Virus record (IMG/VR): IMGVR_UViG_3300013121_000027
Coordinates: 32,001 to 96,000 of that record
Reading direction: 5' to 3' (one strand)
Source: a virus
Lineage: Duplodnaviria; Caudoviricetes
DNA length: 64,000 nt
Shown here: one piece after another, positions 1 to 64,000 of the stretch
Position numbering within the stretch: position 1 is the stretch's first letter
Layout: each line of letters opens with the position of its first letter
Notes under the pieces: generated by a model
Told to the model about the DNA's origin: nothing
The model's input: the letters and a program-made list of their open reading frames with translations, nothing else
Database searches by the model: none
Program-made: the position numbers and the translations under genes

Positions 1-1
1 G

Positions 2-226
2 TTTGATATTCGAACTGTCAAGACTGTTGAAGTTCGTTGCAATCAGGATAAAACAAATGTCACTATCACTTTCAAAGATGTTCTTGATAAACAGAATTTG
101 ACCGTTGCCCTTACTGAACAGGCTGCCGACTGGTTAAGTGATCAGTTAGGCATTCAGGCATTGATGGCTCGTAATGGTGCTGATAACCCACGTAAAGCTA
201 TTCCTCATTCGTCTCGTTTTACCTAA
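2..226 (+). CDS. 3' part of a hypothetical protein, truncated by the window start
   Basis: Frame 2 is open from the window start to TAA at 224-226, with codon usage like neighbouring genes. Confidence 0.6.
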   Translation, partial: FDIRTVKTVEVRCNQDKTNVTITFKDVLDKQNLTVALTEQAADWLSDQLGIQALMARNGADNPRKAIPHSSRFT

Positions 227-362
227 ATCTCTTTCCTGCTTGGAAAAGAAAAAGATTTTATTCAGATTTCTGAACTCAATCTTTAATAACAAATAATAAC
301 AACCATAACTTACCTTAACCCTTTATGGGCTATCTGAGTTTATTAGCTATTGGAGTATAACA

Positions 363-1409
363 ATGAATCACGCTCTTCTCGATGGGCTCCTGGAAGATTT
401 CGGTACCTTTGATGATACCCTTGAGCAGTTGGAAATGTCCGGTGAGATCGTAACGATCGCTGCCGGTAAATGGAACAACGCTCAGGAAGCTATTGTCGTT
501 GGTGACAAGAGTCATATGTTCAATGTGAGGTATCGCTTCGCTGATCCGATTCTGTCCTCGATCATTCTTCGTAAGACTCTTACCGCTACTCATCCTGAGG
601 GTCGCATCGACTTCAATGCCACTATCGTTTCCCACCGCGACCTTCAGGTCCAGGTTGGTGACGATTGGATTGACATCGGCGCCTTTGCCGCTGCTGCGGT
701 TCGTCGTGCCTCGCCCAATGCTCATCAGACTGATGACACCATCCTGAACATTCTCGCTCAGTATGGTTGGAATCCTACTGAGCGTTTTCCGATGTATCTC
801 CAGCACCTTGGCGCTGGTCAGGATGCATTCAACCAGATCGCTAGTCATTTTGTGAGCATTGGTGCTACCGACAATACCAAGGATGTGCGTTCTCGTGCAC
901 AGGGTCAGCGTAGCTCTGTTCTCGCTGCCTATCGTCATCCTGGTGATGTTCCCGTCATTTCCATGGAAACCTCCAAGGCAAACCGCAGTCTCAGCATGAC
1001 GGGCTCTGGCTTCATCGGTTTCCTCGATGGCACTTGGGGTACCTTGACCAAGGTTCTTGTTGCTCACCGTACTCGTCAGGCTCTCCAGACGATTCTCGAC
1101 AACCCGAACTCTACTGAGGCTCAGCGTACTCAGGCAGCTGCCAATCAGGCTCACATTCGCAACATTTTCACCACTCCCGTTCTTGCCCGTGCCTTCCGTA
1201 ACTGGGGTGGCACGACTGAAGTTCCTGATGTTCTCGGTGAGAACCCCAGCCGCTACTTCGCACAGCAGGTTCCTTGTGGTCGTTTCACCATTGACGGTGG
1301 TACGACCTACTCGGTGTGGACTTCTCGTGCAGATGGTACCGCTACGGCAACTCTTCCTGCTGCGACTCTTGCGGACGCTCTTCCTGCTTTGGAAACTGGT
1401 ACTTTCTGA
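363..1409 (+). CDS. Hypothetical protein (348 aa) with strongly C/T-ending codon usage
   Basis: Long ORF with GGAG RBS at about 352; no recognisable motif. Confidence 0.75.
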   Translation: MNHALLDGLLEDFGTFDDTLEQLEMSGEIVTIAAGKWNNAQEAIVVGDKSHMFNVRYRFADPILSSIILRKTLTATHPEGRIDFNATIVSHRDLQVQVGDDWIDIGAFAAAAVRRASPNAHQTDDTILNILAQYGWNPTERFPMYLQHLGAGQDAFNQIASHFVSIGATDNTKDVRSRAQGQRSSVLAAYRHPGDVPVISMETSKANRSLSMTGSGFIGFLDGTWGTLTKVLVAHRTRQALQTILDNPNSTEAQRTQAAANQAHIRNIFTTPVLARAFRNWGGTTEVPDVLGENPSRYFAQQVPCGRFTIDGGTTYSVWTSRADGTATATLPAATLADALPALETGTF

Positions 1410-1639
1410 AAAGAAAGATGTAGCGCCAATATTCTCATATAGGTGCTACAAAGATGGTTTTAAATTCTTTTAATTGGTTGCTCATCGAATTAAAGGAATT
1501 CTAAATCTCTTACCGCCCCCGCAAGAGATTCCAGAACGCCATCGATAAAACTAAAGTTTAGAATTAGGTTTTATCGCTCTTTTATATGATAAGATACGAT
1601 ACTGTTAATATCCTTTCTCATTAAAGGTATTTCAATATC

Positions 1640-1852
1640 GTGACCAAACAACATAATTGTAAAGAAGTAAATTCAATGCTGAAGCAGATTGAGAAGCATG
1701 GCTTTTCCGTCTCCGCAAAAGCTAAATCTGGTAGCGTTAAGATAACTCCACCTTCAAATATTAAAGGTACTGTTTATCATACCCATGCTACTCAATCTTC
1801 ACTTCATCAAATCAGACGTGATTTTGCACGATTATATGGAGTGAAACTTTAA
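1640..1852 (+). CDS. HicA-like (dsRBD-fold) small protein
   Basis: Pattern K..L....GF.V.....S.K..PP.....V.T...S....RRD resembles phage HicA-like proteins; the usual catalytic His appears replaced (GSV). Confidence 0.45.
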   Translation: MTKQHNCKEVNSMLKQIEKHGFSVSAKAKSGSVKITPPSNIKGTVYHTHATQSSLHQIRRDFARLYGVKL

Positions 1853-1950
1853 GTTGATGTTTTGTTACTCGTCTTTGAAAAAGATGGGGAATAATTCAAG
1901 TTCTGCAAATAAATATCAATCAACTTTACAAGGGGAGAAGTTTCAATACC

Positions 1951-4572
1951 ATGACTTTTTTTAGAGTTTACGACAACTCTGATTACGTCAAGTGCAATTT
2001 CATTTCGGATGATGCTTTGGCAGCTGAAATGAATGAGCGTAACCGTGCTAACGACTATCCAGCCGTTAGCTCGCCTGCTCTTATGGGGGGATACTGTTAT
2101 CCGATTCTGGATGACATCGTAGCGACTCATGCTAAAGGCGCTACGTATCAGATTCTTAAGGCTGGACTTCCTAAGAATGATGTCGCTAATCACGACAAAA
2201 TTTTGAGGCTTGTCGCTCAGCCTGAAACGCTCTATGCCTATGTAGATTCGGGTGACATCACTGTCGTCCAAATCGAAAATTGGAACCGTGCAGCGCTTCC
2301 TTTGTCTTCTATCAATTGGCTCATTTCCAACGGTAACAAGACTTTTAAGCGTCTCAAAACTCTTAATCGTCCTTTCCGTCTTTGGGATATTTCCGAAGAA
2401 GAGCTTCGCGTTATCGTTGTTGAAGATGATGATTATACCAATGAAGACCTTTCGGATTACACTGAAGCAGAGATTGAGCGCCTCTTGGATGGCGCTATCG
2501 TCATCAATCCCAAACTTTTTCAGGATTGTCTTGCTAATATCAAGTTTCCTGAATATGTTCAAGATGACAATCATCCCGAATTCGCCGTTGACTATTATCG
2601 TCAACAAGAATATTTGCGTCAGAGTGCAAACTTTCATGCATTCAATGGTCGCATTTTTGGACCGATGCATTTCATTGGTCTTCATCCTGGTGAAGAAGAT
2701 GATAAGTATCGCCGTCCTGGTATGCTCAAGGGTGAAGTTTTTCTTGATGTATCTGGTATGTGCGAACGGATGCATGCCGATATCATCTGTGCCCGTAGTG
2801 CCTTGAAGTTTGAAGTTGCCAATACCACTCAGCGTATTGTTCTTCTTGAGCCTCAAAAAGCCAAGTTGTCTGGCGTTTCTTCCGATCTTCAAACCATGAT
2901 CAATGTTCCTGCATTGTATCAGCCTGAAGATGTTCAGAAATGGACTCGCAACTTCTTGTTGGCTAACTTTAATCGTCTCAAGAACAATGAAGTCATGGAA
3001 TCTTGGTACGATATGTCCACTCCATTCTTCAATTCAAGTGCACGTATTTTCAATCAGAATGATGTACTCACTCTGACTAAGTGGAATGCTCGTGCTTGGT
3101 TGATGAGTGGTTTGCGTCTTACCGACTCTCCTTGGCTCTTTGAACAAATGGGTTCTGCAATCGCTAAGACTCTTCGTGTTCAAGATGAACAAAAGCTTCG
3201 CTTTCCGATTCCCTGCGCTGTACGTGCTCAGGTAGTCTCTGCATCATTTGCCTCTATGGCAGGATGTGATATGGAGGTCGTTCCTCAATCTGCTCGCTGG
3301 TGTGAAGATCTCGAAGCTATCGTTGTCAACGATATCGATTGGTTGGAAATGTATCGTAGTCATGGCGGACCTGATCTTGATGACTTCTTCGTTGCATACT
3401 GGCGTACTATTGGAAATACTCGCAAGATTGTTCTTGTTCGTTCTCCCAATGATTTGGGTGAATACAGCATTTTTGATTACGTCGAAGGTGACTGGTATCC
3501 TCAGATGGAAACTCATGATGGAGGATTTATTCTCTTTCCTGAAGTTTCTAACGATCCTAATCTTTGGGCTCAGCGCTTGTCTGAAGCCTATGAGTTGGGC
3601 GAAATCATCTACACCGGATTGCCCTCCGATGCTGATACAACTAAACCTGATCCTCATCCATACTGTTATGACGATGTAAAGTATCTTATCGAAAATAACG
3701 TCGCATCTGCGTCTTGTGTTGGTGCAAATGTCAACGCTCGTAGCTTGTGGGCATTGACTAAGCGTGAGCATCGTAAGGTTCAGTTGACTACCATGGAATC
3801 CTGCATTGACACAGGAACTCAAGGTGGACATCAAGACGATATTCAGGCTGTTCATGCTGAGGCTCGCCAGATTGTTGATGATATCATTGCAGATACTACT
3901 CTGAAGATTGACTCATATATGTGGTATACGAGATTCGCTAGCATTTTCAAGATGCCATTTTCTCCATCTCGTTTGACTTCAGATACGCATGTTTCTCGCG
4001 CAAATCAATTCCGTAAGGATGCTGCTCGCTCTTTCAATAAGATGGTTCGTGATTACGCTCAAACCCACCTTGTTAAGAACTTGAATCCAGTCATTCATGC
4101 ACTTGGCGCAAAACGTCTTCGTGCAGGATATGAAGTGATTCGCGAAACTCGTATGCAGATGTATCGCATGCAGACTACCGGAGATCAGACTCTTGAATAC
4201 AACTCTTGGCAGGATGTACATAAACTTATGTTGGAAAAGATTCATGAATTTAAATCTGATGTCGACAAGTTTGATTTTGTTCTTGGTATGTATTCCGCAT
4301 GTTTCAAAGCCCCTACCACTGCAGGTGGACGCATCACTGATCAATTGGTGATGAATCCACACATCTTTCCGTATCTCCTTAACGCACTTCGTTTCTATGG
4401 TCTTGCCTTCTACATCAATGTTGATGATGAAGGTCAGATCGTTCGGAATAAGGTGAACGAATGGGAGCTTGAGTGTAAGGTTTGCGGCGTTATAAAGACT
4501 ACGGATAATCCTACGATTCTCCAGTCTTATCACACCCATCTTGGTGTGTGTATGGAATGCCGTAACCCTTAA
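1951..4572 (+). CDS. Putative single-subunit two-barrel (YonO / cellular RdRP-like) RNA polymerase, 873 aa
   Basis: Motifs LLDGAIVI, R...GMLKGE, HGGPDLDDFF, LVRSPN, VGANVN and CIDTGTQG resemble RdRP/YonO motifs (DG..I, KG, GGxDxDxD, RSP, G..xN, D..KTG); C-terminal CxxC...CxxC. Confidence 0.55.
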   Translation: MTFFRVYDNSDYVKCNFISDDALAAEMNERNRANDYPAVSSPALMGGYCYPILDDIVATHAKGATYQILKAGLPKNDVANHDKILRLVAQPETLYAYVDSGDITVVQIENWNRAALPLSSINWLISNGNKTFKRLKTLNRPFRLWDISEEELRVIVVEDDDYTNEDLSDYTEAEIERLLDGAIVINPKLFQDCLANIKFPEYVQDDNHPEFAVDYYRQQEYLRQSANFHAFNGRIFGPMHFIGLHPGEEDDKYRRPGMLKGEVFLDVSGMCERMHADIICARSALKFEVANTTQRIVLLEPQKAKLSGVSSDLQTMINVPALYQPEDVQKWTRNFLLANFNRLKNNEVMESWYDMSTPFFNSSARIFNQNDVLTLTKWNARAWLMSGLRLTDSPWLFEQMGSAIAKTLRVQDEQKLRFPIPCAVRAQVVSASFASMAGCDMEVVPQSARWCEDLEAIVVNDIDWLEMYRSHGGPDLDDFFVAYWRTIGNTRKIVLVRSPNDLGEYSIFDYVEGDWYPQMETHDGGFILFPEVSNDPNLWAQRLSEAYELGEIIYTGLPSDADTTKPDPHPYCYDDVKYLIENNVASASCVGANVNARSLWALTKREHRKVQLTTMESCIDTGTQGGHQDDIQAVHAEARQIVDDIIADTTLKIDSYMWYTRFASIFKMPFSPSRLTSDTHVSRANQFRKDAARSFNKMVRDYAQTHLVKNLNPVIHALGAKRLRAGYEVIRETRMQMYRMQTTGDQTLEYNSWQDVHKLMLEKIHEFKSDVDKFDFVLGMYSACFKAPTTAGGRITDQLVMNPHIFPYLLNALRFYGLAFYINVDDEGQIVRNKVNEWELECKVCGVIKTTDNPTILQSYHTHLGVCMECRNP

Positions 4573-4596
4573 ATCTCCTGCTGGAAGCAAAAGGTG

Positions 4597-4676
4597 AGGG
4601 GATGGGGTATTGTATTTTGTTCGATGTGAATACTCCTATTATTCGCTACGTAAGTATACAATGCTCCATCCCCTCC
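4597..4676 (+). terminator. Long stable hairpin after the polymerase-like gene (terminator or stabilising element)
   Basis: GAGGGGATGGGGTATTGTAT pairs with ATACAATGCTCCATCCCCTC (about 20 bp including G-U pairs). Confidence 0.55.
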
Positions 4677-5145
4677 TTGGAATGATCTGAGGTTTCTTAA
4701 TGAATAATAAATCGCAAAATGCATGGTTGAAAACTCAAACTGCATGGACGTTGATTATTGTTCTTATGCTATTGAATCTTTCTCCTATTGCAATTATTGT
4801 ATTTATTCTTTGGCTTTTTAACGTGGAGTAATTCAATGTTTTTCAAAAAGACAAAAGAACAGCTGATTCAGAAATCAGAAAATATAACCTCAATTCTAAC
4901 TTTCAAGTTGGATGAGGCTAATAGGAATCTTATTAAAGTTTCCGACGTAGCTTCTACCCTTCTTGCTCTTTTAATGATGAATATGTTAGTTCTCACGGTA
5001 GCTGTCATATTCCTTATTTTTTAGATCTGAGACTCAATTGCGTCAGACAAGAAAAAGATGGATCCCGTTAGTTCGCCCACGCTCGCAAGAGGCAGTGCTT
5101 AGGATTGAAACGATAGCTTCTATTATCTGATTGAGTTAAAATCAG

Positions 5146-5169
5146 AAGGTTCAGTCAAGAACCTTTTTT
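5146..5169 (+). terminator. Rho-independent terminator-like hairpin
   Basis: AAGGTTC-AGTCAA-GAACCTT followed by a T run. Confidence 0.5.
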
Positions 5170-5527
5170 GAGGTTTGCGCAAAACCAATAAATAAATAGC
5201 TTTTATAAGAACTTTACTTTGTGAAAAGTAGATGACTTTCTCCCAGTAAATGGTAGGTTCATTAAGTTGAACTGGATTCAAAAAGAGAAGAATTTCTTTA
5301 TAAAAGAGTGATACAGGTGGAGTACCTGAGGGTGTGATGATACCTTAGTATCCTAACCATGAGTTTGGTAGAGCTTATGTAAAAGTAGAGTTTACTCGTG
5401 ATTTAAAAGAGACGATCTTATTAACTTATTTTAATAAATCAAGCGCTTTTAATACAGGTGACGACGATCTGTAGAGCTTGTCAGTTGCTGTAAAATTGGA
5501 ACTGTCGCTTTCACAGGAAGGACAAGT

Positions 5528-5938
5528 ATGGGATATCGTAAAAGAAATATAGATCCAGATCCTGTTTGTCCAACTTGTGGAAAATATAAAGAATATAGAG
5601 TTCTTCATGGTGTTTATATAAAGCACGGACGAGTCTATAATAGACCCGCTAGAAACTGGACTACTAAAATTATTTTTTCTAAAAGATTAAATAAATTTAT
5701 AAGTAGAAAAATAGCAGATGAAAATCCAACCGTTAGAACTCGCGTCAATAAAAAGAAGTATCGTATACCATTTGATCGCGTAAGAAAATATGCTTTTTGT
5801 TCCGATCCTTTCCATGATTATATTTCTAAAGAAGATCGTCCAAAAGAAAAAGTTATACCACCAAAAGTTCACAATCCTGACTTAACTGAAAAGAAAAAAT
5901 TAATGAAACGCGATCTTCAAGGAAAACATCGTCGTTAA
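5528..5938 (+). CDS. Basic hypothetical protein with CxxC
   Basis: ORF with AAGGA RBS; CPTC and C...H residues. Confidence 0.6.
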   Translation: MGYRKRNIDPDPVCPTCGKYKEYRVLHGVYIKHGRVYNRPARNWTTKIIFSKRLNKFISRKIADENPTVRTRVNKKKYRIPFDRVRKYAFCSDPFHDYISKEDRPKEKVIPPKVHNPDLTEKKKLMKRDLQGKHRR

Positions 5939-5955
5939 CATTTTGTAAAAGTGAT

Positions 5956-5984
5956 TTGACAGCTTTTTCAATCATTTGTATACT
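5956..5984 (+). promoter_or_regulatory. Sigma70/SigA-type promoter
   Basis: TTGACA-17 nt-TATACT, upstream of the tRNA-Pro locus. Confidence 0.75.
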
Positions 5985-6023
5985 AGCAATTACTAACTAA
6001 TAGCTATTAAACTTTTTTATTTA

Positions 6024-6065
6024 CGGGACGTAGCTCAGCTTGGTAGCGCACCTGCTTTTGGTGCA
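6024..6065 (+). pseudogene. 5' half of a tRNA-Pro, truncated after the anticodon loop
   Basis: CGGGACG TA GCTC AGCTTGGTA GCGC A CCTGC TTTTGGT GCA; no T arm or 3' acceptor strand follows. Confidence 0.7.
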
Positions 6066-6081
6066 AAAAATCCAAACTTGA

Positions 6082-6276
6082 TCTTCTGCCAACGACTACT
6101 ATGGGATTAAGTGTTGTAATGAAAACTGCCTTTTAACCGTTAAACAAATTAATATTCCAAAAGAACTTATAGATGTCCATCATATTGATGGCAATAGAAG
6201 TAACAATAATTTAGATAATTTAATACCTCTTTGCGTATGGTGTCATGCTATCACAACAAGAAATGTTATACTATAA
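6082..6276 (+). pseudogene. HNH endonuclease remnant (not in the ORF track)
   Basis: Frame reads ...CCNENC...ELIDVHHIDGNRSNNNLDNLIPLCVWCHA...; upstream in-frame TGA at 6079 and no start codon. Confidence 0.75.
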
Positions 6277-6283
6277 AATTTAC

Positions 6284-6354
6284 CGGGCATTGGTATAGTG
6301 GTAAAACACTTGCTTTGGGAGCAAGAGTCACAGATTCGATTTCTGTATGCCCGA
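6284..6354 (+). tRNA. tRNA-Pro(TGG)
   Basis: CGGGCAT/ATGCCCG acceptor; CTTGC-TTTGGGA-GCAAG anticodon arm; ACAGA-TTCGATT-TCTGT T arm. Confidence 0.9.
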
Positions 6355-6357
6355 CTT

Positions 6358-6693
6358 ATGGAACCTTATAAACTAGATCAAGAATTTCTTGAAGCAAAAT
6401 CTCTTTTAGAAAATCTTTTTGCGCAGCTTCAACAATTAGAAGTCCTTGGATCTTTAAATCAATCTCTTATTCCAGAAACGATTGAAATCATGAAAATGAT
6501 GTTTAATCGCATTATTGAATTAGATTGCATGTTTGATAAATCTGATGATTTTGCTTTGCGTCTTAATCAAGCTTTATCTAAAGCAGATCCAGTAGCCGCA
6601 CTTCCCCTTGCTATTGAAGGGGTAGTCCTTCTTGATGATGTAGATGATCTTATTGCTAATTTCATATTTAAAGTTGATTCTGATGAAACATGA
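6358..6693 (+). CDS. Hypothetical protein; start revised to ATG 6358 after the tRNA
   Basis: The track start at 6298 lies inside tRNA-Pro. Confidence 0.6.
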   Translation: MEPYKLDQEFLEAKSLLENLFAQLQQLEVLGSLNQSLIPETIEIMKMMFNRIIELDCMFDKSDDFALRLNQALSKADPVAALPLAIEGVVLLDDVDDLIANFIFKVDSDET

Positions 6694-7047
6694 TTTCACT
6701 AATCAAGCCGCTATCATAAAAGGATATTATCTTAATCATGAAGGTTCGACCCATTACGAAGATTGCTGGAAATCGCACCCCCGTTGTGCTATTTCGCGAC
6801 TTACTCACATCGTCTTCTGTGCCGAGGAAGAAATCAAAAGGCTCGAAAAAGCGTTAGGTGAGCAAACTGAGTCTGTTCGTAAATGGAAAAATCGCGAACA
6901 TTCAAAATCTAAAAGACTCGCTAAAGCTCGTCAAGAAGCAGAACATCTTAAATCTATTATTAAGCTTCTTAAACCATCTCCATCTAATGTAAACAACTTC
7001 AAAAATAGATGGAATAACAAAAAAAAGCTATAACAGAAAGGTAAGCT

Positions 7048-8235
7048 ATGGTACGTACATACGACATCCTTGATTCCGATGGAAATGAGGGTCGTGCGCA
7101 ATATAAAAGTCCCATTAAGAAATATGTTGCATTGGGAGTTGTTGGGGTTTTCCTCTTCATTTCTTTCATTGTAATCCTTGTTGGGGCTTCTCTCAACCGT
7201 GTTTCTGCCAATGAATGGGGTTGTCTGTACGGTGGCGGTCTTTATGAAAGCCACGGTTTGAAGGAAACCATTGCGCCAGGTAAGTCTGGTGGCATGACGA
7301 TTTTCGACACAATGAAAACCGTTCCTTCGGATGATCGGTTTTACTTTATCGATACAGATCCAAATACCGCAGACATTGGCGCAACTCCCATCATTGTCCC
7401 CGCACAGGGCACCTCAGACGAGTCTCAGGGCATTGTGAATGTAAGTGTTGAGGTTCAGGTTCGTTTCGTTATTAACGAGAACGCCTGTCAGCTTTACACT
7501 TCTAAACTCAAGCGTCTTGAACCACTCAACTTTGATACTCCCAGCGGTAAGTCTCCTGGTGGTTGGGGAAGCTTCCTTAATACTCAGTTGAATCAGGCAC
7601 TCATCAAGGCTTCTCGTCCTTTGGTTGCCCCATATAACTACATTCAATTGTATTCCAATAGTCAGATTCAAGTTGACGGTAAGAATACCCTTGTCTATGA
7701 CTTTATGGAAACTGAGTATGCTCAAAAGCTTACTGATGAGTTGAATACCACTCTTGGTGGTACTTTCTTCTGTGGACCCACGTATCGTTATGATGGTCAT
7801 GTTGATGGCGATTTCGATAATGGTTGTCCTCCGATTGAAGTTACCGTTAAGCGTGTTGCCCCAACTGATCCACAGCTGATCACTAACCTTGAGACTACTG
7901 TTAAGAACCAGGAACAGATCAAGGTGATTAAGTCCGAGCAAGAAAAGAAGCTTGCTCAGACTGCCGCAGATCAGGCAACTCAGCTTGCTGAAATCAAGCG
8001 TCAACAAGAAGTTGAAACTGCTCAGGCAGCCAAGGATCTTGTTGTTGCGCAGGCACAGAAGCAACTCTTCCTTGCGCAGAATGAAAATGCTCAAGTGAAG
8101 GCTCTTGCTGAAACTGCATTCTGTACTCAGCTTGCTGAAATTGGCGTAAACTGCGCTGATTATTGGGCATCAATGAATTGGCGCCCAACCACAATTCTTA
8201 GCGATGCAACTGGCGTTAACGTCAATTTGAAGTAG
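7048..8235 (+). CDS. SPFH/band-7 family membrane protein
   Basis: N-terminal TM helix, V...EWG.LYGGG, SPFH-like core and C-terminal Ala/Gln/Glu coiled coil. Confidence 0.7.
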   Translation: MVRTYDILDSDGNEGRAQYKSPIKKYVALGVVGVFLFISFIVILVGASLNRVSANEWGCLYGGGLYESHGLKETIAPGKSGGMTIFDTMKTVPSDDRFYFIDTDPNTADIGATPIIVPAQGTSDESQGIVNVSVEVQVRFVINENACQLYTSKLKRLEPLNFDTPSGKSPGGWGSFLNTQLNQALIKASRPLVAPYNYIQLYSNSQIQVDGKNTLVYDFMETEYAQKLTDELNTTLGGTFFCGPTYRYDGHVDGDFDNGCPPIEVTVKRVAPTDPQLITNLETTVKNQEQIKVIKSEQEKKLAQTAADQATQLAEIKRQQEVETAQAAKDLVVAQAQKQLFLAQNENAQVKALAETAFCTQLAEIGVNCADYWASMNWRPTTILSDATGVNVNLK

Positions 8236-8245
8236 CTAATGGTTT

Positions 8246-8272
8246 TCCGAGATAACTCAATCGGTTAGAGTA
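8246..8272 (+). pseudogene. tRNA 5' fragment (acceptor strand plus D arm)
   Basis: TCCGAGA TA ACTC AATCGGTTA GAGT A, then the sequence switches to the HNH promoter. Confidence 0.6.
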
Positions 8273-8275
8273 TTG

Positions 8276-8284
8276 TGATATAAT
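8276..8284 (+). promoter_or_regulatory. Extended -10 promoter, probably giving a leaderless HNH transcript
   Basis: TG-A-TATAAT ends 6 nt before ATG 8291; no SD sequence. Confidence 0.55.
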
Positions 8285-8290
8285 GTAGAT

Positions 8291-8806
8291 ATGTCATATA
8301 AATACATTAAATCATTTCGCGAACGAAGACGAGTTTTCTTACGGGAATACCTTGGTGGTAAATGTGTCATTTGTGGGGCTACAGAGGAGTTGGAATTCGA
8401 TCATATAAATCCAGATTTAAAATTATTTGATATTTCTAATCATTTACATTTAAATCTTAAAGATCTTTTGATCGAAGTTAATAAATGTCAACTTCTCTGT
8501 AGCCCCCACCACATCGCTAAAAGTATTAGAGATTCTTTAGGAAAGAATTCTTGGAATGCAGGTACTGCTACGCATGGAAAACGTTATACTGCGTATACTT
8601 TAAATTGTAATTGTAATAAATGCGATCAGTTTAAAATAAATCAAAGATCTAAAACTAATCCTTATATTCATTTTGGTGGATCACAAATTATTCACGGAAC
8701 AAGAGGTGGCTATTTGAAAGAGGGGCGGTTAGGATTGGAGAGATGTGAAGCTTGTAAGAAAGCGAATGCAGAGTACCATAATAAATTTCGAGGACGTATA
8801 GTTTAG
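8291..8806 (+). CDS. HNH endonuclease with C-terminal HG...C..C repeats
   Basis: CVICG...LEFDHINP...CQLLCSPHH; two HG(K/T)..Y....C..C motifs. Confidence 0.85.
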   Translation: MSYKYIKSFRERRRVFLREYLGGKCVICGATEELEFDHINPDLKLFDISNHLHLNLKDLLIEVNKCQLLCSPHHIAKSIRDSLGKNSWNAGTATHGKRYTAYTLNCNCNKCDQFKINQRSKTNPYIHFGGSQIIHGTRGGYLKEGRLGLERCEACKKANAEYHNKFRGRIV

Positions 8807-8866
8807 CTTGGTTAAAACATTATCCTGATAAGATAAAGAGCGGAAGTTCAAATCTTTCTACGTCTA
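8792..8866 (+). tRNA. tRNA-Ile(GAT), overlapping the HNH stop codon
   Basis: GGACGTA/TACGTCT; TTATC-CTGATAA-GATAA; GGAAG-TTCAAAT-CTTTC. Confidence 0.9.
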
Positions 8867-8868
8867 CT

Positions 8869-9036
8869 ATGGCAAACGAAAAACAAAAAGAGCTTGCTGC
8901 AAGGGTTCATGCAGCTCATCTTCTTTCTGATATCCCACCTTGGATACATAAACTCTTAGATGATCTATCTCAAGAATTATCTGAAGTTCAACAAGCTTTA
9001 GATTATGAACTTGATGATACCGCCTGGCATATATAA
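8869..9036 (+). CDS. Small hypothetical protein (55 aa, below the track cutoff)
   Basis: ATG 2 nt after the tRNA-Ile discriminator; open to TAA 9034-9036. Confidence 0.5.
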   Translation: MANEKQKELAARVHAAHLLSDIPPWIHKLLDDLSQELSEVQQALDYELDDTAWHI

Positions 9037-9047
9037 AGGAAAATTAA

Positions 9048-11538
9048 ATGTTTGAAATTATAGTTATTATTGTAGTTGCTCTTATAACTTCTTTGTGTAC
9101 TTCTACCCTTGCAGCTACGGTTTTGAGTGGTATTGATACACCAAGTCCTTGGTATAATAGACTTTATTCTACTATGCCTCGTAGGATTTTATCTACTCTT
9201 TTTGCTCTTCTTTGGCTTCCTTTTGTTTTTCTTTCTTTTTTTAAGCTTATCTTTATTGTACTGTGGGATTTTATAGTTAAAGGAAAATTAGATTGATTTC
9301 ACGAATTGTAAAAGCAGCCTTTTTTATTTTTTCATTTGGTGTCATAGCTACTGCTTGTGGAGATGATATTCAAAGGGACGATAGTTGGGATAGAGAACAA
9401 CTTCAAAAATGTCTCGATGAAGGCAATACCCCTCTTTATACTCAACAATCACATTATAATGATACAGTAACTATTACGTTTATTGCGTGTGATCCTGCTC
9501 CATGAGAACTTATTTGTTATGATTGATTTTGTCATCATAATAGTTCTTGCTATAATTTTTATATATCTAAGTTATTTTGCTGATAGCATAAAAGATAAGG
9601 ATTAATAATATGAGCCTTTATAATCTTTTGTTTGGCGCCAATCCAGATAGAGAAGCTCTTGTCGCTGTTGTAAATGAAATCCAACCAATTGATGTTGGTC
9701 GTTTTCGTGATGTTTGGGTCGAGAAAAAAGATGGCGAATTAGCCATTGCTATTTATACTCGTAATGGTGGTGGAAATCGCGAAGATTATCAAAACCAAAT
9801 AGAATCCATGCAAGAACATCCCTGGTATGTTTCTGACGCGGATGACTATTTTGATGAAACTTACGCAACTTTTTATTTTCGAATTCCCAAAGATCTAGAT
9901 CCTAAAATACTTGAGAAGCTTTATTCTATGGCTGTAGATCCAGTTGATACGAGTGCTGTATGGCAAGAAGTAATAGAGCAGTTGGAGAAACAAAATGAAG
10001 CTTAAAACTCGACGTAACGGCAATATAGCTATAATAGCTATATGGGTAGGCTTTTGGGCTTATGTCTTCATTAGGACTCTCTGATGGAAAGAAAACCATT
10101 TATTGAAAAACAAGGTTTTTTGGCGGATTTAATTAATTTTCTTCTTTGCCGTCGCCTTTATAGAGTTCCCAAAAGAACATTAGCTAATGGTGGAAAAGTC
10201 TATAAAAACTATGTCTTTGATGGAGAGATTTGGCGATCCGCCGATGATTTGAAAAAGCACAACAAATGAAATTTAAACCGACTCGTCTTGGTATTATTAT
10301 TCTTTTTCTTTTTTTTCTTTCCATTCTTTTTCTTGCATTTGGATGGAAAGGTGCTGCTCAAATAACTTTTCTTGTTTTATTTTTTATTGTGTTGTCTTTT
10401 AGAGATCCTGTTCTCTATTGTAATCAAACTAAAATTAAACAAGAATTTAAAGTTGAAATTGAACAAAAACCTAGTGAATTTATTCTATTACAAAATTCAC
10501 TAAGAGATGCCCTTGTTGCTGATCCTAATAGTAGGCAAGTTCAAGCTGATCTTATTATGTCAAATTTTGCATTACAACTTACAACATTTGCACCTCAGTG
10601 GAATAAAAAAGATTATGATGTAATGGATGCATACCAATACTATTATAAAACTTTTTTAAAAGATGATTAAAAATGACTGATTTAGAATATGAATTAGAAG
10701 AAATTCGCCAACTTCGCAACTCTTATACTGATCAGCAATTAGACGCCCCAATAGTTGTTAACTACTCTGATGGCACCTCAAGTACTTTATGTACTCTTCG
10801 AGAATCTTTTACTCGTGAGATGGAAAATTTGATTATTGCGGATTATCTTATTGATCAATATCCTAATATTCCTTTTGGTTATGAAATGCCAGAAGATTTA
10901 GCCCAAAAAATTAAACAAGAACTCGAAAAATAAAATTGCTTAAAAAAACAAAAAGCAGTACAATTAGAACTTAAGGTATAATTATGGTATCTATATCTTT
11001 AATTCATCAGTGCTCATTTAAAAAGTGTAAAAATATCGCAATATATAAAATCACTTTAGAAAATGGAAAAGAAGTAGCTCAATCTTGTGAGCTACATAAG
11101 TTTTGGGCTAAAAGATTAGCTAAAGAAATTGAAAATTCGTAAAAAGGATTTTATGACAACTGAAAGAAATTGGGCTGATGAAAGATCTGAAAAAGATGCT
11201 CCTTGTCATTATAATAACGAAGAAGCTCATGCTTGGGTGGCTGGATATAATTCCGCAATAGAAGCATTTAAAAAAGAATTAGTTAACGACTTAGCCAATT
11301 TTATATCTAAACCATGAAATTAGTTAAACATCAAAGATATGAAACACAACGTTCTAAGCCCTGGCATATTATAGATGAAAGTCGCAATAGAACTTTTTGT
11401 GGAGCTTTAATGTATCATGGTAAAAGCTATATTAATTTAGAATACGATATAATTATTGATGAATTACCTCAAGGTCAAATATTTTGTTCTGTTTGTGAAA
11501 AACTACATTTGAAAAAACCATTAACATTACTTGAATAA
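9048..11538 (+). other. Cluster of small co-oriented hypothetical ORFs, including membrane or lipoprotein-like ones and a 131 aa protein at 9610-10005
   Basis: Tightly packed ORFs with overlapping starts and stops. Confidence 0.6.
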
Positions 11539-11551
11539 AAATAAAAATCTT

Positions 11552-11627
11552 TCCGGCGTAATTCAATTGGCAGAATGTCGCGCTGTTAACGCGAAAGTTA
11601 GGGGTCCGAGTCCTCTCGCCGGAGCCA
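11552..11627 (+). tRNA. tRNA-Asn(GTT) with encoded CCA
   Basis: TCCGGCG/CGCCGGA; TCGCG-CTGTTAA-CGCGA; T-loop variant TCCGAGT. Confidence 0.9.
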
Positions 11628-12113
11628 TTAGTATATTTAGTTTAAAATAGCTATTTATTATATTATACAATACAAATAGAAAGTTATTTTAAATGACTAG
11701 AAATAAAAGATTTTTTTTTGAATCTTATGTTATAAAAAGACGCTATCTTTCAGAATATTATATAAAAAGAACGGAAGAGTATAAATTAAAAAACCTTGAT
11801 ACAAAAAATCTTAAGATTTCTGAAAAACTGTGGTTTGTTAAAACTCACGAAACTCCCAATCAAAATGTAATCAAATTTTGTAGATTAACTTCAGAAGATA
11901 TATTAACTGGCAATGCTTATAATAAGTATTACAATAATGCTAGTGAACAATTTAGTGATTTTAAACCCGATGAATTAAAATGGTTATCTCGTAGATGCTA
12001 TCCTCTTTCTAAATTTATTCTATTATTAAAAGTAAATAATGTAGCTATAACTATTTATACATCTGTAACAATAGCTTTTCTTATAAATCTTTTACTTTAT
12101 AATTAATTATTTT

Positions 12114-12187
12114 CGCCACATAGCTTAAATCTGGTTAAAGCCCCATATTTTTGTTGGGAAGATATAGGTTCGAATCCTATTGTGGCA
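12114..12187 (+). pseudogene. tRNA-like sequence with a degenerate anticodon arm (isotype unclear)
   Basis: GCCACA/TGTGGC stem, GCTT/AAGC D arm, ATAGG-TTCGAAT-CCTAT T arm; anticodon arm CCCA-TATTTTTGT-TGGG is irregular. Confidence 0.6.
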
Positions 12188-12189
12188 CT

Positions 12190-15100
12190 ATGAAAAATAA
12201 TTTTAATGTGCGACTTTCCCATGTTTGGTATGATGGACCAAATGTAGCAATAGAAGTTTTAGAAGACAATGAATGGATTCCTTATGGAAAAAGTTTATTG
12301 GCGGATTCTATTGATGAATGGGCTAATGAGAATTCTGTAGATATGGAACTTGATCCTGATATTCATACTCCTGGTTTATATTACTTTGATGGTATAGATA
12401 TGGAAAAGGTTGATGAATCAAAAACTTAAAGATGAGTTAGCTTCTGTTATTGATGAGACAACAGCTCCAGATGATTTATTCAATAAGCTCTTAGTATTTA
12501 TTGAATATAATTATGAATTTAAATGTCCGGCGATTATTTATGGTGGTCCCGGACATCAATCAAGACATACTTGTGATCGAAATAATCCACATTCTATTGA
12601 TGATACTCATTATAATGATTATGGATATGAATGGACTGAAACTGCTGTAGTTGAAAATGGAAAATTAATATTTAATCCAAAAAATATGGAATGCTCCAAC
12701 TATTATTGGTGAAGAAAGCACTGAGATAAGAGTATATCGCGGATTTGTATACTATCCAGGCGCAATGGCTGAAATCAAAGAGGATATATGAAACTATGGC
12801 TTTTAACATATGAACATAGTATCGATTATGAAGGTGTCGAGACGAATATAATTGGTATTTTTGATGAAATTGAAAAGGCATTAGAAGCCGCAAAACCAAT
12901 TGAAACATATTTACGTAAAGAATATGAAAATTATTCTACAAATAGAAAATGGTTTGATTGGAACGGAAATGAAGAAACTGGTTATTATCTTCAAATGGTA
13001 TATTTAGTTGGTAATTATTCTGTTTCTATTAGCCCTATTGAATTAAATAAAGCTGAGATACCAAATTATGTCTTCTAATGATCCAGAACTTGCTGAACAA
13101 CTATTAAAGAGGTTATAAATAATGTCTGATATAAAATGTCCTTTTAAAATAGGTGATAAAATACAACATCTTAGTAGTTTGCCTTCACCTCGTGACGTTG
13201 TATTTGTCGGAAAAAAATTCATGGTCGTTAGCTATAAAGATAATGACTTTGATACAATTGTCCACGATATCAGTTATAAACATTGGAAAATTTGGGAACC
13301 TGAATGTCCATTTAAAATAGGTGATACCGTATATCATCGCAATGCTGGCAATTTTGTGGTAAAAAATATTGAACGCCATCCAACCATTAATGCTTGGCTA
13401 ATTAATGGTCACTTATTACATGAAGATGACCCCACAAGTATATATAGATTAACTAAAGTAGATCCGCCAAACCAAAGAACTACTTGGCAATTTGAAACAG
13501 AATATACATATCCTGCTATTGGTGATAGATTTATCTACGGCAAAGAACAGTATATTACTGTAGCAAACAATATGGATGTTAATCATCTACAAGAGGTAAT
13601 TGTACGTGATTCTATTAAAAAAATAGATCCTTATAATTCACAATATCTTAGATGTGGATTTTGCGATCATACATATATATATTCTTTAGTTAATGGTAAA
13701 GCAATAGATTATTGTTATCGTTGTGGATCTAATAATCTATTGGATTTTGATAATAGATTTGTTGGACCTCAGCCAAAATTCTAACCAATGAAAATTATAT
13801 TTGATATCTTATACTATGCTGCACTATGGATATCCCCTGGATTGTTTCTTGTAATCTGGATTAAAGTCCATTTTAAATTGCACAAATCCTCATTTAAACT
13901 TACTGATCGTGAAGTCTTTTTATATTTGTTGCTTGGTCCTATATCTTTCTTTATGATATTAGCCGCAATTACCATTCATCTTTATAAGGAATTTAAACAA
14001 TGACTCGCCAAATTCAATTAACGAATATTGAAATTCCTATTTTTGAAAAAGCCAAACTTACTAATATTCCATTTTTCCTCGTGCGAGAAAGTGATCCCTG
14101 GTCATCTATTCAACCCGTTCCACCCGCCGAGTTCGTGCAGGCGTGTGCGCCGTGCGAGACGTGCGGGGACGTTCGACGCCGCACCGTCAAGGACATGAGC
14201 GGCATAGAGACCTTCGGCGTGCCCTGCCTCAACTGCCGTATCGAACTGGTGAGTCAGTGCTCATGGTGCTATGAATACGGACTCGTAGCCGACGAATTCA
14301 GACACTGGGGACCACGCGCCCACAATCGACGCACCCTCGGCTACGCCTACGCCGTGGGGTCGCCGCTGGTGATCATCGCTCAGCCATCTGCCGATACGTG
14401 GCCCGCCACAGAGTGCATTGTCGTCATGGGGCAGAGGATCGAGCACTGGAAGCCAACGCACAATCCTTCGGGTGCCATCGTGACGTTCGACATCACCGAC
14501 CACCTCGCCCACTACGGTGATCCTAAACTATTAGTTGGTAAATGGTTGATTAAGTTAAATGTGATGAAAAAATGAAACGTAGAACTTGTGTAATTTGTGG
14601 AAAAAAATACTTTCCATTTTTTAAATCAATGGGAGTTAGATCATTAGGTAAAAATAAAACCTGTTCTTGGAAATGTGTTAGTTCTTATATGGAACGTAAT
14701 TGTCAGGATACAATCTATGGATAAGATTTCTGATGAGCGAATTGAAAGAATCACCACGCGACATTCTGATGAATGTCATTGTGATGAATTGCATGTTGCT
14801 TTAGCTCGTGAAGTTCAATATTATCGTACTCTTGAAGCTCGTTGCTCTATTGCTGGTTTCTCTTTAGAGGAACTTACAAGCGAAGAAGAAGCGTGTGCAG
14901 CATTTCAAGTTCTTCGCGATTTCGAAGCTCGCTGTAAAAAAATTGGTTTTACATTAGAAGAAGTTATATTGCGATTTGAACAAAATAGCTATGATACTCC
15001 GAAAGAAGAAAAATGAGTACTGCAAAAGATATTATTTCTCAATTTTATAAGAATAAGTTTCCAACATACAAAGATTTAATTAAAAGTGTTGTTAATGGTG

Positions 15101-15664
15101 ATCTTTCACAACCATATCTTCGATATGCATTAATTAAAGACTATAAAACTTGGGCTGTTAAAATCGGTGACATGGAAGTCGTATTCCTTAATGATCGCTC
15201 TGCACATTGGTATATAGATTATTTCCGTCAAATTAAACTTAATCCATGGCGTCTTAAGCGTGCTCTAAGAAAAAGAGGAGTTTCTCTTGATGTAATTCCC
15301 ATAAATCCATATCAAGAGTATGTGGATGAACTTATTGGTCAATATAAACAAGAAGCTTTAGATCGTTTTGAAAAAATGTATGTAAAGTATAAATCACACG
15401 TAGAAAAGCCTGTATATCATGATAAAGAACTTTTTTAAAAAAATTTGTAGAGAATGGGCTGATATCTGGGATGACGATTGGATTGTTGGCATAATCGTAG
15501 TTTTTTTAACTTTGATTATTTTAGGTATGTCTGGAACTCTGCTTTATGCAATAATACTTCTTTGTGTATTAAACCCCATACCATTTGGTATTGTCCTTCT
15601 TGGTTTTACTTTTATAATTGGACTTTTGTGGATTATGTATAAAATAGGAAAGACGAATGACTGA
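12190..15664 (+). other. Cluster of small hypothetical ORFs, including a 220 aa protein with repeated CPFKIGD and a 191 aa ORF with a GC-rich core
   Basis: ORF track; packed and co-oriented. Confidence 0.6.
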
Positions 15665-15911
15665 TCTTTCTCTTGATAAAGAACTTGACATTACTCTTGA
15701 TACTGAGGAGCCTAAAGCCGCCCATATTGTAGATAGAGGTGAAGATACTCGTTCCGCCCCTACTATTATTCTTGAAGCTATGATTAACGGTACCTCTATT
15801 ACCGCCTTGTGTGGTCATACGTGGGTTCCAAGCCGTGATCCTAACAAGTATCCTGTCTGTTCTAAATGTCTTGAGATATTTGAATTTGTGAAAGATTATA
15901 GGGGCGTTTAA
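15657..15911 (+). CDS. DUF3039-family protein (actinobacterial)
   Basis: AHIV...I.EAMING...ALCGHTWVPSRDP.KYPVC..C.EI signature. Confidence 0.8.
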   Translation: MTDLSLDKELDITLDTEEPKAAHIVDRGEDTRSAPTIILEAMINGTSITALCGHTWVPSRDPNKYPVCSKCLEIFEFVKDYRGV

Positions 15912-15920
15912 AAAAACAAA

Positions 15921-15993
15921 GGGCGCATAACTCAGCTGGCAGAGTGCTTCTTTTACAAGGAAGTGGTCGGGAGTTCAAGTCTCTCTGCGCCCA
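15921..15993 (+). tRNA. tRNA-Val(TAC)
   Basis: GGGCGCA/TGCGCCC; CTTCT-TTTACAA-GGAAG. Confidence 0.9.
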
Positions 15994-15997
15994 CCTT

Positions 15998-16071
15998 GGT
16001 AGTCATAGTGTTAGCGGTTAGCACGTCAGTTTGTGGCACTGAAAGCATGGATTCGAATTCCATTGATTACC
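15998..16071 (+). tRNA. tRNA-His(GTG) with encoded G-1
   Basis: G-GTAGTCA/TGATTAC-C; TCAGT-TTGTGGC-ACTGA. Confidence 0.9.
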
Positions 16072-16324
16072 CAAAGTATGAAGAAGTATATTAAAAGAAA
16101 TAACATAAGATTTCCTTATCATATCCTTAAAGATATAACAAATGGAACTCCTATTATATGGAATTCTTATTGTAAGGCTTTTCAAGGTTATGAATGGATT
16201 GGTTCTACTTATGGTCCATATAAAGATTTTACTGAATATGATGATATAAATAAAATTCCATCAAAAGATTTTGTTTGTCGAAATTGCATTAGGGCTTATG
16301 AAAAAGCTAATCCATAATTTAAAT

Positions 16325-16407
16325 GGAGACTTCGCCTAATTGGTATGGCAGCACTTTGCTAAAGTGCCGGGGTAACACCTGTGCAAGTTCGATCCTTGCA
16401 GTCTCCG
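16325..16407 (+). tRNA. tRNA-Ser(GCT)
   Basis: GGAGACT/AGTCTCC-G; GCACT-TTGCTAA-AGTGC; long variable arm. Confidence 0.9.
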
Positions 16408-16429
16408 CTATAGAGAAAAGAGAATATCA

Positions 16430-17032
16430 ATGTCTGATGAACAAAATGGGAAGCCCCCTTCTTTAAAGGACGCTTTACAACAGCAAGTTAATACCGTTAA
16501 AACCCAAACTTCCTCTATTATAGCAAGTAATGATCTAATAACCAGTTTTTGGGGTCCAGTAGCCGGAACCCTACTTACAGCTAAAGTTCCTTCCGACAAT
16601 ACTGTTTATATTGAATCTTCTCCATCTTACCACACTGTATCCCCCTATACTCAATCTACTATAATAAAATGCCCTATTTGTGAAGCTGACTCTAAACTAA
16701 TTGAAAATTGTAAGTTTTGTGGTGGGCGAGGAAGTTTGGGTATTGATATTCTTAGAAGTTTTGTAAAACAAGTTTTTGAGATTGAGGATATTAAGGGTGA
16801 AAGTGGATTTTCTCAAGGTGTGAATTCAATTTTGAGTGCTATACGCAAGCTACCGCAATTGATTGCTGAAAAACGAGCCTTAGCAAAAGTCACTCAATAC
16901 ACAAATAACCATTCAGGCGATCACTCACATACACCTAAGCCAATGGGATCTATATTTCCTCCTAAAATTTCTTCTAAATTGATTAAATATAATAAGCCTT
17001 CTTCTTTTATTGACGAAGCAAATCTTTATTAA
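16430..17032 (+). CDS. Hypothetical protein with a CxxC...CxxCxGxG zinc finger
   Basis: CPIC...CKFCGGRG. Confidence 0.6.
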   Translation: MSDEQNGKPPSLKDALQQQVNTVKTQTSSIIASNDLITSFWGPVAGTLLTAKVPSDNTVYIESSPSYHTVSPYTQSTIIKCPICEADSKLIENCKFCGGRGSLGIDILRSFVKQVFEIEDIKGESGFSQGVNSILSAIRKLPQLIAEKRALAKVTQYTNNHSGDHSHTPKPMGSIFPPKISSKLIKYNKPSSFIDEANLY

Positions 17033-17938
17033 TATGAAATCTATTCAAGAAACATTAAATGCTTTTAGTATTGGTACAATCACTTTCACTAATAGGTGTA
17101 TGAATATACCTATTTTTTTAGATGGAAAGCCATTTAATCATAGTTATTCTCTTCAATACCTTCTTCGTCAAAGTGAAACTCCACAAATATTAGAATTTCC
17201 AAAAGGATTTCCTATCGATCAGTTTAGGTCCTTTTTATTTCCTTCTTTACAACCAATTTGTAATGTCCTAAAAAGTAAGACTTCATCTGTACGATGCTCA
17301 CAACCTCTTGGGCATAGCACTATAATCCATACACATTGTAAAGGTTATGAGTATACTGAAGGTCATCTTCTGTTTGAAGTGATTGGTGAAAATAGACGTT
17401 ACTTTTGTTTAGAAGATGAGTTCTTTCAAAATAAGCTATTTTACGACTATCATTTTCATAAGTTTTCTAATTTTCAATTATATACATCTCTATTTAATTC
17501 TCAAATCAATACAATTCTTCAAGCTTATCCACTGACTGCATTAACTAAACAAAATGTCTTTGATTATTATTTAATTTATTGTTTAACATATCATGCATTT
17601 GATCCTTCTTTTTTAAATGTTAAGATCATATATAATTTAATCCCATTTATACAAGATCGTAACTCTCCAGATCCTATTAAAATGAGCGATGATTGTATTA
17701 AAGCTTGTGAAAATGAAATCTTTTTTAAAAATAATAAAGAATATATAAAGGATTATTTACCATGAAGCGCAAAATAGGTTTTGTTCTTACTGCACTTGGT
17801 GCAACCTCTGGTCTTGCTTCTATTTGGTGGTGGGCTACTGGAACCATGACAGAAAAACAAGGTGTTGCTGCTGCTGTTACAACTGGTGTATTGTTATTAT
17901 CTGGTGGATTGATTTTCGAATAGAAAATAAAGATACAT

Positions 17939-18028
17939 GGGGGCGTGGCGAAGCTGGCTGAAACGCAGCAGACTTAAAATCTGCTACCCACGAGGTAAAC
18001 ACCGCGGGTTCGATCCCCGCCGCCCCTA
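17939..18028 (+). tRNA. tRNA-Leu(TAA)
   Basis: GGGGGCG/CGCCCCT; GCAGA-CTTAAAA-TCTGC; long variable arm. Confidence 0.9.
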
Positions 18029-18084
18029 CAATTAAGATAAAAATCCCTTTTAACTATATTGTTACCATTTAAAGGTAGTGTAAA

Positions 18085-18702
18085 ATGACTTCTGAAAAAG
18101 CTGCTCAATCATATATAGATCACCATCCAGAGGCAGAGCAATATCGCGATAAGCTTGCGGATTTCTTTAATCATTTTGAAGGACCAAAAGTAATTGAATG
18201 TGGTATAGGATGGCTTCCGACCATTCTTTTAGCTCATGAAGCCCTTAAGCTTATTACTCCTGATTACAAGATATCTCAAATTAAAGAGAAATTTGGCGGC
18301 TTAAGATATTACGCTGGTGGTGGATTTCCTTGGGACACTCCACAAGGCTATGCTTTCGAATCTATTCTTGGAAATGCCGAAAGAGAAGCTTCTACTATCT
18401 GTGAGAATTGTGGAGAAAAAGGTTATGGTCCTAACTTCTTTTACGTAAAAATACGCACTTTCTCTGGTTGGCATCATACTTACTGTGATCCTTGCGAAGT
18501 TGAATATATTCAAAAGCGTTATGGCAAAAAATGTGAAACTGATGAAAAAGTTAAACAGTATTTTGATTCTGTTAAAGCTGAAGTTGAACGTATGAAGCAA
18601 TTTCATATTGAATCTGCTGAACGAGCCAAAAAATATGAAGAAGAGAATCAAGCTAAAATAGCTGAACGAGAAGCAAAGAAAAATGCAGCGAATTCTGACT
18701 GA
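18085..18702 (+). CDS. Conserved phage protein (QIKEKFGGLRYY motif, Zn-binding)
   Basis: GW...QIKEKFGGLRYY...S.TICENCG...GW..TYC..C. Confidence 0.7.
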   Translation: MTSEKAAQSYIDHHPEAEQYRDKLADFFNHFEGPKVIECGIGWLPTILLAHEALKLITPDYKISQIKEKFGGLRYYAGGGFPWDTPQGYAFESILGNAEREASTICENCGEKGYGPNFFYVKIRTFSGWHHTYCDPCEVEYIQKRYGKKCETDEKVKQYFDSVKAEVERMKQFHIESAERAKKYEEENQAKIAEREAKKNAANSD

Positions 18703-18974
18703 AGAACAAAGGGATCATCTACGTGAATGTTTTGAAGATTGTGATCTTATTTGGGATAGCGAAATTCATCTCTATCCTCTTTATTCTGGCAGATTCATGT
18801 ACGGAGAACAATGTTTCGGATTTGTAATTGATGAACCCGGAAAACTCTTTTTTGCATTAGGATATCTCGCAGCAAAAGATCAAAATCTTTCAATCGACCT
18901 AATGAATTCTCATAAGACAGACAATATGGGCAAAGACTATATCGTTTATTTCCCTGGCTATCTTTGGACTGAAC

Positions 18975-21143
18975 ATGCAAACACCGCAGCAATTAACGCT
19001 TGATCTTATAGATTTAAAACCTATAAATTTTATACCTGAAAACGTTGAGGATGCGATAGATGATTTTCTTGAAGCTCCTATATATTGGAAAAAGTTCAGT
19101 AGATCTATTGATACTGCCAAAAGGAATAAGCAAGTTATTTCAGAACGTAATTGGAACTTTAAGAATTTGAAAAAGTCCTCTGGTACTTTTTTCTATCAGT
19201 TCTTTCTTCCAGTTAGAGAAACTCAATTAGCTACTCATCTGAATTCTCAGATACTGTTCCCAACTTGCTTGTTAAAAAGGTCTGATCGAAATAAAAGTAT
19301 ATATTTTTCTTTAAATGAAGATCAAATAATATCTCCTGATTTTATCAAAGAATATAATCTGATTCCCGAATTTACAACTAATATTGGACAAGGATCTTTC
19401 AAATATTTACTTGAATCTGCATTTTTTTCTTCTTCTTCTAAATCGTTTACTTTTACTCTGTGTTCTTCTACATTAATACTTTTTCAACCTTCTTTATTTC
19501 TTAAAAATAAGCGCTATAGAATATCTCCTATTCTTAGTTCACAAAGTGTTGAACCAAGAGTAAAGATAGTCACTCACTATTCCTTTAAACTTGGATCTAA
19601 TTCTAATCTAACTATAGATCCAGCAAAGTCTTTTGTTATAGTTAATAACCCATTATTAAAAACTCAAACTAAATTTCTTTTTAGAGACTACCCAGATAAA
19701 TATCTTATTCCATTCGCTAAGGATATATTTGAATTTTTTTCAAATAATTCATTTAGAGTGGATGGCTCTGTTGCCAATCAACATAGATATTATACTTCAG
19801 CTATAAGTCAAACCTTTCAGTTTCTTTATGCTCGGCTTATTAATTTCTCTGATATTTTTAAAGAACAAGATTTTCAACCTTTATCAAAAGAACAACATTT
19901 TCAACCTTTATCAAATGTATATGATAATAATCTATACGCTAGTTTGCTACCAATATTTATCTTAAACTATTCTATTTTTCTTAGAAAGAATTTTGTTCAT
20001 AAATTTAGCATTTGGGCTGATCTTTTTAAAGATGAAACTCTTATGTCTTCTTCTTTGGGAAATAAACCTGGTTCTCATCTTTTAGCAGTATCTTTGTATA
20101 AAACAGATAACCAAATACTTGACATAGAAAAAAAAATATCTTCTAAGATTAAATTAAATCCTTATTGTTATTTATATGATTCTTATCTCTTTGATATATT
20201 TTTCGGAGAAAGATCTTATCATCTTTACGCGAAAGAACATTTAGCAACTGTTTTTAAGGATATTAATCTTACTAATTTTAATTGGGCTATAGCAAAAACT
20301 TATCAAGTTATATCTGCCGATCAGAAAAAATTTATTGGACCTTTAGATTCTCTCCAAAGAAATTTATCTTTTCTTTTATCTTTTTATACTATAGTATATT
20401 ATTACCATTCTCATGAACTTGCTAATGTAGATGAATTATTTCCAAAAGCCCATGTTCTAGCTTGCATGCAACATCGAAACTTTATTCCAATTTGGATTGC
20501 TTTTGAGAAATCTCCTTCTTTCTTTTCCCTTCAAAAAAAAAGAACTTTCTTTAATCAATATTTTGCGCTTAGGGAATGTCAATATCTTTCTGATGCCGCA
20601 TCTATCTTAAAAAGTATTGCTCAAACTTTAGGTAATTTAACTGATTTTAAAAATGCCATTGATTGGCGTAATATTAGAACTATTCAAGAAATGCATAATC
20701 ATGTTGCTAAAGTTCAAACTACTTTACGGCATAAAAATATTCCATGTTCGAATCCTTATTATTCAGATTTGGATATATTAGATTTAAATGTTCCTGACAC
20801 TTCTTATCAAATTAAATTTGCCCCAGATACCCATACTGTAATAGGTTGGGGAACTGAACAGCGTCATTGTATTACCAACTATAAAGATTACATTAATAAA
20901 TCAGACTATCTTATATTTGGTGTCTGGGATAAAGAAAATAATAAATGGTTTGGTCATTGCATTCTTTATTATTATCCTAATACTCAATCTTATAAAGAAT
21001 GGCAATTCTACGGCTTTGCTAATTCCGCTCTTGATAAGGATGTCAAAGCAAAGATAAATAAATTTGTATTTAATCTTTTATTTAAAGAAAAACCAAAACT
21101 GTTAGAAGAAAAGAAAAAGAATAACAATCTTGCCTTTGTTTAA
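18975..21143 (+). CDS. Large protein with a C-terminal PcfJ-like domain
   Basis: I.EMHN...WGTEQRHCITNY...Q.YG.AN. Confidence 0.55.
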   Translation: MQTPQQLTLDLIDLKPINFIPENVEDAIDDFLEAPIYWKKFSRSIDTAKRNKQVISERNWNFKNLKKSSGTFFYQFFLPVRETQLATHLNSQILFPTCLLKRSDRNKSIYFSLNEDQIISPDFIKEYNLIPEFTTNIGQGSFKYLLESAFFSSSSKSFTFTLCSSTLILFQPSLFLKNKRYRISPILSSQSVEPRVKIVTHYSFKLGSNSNLTIDPAKSFVIVNNPLLKTQTKFLFRDYPDKYLIPFAKDIFEFFSNNSFRVDGSVANQHRYYTSAISQTFQFLYARLINFSDIFKEQDFQPLSKEQHFQPLSNVYDNNLYASLLPIFILNYSIFLRKNFVHKFSIWADLFKDETLMSSSLGNKPGSHLLAVSLYKTDNQILDIEKKISSKIKLNPYCYLYDSYLFDIFFGERSYHLYAKEHLATVFKDINLTNFNWAIAKTYQVISADQKKFIGPLDSLQRNLSFLLSFYTIVYYYHSHELANVDELFPKAHVLACMQHRNFIPIWIAFEKSPSFFSLQKKRTFFNQYFALRECQYLSDAASILKSIAQTLGNLTDFKNAIDWRNIRTIQEMHNHVAKVQTTLRHKNIPCSNPYYSDLDILDLNVPDTSYQIKFAPDTHTVIGWGTEQRHCITNYKDYINKSDYLIFGVWDKENNKWFGHCILYYYPNTQSYKEWQFYGFANSALDKDVKAKINKFVFNLLFKEKPKLLEEKKKNNNLAFV
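19860..19914 (+). repeat. In-frame 27 bp tandem duplication
   Basis: aaagaacaa(g/c)attttcaacctttatca x2, encoding KEQDFQPLS and KEQHFQPLS. Confidence 0.85.
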
Positions 21144-22698
21144 TTTCCCTTTAGAAAGAATTATATGCTGCCCTCTTCTATCGTTCAGGATAAGGTTTCT
21201 GCTGTACTTAATAGATCTCCAGAAACTGTATTTATACAGCTTCCAGTAACTTATCAAGTTTTAAACCAACATTTGTGGATTTGTTTTGTTGCTGAAACTC
21301 TATTTGGACAACAAGATTTACGTCCAACCTTTATTACAGGTATGTGTCCAAAGTGGAAAAATTATAATCTTTTTCTTGAATTCTTTTATAGCTATCTTAA
21401 ATCTAATGGATCATTAAAGGGTATATTAGGTCCTGTAATAAAAGATTTAGATGATGTTGAATTGGATAATGTTCTTAATTATGGCATTGAGTTAAAATGT
21501 CATTATAGAGATATTATTCATAAAATGCAACAAGAAGTTGATTTCTTTTTGGATGAACTAAATGTCACTTCTCTTCCTACTGCATATCTTCATATGTTTC
21601 ATGAATGGTATGATCTTATGTTTGAGAAGACTTCTGATATTCATCGAAATGCATACTATTTCTATGCTCAGGGTAAAATAGAAATTTCTGAAATGCATGC
21701 ACTTTTACTGGCACAGCCAGTAACTATAGAAACGCTTGCGATTAAAAAAGAAAAAGTACAACATAATTGCGTATGGGAATACGATCAACTATCTAATGAA
21801 CTTGTTTGTACTTGCGGTAGTCGCCGGTCAATTTATGCATACTGAGGGTAAATGTCTTTTCCAACATTCTTAAATATAGATTCTTTAGTTAATGAAGCAA
21901 AAGATTATCTTGAAACTGAAATAACTTTTGGTCGTAAAGTTAAACCAATCTTTACTGTTTGTAAAATTGATCAAAAACTTTTAACAGTTAAACTTCCTTT
22001 AGTTGATAGCTACGATCAAAGGCTTGAAACATTAACTCAACTTTCTTGGTTGAGTACCTCTCTTGGAACTGATTGTCTTTTGTTTGCAATTGACTCTTCT
22101 CTTACTCTTCCAAATGATAAGGGAGAACTTATTGATCAAGATGTTTTCTTAGTCTTCTATTCTAATAAAATGGGAGCTATGTTAACTCCCTTGTTTTATA
22201 GTTTTGATCCAGAATTGAATAAATTTCAATGGATTGATAAAAAAATAGATGAGAAAATAATCACAGATACTCAAAAGCGTATTATTCTATTTTTAGGTTC
22301 TCAATTCTTTTTCCCTCCATATTCACATCCTTGGAAAGAATACGTTAAGTATTTGGATTCTAAAGGATTTGAATTCGTATACCATCATCCATTCTCTGAG
22401 CTTATTGTTGAATATGCTCAAGATTGTCTCTATTCTCCTTAGAAAGAAAAGAAAATGGCTCAAGGATTTATCTTAGATGGTGGCACATTAAAAGACGTCT
22501 TTATTTATGAAGGCGAACGTATCGCCGTAGAATATCCAGATGGCACTACGTTTGAAGTTCCTTCGGACAAAGTGCATATGATGCTGAAACCCTCCGTTTT
22601 GCCTTCTGGCGAAACTTGCCATATTTTAATGGAAAAATCCCCAGTAACACGTCTACCACTTGTAGTGTTAGAATAACCACAGAAAGAAAATAGCTATC

Positions 22699-22899
22699 AT
22701 GAAGAAGAGTACTTTCCAGTATGATATTTGGCTGCGCGATGCCAAGGATTCCGCCAAGGACATTCATGTCACTAAGGATGGTCCCGTAACTATCGAAGCT
22801 ACCAGTCAGGCTGCAGCTCGTGACAAGGCTGTTCGCGCGGTTCCCGCCGAGTTCGAGGATCGTCTGGACGAACTGGACATCCTCGTTCGTGCATTCTAA
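22699..22899 (+). CDS. Small protein; paralog of the N-terminus of 23417-23929
   Basis: MKKSTFQYDIWLRD...EATS..AA...A.R...VRAF vs MKKQTYQYTIYYRD...EAVS..HA...A.R...VKPF. Confidence 0.75.
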   Translation: MKKSTFQYDIWLRDAKDSAKDIHVTKDGPVTIEATSQAAARDKAVRAVPAEFEDRLDELDILVRAF

Positions 22900-22944
22900 A
22901 AAGGATTTTATTCCTTTCTGATTTTTTCTATTACTATTTAATAC

Positions 22945-23454
22945 ATGAAAGAATTTTTATGTACTAAATGCAATCAAATAAAATCAGAATCAGAATTTAA
23001 ATTCTATAAAAGTGGTAAGAAAAAAGGTTCAAGACGCGCTTGGTGTTCTGACTGTGAACGTTCATATCAGAATTATAGATATCATAATCGTCCATTTGAG
23101 AAAAATAGATATGATGAAACTTATAGGCGTAAGGTTTATCTAAAACAGTGTCTTTTTTGGGAATATTTAAGTCTTAATCCATGCGTTAAATGTGGCGAAA
23201 CTAATCCTCTCACTCTACACATAGACCACATAGACCCCCTTAAAAATTCTAAAGTTAAACGGATCGCAAGTATGGTATCAAATGGTACCGCTTGGGCTAC
23301 TGTTTTAAGGGCTATTGAAGAACAGGGCTGTCAAGTTCTTTGTTCAAATTGCCACTCAATAAAAACTCATCAAGACAACAATTCTTGGCGATGGAAGAAA
23401 TGGATATTACTTCAAAATGAAGAAACAGACATACCAATACACGATTTATTATAG
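22945..23454 (+). CDS. HNH endonuclease
   Basis: CTKC...CSDC; CVKCG...LHIDHIDP...CQVLCSNCHSIKT. Confidence 0.85.
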   Translation: MKEFLCTKCNQIKSESEFKFYKSGKKKGSRRAWCSDCERSYQNYRYHNRPFEKNRYDETYRRKVYLKQCLFWEYLSLNPCVKCGETNPLTLHIDHIDPLKNSKVKRIASMVSNGTAWATVLRAIEEQGCQVLCSNCHSIKTHQDNNSWRWKKWILLQNEETDIPIHDLL

Positions 23455-23929
23455 AGATCCGCAAGATAACACAAAAGATAAGGCTCTTTCTCCAATTAAA
23501 TCTGTTGAGGCAGTAAGTGAAGAGCATGCTAAGCGAATTGCTATCCGTTCACTCGGTGCTGAGTGGGACGAAAAACTTCATTTTATTGAATTAACAGTTA
23601 AGCCCTTTCTGAGTTCGCCAGAAAAAGCAGAAGCGGCAACGTCTTCCTTGGCTAGCGTTATTGCTGCCGAGGGGGGCAGGACTCCTCCGATCCCTCCACT
23701 TCCTGCTTCTTCTGGCGCTTGGCAAATAACCGAACTTGATAAGCAAGACGGATTTAGGACTTTTGCTGCCGTTAAAGGCATTAGGCTTCTTTATACGTTC
23801 AGTGTTCGCCCTCAAACAAATGGCATAGGCGTTTTTCCGATTAAACAATATTCTATAGATGCTTATCAACATGTCGCTGACGCCGCAGCAGCCGTCTTTA
23901 GTCACTGCATGAAAAACAATATTCGGTAA
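23417..23929 (+). CDS. Hypothetical protein with an N-terminal domain paralogous to 22699-22899
   Basis: Visible similarity to the 66 aa ORF upstream of the HNH. Confidence 0.65.
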   Translation: MKKQTYQYTIYYRDPQDNTKDKALSPIKSVEAVSEEHAKRIAIRSLGAEWDEKLHFIELTVKPFLSSPEKAEAATSSLASVIAAEGGRTPPIPPLPASSGAWQITELDKQDGFRTFAAVKGIRLLYTFSVRPQTNGIGVFPIKQYSIDAYQHVADAAAAVFSHCMKNNIR

Positions 23930-23949
23930 TAAAATAAAAGGTATAAACT

Positions 23950-24423
23950 ATGACTACAATTCAAACTAATCTTACTGACCGGCAAATCACTATGATGGGC
24001 GGTGATCCTAATGCTTCAGTAGAGATTTTGGATGTTATCCAACTTGTCACTGATCACGCTAGCATTACTGAAATCACTGCTATCGTTCAACGTGATCTCG
24101 TCAAAGTAACTGGTACTGCTCGCCGTTCTCCAGAAGATAAGCCCAACCGTCAGATTGGTCAGATGCTTGCTACCGCTCGTGCGTATAACGCCCTTGGTAG
24201 GACCGTAGAGCGCCGTGCTCGTGGTCTCGTGGAGCACCATGCGGATATCAAGGTTCAGCGTCCTGTTCAGCGTCTAAAGTCTGAAATCTTCAAGCAGAGA
24301 ATTGCTGCTGTCGCTTCTGCTGATGATAACGTCCAAAAGGCTGTTATTCGTCAGATTCGTGAACAAGAAGGTACTTGGGTTCCCAAGGCTATGCGGGCGG
24401 CTCAACATGAGCCAACAACCTGA
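23950..24423 (+). CDS. DUF1876/Rv2632c-like dsRBD-fold protein
   Basis: GTARRSPED.PN.QIG..LA.ARA. Confidence 0.7.
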   Translation: MTTIQTNLTDRQITMMGGDPNASVEILDVIQLVTDHASITEITAIVQRDLVKVTGTARRSPEDKPNRQIGQMLATARAYNALGRTVERRARGLVEHHADIKVQRPVQRLKSEIFKQRIAAVASADDNVQKAVIRQIREQEGTWVPKAMRAAQHEPTT

Positions 24424-24648
24424 ACCATCTTTTAAGGCATATCCCATTTGTTGTAGTTGTGGTGAATTAATAGTAGAAGAAGATGCTTTTTCTGCTCATA
24501 TTCACCATGACTACGACACGTGCGATTTCTTTCCTTTTGATAAGGAAACTGCAGAAGTACAGATGCATGAATTGTCATGCAAATACGTTCTTTTTTATCA
24601 TGAGGAATGTTGTAGGAAATGCGGACATTATTTTGCTGGAGTATAAAA

Positions 24649-25260
24649 ATGTTAAGATATAAAATCACCAAACCATTTTTATCATGTGCTATTAATGGAT
24701 ATCTGAAAGTCCTGACTAAGCTTTCTAAAAAAGACTCTCAGTTTTACGTTTTCTTTTTTATGATTGCATTTCTTGCTATTAGATTAATATCGACTTTTCT
24801 TACTTTATTGTATACCAGTAATTTCGCTGAAGCTGGTTGGAATCTTGGCTTTGACGCTCTTTGGATATTTCTTGTCTTTGCAGATTGGAATTTTTCAAAA
24901 GAATCCTTTGATGCAGTAAAAGCTGCATATAAACCCAATACTATTGTTTCAATGCCTGAAGCTTTTCCTCATCGAAGTGGTAGATATCGTAATCACGCTT
25001 TAATGATAATGATCTTTGCGCTGACTGCTTTGCTTGCCTTCACATTTTCTATTATCGATTTAGTCGCTACGAATTATTTTACTAGCTTTAGTTATTTCCT
25101 TAGTGCTTTTTCTGCTTTGTGCTACTGTCTACAAGATTCTTTCTATTTCTTTTATGCTCAATCTATGCAGCCAACTCTTTTTGCTAAGGCAAAAGAGAAG
25201 ATTAAAAATAGTTTAGAAAATCGCCAAAGAACTCCTGTTCTCCTTCCAACTGGGGTATAA
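24649..25260 (+). CDS. Multi-pass membrane protein
   Basis: Four hydrophobic segments; GGAG RBS before ATG at about 24649. Confidence 0.6.
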   Translation: MLRYKITKPFLSCAINGYLKVLTKLSKKDSQFYVFFFMIAFLAIRLISTFLTLLYTSNFAEAGWNLGFDALWIFLVFADWNFSKESFDAVKAAYKPNTIVSMPEAFPHRSGRYRNHALMIMIFALTALLAFTFSIIDLVATNYFTSFSYFLSAFSALCYCLQDSFYFFYAQSMQPTLFAKAKEKIKNSLENRQRTPVLLPTGV

Positions 25261-25316
25261 TATAAATATGAATAAATATTGTCGAATATATAGCCATAGA
25301 GATTTTCCCCTCTCTA

Positions 25317-25392
25317 CTGGCTGTATCCCCTCAATCTTATAAATTGTTGAAAGGGTAGATGGTACACGTGGGTTCAATCCCCACCAGCCAGA
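25317..25392 (+). tRNA. Non-canonical tRNA-like RNA, anticodon TAT (Ile), no conventional D arm
   Basis: CTGGCTG/CAGCCAG-A acceptor; CAAT-CTTATAA-ATTG; GTGGG-TTCAATC-CCCAC; D-loop-like TAGATGG lies 3' of the anticodon arm. Confidence 0.7.
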
Positions 25393-25928
25393 CTCTTTTG
25401 CTTGAATATAGGTTCAATTTATGGCTATCCTAGATTTTGTTATTTATGAAGATGATTTTTTAAATCGAAGATTTTGTCGTGAAAAACGTAAATATACATC
25501 TGCTCATTGTGAACGTGACCCTTCTCATGTTGAACGTAATGAACAACATATAGGTCGAGACATACTTGGTAGATATCATTTTTGGGACTTGCGCATAGAA
25601 CAATTAACTCTCTTTTAGCTACAAGGAACTAAATGCTATTTAAATTAGAAGTTGGATCTGTTCATACAGAATATAAGTATAACCATACTGTTATTACTTA
25701 TGAGATTAAATATACCTGTTATATGACTCCAGATCTTACCGATACCTGGCACGAAAAGAATATGAAGCACTTGGTTGACGCTGCTTTTCCAGAAGTTGAG
25801 GAAGCTGGAAGTTTTGGAAGATCTCTTAATGTACGATTCGTAAAAGTTAGCAGTCCAGTTGAAGATGACCAAAAAAATTGGATTCATACTTACCATTTAG
25901 ATCGTGATGTTCCTGGAAATGACTAACT

Positions 25929-26813
25929 GTGGAAACTAAATTAGATAAAATTAAGTTGCCTGCAAAGCTTAATTTAGAACAAAAAAATCTTTTAAACTTC
26001 TTCAATGATTTTTCTGGGTTTAACCCTAATCTTATTAATACTTATTTTGATTTTAAGAGGGGACATTACTATTTTCTTTTTCATGTTCCACCTACTTCTC
26101 ATCTAACTCATTTCCATCTTTATACATCTGATTTTTCTTTGCAAGTTCCCTTTCCTCATATGTATTTCTTTCTTAGTTTTACTATGAAGAGAATTGGTAA
26201 TGCGAATCAACTTTATATAAATGGGTTTATTAGAGATTTATATTTTGTTTCTGAACATATATTTGATCAGGATTTAGAATTACTTCCTAAATATAAACAT
26301 ACTACCCCAAATATTAGTTCGTTTCTTCCAAATATTAGAGATGAACATGCTTGTCTTGGGTATTCTTACGCCCAATATCATGAAGAAGAAGATGCTCTTT
26401 CTATAGCTTTAGCAAGAGTTTTTCAAAATTTCTATAGCTCAGTCTTTAATACTGATATTATGGACTTGAATTCTCCATCTTTGCATTATCTTCTTAGTCG
26501 TTTTTCTAATAAAGTAAAATTTAACTCTGATGTTATAAAATATATTTTGGAAGCTATTTCTAAAAACGTCAATGTAGAATCTTATATCTATAATAAAGCA
26601 AATCAGTGGACTGAATTTTGGAAAGACTATCAAAAACTTTTAGAAGCTCTTTCTAATGAATTAGGTTTTTGGGATAAACCATATATTGGTAAATTCTCTT
26701 CTCGTAAACCTCATCTTACAAAACCTTATGATTTAGATCTTTCTTATATTCCATATTTGAAATATTCCGATATGATTAGCCTTATCTCTAAGGCAAAATT
26801 CGATTATCTCTAA
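25929..26813 (+). CDS. Prokaryotic E2-like (Prok-E2_D / PRTRC protein B-like) protein
   Basis: VPFPHMYF...FLPNI....ACLG...FY.S.FNTD. Confidence 0.55.
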   Translation: METKLDKIKLPAKLNLEQKNLLNFFNDFSGFNPNLINTYFDFKRGHYYFLFHVPPTSHLTHFHLYTSDFSLQVPFPHMYFFLSFTMKRIGNANQLYINGFIRDLYFVSEHIFDQDLELLPKYKHTTPNISSFLPNIRDEHACLGYSYAQYHEEEDALSIALARVFQNFYSSVFNTDIMDLNSPSLHYLLSRFSNKVKFNSDVIKYILEAISKNVNVESYIYNKANQWTEFWKDYQKLLEALSNELGFWDKPYIGKFSSRKPHLTKPYDLDLSYIPYLKYSDMISLISKAKFDYL

Positions 26814-27282
26814 GGTAAAATTCCAATAGTCAATTCAAAAAATTGATAAAAAATTTTTGGTCGAAATCGACTTTTTAAAAGTCAAATTTTTTCTGGAAGA
26901 AAAATAAAAGCTATTGTTCATAAAAGCTATCAATGTTTTAAATTTTCCCAATTACTTTTATGAATGGATAGTTTAATGGGTCGCAAGAATAATAATTCGG
27001 TTTTATCCGATGTTATTGATTCTCGATATGAAGGTGCCTCTTCTCGTAAACGTACCTCTATGGATAATGCTGAACAATCTAAGCCCGGCAATAATATAAA
27101 GGATCCAGTTCGCTGTCCTTTATGTTCTGCAAAGCTTCTATGTCCACGTAATAAAGACTATGAAGAATTTATAGAGAACAAGATTTTACGCTGTACCACA
27201 AGCGGGGATCCCATTTGTAAGGCTGCTTGTTCTAATCCTAAAAACCAGGACTATATAGCTAAGCTAAAGAAGCGAGCTCACA

Positions 27283-28305
27283 ATGACTGAGATCGCTATT
27301 AAAGCCGTTAAAGCTAAGCCCGCTAAAAAAGAAGTTTCATTTTCTGATTTTCTTTATCAATCTATAGATGAACTCGTACAAGATGTTAGATTTACAAGCT
27401 CTAACTTGATAGCTGCTAATGTTGTGGGTTCTAATATAGGTAAAGGACTTGGGAGATTCTCGATTAATTTTATTTACTCTCTTGTTCCTGAAGTAAGAAA
27501 TGTCTTTTATACCTTTAGGGAAATAACAGCTGAAAAACTTGATAAAACATTTGCTATTCCATTTCCCAATAGATATCTTTCTATTCCATTAAGTTTTTCA
27601 AGTACTACATCTAATTATGGTGGAAAAACTGAAATAGCTGTTAGTTATTCTGCAAAAATTGGATTCTTACTTTATTCTGCTTTACATCAACATGACTTAG
27701 CCAAGCAGACACTTAATTTAAAATCTCATATAGGATCATTTTTATCTAATTCAAGATTCTATAACAGTGATTTAACTTTCTGTTCTGCTTGGGGATATAA
27801 CAAAAATTATAAGACTCATACCAAAGATCATTTGACTGAAGCCATCTATCAAACCCTTCAAAATTATTATTGGTCTCAATACAATAATCATTGGTTTGAA
27901 AATTGTTTACGTTCTCCTTCTATATTTTTGATGATGCGAGATTTATCCAAGGGTATAAAGTTTGAAGGTGTTGCCTTTCAAAAGATGCAAAAATTGAGTA
28001 AGACTAAACTTGCCACTCATGATGGATACATTAAGTCTGCATATTTTGCTCATGTTTATGGACTTCAACAAAATGAATGGAATAATCATCCCTCAATTTC
28101 CATGATAAAAGATTATTATAAATTACTTGAAGCTCTTCAAAAAGTTCCTGATTATTGGAATAATCTTTCCGAAAAAAAACACATAGTTGCCCCATTGGGT
28201 GGATTACTTAACTCTTTTTACCAAACTAAGAATCTTATTTATTTCAATGCAGAAAATCCAAAAGCATTTGTGGATTCACTACATAAAGCATTAACAAAGG
28301 CGTAA
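27283..28305 (+). CDS. Divergent prokaryotic E2-like protein
   Basis: FAIPFPNRY...FLSN.....TFC...YYWS.YNNH, in the same motif order as the other E2-like ORFs. Confidence 0.4.
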   Translation: MTEIAIKAVKAKPAKKEVSFSDFLYQSIDELVQDVRFTSSNLIAANVVGSNIGKGLGRFSINFIYSLVPEVRNVFYTFREITAEKLDKTFAIPFPNRYLSIPLSFSSTTSNYGGKTEIAVSYSAKIGFLLYSALHQHDLAKQTLNLKSHIGSFLSNSRFYNSDLTFCSAWGYNKNYKTHTKDHLTEAIYQTLQNYYWSQYNNHWFENCLRSPSIFLMMRDLSKGIKFEGVAFQKMQKLSKTKLATHDGYIKSAYFAHVYGLQQNEWNNHPSISMIKDYYKLLEALQKVPDYWNNLSEKKHIVAPLGGLLNSFYQTKNLIYFNAENPKAFVDSLHKALTKA

Positions 28306-28923
28306 GATGACAAATTTAACTGAAGTTCAAAATACTGAAGTAGTAGATGAAGAAGAATTTGATACATCTTCAGAAGCTGTTATGTATATAGAGCAGCTTC
28401 TGAAACAAGATCCACTAAATCTTTTTCCTATTATACCTGGAGCATTTGACACAGAAATTCAATTTCAAGAGCTTCTAAATTTCCTAGTCAGTCAATCATA
28501 TGTTTATGCTCCTGATGCTAAAAATGAAGATGATATAGTCTTTGATAGTGACACATATGCAGCTCTTCTTGAAAAAGTCTTAGCATCTATGTATAGTTAT
28601 TTTAATTTCACTGCTCAAATCCTAGGCTTAGCTAAGTTATATACTAATAATTTAACTAATTCTAATTTAATACCTATAGATCTTGAAGCTAAGAAATATG
28701 GAATAAAGATTGACGATTTATTTAAGTCTCCAGATATTCCTATTTATCTTTTCGTTAAAGCTTTATTTAAATTTGATTCTCAAAAGCAACTATATCCTAA
28801 CGTCTATAATATTGACAATATTATGAATTTCTATTCTATTCTTCCATCATCTATGCGTGATTTTCTCAATAAAGATATGGAAAAAATAATAAAAAAAGTT
28901 TATCCAGCGGAATCACAATAATT

Positions 28924-29385
28924 ATGGCGGCTGCTTCTTACATTCAAGCATTTATAGATGGCGCGACAAGAAATCAAGGAACTGGTCGTAAGACCGATTC
29001 TGCTTGTGCTTGCGTTATCTATCATAACAGAAAAGAAGTAGTTAGATTTGCAAGACCTATTGGGTCAAGAACTAACAATGCAGCTGAATACGAGGCATTG
29101 ATTCAATGTCTTTTAATTTGCTCTATGAGTGACTTTAATCGTCCCATTATTTATTCTGATTCTGCTGTAGTAGTTAATCATACTAAGGGTATATGGAAGT
29201 GTAGATCTGAAGATCTTCTTCCTTATTACATGACTGTTAAACAACTACAAGAAGAAAATCCATTTGATATAGTTCAAGTTCCAAGAGATAAAGTATGGCT
29301 TCCAGATAGACTTTGTAATGAGGCATTAGATCAATTGGAAGAGCAAAGGAATTTACTTAAATTAATTTCTGTTAGGAATGAGTAA
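28924..29385 (+). CDS. rnhA: Ribonuclease HI
   Basis: FIDGA, TNNAAEYEAL, YSDS.VV, VPR...D.L.N.ALD catalytic motifs. Confidence 0.9.
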   Translation: MAAASYIQAFIDGATRNQGTGRKTDSACACVIYHNRKEVVRFARPIGSRTNNAAEYEALIQCLLICSMSDFNRPIIYSDSAVVVNHTKGIWKCRSEDLLPYYMTVKQLQEENPFDIVQVPRDKVWLPDRLCNEALDQLEEQRNLLKLISVRNE

Positions 29386-30105
29386 TTAATATGAATTATG
29401 ACGATGATGATATCTTTAAGAAAAATGATGACGATATTCTTCAAACATCTTCATTTTCTTCTTCAGAACGCGTAAGAGGTCTTAATGTCCCAGGTTATCT
29501 TCGTGATGCTCTTGAGCGTTATATAAAAGATAATCCTGGTTTTGGAAATTCATTTAAGCAATTTCAAAATAATGAATTTAAGAATATCTATAAAGTTATA
29601 GATCTCTTTTCTTCTGTTCAAAAGATGTTGATTAAATTTGCTCCCGATACTTCTTATGGACCTCTTGCCAGGGCTTTAACTCATGTTCTTGATAGCGCTT
29701 ATGAAGGCGCTATTCAAAGAACCTATAAGGCTATCGTTATAGAGTCTGATCTTATTGCTCTTCATATGAACTTGAATTTCTTGTCTTCAACTCAAGAAGC
29801 TATTATAAATTCAGGACAAGAACTTCATGAAGCTGGTGAAATCTTTTATCAATTTCTCCTTACTTCAATAGAATTAACTATTTTCTGCATTAAACAAAAG
29901 GCGATAGATTACGTCTCCGCTTGTGAAACTTCTAATCTTAAACCAGATACTAATATAATTGAATATGGTTTTCGTAAAGAAGCAGATTTTCCATTTGATG
30001 TAGGAACTAAAGCTTATACTATAGGATATCATTATATTTATGGAGATGTCAGAGATGTTTCCGTAAATTACGAAGCCTCCATACGAAATAACTTCATTAA
30101 GTATT

Positions 30106-30630
30106 TTGTTCCAATGTTGTATAAAGATGAGGCTAAGGCATATGAGTCAATCTCCGCTAATATTGCCTGAAGAACGAATCCAAGGTACTTATCCGGAATT
30201 TCAAAAAGAAATAAAACAACGTTCAATTGAATGTCAAATAGCATTAGATAATGATGCAGCTTGCCGACGACAAGGGCTTCATCCGTATTTTCTAAATCCA
30301 GCTAAAGCTCAATTTGTTATTCAAACTTTCTGTAAGGAATGTTTGGTTCGACAATATTGTTTAGATCTTGCCTTAATAGATCAAATAGAACCTGGAACTT
30401 GGGGTGGCTTTGATGAATTTTATAGAAAAGGAATTCTTACTGCCACAAGACGAGAATTTTGCGCTAAAAACCCAGACGTAAGTCCATCTATTCTTCCATC
30501 TCATCATCCTGATTTTTGGAATCTACTTCAGCTTAGATTTACTCAGGCTGCTAAAAGTCCTAAAAGACTTTATACCAAGCTTGGAATACCTCTTAGAAAA
30601 AGTAAAGATAAGAATTATTTAGCTCTTTAA
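30106..30630 (+). CDS. WhiB-family Fe-S transcription factor (true start probably ATG 30142)
   Basis: AAC...C..C.VR..CL..AL...GTWGG. Confidence 0.8.
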   Translation: MFQCCIKMRLRHMSQSPLILPEERIQGTYPEFQKEIKQRSIECQIALDNDAACRRQGLHPYFLNPAKAQFVIQTFCKECLVRQYCLDLALIDQIEPGTWGGFDEFYRKGILTATRREFCAKNPDVSPSILPSHHPDFWNLLQLRFTQAAKSPKRLYTKLGIPLRKSKDKNYLAL

Positions 30631-31348
30631 TACAATAAGATACGATACATAGTCATTTAACTTCAATCGAAAGACTCCATGTACGTGTCCTCAAATCAAT
30701 CATTATATAAGGCTATCTATTTTCAAATTTCGAAACATATTGATAATCTTACAGAAAAAATTTTCATCACTAATAATTTAAAATTTCTGGATTTACAAGT
30801 AACGCAACGACTCATAAGAGTTTTTACGTCTTTGTTATCTTTCTTGGCTACTTTGTATGAATTTGTATATTACTGCATTTCAATGCGATTTACCCAATTG
30901 ATTGTCTAACAACTTTTAAGGAGTTCTTCTGCATGTTTGACATTGAGAATATATCTACAGGCATTGACAAGCCGGTTGATCCAGCTGATAAAGATTTTAA
31001 GTTTTCTTTTCAAGTTGGATCTCATCCCGATTTTCTATCTCAAAAAATAGATTACCGCAATGCTTTAGCAAGTAGATTAGAGCGTTTGATCACGGAACCT
31101 ACTGTAGATGGTCATCCCTATATTCAATACTTGTTTAAAAATATTGAGCGTCCAACCTCAGAAGAACTCCTTATTTTATCTAAGGCTTTAGAACGTATTA
31201 GCCAACTTATTGAACCTTTTAGAAAGCTTGATGAAGAAGTAAAGGGATTGGTATGGGCAAGAGAAAATGCAAAGTTAGTTGCGTGTGCTTTTGGAGATTT
31301 TCCAGTCCCTGACATTCAAGATTTTCTTAACCCCTGAAATTATACTGT

Positions 31349-33055
31349 ATGAAATATGTAATAGATACCGAAAATAAAACCGTTATAGGTCCATTATCTA
31401 ATCTTGAAAAAGCTGCCGATACTTTTTCTTTTCCTGTTGCGAAACTAATTGAAAATGCATCTGCTCTTGCTCGAATTGAAACTGGTCTTCTTCCAGTCCA
31501 AGGCTCTGGACTCGTTTCTTATCGAGCAGCTGCTGAGCATGAACAAATTGTGATTCAATTAGAACCTGGTATTTATACTGTAAAATGGGGACAAAGAGAA
31601 CGCGATGTCAATGCTCAGCTTTTTAGCTTAGCAATGCCTTATCGTATAATTATTGCTGATTTTTATAAAAATGAATTTTTGGGTTCCCGTCATTTCTTTT
31701 CTATGACTCCAGCTTACTCTTGGGATCTTCAACTCTATGTAACTGGATTCTCCAATACAAATAATCTCGGCTATGCCGATACTTCTATTGGTTGGATTTG
31801 TCATTATCATAATAATGCGGGTAAAGAATGTAAAAATCTTAGTGAAAAGATTGACTATGTAATAGATCGTGAATCTGGATTAGGCGAGCCATATAACTAT
31901 AATAATATGAGCGAAACCGATGGTCCTAAATTCTATAGCAAGTTTATGCCCACTAAAACTCATTTTCATAATGCAAGTCATTGGGCGAATAAAACTTCTA
32001 AAGAGGGATTGGATTGGGTTTTCGATCCATCTAATTTTATTCCTTATTCTACTATTGCAACCGATGCTTTCGCCGCTAAAGAATATGTAGATCCTGCTCA
32101 AAAGGGAGCAAAACTATATACTCTTTATGATGCTACTCATAAGCAATATATACCTTATTATCCTCATAGAATTCCATATGCCAAAGAGTTAAAGCCATTC
32201 AATCAATCAATTACCGACATTAATCCTACTCCTTCTTTAACTTCTTTATTATTTACTTTAAAAAGAGATCCAGTAAAATTTGTTCCTCTTTTACAGCAAG
32301 AAGAATTTGGTATAGATATTGCTTCCTTTGAATTTTCCCAAAAAGCTCTTCAAATAAAAAATATTCTTGAAAGTAAAATCTGTCCTCACTGTAATAAAAT
32401 ATTCCCTCAAATGGAAAAATTTACTTCTGTTCTTGTCGGCATTGATACCGTTGAAAAAATAGTGACAGAAAGTGACATGTGGTGTACGCATTGTGTCGCT
32501 ACTTCAACTGCTCAAATCGATATTCATGGAGATACTTTTCCTGCATCTACAGATATATTGCTTTGGAGCGAGCACTATAGTCTATACTTCCTACCCTTTG
32601 ACATTACTGAATGTCCAGGTTGTGGAGAATGTCAGCCAAACAATATAGATACTTCTGACTTTTTTGTTTATGGATTGGATTTCGATAATCCCATTGGATG
32701 TGTTAACTGTCTATATTCTGAAGACGATGAAGCTCTTTATGTTTGGGATCCATTCATTAAAAAGTATTTCATTAACGAATTAGCAGTTGAAGTTCAAACT
32801 CTTCAGATGTTACCAGATCCTCAAACCTTAAAGATATCGGTTTGTCAAGCGCTACAACTTGTCCATCCTACAACCGCAGAACATATTTGTAATTGTGGCA
32901 TGTATATAGATGATCCACTTTCTAAGTGCGTAAGTAAAAAAAAAGAAGATAATTCTTTGACATGTGTCACGTGCGTGAATAAAGAACTTATATCTACAGG
33001 TCCACAAATCACTGAAGTTGTTTTAGATACCAAAGGAAAAACCATAGATGAATGA
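31349..33055 (+). CDS. E2-like (Prok-E2_D) domain fused to a Cys-rich multi-zinc-finger C-terminus
   Basis: LAMPYRIII...GFSN......GWICHY...YNYN, followed by several CxxC pairs; first gene of the JAB/E1/Ubl operon. Confidence 0.6.
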   Translation: MKYVIDTENKTVIGPLSNLEKAADTFSFPVAKLIENASALARIETGLLPVQGSGLVSYRAAAEHEQIVIQLEPGIYTVKWGQRERDVNAQLFSLAMPYRIIIADFYKNEFLGSRHFFSMTPAYSWDLQLYVTGFSNTNNLGYADTSIGWICHYHNNAGKECKNLSEKIDYVIDRESGLGEPYNYNNMSETDGPKFYSKFMPTKTHFHNASHWANKTSKEGLDWVFDPSNFIPYSTIATDAFAAKEYVDPAQKGAKLYTLYDATHKQYIPYYPHRIPYAKELKPFNQSITDINPTPSLTSLLFTLKRDPVKFVPLLQQEEFGIDIASFEFSQKALQIKNILESKICPHCNKIFPQMEKFTSVLVGIDTVEKIVTESDMWCTHCVATSTAQIDIHGDTFPASTDILLWSEHYSLYFLPFDITECPGCGECQPNNIDTSDFFVYGLDFDNPIGCVNCLYSEDDEALYVWDPFIKKYFINELAVEVQTLQMLPDPQTLKISVCQALQLVHPTTAEHICNCGMYIDDPLSKCVSKKKEDNSLTCVTCVNKELISTGPQITEVVLDTKGKTIDE

Positions 33056-34295
33056 GCAAGAGCTCCAAGAATTAGGCTATGTCAGGCACATAGGTCCTCT
33101 CCCCCTTTTCTGGGGTGCCGAGACTGACTCCATGAAAGATATTGAAGAAGCTGGATTCCAAGACTATTATCTTCTTGCTCAAGAAAAGATAGCTCTTCCT
33201 CCTCAGCAGGGTAAAGCTCAAGAATATGCGTATCGTCCTACCATATTTCTTATCACCAAAACTATCATGGGTCGGGCGGTGACACTTGCTGAACCTAAAG
33301 ATATTAATCTTTTTCAATCCACAAACGAAAGCGCTCAATACTTCATGCCCAAGATGCCTTGGGAAATGGTTCAAAAAATGGATGCGTTCTTTAGGTTAAC
33401 CTATAAGAAACATGGCTCTGAAGCTATTCTTGTTCTTACTTATGATATGGATTATGTAGGCACTGAGAATCCTTCTGCTGGATGGAATTGTATTGCTCCT
33501 AAGCAGAAGAATACCGCTGGTAACTGCGACTATGAACCCGATTCTATTCTTCAATATAAGAAAGATTCAGAACTCATCCTTGGCACTATTCACTCTCATC
33601 CAGAAATGAGTGCATACTTTTCCTCTACTGACCATAAGGATCAGGACGAATGGGACGGTATTCATATTACTCAAGCCTGGAAGGGCACCGGTCCTACCGA
33701 GTATTATATTGCTATGATATTAGGTGGACAACAATGGGTTCTTAAACCTGAACAGGTTTTTGATACTCCTCCTCTTCCTCAAGTTGACACAACTCAAGTT
33801 GAGACCTGGATGGAAAATGTAGAAAAAAAAGCCGTCCAGCCGGCACCGATGACTCAGTATGGCAAGACTTATGGTACCACGGGTACCTCTAATCCGCCAT
33901 TGAGCTTGGCTATGCCGTTGCCCACTCAAGGGTTTATGCCTGCTGATAAAGTACGTGCAATCAAGCTTCCAGCTAACGCTCCCGATCCAGAAACGACAGT
34001 TATCATTCCCGAATATCCCGCCTCTATTCTTACCGATACCGTTCTTCATAAGTGCCGCCTCTGCAACGCACCACTTCTTGCTCAGTGTGTTAATTCTCGT
34101 AGGTGTGTTGCTTGCACTGCCTTTATGTTGATTGAAGGTGAAAGCGTAAAGGATCTTGAAGATTATAGAAATAATGGCAAATGGTCCTATTCACTTTACA
34201 TTGATTTGGAAAAGTCTCCCAATCCTATTTCCATCTATTACTTGGATGAAACTTTCTCTGATGATCAAAGAATTGGTGCCTACCCAAAAGTTTAG
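33048..34295 (+). CDS. JAB/MPN metalloprotease (Ubl-processing or deconjugating) with a C-terminal Zn ribbon
   Basis: SEAI...GTIHSHPEMSAYFSSTDHKD matches E-HxH-x7-S-x2-D. Confidence 0.9.
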   Translation: MNEQELQELGYVRHIGPLPLFWGAETDSMKDIEEAGFQDYYLLAQEKIALPPQQGKAQEYAYRPTIFLITKTIMGRAVTLAEPKDINLFQSTNESAQYFMPKMPWEMVQKMDAFFRLTYKKHGSEAILVLTYDMDYVGTENPSAGWNCIAPKQKNTAGNCDYEPDSILQYKKDSELILGTIHSHPEMSAYFSSTDHKDQDEWDGIHITQAWKGTGPTEYYIAMILGGQQWVLKPEQVFDTPPLPQVDTTQVETWMENVEKKAVQPAPMTQYGKTYGTTGTSNPPLSLAMPLPTQGFMPADKVRAIKLPANAPDPETTVIIPEYPASILTDTVLHKCRLCNAPLLAQCVNSRRCVACTAFMLIEGESVKDLEDYRNNGKWSYSLYIDLEKSPNPISIYYLDETFSDDQRIGAYPKV

Positions 34296-34951
34296 GGGAC
34301 ACGGTTGCCCCCTTCGATCATAAAGATCGCCCTAGCCCTGCGTATAGGTTAATATCGTGTCCCGAATGCTATTCTGATTTTGATGATTATACCTACACAA
34401 CTGGCAAGCCTGTCTTAGCTGATCTTTGGTTCTGTACCTATTGTGGTTGCGGAGTTCAAGATTACTTCATTCTAGGAACTGAAGTCTGTTGGTTTGTAGA
34501 CAGTATTGATCTTATAGATGAATTTGAATTTCTTTATGAACCAATTTCTGCGATGACCCAATTGGATCTACAGAATTCGTTTACTTGTTTATGTTGCGAT
34601 CTTCCTATCGAAGATTGTCAAACTTATGGTCAACCCAGATTCAATATTTCTCAAATAAGCATTGAGGACTATATGATTGATCATCATATTATGCGCAGAG
34701 ATATTTATAATGAAAACTTTTCGGATTGCTGCACATGCCAGTTCTATATGACAGATGCTTGTGTTCCTTTAAGAAATATTATTCGTTTTTACCATCAAGC
34801 CAAAGTCATTCCATCCTTTAATTTAGTCGGATGTTATGATTATGAGCAAAATGATGATGCTGATGAATATCTTAACGCATTAAGTGATCAAAAATTTCAA
34901 TCAGAAAAAGAAAAAGATACAATTGTCTTGCCTAAAAAATATACACTTTAA
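34283..34951 (+). CDS. Cys-rich domain probably expressed by -1 frameshift from the JAB gene; extends track ORF 34553-34951
   Basis: Frame is open from 34265 with no ATG/GTG/TTG until 34553, yet encodes CPEC...CTYC; slippery C CCA AAA at 34283-34289. Confidence 0.65.
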   Translation, partial: PKSLGDTVAPFDHKDRPSPAYRLISCPECYSDFDDYTYTTGKPVLADLWFCTYCGCGVQDYFILGTEVCWFVDSIDLIDEFEFLYEPISAMTQLDLQNSFTCLCCDLPIEDCQTYGQPRFNISQISIEDYMIDHHIMRRDIYNENFSDCCTCQFYMTDACVPLRNIIRFYHQAKVIPSFNLVGCYDYEQNDDADEYLNALSDQKFQSEKEKDTIVLPKKYTL

Positions 34952-34959
34952 GGATACTA

Positions 34960-35754
34960 ATGGCTAATAACACTAAAAGGATGATCCTGATTGGCTGTGG
35001 AGGTACAGGAACATGGCTTGCCCATGGTCTTGCTAAATCTCTTCAGTTTCAAGCTCCAGGATCTGCTCTTCTTCTTATAGATGGCGATTCATTTGAACCT
35101 AAGAATGCAGAACGTCAACAGTTTTCACATACTGGTAATAAAGCTTACGTTTTAGCCGAAGATATTCAATATCAAAACCAAGCTATATTTGTTATCCCTC
35201 GTGCTGCCTGGATTGTATCTGCTGATGTTGAGGATCAAGTAGATGACGACGAAGCTGATGATGGTGCTGTTGTTGTTGCCCGTATTACTGCAGAATCTTT
35301 GCTTGAAGAGAACGATATTGTTTATGCCTGTGTAGATAACTATGCTGCCCGTAAGTTGATTTTTGATGCCGCAAAGAATCTCTCTAATATAGATGTCTTT
35401 ACTGGTGGCAATGATGAACATCTCTTTGGAACCGTCTATCATTACCGTCGTCGCGATGGACAAGATATAACTTTTCCTCCAGACTATTTCCATGATGAGT
35501 TTATTAATCCTGGAGATAAGAATCCTGGTGAACTCTCCTGCCAAGAAAGAGCAGAGCTTGATGGCGGAACTCAATTGCTCGCTGTAAATATGGCAGTTGC
35601 CTCTCATTTACTTGCCAAAACCGCTCATACGATTTTTGGTACTGAAAAAGAAAATAAGGCTGCCTTGGAAAAGGCAGAAATATACTTTGACCTTGAATTG
35701 GGTCTCTCTCAACCCTATGATCGCCGTCCAGCTTTGGTTGCTGTAACGGTTTAA
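34960..35754 (+). CDS. E1/ThiF-family ubiquitin-like activating enzyme
   Basis: GCGGTG; DGDSFEPKNAERQ; CVDNYAAR; candidate catalytic Cys in ELSCQER. Confidence 0.9.
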   Translation: MANNTKRMILIGCGGTGTWLAHGLAKSLQFQAPGSALLLIDGDSFEPKNAERQQFSHTGNKAYVLAEDIQYQNQAIFVIPRAAWIVSADVEDQVDDDEADDGAVVVARITAESLLEENDIVYACVDNYAARKLIFDAAKNLSNIDVFTGGNDEHLFGTVYHYRRRDGQDITFPPDYFHDEFINPGDKNPGELSCQERAELDGGTQLLAVNMAVASHLLAKTAHTIFGTEKENKAALEKAEIYFDLELGLSQPYDRRPALVAVTV

Positions 35755-35788
35755 TATATAAACACATACAATAAAGGATATATATAAC

Positions 35789-36043
35789 ATGACTACTGGT
35801 GAATCAGCAGCCGCAGCAAGCAGCCCAAGCTCTTCTGGCAAGGCAACTATTAAGTCTGGCGTTCGCGTTCAGCAAATCGAAGCGGGTCAGACTGTCGGAC
35901 AAGCCCGCGCTGAGTGGGCTACTCTGTTCCGCATTCCAACCGATGCGAAAGCTTACAGTGGTACCACTGAGCTGAGCGAAGATACTCAAATCACTCCTGA
36001 TATGAACGTTGAATTCATTAAGAAGAGTGGAGAGAAGGGCTGA
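35789..36043 (+). CDS. Ubiquitin-like (beta-grasp) modifier ending in ...EFIKKSGEKG
   Basis: Small; G.TV...R pattern; C-terminal GxKG as in PRTRC protein C-type Ubls; directly after E1. Confidence 0.8.
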   Translation: MTTGESAAAASSPSSSGKATIKSGVRVQQIEAGQTVGQARAEWATLFRIPTDAKAYSGTTELSEDTQITPDMNVEFIKKSGEKG

Positions 36044-36069
36044 TTTAAGCCCTAAAGACCTTCGGATCC

Positions 36070-36120
36070 TTTCTCCCTGTTGTCGAGCGTTGTATCAATG
36101 GCTTGACTTCGGGGAGAGGG
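36070..36120 (+). terminator. Long hairpin after the Ubl gene
   Basis: TTTCTCCCTG..GTCGAGC pairs with GCTTGAC..CGGGGAGAG. Confidence 0.5.
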
Positions 36121-36130
36121 ATCTGATACA

Positions 36131-36661
36131 ATGCCTTCTATGGCATTGAATTACACTATCCAAACATTAACGGAAGCTCTTGAATCTATTCTTGGACCTG
36201 AGGCGGCGGCTTTAGTAGCAAGAATAAATGAACTTCCAGGTTCTCACAAGTCTCCTTTTATCGCTTTACCTACAGATATCTCTTCTATTGATGAGATAAC
36301 TCGGCTTATTGCGAAAACTTCAAATGAGTATGGACAAGCTTGTAGGTTAGCTGGTCTTGCCAGAGCTCAATATAAAATAGCCGAAGCTTCTTATAAGTAT
36401 AAGTTTAGAACTTCTATCGGAATGGGAAAGAACTCTTCCGAAAGAGAGTCTAAAGCTTATGCTGCTGCCCAAGCTGAGTACGATAAGATGGTTGTGCTTG
36501 AGGCTATTGTACAGCTTTGTGAATCTATTGAGTCCGCTACTCGTATAGCTTCTGAGTCTTCACGCAGAATGCTGTTAGCAGCTGATCAATCGCAAAAAGC
36601 AGATAGTAGATTTGAGCATTCAGCATCATCCCTATCTGATAAAGACTTCTCTGTCGTATGA
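36131..36661 (+). CDS. Helical/coiled-coil hypothetical protein
   Basis: Ala/Glu-rich ORF between the Ubl and the AAA ATPase. Confidence 0.6.
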   Translation: MPSMALNYTIQTLTEALESILGPEAAALVARINELPGSHKSPFIALPTDISSIDEITRLIAKTSNEYGQACRLAGLARAQYKIAEASYKYKFRTSIGMGKNSSERESKAYAAAQAEYDKMVVLEAIVQLCESIESATRIASESSRRMLLAADQSQKADSRFEHSASSLSDKDFSVV

Positions 36662-36933
36662 TGACACAAAAAATTGGTTTTTATTATTCTCTTAATGAAA
36701 ATTGTCCTCATATCTTTTCTACAGTCTTTGTAGAAGACACCTTTACTTTTCCCTATTCTTTAATTAGGGATTGTTTTTCTTGCAATAAAACTCATTCGTT
36801 TAAATATTCATCTTCCTACTTAGTGAATACTCCACGTCAAAGAGCTTTAATGCAAACTTATTCGAAAAAAATAGGCGTTATTGAAGAGAACGTCATAGTC
36901 TAATTATAAAATACAATACCGATAAGGGATAAA

Positions 36934-38547
36934 ATGTCGTCTTTAGTTGACTCTTTGTCAAATCGTACTCCTATTGTCTGGGTTAATACATTGGAACCCG
37001 AAAGGGCTATTGCAGCTATCCCTTCTTTGAAGTCTGATGCAAGACCTCTCTATGTTTATGATGAATTCTCAGGTCTAATGGTTTGGGATCAAGACAAGGA
37101 CACTTGGAAAGTTGTCTTGGTTGAAATTAAGGATCCCGATACAGGTGAAGTAGTCCAAAAGCCAGTCTTTGGTTCTCAACAAGCCTTTGGTTATATCCTT
37201 AACCAGGATCCAAGTATTTATATAGTTCGTAATGCTCATAAAGATATTGATAACCACTTAACTTTATTCTCTGTTTTGTATAATCGTTATCGTTCAACGT
37301 TCTTTTCTGATGACTTGGATAAGCTCCCTACTCAAGTTATTTGCTTTGCGGCAAATGAGCCAGCGCCACCCGAAATCTCTTCAATGACTACAACTGCTGC
37401 ATGGGGATATCCGACTCCCCTTGAGCTTCGCACTATTATAACTAATATTCGTCAGAACTATAAAGACGACGTTGCTTCTGATGAAGATCTTGATGAGCTT
37501 GTCAAGTCTTCAGTCGGTCTTACTGAGCACGATGCTATTGAAGTCTATCTTTCTTCTATTCGTTCTCATGGCACCATTGACAAAAAGACTCTTCGTTCTT
37601 TGCGTCTGGAGCGTCTCAAGGCTATGTCCAATCTTGAAGTGGATGAGCCAAAGGTTCAGCTTTCTGATATTGGTGGTCTTGACAATGCTAAGAAGCTTAT
37701 TCAGCGTGCGGCATGGATTTGGCAGAATCCTGAAGAGGCTGCTAAATACAAGCTTGTTCCTCTTCGTCGCATTCTTCTTCTTGGTCTTTCTGGCTGTGGT
37801 AAATCCTACCTTTGCGAGGGTGCAGCCAGCGCTCTTGGTCTTCAGCTCGCCAAAGGTGGCGTCTCCAAGGCTATGAATAAGTTCATTGGTCAATCAGAGG
37901 CAAATATTACTGCCATGTTTGATCAGATCAATGCAATGTCTCCAATTACTCTTTGGATTGATGAAATTGGTCGTGATCTTTCTGGTGGTGGCTCTTCTAA
38001 CTATACCGATGGTGGCACTACTTCTCGTGTTCATGGATTGTTCTTGACTAAGATGCAAGAGCTCAATAAGGATGTATTTGTTTTTGCGGCTGCCAATAAC
38101 ATTGAATCTTTGGCTCCTGAGATGCTTCGTGCCGACCGCTTTGACAAACTCTTCTTCGTTGGCTTCCCGTCCTATGAAGAACGTCGTGATATCTTTGCCC
38201 TTCATCTCCCCAGAGATGCACAGTTTGATCTTGATGAGTTGGCAAGTCATACTCCGTGTTTTACTGGTGCAGAAATAAAAGCTCTTATTGAGCGTACTAT
38301 TTTTGATATTTCTCCACAATATAACCGTACTATTACCACAGAGGATTTAGTTAAAACTATTCCTTATCAGAAAAACCGTATTTGGATTCGTCATCGTAAT
38401 CTTGCTGTCAATATGTACTCCAGTGCCTTCAACGAATATGAATGGGCTTCTACCTCTCAGTATGGTGAAGCTCAGTTTATTATGAAGGGCGTTGAACCAA
38501 AACAAGGCATCACTGTTAATGCGGGGATGAGTCTTAATCTTAAGTAA
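36934..38547 (+). CDS. AAA+ ATPase (Ycf46/SpoVK-like)
   Basis: DIGGL; Walker A GLSGCGKS; Walker B LWIDE; AANN...PEMLRADRFD second region of homology. Confidence 0.9.
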   Translation: MSSLVDSLSNRTPIVWVNTLEPERAIAAIPSLKSDARPLYVYDEFSGLMVWDQDKDTWKVVLVEIKDPDTGEVVQKPVFGSQQAFGYILNQDPSIYIVRNAHKDIDNHLTLFSVLYNRYRSTFFSDDLDKLPTQVICFAANEPAPPEISSMTTTAAWGYPTPLELRTIITNIRQNYKDDVASDEDLDELVKSSVGLTEHDAIEVYLSSIRSHGTIDKKTLRSLRLERLKAMSNLEVDEPKVQLSDIGGLDNAKKLIQRAAWIWQNPEEAAKYKLVPLRRILLLGLSGCGKSYLCEGAASALGLQLAKGGVSKAMNKFIGQSEANITAMFDQINAMSPITLWIDEIGRDLSGGGSSNYTDGGTTSRVHGLFLTKMQELNKDVFVFAAANNIESLAPEMLRADRFDKLFFVGFPSYEERRDIFALHLPRDAQFDLDELASHTPCFTGAEIKALIERTIFDISPQYNRTITTEDLVKTIPYQKNRIWIRHRNLAVNMYSSAFNEYEWASTSQYGEAQFIMKGVEPKQGITVNAGMSLNLK

Positions 38548-41431
38548 TTTGTAAGGAAAATTTATGGACAACCATACCGAAATTGATGATCAAAAACCCC
38601 AAGCCATCGAATTAGTTAAGAAGTGGCATCGTACAGGATTTATATCTGTTTCTTATTGGGCGTATGCGGATAAAGTTATTATAGAAATTGGTGCTACCGA
38701 TCCTGATAATGGTAATGCTTTGAAAGGTGCTACCAAATGCTTTCTTCCAGCCCCACAATTTCTTTCCTATCTTCATGCAGAAGTTCATGGAACAATAGAA
38801 AGAATTTATTCTGATTTTACCCCAACAGGTAAAGGTGTTTCGTTCTTTGGTGGAACTATTTCTCCAGTTGTAATTTCTCGCATCTTTAATTCTAAGGTTT
38901 ATTTAGATTATAAGAATAACAATGCACCTGATTTCTTCTTTCGCACCTTTACCTGTGCCCATTATGAAGGTACCACTCGCGATAAAGGTGTTGTAATTCC
39001 TAATTACAAAGCTGAAATTTCTCGTAATACAATGAAACTTTCTCTCATTGACATTGCTGAAATATATCATTTAGTTAATACTCAAATGATTGTTGAGACA
39101 ATGCTTGATGCAATGGTGGAACATAAATGACAGATATAAATGATGCGGAAGATCTTCATAAGTTATTATTGAAATCATTAGATGTTCTTAGCAATGCGTA
39201 TGATCAAAAGTTTCTTCGTCTTGAAGAAGCTCAATCTCAACTTGAACAACAAGTAGCAGCGCTTACCGCTGGTTATACCGATATTGCGGCTATTTTAGAA
39301 ACTCTTACTTCAATTACTATTAATAGAAGTGAAGAAGATAAAGAAGAATTTTTTAAAACTTTAGCTCTTTCAAGAAAGAGAATTATCGAGACGCTACAAT
39401 ATGGAATCTCTCTCGCTGAAGAACAACTTGACAAATTTACCGCTCATGCACCAGGTCCTGATGCAAAATCTCAGCCTGATAAAGGTGTCAGCAACGAATG
39501 ATTGTTTGATTGTAACTGAATCCCAAGCCCAAATGGATTGGTTGAATTCACCACATCTACTTTCATTATTGTATCCTATTTGCCAGTCTTTAGTTGGAAA
39601 AATAGAGAACTTTTATATTGTTTGTCATTCAATATATGATATGGCTTTAAAAGAAAAAATAGAAGTCCTCTCTTTTAAATCTCTTTAGGAAATATCACAC
39701 ATGAATTATGCACTCTTTGAAGATTTTGATTCTTATGATTCAGAATGTTTAAATCCAAATCCATTTGATCCTAATGTACATTTGTTTTATAAGCCTGAGC
39801 CCTCTCTTATAAACTTTTTTCTTTCACATTCAGCTACTTTAAATACTGTTCTTAATTTCTTTAGCCTTTCATTGGAAGAAGCCTTTTCTCAGCCTAAACA
39901 AATTGATGAATTTGTACAAAATTTTAAAGTTAATAAGCAGGACTCTAGAATAGTTCCCATGTCATTCTCTGCATTTAAGAAAATACTTTTTTCTATTAAA
40001 AAAGAACATGCTGGTGTTTCTATACCCCAGCATATTTTTAATGCAATGCAGTATTTAATTGCTATTTCTGATTCTGATAATTTTATAAGTGCCTTATCTA
40101 AAACTCAAACGGTTCAAGTTTTAAAAATAGAAAAAAGTTTTCGCTCTTCATTTAAGGATTTTTTTTCTACTTGGGAAGAAGATAATTTACTTGGTTTAGA
40201 TTTGATTTTTATGTTTGCTGTTTTTATTGACCACAGATATATCCCAATATATGAATCTATACCTGGAACTAATAAATTCTCACCCAAATGCTTGTTTACT
40301 CCAGCGGTACAAGCACAAAATCTACTTCGTCAAGTATTTAAATCACAACCTCTTGAATCTTCTCTGCTTAAGAATGAATTCTATAAGAGGTTTTATTTTT
40401 CTTTTGATTCTTTTCATGATTGGCTTGTCAGTCTTGATCAAAGATATTTTAATGAATCCTATTTTAATAGATTATGTGTTTCAGAAAAAATTATAACAGA
40501 TTTATCCCTAAAAAGAATGCAAGCTTTAAATGAAACAAAAGTAAAAGAATTCATTAATCCCTATACATGGCAGTGATATGAACTACGATATTGATCCAAA
40601 AGAAGAATACATGGATGAGGAAAATGACATGGATAACAAACCGATAGCTAATGAAAATCCTCAGGTATATATTGATGCTACTGTCCTAAAAACAATGCTA
40701 TTTAAGGAAAAGAAAATGTCAGATATAGATTACATCGCAATGATCATTAAAACCGTTGTACGGGATGATATGATTACTGATGGCTATGCATCTTATGATG
40801 TCACGCAAAATATTTTTACTTGTACCGTCCCACCTTGGGTAAAAATTGTCAATGTAGATAAGAATTCCGTTGGTCAACATCATTTAGCTGGCATCAGTCA
40901 GTTTCATGATATCCATCAATATCCTTCTATCTTTTCTATTCAGATAGATGATAGTCAAAAGCCCTGTTGTATTTGGTATTCTCCTACTGCTAAAGAGATT
41001 AATAAAATGGGAAGTGAGCAGGTTGCCCATTATCCATATGACAAACCACTCATTAACCCTGGATGTTTTAATCCTGATTTAACTGGTAGTAAAAATGTTT
41101 TTGACGTCTGTGGATATGTGAATCCTATGATGTCTGGATTCTCCCAATGTAAGCATCATACTATGTCTTCTTGGGAAGATGTGACTGTTGCTTATGAAGG
41201 TGATAATAAGAAGTTTGCTATTCAGAGAAAGCTTCTTGGAGCTCGTGTTCCCCATTATGCCGTCTATGATTATGATAACAATGTAATCATATCCGAAGGA
41301 ACATCTATTCCTGAAATCAAAGAATCTTTTGAATCTGTAATACAAGATAAAGGATATAGTATTGTATCTGTATCTGGAAATAAGAATTCATACTTTAAAG
41401 CTATTTTTGCCTAATTTAGTTAGGAAACTTT

Positions 41432-42199
41432 ATGACGTTTAATGATAGATATATTTTATTAGATGATGTAGCTAATACCGCTTACGTTTATTTACCTCTA
41501 ATTGGAGGTGCAACACTTCCTTTATCTACATATTTTAATACTATTCGTCAAGGTTTTCCTAACTTAGGTTTTTTACCTCCAGTTACAAAATTAATTACAT
41601 CTATAGATGACAATAATTGCTTTAAGGTTATAGTTGAAGCAGCCCCTAAGATTAGAACCCTGATGCTACAAGATGCTTATACTAATGAGACTGAAATAGT
41701 AGAGACTCCTTTTCCTTGGCACTCTTATATTTTCACTTTCAAAAGGCATTCTAAGACTCCAATATCTTTAATGGATGTTACATTACTTTTTCAACAACGT
41801 CAAATACAATCTGATTTAGATTTAGTTAATGGATTCTTTTCTTTACCTTGGCTTCCAAATGTCTCTACTGCTCATAATTTGATACTACCTTTAACTATTT
41901 CTAAATATTTGACGACAGATATGAATGCCTTTTATCGAGTTTTTCTTGATTCATTTTGGAATAACTATATTGTTACTAAACCTTCACCAAGTTTAGACCT
42001 TCACGCTAAAGAACAACTTGATTCTTTTGAAAAGATTATAAATTTCTTTGAAAATCTTCAATCTAAAACTCTTGATTGGGCTTGTGATTCTACTAATCAT
42101 ATTAAATTAAATGATTACAACGATTCAGATTTACTTTATCTTTTAAGTCCTTCTTCATTTAATTTGTCTTTTAAATTTGAGAATCTATTTAAGGTTTAA
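41432..42199 (+). CDS. E2-like paralog, probably inactive (no Cys after LPN)
   Basis: FLPP...TPFPWHSYI...PWLPNV...FW. Confidence 0.45.
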   Translation: MTFNDRYILLDDVANTAYVYLPLIGGATLPLSTYFNTIRQGFPNLGFLPPVTKLITSIDDNNCFKVIVEAAPKIRTLMLQDAYTNETEIVETPFPWHSYIFTFKRHSKTPISLMDVTLLFQQRQIQSDLDLVNGFFSLPWLPNVSTAHNLILPLTISKYLTTDMNAFYRVFLDSFWNNYIVTKPSPSLDLHAKEQLDSFEKIINFFENLQSKTLDWACDSTNHIKLNDYNDSDLLYLLSPSSFNLSFKFENLFKV

Positions 42200-42201
42200 A
42201 T

Positions 42202-42999
42202 ATGCTACTTCAAATAATCGAAAAAACAAATACCATCTCTACTTCTCTTTATTCTAAACTTGGTACAAAAGCCCAAGCTATTATCGACTGTGATGTAGAT
42301 ACCCTTAATGCCCGCATTGCTTCCTTTGGTACATATCTACCAAATGGATGTTTACCTCCCTCTGTTAGATACATGGATTTAGCAACTGGAATCGTTTTGT
42401 TTGAGCGTCCTCCGACTTATATAAACATTTCTTTTACTAATCAGTATCAAGCAAAATTAAAAGCTGAAGGACGCGCAAAGCGCTCATTTAGAATACCAAT
42501 TCCTTGGCAGCGTTATGTCGTTTATCTTGGTAGCAATGGCTTGCCTTCTACCTTGTTTGTATTTTTTGCCGGGAATCAAATACAAAGTTTAGATAACGAT
42601 CCTATGTCTTCTGCTCCGCTTCCCAATCTTTATACTAACGGTACTGTTTGCCTTCCAGTCTATGATCATCGCGACGTTGTACACTTTGATATTGGTGACG
42701 GAATATACAATATGTATGAAACTGTTTGGGGATCTGGATTCAATCTTGATGTAGTACAATGTCTTAATAATTGGCTTTCCAATAATGCTCCAACTCATCC
42801 ATTGACAAAATTTCCAAACAATATCGATAATATCGTTTCATTCTATAATCATTGGTCTAATTTTAATTTAGAACAGATAATGAAAATGAATTGGCATACT
42901 CCACTTTATAATAGTTTTACTCAACTTATCTCATCTATACCTCCAACAGAGCAAAATCATGATAGCTTTGTTGATTTATATCTTGCAATAAAAGGGTAG
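42202..42999 (+). CDS. Prokaryotic E2-like (Prok-E2_D) protein
   Basis: CLPP...IPIPWQRYVV...APLPNLYTNGTVCL...W.SGFNLD. Confidence 0.7.
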   Translation: MLLQIIEKTNTISTSLYSKLGTKAQAIIDCDVDTLNARIASFGTYLPNGCLPPSVRYMDLATGIVLFERPPTYINISFTNQYQAKLKAEGRAKRSFRIPIPWQRYVVYLGSNGLPSTLFVFFAGNQIQSLDNDPMSSAPLPNLYTNGTVCLPVYDHRDVVHFDIGDGIYNMYETVWGSGFNLDVVQCLNNWLSNNAPTHPLTKFPNNIDNIVSFYNHWSNFNLEQIMKMNWHTPLYNSFTQLISSIPPTEQNHDSFVDLYLAIKG

Positions 43000-43005
43000 G
43001 TGCTT

Positions 43006-43079
43006 GGTTCTCTAGCTCAGATCGGTAGAGCGTTCGTCTGAAAAGCGAAAGGTGGTTGGTTCAATTCCAACGGGAACCA
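43006..43079 (+). tRNA. tRNA-Phe(GAA)
   Basis: GGTTCTC/GGGAACC; TTCGT-CTGAAAA-GCGAA. Confidence 0.9.
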
Positions 43080-43123
43080 CAATATATAATGCTAAGGCAT
43101 TCTGAAAGGTAATAAAATCCTAC

Positions 43124-43489
43124 ATGGAAAATAAGATATGGACAGCTTTTAAATTAGACCCCCCAACTTTTACCCGTACCCAGATGGCTAAGCTACTTAA
43201 TTGTACTCCACTTACGATATCAAATCGCGAAAAGAAAAATCAGTACCCAGATCCTAAACGATCTCCTACATCTAATCATAGATTCTATACTATTCAAGAT
43301 GCTTTTCTTTTGCAATATATAACTTATCGTCAAATTAATATTTCTTCTGTAGCTGCTTTACTTTGGGATATGGGCTATACTGATACCGGTCTTGTTTTAC
43401 CATGCTTAGAAAAAGAAATAGAAGTTTTTAAAGCATCTCCAGTTTTGGCAGTTAATCAGCCTCAACCTAAAGTTGAGGATTATATATGA
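43124..43489 (+). CDS. MerR-like HTH DNA-binding protein
   Basis: FT..QMAKLLNC...TI...EK....P.P.R....HRFYT..D. Confidence 0.75.
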   Translation: MENKIWTAFKLDPPTFTRTQMAKLLNCTPLTISNREKKNQYPDPKRSPTSNHRFYTIQDAFLLQYITYRQINISSVAALLWDMGYTDTGLVLPCLEKEIEVFKASPVLAVNQPQPKVEDYI

Positions 43490-43761
43490 GTGATCAATCA
43501 AAAATAAATCCTGAAGAACCATTTGATCTTCAGTATCAAAATGCTATATTCAATTTTCTTTTTCTATTAGTTGATTATTATAAGATGACTATGACTTCAC
43601 AAGAGGCTATAAATAAAGCATGTGATTGGTTAACCTCGTTAGCTAATCACATAAAAAGTAAAAGTTTGGAAATAACAACAGAAATAAATGACAAAACCAA
43701 ACTATTCACTAAGCTCAATAATGGACAAGATATTTAGATTGGCGAAAGGCACCGAGCTTAC

Positions 43762-44190
43762 ATGTTAAATAAGAAAAATTTAGTTATTCTTGAGGGTGGA
43801 CTTACTAAAGATCCTCAAGAGTTTGAAAATGCTAATGTTGTTCACCTATCATTAGCAGTAGATAATGCAGGACAAGAAAAAGGTGTTCAGTACGCCTCTG
43901 GCTATTTCGATGTGAAGGTTTGGCTAAATGAGTCAAAGTTTACACCGGCTGCCGTAAGCGAATATGTTCGCAATGCCCTTAAAGAAAAGACCCTAAAGAA
44001 GGGCGCACGAGTTTCTATTGTTGGAACTCTTCGTCAAGAGCGTTGGGAAAAGGATGGACAGCGTTCGTCTAAGGTAGTTGTAATTGCAGAAGCTATAGAA
44101 GTCTACACCGCCTCCAAGAATGCTGGTCAGGCTGCTACTGCTACTGCTGCAATAACCGCACAAGAAGAAACTTTCGTCCCTAATTTCTAA
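43762..44190 (+). CDS. ssb: Single-stranded DNA-binding protein
   Basis: N.VILEGGLTKDP...LAV...LKKG.RV...G.LRQERWEKDG..RSKV.V.A; C-terminal PNF. Confidence 0.9.
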   Translation: MLNKKNLVILEGGLTKDPQEFENANVVHLSLAVDNAGQEKGVQYASGYFDVKVWLNESKFTPAAVSEYVRNALKEKTLKKGARVSIVGTLRQERWEKDGQRSSKVVVIAEAIEVYTASKNAGQAATATAAITAQEETFVPNF

Positions 44191-44199
44191 GGAATTGTT

Positions 44200-44922
44200 G
44201 TGGCTGAAGAAGCAGAACTCGTCACTCCGGTTGTTGTTTCTTCAGCCGCACAATCAAAACTTCTCCCCTTTTCCTTTTTAGAAACTCAGCTATACGATAA
44301 GATGTCAAAACTATTGACGTCTTATATGCCAGCAGCCGATATTAGATATATGATTTCTGAAATTAAGTCAGATCTTTTTGCCGGGTTTACTAAGATTGAT
44401 TCTAAGCAACTTCATACCGTAATACATCATTGTAAAAAATGCCCAAATGTTTCTGGATCTCCCATCCTTCCATCTTGGAATTGCACCGATCCAGATCTCA
44501 TGATTATAGTTGAGAGTCCTACCATAATAGAACGTTATGGTTCCTTTCTCTTTAACGCTTTAAAACAGACTGGATTTTCTTCAAATAGATGTGTCTTAAC
44601 TTATGTTACAAGATGTAAGGTTAAAGAATTAACTCAACAGAACGTAGATTCTTGTTTGCCCTATCTTCATACTGAACTTCCAATTCTCAATCCTAAAGTT
44701 ATTATGCCTTTAGGTCTATCTGTTTTTCAGTTTTTAACTGGAGATATCAATTCTAAGCTAAATGAGATAAAGGGAATTGTTCGTTCTTGGGGAACTTATT
44801 CTATTATTCCCGAAGTTTCTTTGGGTACTTTATATCACGCGAATGAAAAAGGACAAGGGGCATATGATGCATTTGTTGCCTCATTAGAAAAAACATATAA
44901 TTATCTTTACTTAGGAGGATGA
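44200..44922 (+). CDS. Uracil-DNA glycosylase family 4-like protein
   Basis: C..CP...DLMIIVESP...TY.TRC...C.PYL..E.....PKVI..LG. Confidence 0.75.
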   Translation: MAEEAELVTPVVVSSAAQSKLLPFSFLETQLYDKMSKLLTSYMPAADIRYMISEIKSDLFAGFTKIDSKQLHTVIHHCKKCPNVSGSPILPSWNCTDPDLMIIVESPTIIERYGSFLFNALKQTGFSSNRCVLTYVTRCKVKELTQQNVDSCLPYLHTELPILNPKVIMPLGLSVFQFLTGDINSKLNEIKGIVRSWGTYSIIPEVSLGTLYHANEKGQGAYDAFVASLEKTYNYLYLGG

Positions 44923-47435
44923 CTTACCACTATGACCGATGGCGGAGATATTCAAACCATTGGCTATAGTCCTATTCAGTTTAGTGAATTAGTCGAGAAA
45001 GAATTAAAAACTCCCGATTCACTTACTAAAAATGAATTAAGCTATTTAAAAACACATAAACCCTACTGGCGTTCTGAACTTATTAACTTAAAAAAGAGAA
45101 CAGAATTTCAATTAACTTCTTCTAAAGCGCGTCAATTCTCTCTTTATAAAGAAAAAATAAATAACAAATTGACTGAAGCTCAATATGTTGATAAACTTCA
45201 AGTAGAAAAATCTTGGCGTTGTAACGCAACAAGATTTGTACAACAACTTGAATTTAAAATTTCTGAGGTAAAGATGATGACTGATGCGTGATTTAATTTC
45301 TAAAATAAAAAACTCTCAACCTACAAAAACAGGCGAGGAAGCTGCATTAGCTTTAGCCAATATTGTCATGAATCCTACTTGGGTTTCAGCTTCGTCGCTT
45401 GTTTTTGGTATAGAAGAGATGATTGATTACGCAAGTAATTTTATCAGCTATGATGCCCGTATTGTTGTTCACGATGAAGAATTATTTACAATTCAGCCTA
45501 TTCATATTTTGCATATAGATGAGTCCATTCTTACTGACGGATGGAAAAATATTTGGGTTTTACTTTATAGCAATGGTGCAGTTTCTTATGGAGAAAAAGA
45601 AGATCCCAATGACAATTTGTTAGCAGTCTTTGTCGATGAATCTCTTATTGATCCTGCTAACTTAGTTGAGATTGTTCTTAAGAAAGATTCTCAATGAAGA
45701 AAGTTTATGTTCCCCATCTCTCATCTATAGTTACTTTACCACTTGAGAAGTGGGGACCTCTTTCTTTAAATGATATAGTGTTTGCTTACGACGGCAACGA
45801 TACGATAGCTTGGTTATCTATTATTGAAATAGATACCGATAGCAATATTGCTACTGCTAAAGTCTTAGATTATTTTGATAATTTAGAATAACTTGTAAAG
45901 GAAAATCAATTGGACGATTCATCAGAAATGATCCCTCTAGAAGATGTAGTCGTTATGTCTGATTATTTTTTGGATGTTTTGTCAATAGCAGGTATTCTTT
46001 ACCAGAACCATGATGAACCTGGTTCTATTGTTCCTGAAGGTTTAGAACCAAAACAATATCTTACTCTTGGAGAAAAACTCTATGAGATAATGCAACAAAG
46101 ATTTGGTGAAAATGTTTCTGAAAGTGAAAAACTTAAGTTTTTTACCTGGTTGATGGTACAATATTCTTGCCTCTATGTTTTAAAAACTTTTCCAGATAAG
46201 ATTCCTTTACCAGAAATTATAGAACAAGAAATAAAGTACTCGTTTATAAAAGAAAATCCTGAGCTATATTAGGACCTAACAGATGAGTAGACGCAGAGTG
46301 CAAAAATCTAAAGGTAAGAAAAACTATAAAAATACCTCCATCATTGAAGGTAACAAGACTTTTTATATTGACGAAGATGGATCTGTAATTCCCCTTCGTC
46401 CAAGTAAATCTGTAAGGTATGATTCCCCTAAGGGTGCTATAAATAATCGCCATAACAATAATCAACAAGTCAATAGCCAGCCTGACAAAAGTAAGAAGAG
46501 GCATAGGTACGCTTATGCAAATTTTCATCAAATGGATTTAGTAGCCGAAGAAATTTTTGGACCATCTCGCAACTATCATGACTCTTTATCTTAGAATAGA
46601 CGACAATAAACATTTTAATTGGTTGAAAAAGATCATTGATGGTTGGTATAATGCCGATCCCAATGATCAACGACTTCAAATTAATTATGAGCCAATAGCT
46701 GGCTGGTATAAATATCTTAATGAAAATGTTGTTAATGTATCTGAAGTCATTGCTGAAGTCGAGCCTGAACAACTACCTATTCTTCTTGATAAAACACATG
46801 TTAAAAAAGTACAGAAACCTATGAAGAAAGCTTCTCCACCTGTTGACGGAGTCAAGCGTAAAGGTCGTCCTCCTTCCAAGCAAACTTTAGCTGCTCGTAA
46901 GCAAAAAGAAAAAGCTGAGAAGATAAAAGAAAAATTAGCTGATCCCTTTTTCTGTCCTGATCATCCCACTTATGGTGGTAAGAATCGTATCAGCAGAGAT
47001 TGCTCAAGATGCTGGGATATTTATAAGTCCTTCCATCCAGCCGATTGGAAGCAGGCTTGGAATGCTTTTCAAAGAACTAAGAATAAGACTGCGCAAAATT
47101 AAATATGAAGATACCTAATAATCGTTTAACGGCTAATAAAAGATCTATTTATAGCGCAAAAGCAATGATCGTTCATCATGATTTATGGAATCATTGGAAT
47201 ATTTATTGTTCCTTTAAGGATGAGAACGATACTTCTTGGCAGAAGTATGTTCACAGGGATAATAGCTACTACGACTACTACTACAGTAGCAAGTGGCGAC
47301 ATAGAACAAGATCTGCTCAAAGACTTAGTGTGGGTATGACCTTTTCTCCAATGTATGGTTCCGCATTGATAAAAATAATGTATCCCAATAATTATACTTC
47401 ACAAAATGAATTTCCATTATTAGCTCAAGAATTGG

Positions 47436-48620
47436 ATGGTATTATTGATGGTTGATCTTCCTAAGGTTATTCCTACGGCTGATTTACTTGATCCAGAAGA
47501 CAGAGCAATAAATATTGCTATCAATGCTCGTGGATTTAATAGAAGGCGTTCTATTTCCGCCAAAAAAGAATTAATTGCTCCAGATTTTCAAGAGGTTTTT
47601 AATGCTAAATTTGGATCCAATATTCTTTTAGATTCTATGGATGTTGCTTATGATCCTAAAACAAAAACTAACAAGTTTTATGGTAGTATTATTTTTGATC
47701 TCTCTGATGCTATCCTGGTTTATTTTCGTTCCGCTTCGGATTTTAATTATTTCCACTTTTGGTCAGACAAAAATAAAATTGCAGAAGACTATTGTGCTTG
47801 GGTACAGCAGAATCTTATCTTAGATAAGGTTCAAAATGTATTTGATGATAAGAATAATACTCGTGAGATAACCTTTTGGGCAGCAATGGGTGGTGATTAT
47901 GAAGATTTTAATAGGTCTGTTGTTCTTTATAATTGGGATGATCATGTTCAATACAATTATCCTCCCGCAGTTGCTAAACAACTGAATTTCTTGCGCGATC
48001 TTAATCCACCTATTCTTGGCGGTAAGATCTTAATCTTCCATGGAAGTCCTGGTACTGGTAAAACCTCCTTTCTAAGGTGCCTCACGCGCCACTGGACCGA
48101 CTGGTGCCACACTTCTTATATCACTGATCCTGAGAACTTCCTGGGACAACCTGGAGCCATGCTTCGGGTAATCACCTGGAACTATCAATCTTTTATTGCC
48201 GCAGATGTTTTACCCGAAAACGCATATCATCTTCTTATCCTTGAAGATGCTGATGAATTGATAACTACAGATGCAAAAGAAAGAACCGGGCAAGCCCTTT
48301 CTCGTCTCCTCAATATAGGAGATGGTTTGTTGGGTCATTCAACAAATCTTCTTATTTGTATTACTACTAATGTTGAGGTAGAAAAATTGCATCCTGCCAT
48401 TACTCGTAACGGTAGATGTATTGCGAATATTCACTTTGATATGTTCACCTATGAAGAATCTGTTGATTGGTTAAAAGCCAACAATATTGAGGCTTCTCCA
48501 CACGAGATGGGCTTGAAGCACGCTGAGAAATATAGTCTTGCGGATCTTTATGCGCTTTCGAGCAAAGCAAAACAAATCACTCACAAACAAGAAGACTTTG
48601 CAGTGGGTATCTATCTATAG
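47436..48620 (+). CDS. AAA ATPase, DUF5925-associated actinobacterial type
   Basis: GKILIFHGSPGTGKT; LLILEDADEL; GQALSRLLN..DGLLG; LHPAI.R.GRC. Confidence 0.85.
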   Translation: MVLLMVDLPKVIPTADLLDPEDRAINIAINARGFNRRRSISAKKELIAPDFQEVFNAKFGSNILLDSMDVAYDPKTKTNKFYGSIIFDLSDAILVYFRSASDFNYFHFWSDKNKIAEDYCAWVQQNLILDKVQNVFDDKNNTREITFWAAMGGDYEDFNRSVVLYNWDDHVQYNYPPAVAKQLNFLRDLNPPILGGKILIFHGSPGTGKTSFLRCLTRHWTDWCHTSYITDPENFLGQPGAMLRVITWNYQSFIAADVLPENAYHLLILEDADELITTDAKERTGQALSRLLNIGDGLLGHSTNLLICITTNVEVEKLHPAITRNGRCIANIHFDMFTYEESVDWLKANNIEASPHEMGLKHAEKYSLADLYALSSKAKQITHKQEDFAVGIYL

Positions 48621-48661
48621 TATAATACTAATTACATACATGTAAAATAAAAAGGATTTAA

Positions 48662-49360
48662 ATGACAAAGAAAAATTACACTCATATTACTGCCGTTGTA
48701 GATCGTTCTGGATCGATGGTGACCATTCAGGAAGATGCCCAAGGTGGTATTAACCAGCTTATTGTAGCAAATAAAGAAGCTCCTGGTCAATGTACCTTTG
48801 CTCTCTATCAGTTTGATACAGAATTCGAAACTGTAGTTGCACCATCAAACATTTCTATGGTCGGAGAGTATACTCTTGTACCTCGTGGTGGAACTGCCCT
48901 TCTTGATGCTCAATGGAAAGCTATTCAACTAACTGGTGAATATCTTAAGTCTTTACCAGAAAAACAACGTCCTGAAAAGGTTATCTTCATCACCGTAACT
49001 GATGGTGGGGAAAATATGTCAAAGGAAATTGTTGGATGGCAAGGTACACAAAACCTTAAGAATAAAATTGAAGAGCAGAAGAATAAGTATTCTTGGGATT
49101 TCGTTTACATTGGCGCCAATCAGGACGCTTTTGCTGTCGGTCAATCAATGGGAATTAATACTACTACTACCTATATACCAAATACCTGGTCCACTAAGGC
49201 TATGTACGGCAATCTTGCGACCGCTACTGTGACCTCACGTGCTACAGGCGAATCAATGACTAATTATCTTGCTTCGTCTGTCACTGCTGATGGCACTCTT
49301 GTCTTTGATAAGAAAGACAAAGAGGAAAAGAAAGAAGCTACAACTGGAGATAATAAATGA
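48662..49360 (+). CDS. vWA-domain protein
   Basis: MIDAS motif DRSGSM; PRGGTALLDA; TDGGEN. Confidence 0.9.
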   Translation: MTKKNYTHITAVVDRSGSMVTIQEDAQGGINQLIVANKEAPGQCTFALYQFDTEFETVVAPSNISMVGEYTLVPRGGTALLDAQWKAIQLTGEYLKSLPEKQRPEKVIFITVTDGGENMSKEIVGWQGTQNLKNKIEEQKNKYSWDFVYIGANQDAFAVGQSMGINTTTTYIPNTWSTKAMYGNLATATVTSRATGESMTNYLASSVTADGTLVFDKKDKEEKKEATTGDNK

Positions 49361-49725
49361 ACGTATAGGGTAAATTATACCTTTTCATTAGATCAGATTT
49401 ATCACCTGGGTTAATTACTGCTCAGGCTTGTCATGTTGCTATGTCTGCATGCGAGAAATGGGATTTATATCCTGACAATATAGTTGTTGTATTGGATGGA
49501 GGTAAATCCGAAGATGATCTAATGATTCTTTTAGACAAGTTGACTTGGTGGTGTGGCAATTCTGAATTTTGGGAAGAACCGCGCTTAGGAGACGATGACG
49601 TTGTCGTTTTCCGTGAACCAGATCTTCTTGAGGACATGACAGGATTTGCAATAGTTCCTGGCAAACTTCCTGATTGGGTCTTATCCATCCCTCTTCTGTT
49701 TTCGGAAGGGGGTGAATCTAAATGA
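49357..49725 (+). CDS. Pth2-like peptidyl-tRNA hydrolase with an in-frame TAG at codon 4
   Basis: ATG AAC GTA TAG then GKLYLFIRSDLSPGLITAQACHVA...FREPDL..MTGFA; GGAG RBS and ATGA overlap with the vWA stop. Confidence 0.75.
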
Positions 49726-50038
49726 CTATAGGTACAATCCTCTCCACTGAAGAGCGCTTGCAAGAACAAGTAAATTCTCTTCGCCAACAGGTTGGCAATT
49801 TAAACTACGAACTGTATCACTACAGAGACGAAAATAAAAAACCTTCCTGGCTTCAGGCAAAGATGATGAGTCAAGCTAAAGCTCTTACGAATTTGAATAA
49901 AAGAGTTCGTATGCAGCGGCTTATTCTCAGAGAGTTGAATGTTATTAATCCTGAACTCGCAGATACTATATTTAACTTGGTTAAAGATAAGTATCCAGTC
50001 GAGTTAAATGATCAAATACAATTAACTTTCTAACAGAT

Positions 50039-50078
50039 TTACCTTCTGGAGTTTCGCGGAACGTACTCCAGGAGGTAA
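50039..50078 (+). other. 14 bp hairpin immediately 5' of the suppressor tRNA
   Basis: TTACCTTCTGGAGT pairs with ACTCCAGGAGGTAA. Confidence 0.6.
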
Positions 50079-50081
50079 TAC

Positions 50082-50155
50082 GGTTTCATAGTTCAATGTA
50101 GAACGACATCCTCTAAAGATGTGCGTTGCGGGTTCAAGTCCCGCTGAAACCTCCA
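50082..50155 (+). tRNA. Amber suppressor tRNA (anticodon CTA) with encoded CCA
   Basis: GGTTTCA/TGAAACC-T-CCA; GTTC-AATGTA-GAAC; ACATC-CTCTAAA-GATGT; GCGGG-TTCAAGT-CCCGC. Confidence 0.9.
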
Positions 50156-50355
50156 TGAATAACCATCCCCTAATAGGCAGATGTGTCGAGCTTGTTGAAA
50201 TGATAGACGATCCAGATCCAATTCCCTATGGTGCAAGAGGGACTGTGATGCGTGTTGTTCGATTTTTAGAAACAGAAGTTATAACTGTTAATTGGGAAAT
50301 AAAAAGATGTTTAAATCTTGTCTCACCACCCGATAAATATGTTATAATAGATTAG
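50155..50355 (+). CDS. DUF4314-like protein; ATG overlaps the tRNA CCA
   Basis: G..VELVEM.DDP.PIP.GA.GTV...I.V.W....LNLV...D. Confidence 0.7.
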   Translation: MNNHPLIGRCVELVEMIDDPDPIPYGARGTVMRVVRFLETEVITVNWEIKRCLNLVSPPDKYVIID

Positions 50356-50378
50356 TAAGAAAAGTAAAAAGGTTTATT

Positions 50379-50443
50379 GTATGAACCGAATTTGAAGCGT
50401 TATCTTCTGGTGGTAAAATGCTTCATTGTTAACTTGTTCATAC
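50379..50443 (+). ncRNA. Y RNA-like unit 1
   Basis: GTATGAAC-CGAA...ACTT-GTTCATAC terminal helix; inner TGAAGCGTT/AATGCTTCA; TTATC. Confidence 0.75.
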
Positions 50444-50458
50444 TCAAGTTTAAAGCTT

Positions 50459-50526
50459 TGAACCGAATTGAAAACGATTATCTAATTGTAAATAGAACCC
50501 AAACTCGTTTTCTATCAACTTGTTCA
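50459..50526 (+). ncRNA. Y RNA-like unit 2
   Basis: TGAAC-CGAA...ACTT-GTTCA; inner GAAAACGA/TCGTTTTC; TTATC. Confidence 0.75.
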
Positions 50527-50538
50527 TTGCTCAGTTTA

Positions 50539-50663
50539 GTTAGAGCCGAACTTCAATTGATTATCATAGGTTCGAATCCCATAACCCCTAACGGGGGTTG
50601 CGCACCGGCGTTTGGTGCACCCAGTATAGTTCTGGGTTTCAATTGGAAAATACTTGTTCTAAC
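50539..50663 (+). ncRNA. Y RNA-like unit 3 with T-arm-containing cargo
   Basis: GTTAGAGC-CGAA...ACTT-GTTCTAAC; GGTTCGAATCC T arm followed by three hairpins. Confidence 0.8.
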
Positions 50664-50672
50664 ATTATTTAA

Positions 50673-50787
50673 ATCTTAAGCCGAATTTAAACGATTATCG
50701 CATATGGTTGACGAAGATGACACCAATAAGTCCATCTGAGCGGTTCGAATCCGCATTAAAATTCGTTTGAAATCCCTTGCTTAAGAT
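50673..50787 (+). ncRNA. Y RNA-like unit 4
   Basis: ATCTTAAGC-CGAA...CCTT-GCTTAAGAT; GCGG-TTCGAAT-CCGC T arm. Confidence 0.8.
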
Positions 50788-50795
50788 ATTTTTAT

Positions 50796-50928
50796 GTCAA
50801 AGCCGAATAAAATTCTTTATCGCCTTTCAAGCGGGTGGTCACAGGTTCAAATCCTGTCAAGGGCTAATTCCCTTTGTAGCTCAGTCCGGTAGAGCACCTA
50901 AACGAGGATTTTAAAAACTTGTTTTGAC
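50796..50928 (+). ncRNA. Y RNA-like unit 5, YrlA-type circularly permuted tRNA mimic
   Basis: GTCAAAGC-CGAA...ACTT-GTTTTGAC; T arm ACAGG-TTCAAAT-CCTGT, then closed acceptor AAGGG-CTAATT-CCCTT, then D arm TA-GCTC-AGTCCGGTA-GAGC. Confidence 0.85.
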
Positions 50929-50936
50929 GCCCTCTA

Positions 50937-51098
50937 ATTAAGAACCGAATTTAAACGATTATCATTTACCATACAACGGCAGAGATAGTATCGAAGCCAA
51001 CAAGAAGTCTCCTTGTAAAAAGAGAAAGATAAGCTACAAATAAGCGGAATCGCTGTAGTAATACAGTTATAATTCGTTTGAAGCAACTTGTTCTTAAT
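50937..51098 (+). ncRNA. Y RNA-like unit 6 (longest cargo)
   Basis: ATTAAGAAC-CGAA...ACTT-GTTCTTAAT; inner TTTAAACGA/TCGTTTGAA; TTATC. Confidence 0.75.
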
Positions 51099-51106
51099 AT
51101 CTCTTA

Positions 51107-51195
51107 ATCTTAAACCGAAATAATATGGTTCTCAGCAGCGTCTAACAGACAGTGGTTCGACTCCACAACCCGTATTAGCTCAACTTGTTTAAGAT
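51107..51195 (+). ncRNA. Y RNA-like unit 7
   Basis: ATCTTAAAC-CGAA...ACTT-GTTTAAGAT; GTGG-TTCGACT-CCAC T arm. Confidence 0.75.
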
Positions 51196-51243
51196 GCATT
51201 TTATATTTATCTTGTTCCCATCACATAGAAAGGAGAACCGAAA

Positions 51244-52827
51244 ATGACTACCGATCCTCTGATGCAGTTCAATATGCAGACCACTCCTCAGACTCAGCAA
51301 GCTGATAAGGCTCAGGTCCAGAATAATGCTGGTGGGTTTTCTTTTGAGGTTTCTACCGATCAGCGTCTGCTTCGTTTCTTAATTCTTGGTACTTGGGGCG
51401 GAACTTATTACGTCTCTGAGCAGAAGCTTACTAAGGATTCTTTCGAGAATGTTAAGAAGCTGGTTGACATTGACGGAAAGAAGGTTGTTGATATGGTACT
51501 TGATGTATCGCTCAACAACCGTGCTTATAAGCAGAACCCAACTCTGTTCACTCTCGCTGTAGCTTCTGCCGCTGATGACGTTGAGACTCGTCGCTATGCT
51601 CTTGCCGCTGTAGAAAAGGTATGCCGTACTGGCACCATGTTCTTCCAGTTCCTTGCTTATACTGAGCAGTTCCGTGGCTGGGGTTCCGCTCTTCAGAAGG
51701 CTGCTGCCAATTGGTACACTAATAAGACTCCCGATCAGCTTGCTAATCAGCTTGTCAAGTACCGTCAGCGTGATGGTTGGACTCACCGTGACGTTTTGCG
51801 TCTTGCAAAGCCTAAGATCGCCGCTGACAACCCTATCACGCCAGCTATTCGTTGGACCGTAGGTAAGGATACCGATCCCATTCTGCTTCCAGAGCTGATC
51901 TATGGCTTCCAGGAAGCTCAGAAGGTCACCAATGCTAAGGAGTGGGTGAAGCTTATCGAGCAGTATAAGCTTCCTTGGGAAGCTCTGCCAACCCAGGCTC
52001 TCAATGAGCCTTTGGTTTGGGAAGCTCTTGCTCCCCATATGGGATTGACTGCCTTGATTCGTAATCTTGGTAAGATGAGCGCCTGTGGTGCTCTTGTAAA
52101 CCATAGTGATCTTTCTAAGATTGTCAATGGTCGCCTCAGCGACAAGGAAGCATACCTCAAGGCTCGCGTACATCCAATGCAAGTTCTTCTTGCTCAGAGT
52201 GTTTACTCTGCTGGACGCGGCTTTAAGGGTAATAATACCTGGAATCCAGTTGCAACTGTTGTAGATAATCTTAATGAGGGATTCTATGCTGCATTTGGCA
52301 ACCTTCCAGAAACTGGTAAGCGTCGTATGCTTGCCATTGACGTGTCTGGGTCAATGGGCATGGGCACAATTGCTAATACCTTCTTGACGCCTCGTGATGC
52401 CTCTGCTGCACTTGCTATGGTAGCCCTTCACCAGGATCCGGAAAGCTATACCTTTGGCTTCTCTGGTGGCTTCATTCCTCTTGGCTTGTCCAAGGGTATG
52501 CGCTTGGATTCTGTTATTAAGAAGGTCAATGGTCTTCCTTTTGACAGAACCGATTGTGCTCTGCCTATGGTACACGCAAAGAAGGATCAATTGAAGGTGG
52601 ATTCATTTGAAATCTATACTGACAACGAGACCTGGGCTGGTAAGATTCATCCTCATCAGGCATTGAAGGACTACCGTGCTTGGTCTGGCATCAATTCCAA
52701 GTTTGTTGTAAATGGTATGGTCGCAAACAACTTTACTGTTGCCGATCCTAAGGATCCAGGATCGATCGACGTAGTTGGTTTCGATGCCTCTACCCCAAGC
52801 ATGGTATCAGATTTCATTTGCCAATAA
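51244..52827 (+). CDS. rsr: Ro60/TROVE RNA-binding protein (Rsr ortholog)
   Basis: NNAGGFSF, RFLILG..GGTYY, KYRQRDGWTHRDVLRL, ALIRNLGKM, DVSGSM vWA, TDNETW, GFDA..P. Confidence 0.95.
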   Translation: MTTDPLMQFNMQTTPQTQQADKAQVQNNAGGFSFEVSTDQRLLRFLILGTWGGTYYVSEQKLTKDSFENVKKLVDIDGKKVVDMVLDVSLNNRAYKQNPTLFTLAVASAADDVETRRYALAAVEKVCRTGTMFFQFLAYTEQFRGWGSALQKAAANWYTNKTPDQLANQLVKYRQRDGWTHRDVLRLAKPKIAADNPITPAIRWTVGKDTDPILLPELIYGFQEAQKVTNAKEWVKLIEQYKLPWEALPTQALNEPLVWEALAPHMGLTALIRNLGKMSACGALVNHSDLSKIVNGRLSDKEAYLKARVHPMQVLLAQSVYSAGRGFKGNNTWNPVATVVDNLNEGFYAAFGNLPETGKRRMLAIDVSGSMGMGTIANTFLTPRDASAALAMVALHQDPESYTFGFSGGFIPLGLSKGMRLDSVIKKVNGLPFDRTDCALPMVHAKKDQLKVDSFEIYTDNETWAGKIHPHQALKDYRAWSGINSKFVVNGMVANNFTVADPKDPGSIDVVGFDASTPSMVSDFICQ

Positions 52828-52831
52828 TAGA

Positions 52832-52964
52832 TTTCCTGTAGTAGACTTAACAGAACGATCAATAAGCTCAAAGTCCTTCGATTAGTCGAGCCTTATCTCT
52901 CTGAAAATGGCGGAGAGGAGCGAAGTTGTGTGGTGAAGAATCGGAATTCCACACCTACAGGAAA
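52832..52964 (+). ncRNA. Putative multibranch structured RNA downstream of rsr
   Basis: 10 bp closing stem TTTCCTGTAG/CTACAGGAAA with four internal hairpins. Confidence 0.5.
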
Positions 52965-52972
52965 CTTTTATT

Positions 52973-53728
52973 ATGACAAGAATCTTACTCGCAGGCGATA
53001 TACACGCCTCTCATTATCAAATAAAACTTTTAATTGAGAAAGCGCAACAATCTCATTGTACTCATATCATAGCCCTTGGGGATTTTGGATTTTTCCCTGG
53101 CAATAGATACTTTAATGATTTCTTATCTAAAGTGAATTATATGGTTTGTGATGCGGGAATTCATTTCTGGTGGCTTGATGGGAACCATGAAAATCACGAC
53201 GCCTTAGATGTGATGACACAGGGTAGAAACGATCAGATGTTCATCACCTCTTATAATGGAACCAGTTATAGTAATATTTATTATCTCCCAAGAGGATATA
53301 GATTTGAACTTGACGATGTAAAATTTATGTCATATGGTGGAGCTTATTCCGTTGATAAAGATGGACGTACGCAAGGCTTTGATTGGTTCCCGCAGGAAGA
53401 ACCTGATATCGCACATATCTCTAATCTTTCAGACGATCCAGTTGATATTTTACTCACTCATGACATACCTTATGACGATGCTTTTGTTTATCATAATGAA
53501 AGCATTAGTCAACTTGAACACGGAATAAAAAGTCAAAAAATTAGAAAAAGACTTTTATATTTGGCGCAAAAAATAACACCACGATATTGCTTCGGAGGTC
53601 ATCATCATCGTAGAGTTACCTATAATATACTCCATCGTAAAGGCGTTGCAGAGTGCCACATTCTTAGTTGTGGTGGGAATGGTAATGATTCTTGGTTTAT
53701 TCTTGACACGGAAAAAATAAATAAGTAA
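52973..53728 (+). CDS. Calcineurin-like metallophosphoesterase
   Basis: GDIH, GDFG, DGNHEN, LLTHD.P, GHHH. Confidence 0.9.
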   Translation: MTRILLAGDIHASHYQIKLLIEKAQQSHCTHIIALGDFGFFPGNRYFNDFLSKVNYMVCDAGIHFWWLDGNHENHDALDVMTQGRNDQMFITSYNGTSYSNIYYLPRGYRFELDDVKFMSYGGAYSVDKDGRTQGFDWFPQEEPDIAHISNLSDDPVDILLTHDIPYDDAFVYHNESISQLEHGIKSQKIRKRLLYLAQKITPRYCFGGHHHRRVTYNILHRKGVAECHILSCGGNGNDSWFILDTEKINK

Positions 53729-53756
53729 TTATTATACTCATTAAGGATACAATAAT

Positions 53757-54791
53757 ATGTCTGTTGCGACAGAAGAACTTACAATTGAAAAAATAAGTAA
53801 TTTGACTAAGGAAAAGATTAAGCCATTGAGAGACATTGGTTTGATGGCTCTTCCTTATGCTCATGGACCTCTTGGTAAGAATATCTTTACGATGGCATTG
53901 GATCAAGATTCTGAAGTCTTGAGATTCTGGACTGGTACTGCGGATCTTAAGGTGGTTGATACGACTACTGAACCGAAGAAGCAAGCCGTTATTAGGGTTG
54001 TTGAATCTGGACATACTTTAACTTTTAAATGTCTTGTTCGTCGTGGAACAATCAATTATGCACAAATCGATACCACACAACAAAACATTATAGATCGTGC
54101 ACAAAAAATTACTCCTGGTCTTTTACAGCGACTCATCAATACAACTCTTCCTCCTAAAACTATTTTTAAAGTAGCGAATGCAAAAACAGTTTTGACTAAC
54201 CGAGGCAACTTCCATGATGTTGAGGTTGGTGAAAGATTTGATTGCTATATCACCATTGAAGCTACTGTTCCTGCTTTTGACGATTCTTTTTTGATTGGTT
54301 ATGATGAGCAGAAATGCTTTATTTCTCAACTTCCAGTTCATGTCAATAAGGTTAAGGATGCTTATAAAGTTCTTCGTCCTGAAGGAGTAAGCCCTAAGGC
54401 TTTACGCCAAGGTGAATGGTTCTTTAATCCAATAAAAGATCCTGCTCTTATCGCTAAGTTGAATAAGATTGAAGAGAAACAAGCTCCTGCAGCAGATAGA
54501 AGAGGCTTAACTGGGCTCGATACTATGTTTGCTCGCGATTACTATGTTAAACTTCGCAACAAACTTGGAACACAGCACGTAACCCCCTCCTCTATACTTC
54601 GTTCTTTAGCAAGAGGATCTTCGCATCATGCCAACTACATTGATCATGCTGGTAAGAGATATGTAAAGGGTTCTGTTGTGGATTCTCGCAAAGCACGTCA
54701 TGCTCCATTAGAAATAAAGACCTGGCATGAAGTAATACGTAATCTTGAGAAGGTAATGCCAGTGACTGCTCGCCCCCGTAGATGGGATTAA
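53757..54791 (+). CDS. Conserved hypothetical phage protein (RQGEWFF motif)
   Basis: LIGYDE...F...LP...L.P...RQGEWFF.P...H. Confidence 0.6.
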   Translation: MSVATEELTIEKISNLTKEKIKPLRDIGLMALPYAHGPLGKNIFTMALDQDSEVLRFWTGTADLKVVDTTTEPKKQAVIRVVESGHTLTFKCLVRRGTINYAQIDTTQQNIIDRAQKITPGLLQRLINTTLPPKTIFKVANAKTVLTNRGNFHDVEVGERFDCYITIEATVPAFDDSFLIGYDEQKCFISQLPVHVNKVKDAYKVLRPEGVSPKALRQGEWFFNPIKDPALIAKLNKIEEKQAPAADRRGLTGLDTMFARDYYVKLRNKLGTQHVTPSSILRSLARGSSHHANYIDHAGKRYVKGSVVDSRKARHAPLEIKTWHEVIRNLEKVMPVTARPRRWD

Positions 54792-55037
54792 TAAGTAGAC
54801 ATAATGGATATAGTTGTCTATACTATAATGTGGTGGGGCGGATATGATGAACCTGCAGTTTTTATGTCCGCCGATCCACAACAGATAAAGAAAAAATATG
54901 ACGAGTGGAATGAACTTATGAGTGATGAGGATCTTGTTTCTATTTATTTATGGAGCAAGAATCTTCCCACTTCTGAATATTCTCCCACTCAAATAGATAT
55001 AGAAGATCTAATAGATATAGAATAACTATAAAGGTTT

Positions 55038-55116
55038 GCCTCAGTATCGGTCCGGGTTTCTACCCCGTCATTAACACCGTAATTGGAGTATGCAGGTTCG
55101 AATCCTGTCTGAGGTA
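55038..55116 (+). tRNA. Non-canonical tRNA-like RNA, anticodon TCT (Arg), no conventional D arm
   Basis: GCCTCAG/CTGAGGT-A; CGGG-TTTCTAC-CCCG; GCAGG-TTCGAAT-CCTGT; TAATTGG lies 3' of the anticodon arm. Confidence 0.7.
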
Positions 55117-55531
55117 CTAAGTGAAAGGTGAAATTATGCAACCAATATCAGAAGATTTCGCAGCAGCCATTTTTACTAAAGCTATTAAAGAGCATAAAGC
55201 AGCTGAACTATTAGAATTGTTATTCGAAGGTGGTTCAGTTACACTTGATCACAATACTGGAGATTTAGTTATGATCTCCGCCGACCTACTTGATGACATA
55301 TTGAAAGGATATTAATGTCAACAGTTCCTGATCTTTTAGAAAATGCATTAAAAACAATAGATACAATGCTTGCGGATTTTAGTCATACCTCAATTGCTTC
55401 TACTTCACAAGTAAATGATGGTCTATTAGATCTACGTCTTACTATTGTTCAAGTACAAAATTTAAGAGATCAGGAAATTGATTTCGCACTTGATAATGTT
55501 GCAGAAGCGACACCATCTATAGTGTAATTTG

Positions 55532-55615
55532 GGAGAGATGACCGAGCGGACTAAGGTGATTGTCTTGAAAACAATTGGGTTAATAGCCCCGTGGGTTCGA
55601 ATCCTACTCTCTCCG
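55532..55615 (+). tRNA. tRNA-Ser(TGA)
   Basis: GGAGAGA/TCTCTCC-G; ATTGT-CTTGAAA-ACAAT; long variable arm. Confidence 0.9.
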
Positions 55616-55786
55616 CGAAAGTTCTGCTGACATACCAGAGCTAATTTATATCACTAAGGGTTTGTGTGACAATGAGAGCTTGTTACGCCAAGGAAAAGGA
55701 CCGTTCTTATTAGTGGTATATCTAAATGGGAACGGTGGTTTTAACCACTCCAGGTATATCCTGGAGACCCACCAAGTATGTTATTT

Positions 55787-55862
55787 GCGGATATGATGTT
55801 TAACGGCAGCATGAAACTCTTCCAAAGTTTTCGTGTCGGTTCGAATCCGACTATCCGCTCCA
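55787..55862 (+). tRNA. tRNA-Gly(TCC) with encoded CCA
   Basis: GCGGATA/TATCCGC-T-CCA; AAACT-CTTCCAA-AGTTT. Confidence 0.9.
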
Positions 55863-56874
55863 TGTCAAAGACTCCAGATACAATTTTATTAATTGCAGAA
55901 GACATACAAGATATAATAAGTAAATAATTATGGAGATGACTAATATGAACACGTCAACAGATGACATTCTCATAGAAGAAATCCATCAACTTAATGTCCT
56001 TTTATCCGACTTAGCTAAAGCTTTAATAACTGCAAGAAATTCTCCACCTGAACTTATTAATATTGTTCATCAAAAACTAAAGGGACAAAATGTTCCTTTC
56101 ACTATTAAAGAAATAATACAACAAGTTGATGATGAAATAGATTTTGTTAAACTTCATCGTTCAGATTTTTTAGAAGCTTATGGTATACATGGTATAGAAG
56201 ATAAAGACCTATTTTAGAAGGTGATTGAAATGGCAATAGTTAAATACATTATTCCGGCAGCACACATAGTTGTATCTTGTGAAGAAGGTACAGATGTAAC
56301 TCAGGCATTAGGGGACCTATTATATGTTGGTGCTGAATGGGATGATGAGAAAACTAAGTTTCAAGTATTAGAACTCGATACTAAAAATATTTTTCCATCA
56401 ATCTAATTGATCCTTCTGGCGAATTACTATTCCAATTCCAGTAGGCAGATCATAGCTAATAAGCCGCCAACCATAATCCCCAAGTTCGTTTAGCTTATCT
56501 GATAATTTAAATGATTCGCAGATAAAGACTGTATATTCCCATCGTATCATAATCTTCTATAGTACTCCTGAATTATAAAGAAAACCTATGGCTAAGAAAT
56601 CTTCTAATACTGTATATTGTTTGCTTACAATCGGCACAAGACCTGATGGCTCAACCTTTAAACATACATCTAAACTCTATTCAACTCTAAATTATATTTA
56701 TGGATATTATCGTAGATATGCAACCTATGAAGAAAAAAATAGACAACAGGATATAGAATTAAATCGTACTGATAGAATACGGTATGAATATGTTCTATTA
56801 AAAGCCGATTTAAATTGGGTTAACGCAGAAGATCCTGTTCAACAAAAATTGTTTAGTTAATATAAGGATTTTTA

Positions 56875-57192
56875 ATGCCAATAGAATTACAACCTGATGC
56901 TCTTACAAAATTAGAACCTGGCGCTCTTAGGGTTTGGTGGATCCCCCAAATTCCAATGGAATCTTTTTACGTTAGAGTTTTAAACTTACGTGAAGCATTT
57001 CTTCTTGAAATTACTCTTGCCAGTTATGACAACTTTCAATTCATAAATAATATTAAACCCCATTATTCCAATGCGGGTGGAACTCAACGTTGGGAAGAAA
57101 ATGGTGAAGGTGGTTACGGTTGGTTTGATGTAGATTGGGAATATGAAGTTGATCAAGGTAATGTTATTTTGGATGATACAACCTTACAGTAG
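56875..57192 (+). CDS. Conserved phage protein, often annotated as superinfection exclusion
   Basis: LRVWWIPQIPM..FYV.V...EA...LA.YD.FQ..N.IKP.YSNAGG. Confidence 0.5.
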   Translation: MPIELQPDALTKLEPGALRVWWIPQIPMESFYVRVLNLREAFLLEITLASYDNFQFINNIKPHYSNAGGTQRWEENGEGGYGWFDVDWEYEVDQGNVILDDTTLQ

Positions 57193-57435
57193 TAGTCAAA
57201 GTGGTTAGGGAAACATGAATATTTATATTCTTTTTTATGGCTCATATTATTATCCAAAGGGAGGATGGAAAGATTTAGCCCTAAAATGGAATGCGTTTGG
57301 TTCATTAAATTTGATGAGAAAACGTGCAAAAATAGCATTTGAAAACAATCCCCGTCTTGACTGGTATCATATAGTTTCATTTGGTTTAACAAGGTTTCCT
57401 GCTGAAATCATAGAAGAAGGCAGCAGAGAAGATTT

Positions 57436-57478
57436 GGGGCTATAGCTCAATTGGTAGAGCACTTGCTTTGCAAGTGAA
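57436..57478 (+). pseudogene. 5' half of an interrupted tRNA-Ala(TGC)
   Basis: GGGGCTA TA GCTC AATTGGTA GAGC A CTTGC TTTGCAA GTGAA. Confidence 0.8.
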
Positions 57479-57958
57479 GCGACCCGATTTTGTTAAAAAA
57501 TGTCGCTCTTCGTGACATGTAGGGCATATGCAAACAAGATTATCTACTTTATTATTTGTTCTATCTCTATCTATATGATGAACATGTAGAATTTGTGGTA
57601 TTTTATTGTATCCACAATCTTCACAATAATTTTTTTTTGCAAAACTATAATCTCCACTTCCAGTTCCATAATGTCGTGGCATAATCTCCTTAACTCCACC
57701 AATTCTTTGTGCTAAATCTTTATGATTTCTACAGCAAAAATATAATCCAGACTTTGAATTTTTCTTTTTTGAATTATTCATATAAAATTTTTTATTACAA
57801 TAAGAACAGAACACATTTGGCTCTAATTCTTTTTTATTTTTTCGTTTGAATTTACTAGAACAACTTACAGAGCAAAATTTTCCATGTCCTCTATTTATAT
57901 ATCTTGGTTCTGTTAAGAATTTCTTATTGCATTGTAAACAATTTTTTTCTATTTGCAT
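57440..57958 (-). CDS. HNH endonuclease, antisense, inside the split tRNA-Ala (start revised to MQIEK)
   Basis: CxxC..F.....FCS..C repeats; CEDCG...LHVHHIDRDRTNN..DNL..ICPTCH...H; GAGGA RBS on the minus strand. Confidence 0.85.
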   Translation of the reverse strand: MQIEKNCLQCNKKFLTEPRYINRGHGKFCSVSCSSKFKRKNKKELEPNVFCSYCNKKFYMNNSKKKNSKSGLYFCCRNHKDLAQRIGGVKEIMPRHYGTGSGDYSFAKKNYCEDCGYNKIPQILHVHHIDRDRTNNKVDNLVCICPTCHEERHFLTKSGRFTCKASALPIEL

Positions 57959-57969
57959 TGGGTCCTCTT

Positions 57970-58041
57970 GGGGGTATAGTATAATCGGCAATACAGTAGC
58001 TTTGCAAGCTTCAGTCCTCGGATCGTAACCGGGTACCTCCA
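57970..58041 (+). tRNA. tRNA-Ala(TGC), intact copy inside the insert, with an atypical T loop
   Basis: GGGGGTA/TACCTCC with G3:U70; GTAGC-TTTGCAA-GCTTC; CTCGG-ATCGTAA-CCGGG. Confidence 0.8.
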
Positions 58042-58061
58042 CTATAGTAAAGGATTAAGAG

Positions 58062-58096
58062 GTGAATTGCATGGGGTTCGATCCCCCATAGCTCCA
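58062..58096 (+). pseudogene. 3' half of the interrupted tRNA-Ala
   Basis: GTGAA TTGCA TGGGG-TTCGATC-CCCCA TAGCTCC A; TAGCTCC pairs with GGGGCTA at 57436. Confidence 0.8.
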
Positions 58097-58947
58097 CTAT
58101 GGAAACAAATAAAGTAATAACAGAATTTAAATCAGAACGTGAAAAAGAAATAAATATCATGACCAATGCTGTTGCTTGGTTTATTGGTACATATAATATG
58201 GATCCAAAACCACCAGTAATAGATATGAATGATGCCGATACTGAAATGTATTTAGCGGCAGTTACTCGCGCCTATGATATGTTAGAAGCGTATAGGCAAA
58301 CCTCTAAAGAAAATAGGCAAGCAATGATCGCTGAAGATTATAAAAACTTTTTGAAAGAACAAGATAACTATGCGGAAGCGACAGAAACGCAAAATAATAA
58401 ATCGCTTGAATAAATTTCAAGTAAGGGATATGATGGAGAATAAGTTACGCGCAAAACTTATTCAATCAAGTAAAATATATAAAAGAAGCCAAGGTAAAGC
58501 CAAATTTCATGAAGAAGATTAAATGAAGCACTGTTGTTTTTCCGGATGTAACATTCTAACCTGTGGTCATTGCATCCGTGAATGGTGCAGTTGTGCTTAT
58601 TTACCGCCGAAACCAACTACTCCTCCACCTACTATTCAGAATAGAGCAAAACCCCAAATTCCAAGAGTCGATATCTACCAAGCCAGAGTTGGTCCACTTA
58701 TTTACGAATCCGAAGAACAAAGAATTCGCCGTCTTTCAAATGATCATTCTACTTCCCTTGAAGAACAAGTAAATCAAAAATGGGGAAGAGGTATGTTTGA
58801 TTGGACTATAGGTAAAGTTAGAAATAATGAAAAAGATCTTTGGTTTTGGTATTGCGGTGATGGCGAAAATAAGCAATGGAAACATAGTGGTTTAGCTAAT
58901 ACTATAAATGAAGCATTACAAGCAATGATAGATTTACCATAAAACAA

Positions 58948-59028
58948 GCCCACTTGGTGGAATGGCATACACGAATGCCTTAGGAGCATTTGCCGAGAGG
59001 CATGCGAGTTCGACTCTCGCAGTGGGCA
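58948..59028 (+). tRNA. tRNA-Leu(TAG)
   Basis: GCCCACT/AGTGGGC; AATGC-CTTAGGA-GCATT; variable arm. Confidence 0.9.
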
Positions 59029-60108
59029 CTATGCAAGTAACAAAGACGTATAACTTATTAAACCTTAATGATGATGAGGTTAGATTTTTAATTCATACAC
59101 TGGATAATTCTGGTCCCTATCCTACAGGATCACCACAAGAATTGTTGCATGCGAAAATGCACAATCAACTAATTTCTACTTATCAAGGTGAAGATGTGCC
59201 CAATTTGTGATGGATGAATGTGAGCATATTCTTGAGTATTACGATGATGAATACGATTCATTAGCAAATGGTGGATCGTATGAAATTTATAAATGTAAAA
59301 ATTGTGGGAAGTGTGAATATTCCCAACTTCCAGATTGAGGATTTATGTTAGACTTAGAAGTAATTCAAACTGATGACGTCCCTAAAGATGCAATTGAATG
59401 GTTAAATAAAGGTTATACTTTAAATACTGTATTTCTTTCTATTTCTGGACCAAATCAATTAACTGGATTTTATAATGGAGAGTTAGTTTGCGCCGAAGCA
59501 TATAAGTATGATTATTTAGAATGCCCATCTTATTATGCGTATTATAATAAATCAAAAGAATACTATCTATCCCGTACTTTAAGTGGCGTACCACGTCAAT
59601 ATCGTTCAGGTGCGAAAAAAGTTGATTTTAGAGTTAAAACTTTTGCAACTAAAAATGAGATAAGCGAGTTTGCAGTTCGCCAAAAACTTCTTTCCTCTAC
59701 TGTAATAACTAAAATTAAGGGTGGATTATCTTCTTTATTTGAAGGTCCCACTACTACTTATAAAACTACGGTATAATAATGTTAATATCAGAAGTTATAA
59801 AGAAATTAGAAATAATTCAATTTCAACTTGGTGATGTACAAGTCTTTATGGGTTCATATTATCAAGATCTTCCAGTCGAAGATATAATTGTTGAAGATAA
59901 CTATCCTCTTATTTTAAATAAAGAACATATGTTTCCTCAATATAAAAATCCTAATCCAACTGAAACTCTTGATTCTCTTGAAGTATTTTTTGCTTTTGAA
60001 TGTCCCAATTGTAATTCTCCAGTTGATGGACCATACAATGAGAATGTAGTCTGTGGGGAATGTAATTGCAAGTTTTTAGTTCCACATCCTTCAACAATTA
60101 ATTATTAA

Positions 60109-60182
60109 GCCTCCATAGGCAAACTGGCAAAGCCGCGATACTCAAGATATCGTGTCTCTGAGTTCGACTCTCAGTGGAGGTA
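60109..60182 (+). tRNA. tRNA-Leu(CAA) with a short variable region
   Basis: GCCTCCA/TGGAGGT-A; CGATA-CTCAAGA-TATCG; CTGAG-TTCGACT-CTCAG. Confidence 0.85.
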
Positions 60183-60755
60183 CTTATGGCACAAGATCAA
60201 GAAATTCCCCAGCACCTAAATTATATAGAATCTAAACGTGGATTTAAACTTTATCCATATATTGCCGGTAGATACGAAGGAACTGCTATTAGATTGTCTG
60301 AATCTAATATACCAGATCCTCCTGGATGTTTAATATCCCTTTCTTCTTTAAATAAGTTAGCAGACTCGTTTGGATTGACCAGTAACCCAGAAGACATTAA
60401 CGCAGTAGTTGTGATAATGGATATGGATGATGCTGTTAAATTTGCGGAGCAGATTTTAGATTTGCGCAACAATCACAGTTACTATAATAAACTCCTATGA
60501 CAATAAAACAAAAATATAAAACAATTACAGTTTTTGATATCGTCAATTCTAAAGGCGATAAAATTACATTAACTGCGGACGAATTTTTGTCGACTTGGTT
60601 TCTTTAGTAAAAGATGCGGACTGGGCTACCGTCAATCAAGTTCAAACACAAATTTATGAAGAGATTCAACAACGCATAGTTGCCAATCGAAAGAGAGAGC
60701 AACTCGAATACGACGCAAGGGAAGCAAGAAATAACACACCTGGTTAGGAGCAACT

Positions 60756-61136
60756 ATGGGTATGTTTGATTATGTTAAAGTGGAATATGAATTGCCAGAA
60801 AATTTAAAACATCTTCAAGACGAATCTTTTCAAACTAAAGATTTCGATTGCGCCATGTTCGAATTTACTATTACAAAAGATGGTAAATTAATTCGTCACC
60901 AATATGAATATCGCACACTAAACGATACCGAAAAGGCAGTTTATGGTGAAAAGAAGTTCATGCCCATCATGAAAAGAACTGGCGAAGTAAATAATGTAGT
61001 TGTTCCTATTCATGGAGACTATTGTATCTATGCTGGATCTCCCTTACAGGATATCTTTGTTCGCTTTACTCATGGTCAATTAGAGGAGATTCGTGAGTGG
61101 CGCGAAACAGATTTAGTCTTTGATAAATTCTGGTAA
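60756..61136 (+). CDS. Conserved phage hypothetical protein (MGMFD...FQTKD type)
   Basis: MGMFDYV...FQTKDF.C....F.I..DG.L...F..G.L; GGAG RBS. Confidence 0.65.
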   Translation: MGMFDYVKVEYELPENLKHLQDESFQTKDFDCAMFEFTITKDGKLIRHQYEYRTLNDTEKAVYGEKKFMPIMKRTGEVNNVVVPIHGDYCIYAGSPLQDIFVRFTHGQLEEIREWRETDLVFDKFW

Positions 61137-61222
61137 ACCACTCTGGGAGTTTAGTGAGAATCTAAACACAGCGTTCAGGGAGAGTGGCACAGGGGATAGA
61201 GTGAACGTAGTCCCTCATTACT

Positions 61223-61296
61223 GTGGGTATGGTAATGGTTAACCGGCACGGCTCCAACCCGTCGCATAGGAAGAGGTTCGATTCCTTTTACCCGCG
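61223..61296 (+). tRNA. tRNA-Trp(CCA) with atypical geometry
   Basis: GTGGGTA/TACCCGC-G; ACGG-CTCCAAC-CCGT; AGAGG-TTCGATT-CCTTT. Confidence 0.7.
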
Positions 61297-61953
61297 CTAT
61301 GACACTATCTGTTTCTTATACTTTAGATAATCCAGACCATGAAAATTTAACTATTTATTTTTTTGAAGAAATTAAAACTTTTTCAGTACAAAAATCTAGC
61401 GTGGAAATTGCCTATGGGTCTTTTAATTACGATAAATCCAATCAGAAATATTATTTTAACGCTAAATTAATTATTAATTCTGAGAATGAAACTTTTATCT
61501 TTGAAGGAACCAAAATAGATTTTGCTATGCATATATTTGATATTTTTAATAAACAAGTTTCATTACAAAAACAAATAGTCGAACCACCCTTTGATTTTTG
61601 AAGGATATAGATGACAATAAAATTTAATTTTCGCGATTCAATTTCTTTTGAAATAGAATTACGAGATGGTACTCTAAATGAGAAAGTTATAGGTGTTGGT
61701 ACCGCCACACCAAATTATGATCGCTTTGAATTCTTCTTTGAAGATATAGATTCTATCCCTCTATGTCGCTTCACTTTTGTTGGCTCTATGGTTGAAGCCG
61801 CTAATAAAGTTGAAGAAGTATATAATGCGATAAAAGATACCAAGGAATTAAAATTTCAAATTTGCCCTACTTGTAAAGGTGATTGGCAAGGTGTAATGCG
61901 CCAATATACAAAAGGCGAAATTTGTACTGTCTGCAATAAAGGAAAAGTTTCAA

Positions 61954-62505
61954 TTGAATAAATATGTATTCCATGATATAGATGATGTATTACTACCGTG
62001 GGATTTTCCCAATCTAAAGTGGCTATCTGATCATACTGGATTTGATGATTGGCAAAAACACAAGCATCCTAATATGAATTATGTTAGCTACGAAATGCTC
62101 AATATGATTCATGCGCGATATGGTGAACACATAGTGTGGTTAACTACTTGGGAACTTCATGGATTTGGTGCAAATAAAAACTTTTGTGACTCATTAGGTT
62201 TGCCACATTATAAAGAGATTCCATTTATTGGAGATTACTACAAGGCTCTTGGTAGTGGGTTATATGTATCCGGCAATGATGCCGGATACTGGTGGAAATC
62301 TACTATGCTTTTAAAATATCTTGAAGGATTAGAAGACCAAGATTATAAAGCTGTTTGGATTGATGATGAAATCGCCAATCAAATTAATTTAAATGGTTCA
62401 GTCCATGAAGAACTTATTAATAATCCAAAGCTATTAAAGATAACTACTAAAGGCGCAATAACAAAAAACCAAATACAGCAAGTAAAAGATTGGTTAGATT
62501 CTTAA
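61954..62505 (+). CDS. HAD-family phosphatase (RNA-repair HAD_SAK-like)
   Basis: DIDDVL; WLTTW; WWK; VWIDD. Confidence 0.75.
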   Translation: MNKYVFHDIDDVLLPWDFPNLKWLSDHTGFDDWQKHKHPNMNYVSYEMLNMIHARYGEHIVWLTTWELHGFGANKNFCDSLGLPHYKEIPFIGDYYKALGSGLYVSGNDAGYWWKSTMLLKYLEGLEDQDYKAVWIDDEIANQINLNGSVHEELINNPKLLKITTKGAITKNQIQQVKDWLDS

Positions 62506-63401
62506 TGGGATACATTAAACATAATGCAATCATAGTCACTTCTTTTGATGTAGTTCATTTACACACAATCTATGATTTAGCTTATGATATATTTTACGCT
62601 GGAGAAGGTTGGAATATAATTTCTCCAATCATGCAATCCCCAATAAATTCATATCAATCTTTCTTTATAGCTCCAGATGGAAGTAAAGAAGGTTGGGGTG
62701 ATTCTCATAAAGGTGACGAACTTAGGCAACAATTTAAGGATGAAGCCAAAGCTTTAAACTTGTTTGTTGATATTGTTGAAGTTGCTTATGGCGGAGATGA
62801 TCCACAACAAGCTTGTATAATTGACACTGTAGAATATGAAGAGCCTGAATTTCTTGAAGGTGATGAAGAACCTACAGTTGCTATAGATTGGGATCTTAAT
62901 CTTCCTCCTGAAGATTTTGAAATTGACACTATCCCTATGAATAAAATAGTAATTTTTAACAATGTCAATGAAATTATCCTTCATTATGAAGATCCATTTG
63001 CTGCTGGTGCAAAAATTGAAATTCCCCAACCAATGAAATTAGATAAGCCAGATAAGGAGGATCTGTTTTAGATGGGTGTATTTGATTATTTTGTAGTGCC
63101 CAATAATCCTCATTTAGCTCAATTAAAATGTTGGAATCCCGAATTCAAAACATATCGAATTGGCGACAGAGTTCCAGCTTTAATAAAGGACAACCATTCT
63201 ATTCAAATGCGCGAAAAGGACTATGGATGGATTAACTTAGTATATGATGCTATGTATGATAATGCTGTGATTTTTAATGTTACTCCACTTCCTAAAACAA
63301 GATATTTATTTGATAAATTTGGAGAGACAATAGAAGATTGGATGTTGCCTCCAGTTAAACCAGTAGAGCAAAAAGAAAAGTTTGATTTTTAAATAATTCA
63401 T

Positions 63402-63483
63402 GGGTGAGCGGTCACGATGGCGAGTGGCACCTGGCTGTAAACCAGACGCTTCGGCTAAGTAGGTTCGAATCCTATCTCACCCA
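63402..63483 (+). tRNA. tRNA-Tyr(GTA)
   Basis: GGGTGAG/CTCACCC-A; CTGG-CTGTAAA-CCAG; GC-TTCG-GC variable arm; 5 bp D stem. Confidence 0.85.
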
Positions 63484-63799
63484 CTTATAAAGAAAGAAGA
63501 GTGTAATGTTAGACTGTGAAAAAAGAGATTTCTTAATCTTTACTATGGTTCTTGAAGAATATGATTATGGTCTCACAAAAGTTTCTGTTTATTTTAAAAA
63601 TTCTCCAGATATAAAAATTTTTCATAACGGTTTTCAGTATGATGAATCCGTAATCAAAAATCTTACTACTGGACAAGAAACAAAAATAAACGAGACCCAT
63701 AGAGTATCAAGAGATTTTGCTTTTAAAGAAACAGAACAAAATATTTTAAAAACTTTACAAACTTTATTCTATAATGGTTTTGCCACTAAATAAACAAAC

Positions 63800-63836
63800 G
63801 CCCTTGTAGCTCAGTTGGTAGAGCAACGCTTAGGTA
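63800..63836 (+). pseudogene. 5' half of a tRNA (Thr-like)
   Basis: GCCCTTG TA GCTC AGTTGGTA GAGC A ACGC...; no intact 3' half. Confidence 0.65.
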
Positions 63837-63904
63837 TTAATTAATTCGTTATTCGATTCGGTCTTATGGCTATTACTATAGTTGTATGACTGAATTAACA
63901 AAAC

Positions 63905-63976
63905 GCCCTTTTAGTATAACGGCTATTACATCGGTTTTGTACTCCGACGATGCGAGTTCGACTCTTGCAGGGGGCT
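63905..63976 (+). tRNA. tRNA-Thr(TGT)
   Basis: GCCCTTT/AGGGGGC; TCGGT-TTTGTAC-TCCGA; GCGAG-TTCGACT-CTTGC. Confidence 0.85.
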
Positions 63977-64000
63977 CTTGCGAGCAATGCGGTAAGCCAA

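What the first reader, a model, noticed from the sequence alone, without database searches (positions are those of the whole stretch)
50379..52827. Tandem array of seven modular Y RNAs (constant Ro-binding handle, variable cargo) upstream of a phage Ro60 gene
Seen: seven back-to-back units of 65-162 nt fill the whole ~850 nt before rsr. Each has a terminal helix 5'-RARC-C-GAA...(A/C)CTT-GYTY-3', an 8-9 bp inner helix and TTATC (TTCTC in unit 7). The helix sequences differ between units but keep pairing, i.e. they covary. The cargo varies: minimal loops (1, 2), T-arm structures (3, 4, 7), a full permuted tRNA mimic (5) and a long multi-hairpin (6). A TATAAT at 50343 could drive one transcript. 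Known: the Ro60 site of Y RNAs is a bulged-C helix (GGUCCGA/UUGAC), and bacterial YrlA RNAs beside rsr carry a permuted T-arm/acceptor/D-arm domain. To my knowledge only one to a few Y RNAs are usually described per locus. Inference: a processed array of one scaffold with interchangeable effector or decoy domains, which could give Ro RNPs different partners or act as tRNA decoys against host anticodon nucleases.
Basis: partly seen in the sequence, partly recalled or inferred. Interest (0 to 1): 0.93.

Follow-up and report, generated by a model that had tools for sequence, protein, structure and literature searches.

The report
Seven-gene Y RNA array before phage Ro60
A 231-kb uncultured phage carries seven back-to-back small RNA genes that share the docking stem for the ring-shaped RNA-binding protein Ro60 but have different "heads". 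It is a large example of a known Ro60/Y RNA arrangement that is common yet almost never annotated.

Summary
Seven units (65-162 nt, spacers 7-15 nt) fill 50379-51195, just upstream of a full-length Ro60/Rsr gene (51244-52827). A structural descriptor finds exactly these seven in the whole 231-kb phage genome. Each unit has a 5-9 bp closing helix, a bulged C, G.U and A-U pairs (CCGAA/CUUG), a 7-10 bp inner helix and UUAUC (UUCUC in unit 7). The heads differ: two minimal hairpins, three with a T-arm, one YrlA-type permuted tRNA mimic (Rfam YrlA, 46 bits, below the cut-off) and one 110-nt multi-hairpin.

The same scaffold recurs on the rsr strand in about 230 phage, metagenome and bacterial rsr loci (340 signatures against 5 antisense). 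These are therefore real Y RNA genes.

The array is large but not unique. I found 6 units in another phage and 8 in two bacterial genome bins, and earlier notes of this scan report 6-10-unit arrays on other DNA.

Multiple, modular, polycistronic Y RNAs beside rsr are already described for Deinococcus, Salmonella, Mycobacterium and Thermus phage phiLo. The tRNA-decoy idea is untested.

Side finding: a permuted copy of the docking helix overlaps the rsr ribosome-binding site, which points to autoregulation.

Verdict: new member of a known kind, of moderate interest.

The parts
50340..50348 (+). Promoter-like extended -10 element (TGTTATAAT), about 30 nt upstream of unit 1
   Evidence: one of two copies in the window. 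Consensus match only; the host's promoter type is unknown. No terminator-like site lies between here and rsr.
50379..50443 (+). Y RNA unit 1, minimal hairpin type (8-bp closing helix, CCGAA/CUUG, 7-bp inner helix, UUAUC, 14-nt loop)
   Evidence: Covariance model R1 scores 61.6 bits, but this unit was in the model's seed alignment.
50456..50529 (+). Y RNA unit 2, minimal hairpin type (core 50459-50526)
   Evidence: R1 scores 44 bits, but this unit was also a seed member. It has the weakest fold of the seven (z -1.46).
50539..50663 (+). Y RNA unit 3. Head = imperfect T-arm (GGUUCGAAUCC), then an 8-bp stem-loop and two further hairpins
   Evidence: The same head order (T-arm first) is seen in L073 unit 2.
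50673..50787 (+). Y RNA unit 4. Head = hairpin plus T-arm (GCGGUUCGAAUCCGC). Its inner helix is identical to that of unit 6
50795..50929 (+). Y RNA unit 5, YrlA-type permuted tRNA mimic. Order: anticodon-like hairpin CGC-CUUUCAA-GCG, T-arm, capped acceptor-like stem, D-arm
   Evidence: Rfam RF02553 46.4 bits, E 6.9e-9, model positions 1-114, below the gathering score of 69. Also.
50937..51098 (+). Y RNA unit 6. The 110-nt multi-hairpin head has no tRNA-like element and no match elsewhere
   Evidence: No similar head in about 240 loci or in the phage's own genome. Only chance-level Rfam hits.
51107..51195 (+). Y RNA unit 7. Head = small hairpin plus T-arm (GUGGUUCGACUCCAC). UUCUC replaces UUAUC
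   Evidence: R1 scores 34.8 bits, E 1e-6, and this unit was not in the seed.
51209..51243 (+). Permuted copy of the docking helix. UUAUC-UUG-UUCC, a loop, then GGAGAAC-C-GAA, which covers the Shine-Dalgarno sequence and ends 1 nt before the rsr AUG
   Evidence: Sequence. The hairpin 51214-51238 forms in the fold of the whole array but is weak alone (-5 kcal/mol). Such sites are enriched at rsr starts: 25 of 145 against 39 of 1774 control ORFs, p 4e-13.
51244..52827 (+). rsr, a Ro60 ortholog of 527 aa
   Evidence: Pfam TROVE and vWA_Ro60. PDB 2NVO E 5e-117; human and Xenopus Ro60 E 1e-101.

Best explanation
The region is a polycistronic array of seven Y RNA genes that belongs to the phage's Ro60 (rsr) operon.

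Shown by sequence and comparison:
- Every unit ends in the Ro60-docking stem: a closing helix, a bulged C, a G.U and an A-U pair, an inner ('upper') helix and UUAUC.
- Each unit carries a different head, the 'effector module' of the Y RNA literature.

Inferred:
- One transcript starts near 50355 and runs through the array into rsr.
- Host RNases cut in the short A/U-rich spacers, and RNase P may cut at the tRNA-like unit.
- Rsr binds each stem and protects it from exonucleases, giving seven different Ro60 RNPs.
- The heads either gate the Ro60 cavity (minimal units) or tether Ro60 to other RNA-handling proteins such as PNPase or tRNA-binding enzymes (T-arm and tRNA-like units). The phage would use these RNPs for RNA quality control or turnover during infection.
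- Free Rsr probably also binds the permuted docking helix over its own ribosome-binding site, tying Rsr synthesis to the supply of Y RNAs.
For: - Identity and position: the seven units are found only here in the 231-kb genome. They lie on the rsr strand and end 48 nt before the start codon.
- Family-level support that does not depend on folding: the sequence-only signature YCGRA-N7-13-GTTAYC occurs 340 times on the rsr strand and 5 times antisense within 1.5 kb of rsr, in 228 non-redundant loci.
- A covariance model built from 18 minimal units gives 87 hits in 80 phage loci, all on the rsr strand and nearly all just upstream of rsr.
- Helices covary: 84% of cells are paired, 15 of 19 pairs change on both sides, and 0 of 500 shuffles reach this.
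- Of 356 loci picked by 5' sequence alone, 84 have a full 3' partner, against 7.4 expected.
- Unit 5 aligns to Rfam YrlA. Related minimal units score 37.6 bits against the nematode stem-bulge (Y-type) RNA model RF01656, whose cut-off is 38. The match includes the lower stem, upper stem, UUAUC and AACUUG.
- Literature: Y RNAs are modular. Deinococcus makes Yrn2, tRNA-Asp and Yrn1 as one precursor, and Rsr is needed for their accumulation (PMC4201824). Thermus phage phiLo Ro60 binds two upstream Yrl RNAs that carry the CGAA motif (PMC12135203).
- RBS site.
Against: - There are no expression, processing or binding data for this phage, and its host is unknown.
- Unit 5 is below Rfam's curated YrlA score. 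The window's own minimal units hit no Rfam family.
- In the predicted fold of the whole 900-nt precursor, only 4 of 7 closing helices survive.
- The first base of the published GNCGAA motif is A in four of the seven units.
- The covariation alignment was selected partly by pairing, so it is partly circular. The non-circular checks are.
- The closest Rsr relatives (73% identity) could not be fetched, so unit-by-unit conservation is untested.
Confidence: 0.8

Rival explanations
1. tRNA decoys or anti-defence RNAs. The tRNA-like heads soak up host anticodon nucleases or other tRNA-targeting defence enzymes, and Ro60 serves mainly to stabilise them.
For: - Unit 5 has a canonical 7-nt anticodon-type loop (CUUUCAA) on a stem. 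The two bases after the D-arm complete that stem to 5 bp.
- At least 13 of 25 YrlA-like units in other loci show the same design with different 'anticodons', such as UGU, UGG, UCU, UUU, GUG and GUU.
- The phage invests heavily in tRNA matters, with 17 tRNA genes in the window.
Against: - Only one of the seven units has an anticodon-like loop.
- Two units have no tRNA element, and one has an unrelated 110-nt head.
- The same arrays occur in bacterial chromosomes (L192, L235), where an anti-defence role is not expected.
- No nuclease or target is identified.
Confidence: 0.08
2. Cis-acting leader. The array is not processed. It stays attached to the rsr mRNA as a multi-site Ro60 landing pad that controls stability or translation of rsr.
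For: - There is no terminator or strong internal promoter between the units and rsr.
- An eighth, permuted docking helix overlaps the RBS.
Against: - In every studied system, Y RNAs accumulate as discrete small RNAs, including those made from a polycistronic precursor (PMC4201824).
- In other loci the same units lie downstream of rsr (L043, L055) or are interleaved with tRNA genes (L039, L076, L242), which does not fit a leader role.
Confidence: 0.07
3. Partly dead duplicates. Only one or two units are functional Y RNAs, and the rest are decaying copies from tandem duplication.
For: - u4 and u6 share an identical inner helix, and the closing helices of u4 and u7 are nearly identical. This shows duplication.
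- u2 folds weakly (z -1.46).
Against: - All seven keep an intact bulged-C helix, inner helix and UUAUC-type motif, with compensatory changes.
- Large mixed arrays recur in distant phages and bacteria.
Confidence: 0.04
4. The region is protein-coding (ORF 50377-50679, 100 aa, TTG start).
For: An open frame exists.
Against: - The ORF has no PHROG family match.
- It spans four structured units whose conserved features are RNA helices with compensatory changes.
- The other units are not open.
Confidence: 0.01

Closest known systems
Deinococcus radiodurans rsr locus (Yrn1, Yrn2 and small RNAs a, b, d; Chen et al. 2000, 2014, PMC4201824)
   Same: - Several small RNAs are encoded directly upstream of rsr on the same strand.
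- Both strands of the Ro60-binding helix are kept.
- The RNAs come from a polycistronic precursor.
[quoted passage not shown]
- The Rsr protein is the best structural-database match (2NVO, E 5e-117).
   Different: - Here there are seven units, all with a clean docking stem, in a phage.
- One unit is a full YrlA-type tRNA mimic, which Deinococcus lacks.
- No tRNA gene lies inside the array.
YrlA / YrlB of Salmonella Typhimurium and Mycobacterium smegmatis, and YrlA-like RNAs of 22 phages (Rfam RF02553; PMC4201824; bioRxiv 10.1101/312249)
   Same: - Unit 5 has the permuted order T-arm, capped acceptor stem, D-arm inside a Ro-binding stem.
- Units 1 and 2 resemble the 'long hairpin, small loop' YrlB class.
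- The CGAA motif is present.
   Different: - Unit 5 scores 46 bits against a cut-off of 69.
- In Salmonella and M. smegmatis only the 5' strand of the binding helix is recognisable; here both strands and UUAUC are kept.
- The known loci have two RNAs per locus; this one has seven.
Thermus phage phiLo Ro60 with Yrl1 and Yrl2 (NAR 2025, PMC12135203)
   Same: A phage Ro60 gene has Y RNA-like genes with CGAA motifs just upstream. In phiLo, binding was shown by gel shift and cryo-EM.
   Different: - There are two RNAs in phiLo against seven here.
- phiLo Ro60 is only distantly related to this protein (E 2e-6).
Animal Y RNAs and nematode stem-bulge RNAs (Rfam RF00019, RF01656; PMC4726728)
   Same: - Lower stem with a bulged C (GGUCCGA / UUGACC type).
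- Conserved upper stem, followed by UUAUC.
- Relatives of these units nearly reach the sbRNA gathering score.
   Different: - The window's own A/U-rich units hit neither family.
- They are made from a bacterial-type polycistron, not by RNA polymerase III.
- Animal RNAs have no tRNA-like heads.

Membership tests
Y RNA (Ro60-associated small RNA) | Encoded close to the Ro60/rsr gene (within 4 kb in bacteria and phages) and on the same strand | tested here: met
   The array ends 48 nt before the rsr AUG, on the same strand.
Y RNA (Ro60-associated small RNA) | The 5' and 3' ends pair into a long stem that holds the conserved Ro60-binding helix (bulged C, CGAA motif; GNCGAAN0-1G in bacteria) | tested here: met
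   All seven have a 5-9 bp closing helix, a bulged C, G.U and A-U pairs (CCGAA/CUUG) and a 7-10 bp inner helix. The first G of GNCGAA is present in 3 of 7 units and is A in the other four.
Y RNA (Ro60-associated small RNA) | A variable internal loop or effector module distal to the stem | tested here: met
   Heads of 14 to 110 nt, in four types.
Y RNA (Ro60-associated small RNA) | Size 80-130 nt (characterised Y RNAs, PMC4201824) | tested here: inconclusive
   Four units fall in this range. u1 (65 nt) and u2 (68-74 nt) are shorter and u6 (162 nt) is longer. True ends are unknown.
Y RNA (Ro60-associated small RNA) | Bound by Ro60/Rsr, and dependent on it for accumulation | not testable with these tools
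   Needs RIP, gel shift or Northern blots.
YrlA (Rfam RF02553) | Score at or above the curated gathering threshold (69 bits) | tested here: not met
   Unit 5 scores 46.4 bits, E 6.9e-9, with a full-length alignment. The other six units have no hit.
YrlA (Rfam RF02553) | Permuted tRNA-like domain: T-arm, capped acceptor-like stem and D-arm inside the Ro-binding stem | tested here: met
   Met for unit 5 only: ACAGGUUCAAAUCCUGU, AAGGG..CCCUU, GUAGCUCAGUCCGGUAGAGC.
Nematode sbRNA / animal Y RNA (RF01656, RF00019) | Match to the family covariance model | tested here: not met
   No hit for the window's units even at E <= 10. Related phage units in L039 reach 37.6 bits against a cut-off of 38.

The most novel reading that the evidence does not exclude
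The both-strand docking helix, upper stem and UUAUC of these phage and bacterial units make them direct homologues of animal Y RNAs and nematode stem-bulge RNAs. This runs against the published view that bacterial Y RNAs are unrelated to the vertebrate clades. Large arrays (7-8 or more units) would then be a general way to supply one Ro60 ring with a panel of adaptors. Ro60 would set its own level through a permuted docking helix on its ribosome-binding site.
Probability: 0.3. Interest if true: 0.7.

Novelty: new member of a known kind. Interest (0 to 1): 0.5.

Why it matters
What the variable heads of bacterial Y RNAs bind is still unknown, including the partner of the tRNA-like YrlA domain. 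A single locus with seven different heads on one docking stem is a natural panel for pull-down experiments.

The comparison shows that such arrays are common but unannotated in phages and soil or sludge bacteria. In one GenBank phage a unit overlaps a gene annotated as a tRNA.

Two observations could be tested directly in cultured actinophages: the near-match to animal and nematode Y-type RNAs, and the docking helix over the rsr ribosome-binding site.

Tried and rejected
The closest Rsr relatives (P0002-P0004, 73% identity, Logan/ENA contigs) could therefore not be fetched, and unit-by-unit conservation could not be tested.
- A single-protein search of viral contigs found nothing.
- The exact 19-mer shared by u4 and u6 has no match in viral contigs.
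- blastn against GenBank phages found only distant rsr genes.
- Covariance model R1 detects only short units (u1, u2, u7 in the window). Long heads exceed what it tolerates, so long units were counted with my own descriptors.
- My relaxed descriptor is noisy (81 antisense hits). It was used only for contiguous chains.
- A first non-circular structure test was too permissive to be informative. It was replaced by a stricter one.
- The 3' intergenic region 52826-52972 was folded as a possible extra Y RNA. It has a long terminal helix but no significant structure and no docking motif.
- Heads of the seven units have no similar sequence in about 240 loci, apart from T-arm segments.
- The reviews by Sim and Wolin (2018), Boccitto and Wolin (2019) and Sim et al. 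(2020) are not held, and the supplementary tables of Chen 2014 are not held. My statement that large arrays are undescribed therefore rests on an incomplete reading.
Full report
**Setting**

The window is bases 32001-96000 of a 231,459-bp IMG/VR phage record with direct terminal repeats. The genome is 38% G+C and is rich in tRNA genes, with 17 in the window. The ORF at 51244-52827 is a complete Ro60 ortholog. It carries Pfam TROVE and the Ro60 vWA domain. Its best solved relatives are Deinococcus Rsr 2NVO (E 5e-117) and human and Xenopus Ro60 (E about 1e-101).

**The observation**

Reading 50200-53000 shows seven units.
- The motif RARCCGAA occurs seven times between 50383 and 51119. MCTTGYTY occurs seven times between 50432 and 51190, alternating with it.
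- I wrote a descriptor that requires a 5-bp closing helix whose last pair is C-G, a bulged C, GA(A), a 3' strand (C)UUG, and an inner helix of at least 6 bp.
- With CCGAA/CTTG it returns exactly the seven units and nothing else on either strand of the window or of the whole genome.
- Folded alone, each unit forms the closing and inner helices.
- Maximal extents are 50379-50443, 50459-50526, 50539-50663, 50673-50787, 50795-50929, 50937-51098 and 51107-51195. Closing helices are 5-9 bp, inner helices 7-10 bp, and spacers are 7-15 nt and A/U-rich.
- Helix sequences differ between units and remain complementary. u4 and u6 share an identical inner helix but have different closing helices and unrelated heads. 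This points to duplication with exchange of heads.
- UUAUC follows the inner helix in six units, and UUCUC in u7.

**What the heads are**

- u1 and u2 are hairpins with 14- and 22-nt loops.
- u4 and u7 have a small hairpin followed by a T-arm. u3 starts with an imperfect T-arm followed by three hairpins.
- u5 aligns over all 114 positions of Rfam YrlA (46.4 bits, E 6.9e-9, below the gathering score of 69). It has a T-arm, a capped acceptor-like stem and a D-arm in the permuted order.
- u6 has a 110-nt multi-hairpin head. It has no tRNA element and no relative in any locus I fetched.
- ARAGORN calls no tRNA in the array.
- The 100-codon ORF that overlaps u1-u4 has no PHROG family match.

**Comparative evidence**

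No close relative of this phage could be fetched. I therefore collected 80 viral, 80 metagenomic and 80 bacterial-genome rsr loci.

- The strict descriptor plus a UUAYC-like motif gives 86 hits on the rsr strand, 6 antisense and 4 in shuffled sequence.
- Eighteen minimal units from ten phages align well. The CCGA and UUG positions and the helices were required by the search descriptor. The G-UUAYC after the inner helix, an A at alignment column 18 and the A/C before CUUG were not required, and they are invariant or nearly so.
- The two helices covary: 84% of cells are paired, 15 of 19 pairs change on both sides, and no shuffle of 500 reaches this. Because those sequences were chosen by pairing, I added tests that do not use pairing.
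- The sequence-only signature YCGRA-N7-13-GTTAYC occurs 357 times on the rsr strand and 13 times antisense in 227 non-redundant loci. Within 1.5 kb of rsr the count is 340 against 5 (binomial p about 1e-93).
- Of the loci picked by that signature alone, 84 have a complete 3' partner against 7.4 expected with shuffled 5' strands.
- A covariance model of the minimal units gives 87 hits in the 80 viral loci. All are on the rsr strand and nearly all lie just upstream of rsr.

The scaffold is therefore a real, widespread RNA family tied to rsr.

**Array size in context**

Counting contiguous chains, most loci have 1-3 units. Phage locus L073 has six back-to-back units with the same mix of heads: multi-hairpin, T-arm-first, hairpin, two YrlA-like and one minimal. 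Two bacterial genome bins, an alphaproteobacterium (L192) and a Rhodomicrobiaceae member (L235), each have eight signatures. All eight resolve into units in L192, seven of them back to back; seven of the eight resolve in L235. Earlier notes of this scan report 6-, 7-, 9- and 10-unit arrays beside phage Ro60 genes on other DNA. I did not check those notes, but they agree with what I measured. The window's array is at the high end and is not unique.

**Relation to what is published**

- Chen et al. 2014 (PMC4201824) found YrlA-like RNAs near rsr, on the same strand, in 254 bacteria and 22 phages, and defined the GNCGAAN0-1G motif.
- They showed that Deinococcus makes Yrn2, tRNA-Asp and Yrn1 as one precursor, with further small RNAs (a, b, d; a and b with T-arms) upstream of rsr.
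- They proposed that the extra Y RNAs let Ro60 join a wider range of partners.
- Wang et al. (bioRxiv 10.1101/312249) describe Y RNAs as a Ro60-binding module plus an effector-binding module.
- Thermus phage phiLo Ro60 binds two upstream Yrl RNAs that were identified by their CGAA motifs (PMC12135203).

The kind of object, its modularity, its polycistronic synthesis and its presence in phages are thus all known. What is new is the number and diversity of units in one phage locus. Searches of the held literature for tandem arrays or for autoregulation of rsr found nothing relevant. Three key reviews are not held.

**Resemblance to animal Y RNAs**

Related minimal units in phage locus L039 score 37.6, 30.1 and 26.2 bits against Rfam RF01656, a nematode stem-bulge RNA family with a cut-off of 38. 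The matches cover the lower stem, upper stem, GGGUUAUC and CACCAACUUG. UUAUC is a known conserved motif of nematode sbRNAs and vertebrate Y RNAs (PMC4726728). That review states that bacterial Y RNAs are not homologous to the vertebrate clades. The window's own A/U-rich units hit neither family, so this is a lead about the wider family rather than a property shown for this locus.

**Expression architecture (inferred)**

- TGTTATAAT lies at 50340-50348.
- No terminator-like site lies inside the array or before rsr.
- Spacers are short and A/U-rich.
- In other loci the units are interleaved with tRNA genes (L039, L076 and Gordonia phage Mareelih).
- All of this fits co-transcription and processing as in tRNA clusters.
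- In a predicted fold of the whole 900-nt precursor, only four of the seven closing helices survive. That is weak evidence either way for an RNA of this length.

**A docking helix on the ribosome-binding site**

After u7 the two half-motifs recur in reverse order. UUAUC-UUG-UUCC lies at 51206-51218, and GGAGAAC-C-GAA lies at 51232-51242, covering the Shine-Dalgarno sequence and ending one base before the AUG.

I tested it across loci. A permuted docking helix ending within 25 nt of the start codon is present at 25 of 145 rsr genes and at 39 of 1774 other ORFs in the same loci (odds ratio 9, p 4e-13).

Two designs recur:
- a compact hairpin CCUUG-CUCGUG-loop-CACGAG-C-CGAA immediately 5' of the Shine-Dalgarno sequence;
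- CGAA placed between the Shine-Dalgarno sequence and the AUG, as in the window.

Binding of free Rsr there would block initiation. This is inference; the hairpin alone is weak.

**The decoy idea**

Unit 5 and at least 13 of 25 YrlA-like units elsewhere carry a 7-nt anticodon-type loop. The stem under it is completed to 5 bp by the two bases that follow the D-arm, and the 'anticodons' differ between units. In Microbacterium phage Magritte one such unit overlaps a gene annotated tRNA-Arg(tct). This makes them fuller tRNA mimics than the usual description. It does not show a decoy function. Six of the seven heads here lack such a loop, and the same arrays sit in bacterial chromosomes.

**Verdict**

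The reading as a Y RNA array beside phage Ro60 is well supported. The functional speculation is untested. This is a new, large member of a known kind and of moderate interest. The side observations on the wider family (the link to animal Y RNAs and the docking helix on the ribosome-binding site) deserve their own follow-up.

Noticed in passing
window 51209-51243; also L013, L010, L047, L070, L009, L074 just upstream of rsr: A permuted Ro60-docking helix sits at or next to the rsr Shine-Dalgarno sequence. It is present at 25 of 145 rsr genes against 39 of 1774 control ORFs (p 4e-13). Two recurring designs exist. It may be translational autoregulation by Rsr.
   Followed up: partly
window 50818-50838 (unit 5); L073 3559-3686, L043 6405-6533, L131 2595-2717, L052 3584-3705 and others: YrlA-like units carry a 7-nt anticodon-type loop. 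Its 5-bp stem is split by the insertion point of the Ro-binding stalk (3 bp plus the 2 bases after the D-arm). The 'anticodons' differ between units (UUC, UUU, GCU, UGU, UCU, GUG, GUU and others).
   Followed up: partly
L039 3337-3679: Three minimal phage Y units score 26-37.6 bits against the nematode stem-bulge RNA family RF01656 (cut-off 38). The shared features include UUAUC and AACUUG, which suggests homology with animal Y-type RNAs.
   Followed up: partly
L039 3484-3612: A tRNA gene with a 59-nt insertion in the anticodon region (possibly an intron) lies between two Y RNA units of the array.
   Followed up: no
L192 1552-2956 and L235 1570-2916 (bacterial genome bins, Alphaproteobacteria / Rhodomicrobiaceae): Each locus has eight Y RNA 5' signatures upstream of a chromosomal rsr. 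All eight resolve into units in L192 and seven of eight in L235. Large arrays are therefore not confined to phages.
   Followed up: partly
L246 1942-2065 (Microbacterium phage Magritte, OR553905.1): A YrlA-like Y RNA unit overlaps a feature annotated as tRNA-Arg(tct). None of the five GenBank phage records I inspected annotates any Y RNA.
   Followed up: partly
L242 2134-2204, 4899-4958, 5462-5526 (Gordonia phage Mareelih, OP820470.1): This cultured phage has three minimal Y RNA-like units. One is upstream of rsr and two lie inside the downstream tRNA/tmRNA cluster. It could serve as an experimental model.
   Followed up: no
window 52826-52972: The rsr-to-phosphoesterase spacer has a 13-bp long-range helix (UUUCCUGUAG...CUACAGGAAA) followed by UUUUAUU. 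Overall structure is not significant (z -1.6), and there is no docking motif.
   Followed up: partly
L065 2298-2413: An Rfam wcaG RNA match above its cut-off (56 bits against 42) lies between two Y RNA units upstream of a phage rsr.
   Followed up: no

Follow-up and report, generated by a model that had tools for sequence, protein, structure and literature searches.

Organization of the locus

The DNA analysed here, referred to below as the window, is a stretch of 64,000 nucleotides, positions 32001-96000 of a phage genome that is complete at 231,459 bp and has direct terminal repeats. The genome carries more than 20 dispersed tRNA genes, and matching DNA comes from activated-sludge, wastewater and aquaculture metagenomes. 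At the locus studied, the two matching halves of a tRNA-Ala(TGC) gene flank an intact HNH endonuclease gene, whose family is tied to tRNA-Ala(TGC), and a second, complete tRNA-Ala(TGC) (Table 1).

The 5' piece comprises the acceptor strand GGGGCTA (beginning at 57436), a D stem of 4 bp and the TGC anticodon loop, and bacterial-type tRNA-Ala contigs match it with as few as 2 differences. The 3' piece consists of the T arm (58072-58088), the acceptor strand TAGCTCC and A73 at 58096; the ATG of the next gene follows at 58099, 2 nt beyond. The acceptor strands of the two halves pair at 7/7 positions, including the Ala determinant G3-U70. Two stop codons lie within the 5' piece, that of the HNH gene (57440-57442, minus strand) and that of an upstream 76-aa ORF (57443-57445, plus strand). 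Two other assignments were rejected: a tmRNA, as the 5' piece has a D stem and a TGC loop and neither ARAGORN -m nor Rfam calls one, and an 'intron-containing tRNA-Ser(GCT)' reported by ARAGORN over 57436-58097, which is an artefact of a forced join.

The HNH gene is a stand-alone ORF with its own ribosome-binding site, outside any intron or intein. Its product has Cys-rich repeats (CxxC...CxxxC) at the N-terminus and an HNH domain at the C-terminus, with Pfam scores above the cut-off for both HNH_3 (29.4 bits) and HNH (22 bits). Residues H127, H128, D130, N135, N140, H149 and H153 are intact and, like the Cys pairs, are invariant in 40 aligned homologs. Fold and PDB searches returned only weak, generic HNH matches, and among cultured phages neither a close homolog nor a carrier was found. 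The last ten residues of the protein (CKASALPIEL) and its TAG stop are encoded by the antisense strand of the tRNA-Ala 5' half; this can be read directly in the sequence and agrees with the initial annotation, as does the presence of a complete, divergent tRNA-Ala(TGC) in the insert.

This inner tRNA, which is head-to-head with the HNH gene, has G3-U70, discriminator A and an atypical T loop, and CCA is not encoded. It is identical to the old 5' half at 28/39 positions, and the two tRNA-Ala share a 10-nt identical stretch across the anticodon. At positions 39-41 it has GCT, not GCA, the triplet that pairing predicts for the old gene at this locus. Among related loci, enzymes that are 74-82% identical adjoin tRNAs that are merely 44-69% alike, so the partner tRNA is often exchanged; partner tRNAs do not follow the HNH tree (Mantel rho 0.07, P = 0.06). 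The idea that the inner tRNA is fixed cargo of the element was rejected given such swapping. An antisense promoter inside the replacement tRNA was also considered and rejected, as it showed no enrichment across loci (5/36 vs 9/89).

Table 1. Features of the interrupted tRNA-Ala locus and of other loci mentioned in the text (window positions unless stated otherwise).
Feature	Position	Strand	Basis or remark
5' piece, positions 1-39 of broken host-like tRNA-Ala(TGC)	57436-57474	+	tRNA homology
HNH endonuclease gene, 172 aa	57440-57958	-	intact ORF, Pfam HNH_3 and HNH
Left GTGAA	57474-57478	+	antisense encodes F-T of the G-R-F-T tail of HNH
Ribosome-binding site of HNH, AAGAGG	57964-57969	-	5 nt ahead of ATG
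Complete divergent tRNA-Ala(TGC)	57970-58042	+	ARAGORN; Rfam 51.5 bits
Spacer, probable HNH promoter/operator region	58043-58071	-	contains right GTGAA
Right GTGAA	58062-58066		within spacer, abuts TTGCA conserved in relatives
TTGCA, copy of Ala anticodon loop, candidate operator	58067-58071	+	
3' piece of broken tRNA-Ala	58072-58096	+	T arm, acceptor strand, A73
Pro, Ile and Thr 5' stubs	6024-6355, 8244-8867, 63800-64000		
tRNA-like genes overlooked by default ARAGORN	55038-55116, 61223-61296, about 25313-25392		Arg-like, Trp(CCA) and unassigned cloverleaf-like 3' end
tRNA with CTA anticodon	50082-50155		amber-suppressor-like
YrlA match	50796-50931		Y RNA-like
Ro60/TROVE gene	51244-52827		
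3' ends with near-adjacent ORF start	6354, 8866, 12188, 50152, 55859, 58096, 59028, 60182, 61296		
Second nested cassette, tRNA-Gln	L414:354-1197 = genome 26753-27596		outside window
GIY-YIG-like ORF (L416)	genome 10510-11128	antisense	outside window
Intron-split tRNA-Ala(TGC)	L055:2049-2344		220-nt group I-like intron

Position of the break

Secure tRNA homology stops at 57474, where ordinary tRNA-Ala contigs diverge from the window, and restarts at 58072. The initial annotation had recognised both halves but gave them wider limits (57436-57478 and 58062-58096) and proposed the GTGAA present at both junctions as a possible target duplication; the halves and the repeat are real, but secure homology gives narrower limits and GTGAA is probably not a target duplication. 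The two GTGAA copies lie on the canonical diagonal (chance 0.015-0.046), but joining the halves there yields a poor anticodon stem, with one mismatch and two G-U pairs. A competing join, TAAG-AGGT, gives a 5/5 anticodon stem and a variable region of 12 nt (chance about 0.01). The left copy is coding and is probably element sequence, the G-R-F-T tail form being found in HNH homologs too, and other nested loci share no on-diagonal repeat. With weak statistics, a rival join and a coding left copy, target-site duplication by GTGAA is doubtful. Together with the end of secure homology at 57474, the two joins, the coding left GTGAA and the conserved TTGCA place the break between tRNA positions 39 and 49.

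The insert region shows 0-1 differences from contigs of four other studies, which span HNH-tRNA-spacer and spacer-3' half-next gene; at the left junction, none of these contigs bridges with 31 nt on both sides. As the inner and right junctions are bridged by independent contigs, misassembly is unlikely.

Search for splicing signals

Of the 597 nt of the insert, the HNH ORF and the inner tRNA take up all but 40. The initial annotation had seen no group I intron core, and we confirmed this: the R/S (P7) motifs are missing from the insert, and the same test detects them in the intron of a related locus (L055). Rfam likewise reports no intron in the insert, but it also missed the L055 intron. For the GTGAA join, no register has both U at the 5' exon end and G at the intron end. 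A search for a bulge-helix-bulge or complementary arms by junction cofolding gave only a short interrupted helix, and neither RtcB nor EndA is encoded in the complete phage genome; a search for T4 ligase lacked a positive control. An integrative element at a tRNA att site was rejected, as the insert has no integrase and the sole junction repeat is 5 nt.

Association of the HNH family with tRNA isotypes

We identified 357 HNH homologs; 164 loci were fetched and reduced to 108 non-redundant ones, in which neighbouring tRNAs were counted within 400 nt. A tRNA-Ala(TGC) gene was found in 83 of these 108 loci, the next anticodon reaching 10, and several of the remaining loci contain Ala genes missed by ARAGORN. 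All four orientations of HNH gene and tRNA occur. Viewed from the tRNA side, the family is patchy, being found near only 4 of 113 pattern-fetched phage tRNA-Ala genes. In a sister clade (SH-aLRT 100 in a quick version of the tree), tRNA-His(GTG) is beside the HNH gene in 17/19 rows. In this clade (L151, L143, L164, L149, L139, L153 and others) the HNH gene immediately precedes tRNA-His(GTG); His 5' stubs occur in L139 and L153, and several loci have tandem HNH genes.

The complete nested layout is also present in five other phages (L030, L035, L154, L023 and L411). Paired acceptor strands were detected at 4/77 loci (0.7 expected; 0/81 in controls); the window is one of the four, and another is doubtful. 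In addition, 5' stubs lie beside HNH genes in L001, L033, L104, L109, L113, L123 and L127, and end mostly at positions 38-43. Most loci have only an HNH gene and an intact tRNA, as expected if the halves decay. A count of orphan pieces (15/109 vs 1/84) was set aside in favour of inspection, as whole tRNAs overlooked by ARAGORN and the 3' ends of tmRNAs are among the pieces counted.

Two further forms of tRNA-Ala(TGC) were seen among the loci collected. In L055 a group I-like intron interrupts the gene within the anticodon, separating positions 34 and 35, and a free-standing HNH gene of the family adjoins the tRNA; the locus is a candidate for collaborative homing. A common phage class (L170-L286, e.g. 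L172, L175 and L201) has a re-wired D arm, with GG at 8-9, GACTGC...GTGGTC and a variable loop of 6-8 nt.

An anticodon-loop motif upstream of the HNH gene

The spacer between the inner tRNA and the 3' half contains a sigma70-like pair (ATGCAA-17-TACTAT) that is weak, scoring near the shuffled mean; for head-to-head loci as a group, the promoter score gave P = 0.045. The spacer also carries TTGCA, and this copy of the Ala anticodon loop recurs beyond the tRNA 3' end in 17/24 head-to-head relatives vs 8/77 controls. Counted outside tRNAs, TTGCA/TGCAA occurs 45 times upstream of HNH genes vs 8.6 expected, and 17 times vs 11 downstream; some of these upstream matches may be -35 boxes or what is left of broken tRNAs. 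The motif is often placed between the -35 and -10 boxes and is palindromic in some cases. In six loci (L060, L023, L017, L006, L013 and L087) a hairpin-like GTGGAG...TTTGCA...CTCCAC lies 3' of the intact tRNA-Ala; such remnants are possibly older broken alleles turned promoter/operator.

A loop motif specific to the His clade had been predicted, and it is present: after removal of tandem genes and stubs, TGTGG/CCACA was found at 7/10 loci vs 1.2 expected, and TTGCA at 2/10 vs 1.5. This clade-specific motif, a property of the family by statistics only, matches the design of a target-like operator of the I-TevI type at the nuclease's promoter, and probably points to the site recognised by the enzyme. 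At head-to-head loci the tRNA lies between the ORF and the probable promoter, which suggests why the tRNA travels.

Anticodon stems of neighbouring tRNAs

Any Ala(UGC) tRNA must retain the loop, so immunity to an enzyme that reads it has to come from the flanks. Among tRNAs of canonical length, GCA at positions 39-41 was found in 3/34 genes beside an HNH gene vs 40/83 without HNH, and after dereplication at 80% in 3/31 vs 15/44; these results need to be read with the caveat that the stem test was chosen post hoc, after inspection of the data. The class of tRNAs with a long D arm shows no difference (4/17 vs 8/43), and in all GCA is retained in 11/93 tRNAs neighbouring HNH. Of the stubs or interrupted genes, 5/12, counted by eye, have the GCA-type stem. 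The spare tRNA may escape cutting through differences around the loop, although the 10-nt stretch that it shares with the old gene across the anticodon speaks against this. The D-loop sequence GGTAGAG was rejected as a resistance determinant: once the sets are dereplicated and the patterns matched, the difference in its frequency (1/93 vs 19/89) is not significant, and L365 is a counterexample.

Other tRNA loci in the same genome

A tRNA-Gln gene in the same genome has the same nested layout with an unrelated HNH. This second cassette consists of a 5' half ending at U33, an antisense 216-aa HNH gene of another family, a full tRNA-Gln(TTG), a spacer with TTGG-CAAA (a mimic of the Gln loop) and a 3' half. 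The Gln enzyme's two nearest relatives are likewise head-to-head with tRNA-Gln(TTG), and its wider family is spread over Gln, Leu and Trp. The window also has 5' tRNA stubs for Pro, Ile and Thr, which lie close to HNH genes and full tRNAs and for which 3' halves were not seen; the HNH gene at Pro is decayed, and the one at Thr overlaps the tRNA-Thr gene and continues past the window end. Elsewhere in the genome, an antisense ORF (L416) combines a GIY-YIG-like N-terminus with the same Cys-rich DNA-binding repeat and adjoins a divergent tRNA-Glu-like gene.

Default ARAGORN overlooked three tRNA-like genes of the window: an Arg-like gene, a Trp(CCA) gene and an unassigned cloverleaf-like 3' end. 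The window also encodes an amber-suppressor-like tRNA, a Y RNA-like YrlA match and a Ro60/TROVE gene, in a genome without RtcB. At 10/27 tRNA or half-tRNA 3' ends, including both orphan 3' halves (Ala and Gln), an ORF starts 1-3 nt past the discriminator (background 3.7%). This leaves no space for a Shine-Dalgarno sequence, and such ORFs are possibly leaderless mRNAs produced by tRNA 3' processing.

A probable homing endonuclease with a proposed co-inherited resistant tRNA

We consider it likely that the HNH protein is a free-standing homing endonuclease specific for tRNA-Ala(UGC) genes, that the inner tRNA is a co-inherited resistant allele and that the halves are the scar of insertion. The protein would bind the loop sequence TTGCA and nick or cut just 3' of it in canonical-stem alleles, with GCA at 39-41. 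During co-infection, the cut in the recipient tRNA-Ala would be repaired from the donor by illegitimate or microhomology recombination, and the repair would copy in the HNH gene, the donor tRNA-Ala and the promoter; since this promoter probably lies on the far side of the donor tRNA from the HNH ORF, an insertion that is to be expressed would have to bring the tRNA. The donor tRNA would restore Ala decoding while its differences around the loop spare it from cutting, and the promoter copy of TTGCA would act as an autorepression operator, as in I-TevI. The halves would decay in most relatives; at this locus two ORFs also have their stop codons in them, and the next gene may owe them its 5' context.

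The initial annotation had already proposed a homing element that offsets the loss of its target by supplying a cleavage-resistant isoacceptor instead of splicing. The core of that proposal is supported by the isotype linkage, the stubs, the nested twins, the missing intron core and the depletion of GCA stems, with the refinement that the replacement tRNA is often swapped; cleavage and resistance are inferred. Neither an empty allele nor a close relative was found: homolog searches left both flanking proteins as singletons, single-protein and DNA-pattern scans of viral contigs were blank at low depth, and no contig from the four other studies joins across the insert.

Alternative explanations

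The halves could instead be a passive scar, an HNH gene of a tRNA cluster having been carried in along with an adjacent tRNA-Ala when tRNA genes recombined with one another, so that the nuclease was not the cause and the tRNA was not selected for resistance. Such an origin fits the retention of halves at a minority of loci (paired acceptor strands at 4/77), the partner tRNAs that do not track the HNH tree and the empty allele that was not seen, but it is improbable, as it leaves unexplained the isotype specificity, the reciprocal upstream motifs of the Ala and His clades, the stubs ending just past the anticodon and the stem depletion.

Bacterial tRNA-Ala(UGC) genes are usually within rRNA operons. 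A domesticated nuclease might cut these host genes during takeover, with the phage keeping an immune tRNA-Ala and its own split copy being collateral damage. The broken half is indeed host-like in its close match to bacterial-type contigs, and the invariance of the catalytic residues also fits; however, the patchy occurrence of the family, the four orientations relative to the tRNA, the decayed HNH gene at the Pro locus and the unrelated HNH families at other tRNAs resemble selfish turnover and make such a role quite improbable.

Removal of the insert at the RNA level, as an intron or by excision of the inner tRNA followed by ligation, to leave two working tRNA-Ala is highly improbable: the outer acceptor stem does form in the fold of the whole 661-nt unit, ARAGORN accepts both joins at a relaxed threshold and a tRNA inside a tRNA intron has been reported from Lak phages (10.1101/356790), but the few bases to spare, the R/S (P7) motifs missing despite the L055 control, the exon and intron ends, the lack of RtcB and EndA and the halves that are degenerate or lost in relatives all stand against it.

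Relation to known systems

In a literature search that covered few subscription papers, no description of this layout or of isotype-specific HNH cut-and-replace cassettes was found. Endonuclease elements of fungal mitochondria bring a replacement 3' end of atp6 or rps3, and integrative elements restore a tRNA at attL/attR. As in these cases, the insertion compensates the interrupted gene with target-gene sequence; they supply a fragment that fuses with what remains of the resident gene, however, in contrast to the whole divergent gene supplied here by an insert that has no integrase.

The nearest characterised case is SegB of phages T4/T6, which is likewise free-standing in a phage tRNA region, cleaves within tRNA genes and spreads with neighbouring tRNA genes (PMC2330249; PMC13096335). 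SegB recognises a T-loop motif common to many tRNAs (PMC2330249), and its neighbours favour no isotype (PMC13096335); it is a GIY-YIG enzyme encoded between intact tRNAs, unlike the isotype-tied HNH gene found here inside its broken target together with a tRNA copy of the same anticodon. The proposed intron-free mobility also resembles intronless homing by the T4 Seg/Mob enzymes, whose HNH members nick their targets, and illegitimate repair from a co-infecting donor has been described for T4 (PMC2988022). The L055 locus, with its ORF-less intron in the Ala anticodon, resembles collaborative homing (PMC2988022). The enzymes of those systems cut hundreds or thousands of bases from their gene; the break found here, by contrast, lies right at the end of the HNH gene and destroys the resident target gene. 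As in I-TevI, a target-like sequence overlaps the nuclease's own promoter (PMC2988022), but the mimic here, a candidate operator, is a 5-nt anticodon-loop motif that is sometimes palindromic and changes with the clade (Ala vs His).

The nearest published structure comes from Lak megaphages, large phages in which an interrupted tRNA-Thr gene encloses a tRNA of its own type (10.1101/356790). In the part of that report available to us it is interpreted as an intron and a nuclease is not reported, in contrast to the HNH gene and the missing splicing signals of the present locus.

A broader proposal is tentative, slightly less likely than not: large phages may host small zinc-finger HNH nucleases that each read the anticodon loop of one isotype (Ala for the present family and His for its sister clade, with Gln and others read by a second family) and act as cut-and-replace gene drives. 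These could be a main cause of the unusual and rapidly diverging tRNA genes of large phages, and also of the structures reported there as a 'tRNA inside a tRNA intron'. The divergence of phage tRNAs is usually ascribed to host anticodon nucleases or to codon needs. The locus offers a ready test set: the 172-aa enzyme is intact, one allele is predicted to be sensitive and another resistant, and an operator is predicted as well. The sister clade of different specificity would be useful for mapping recognition. If the proposal is true, some annotated phage 'tRNA introns' would be re-read as insertion scars, and isotype-specific homing nucleases would be an added selective force, at the DNA level, on tRNA genes themselves.
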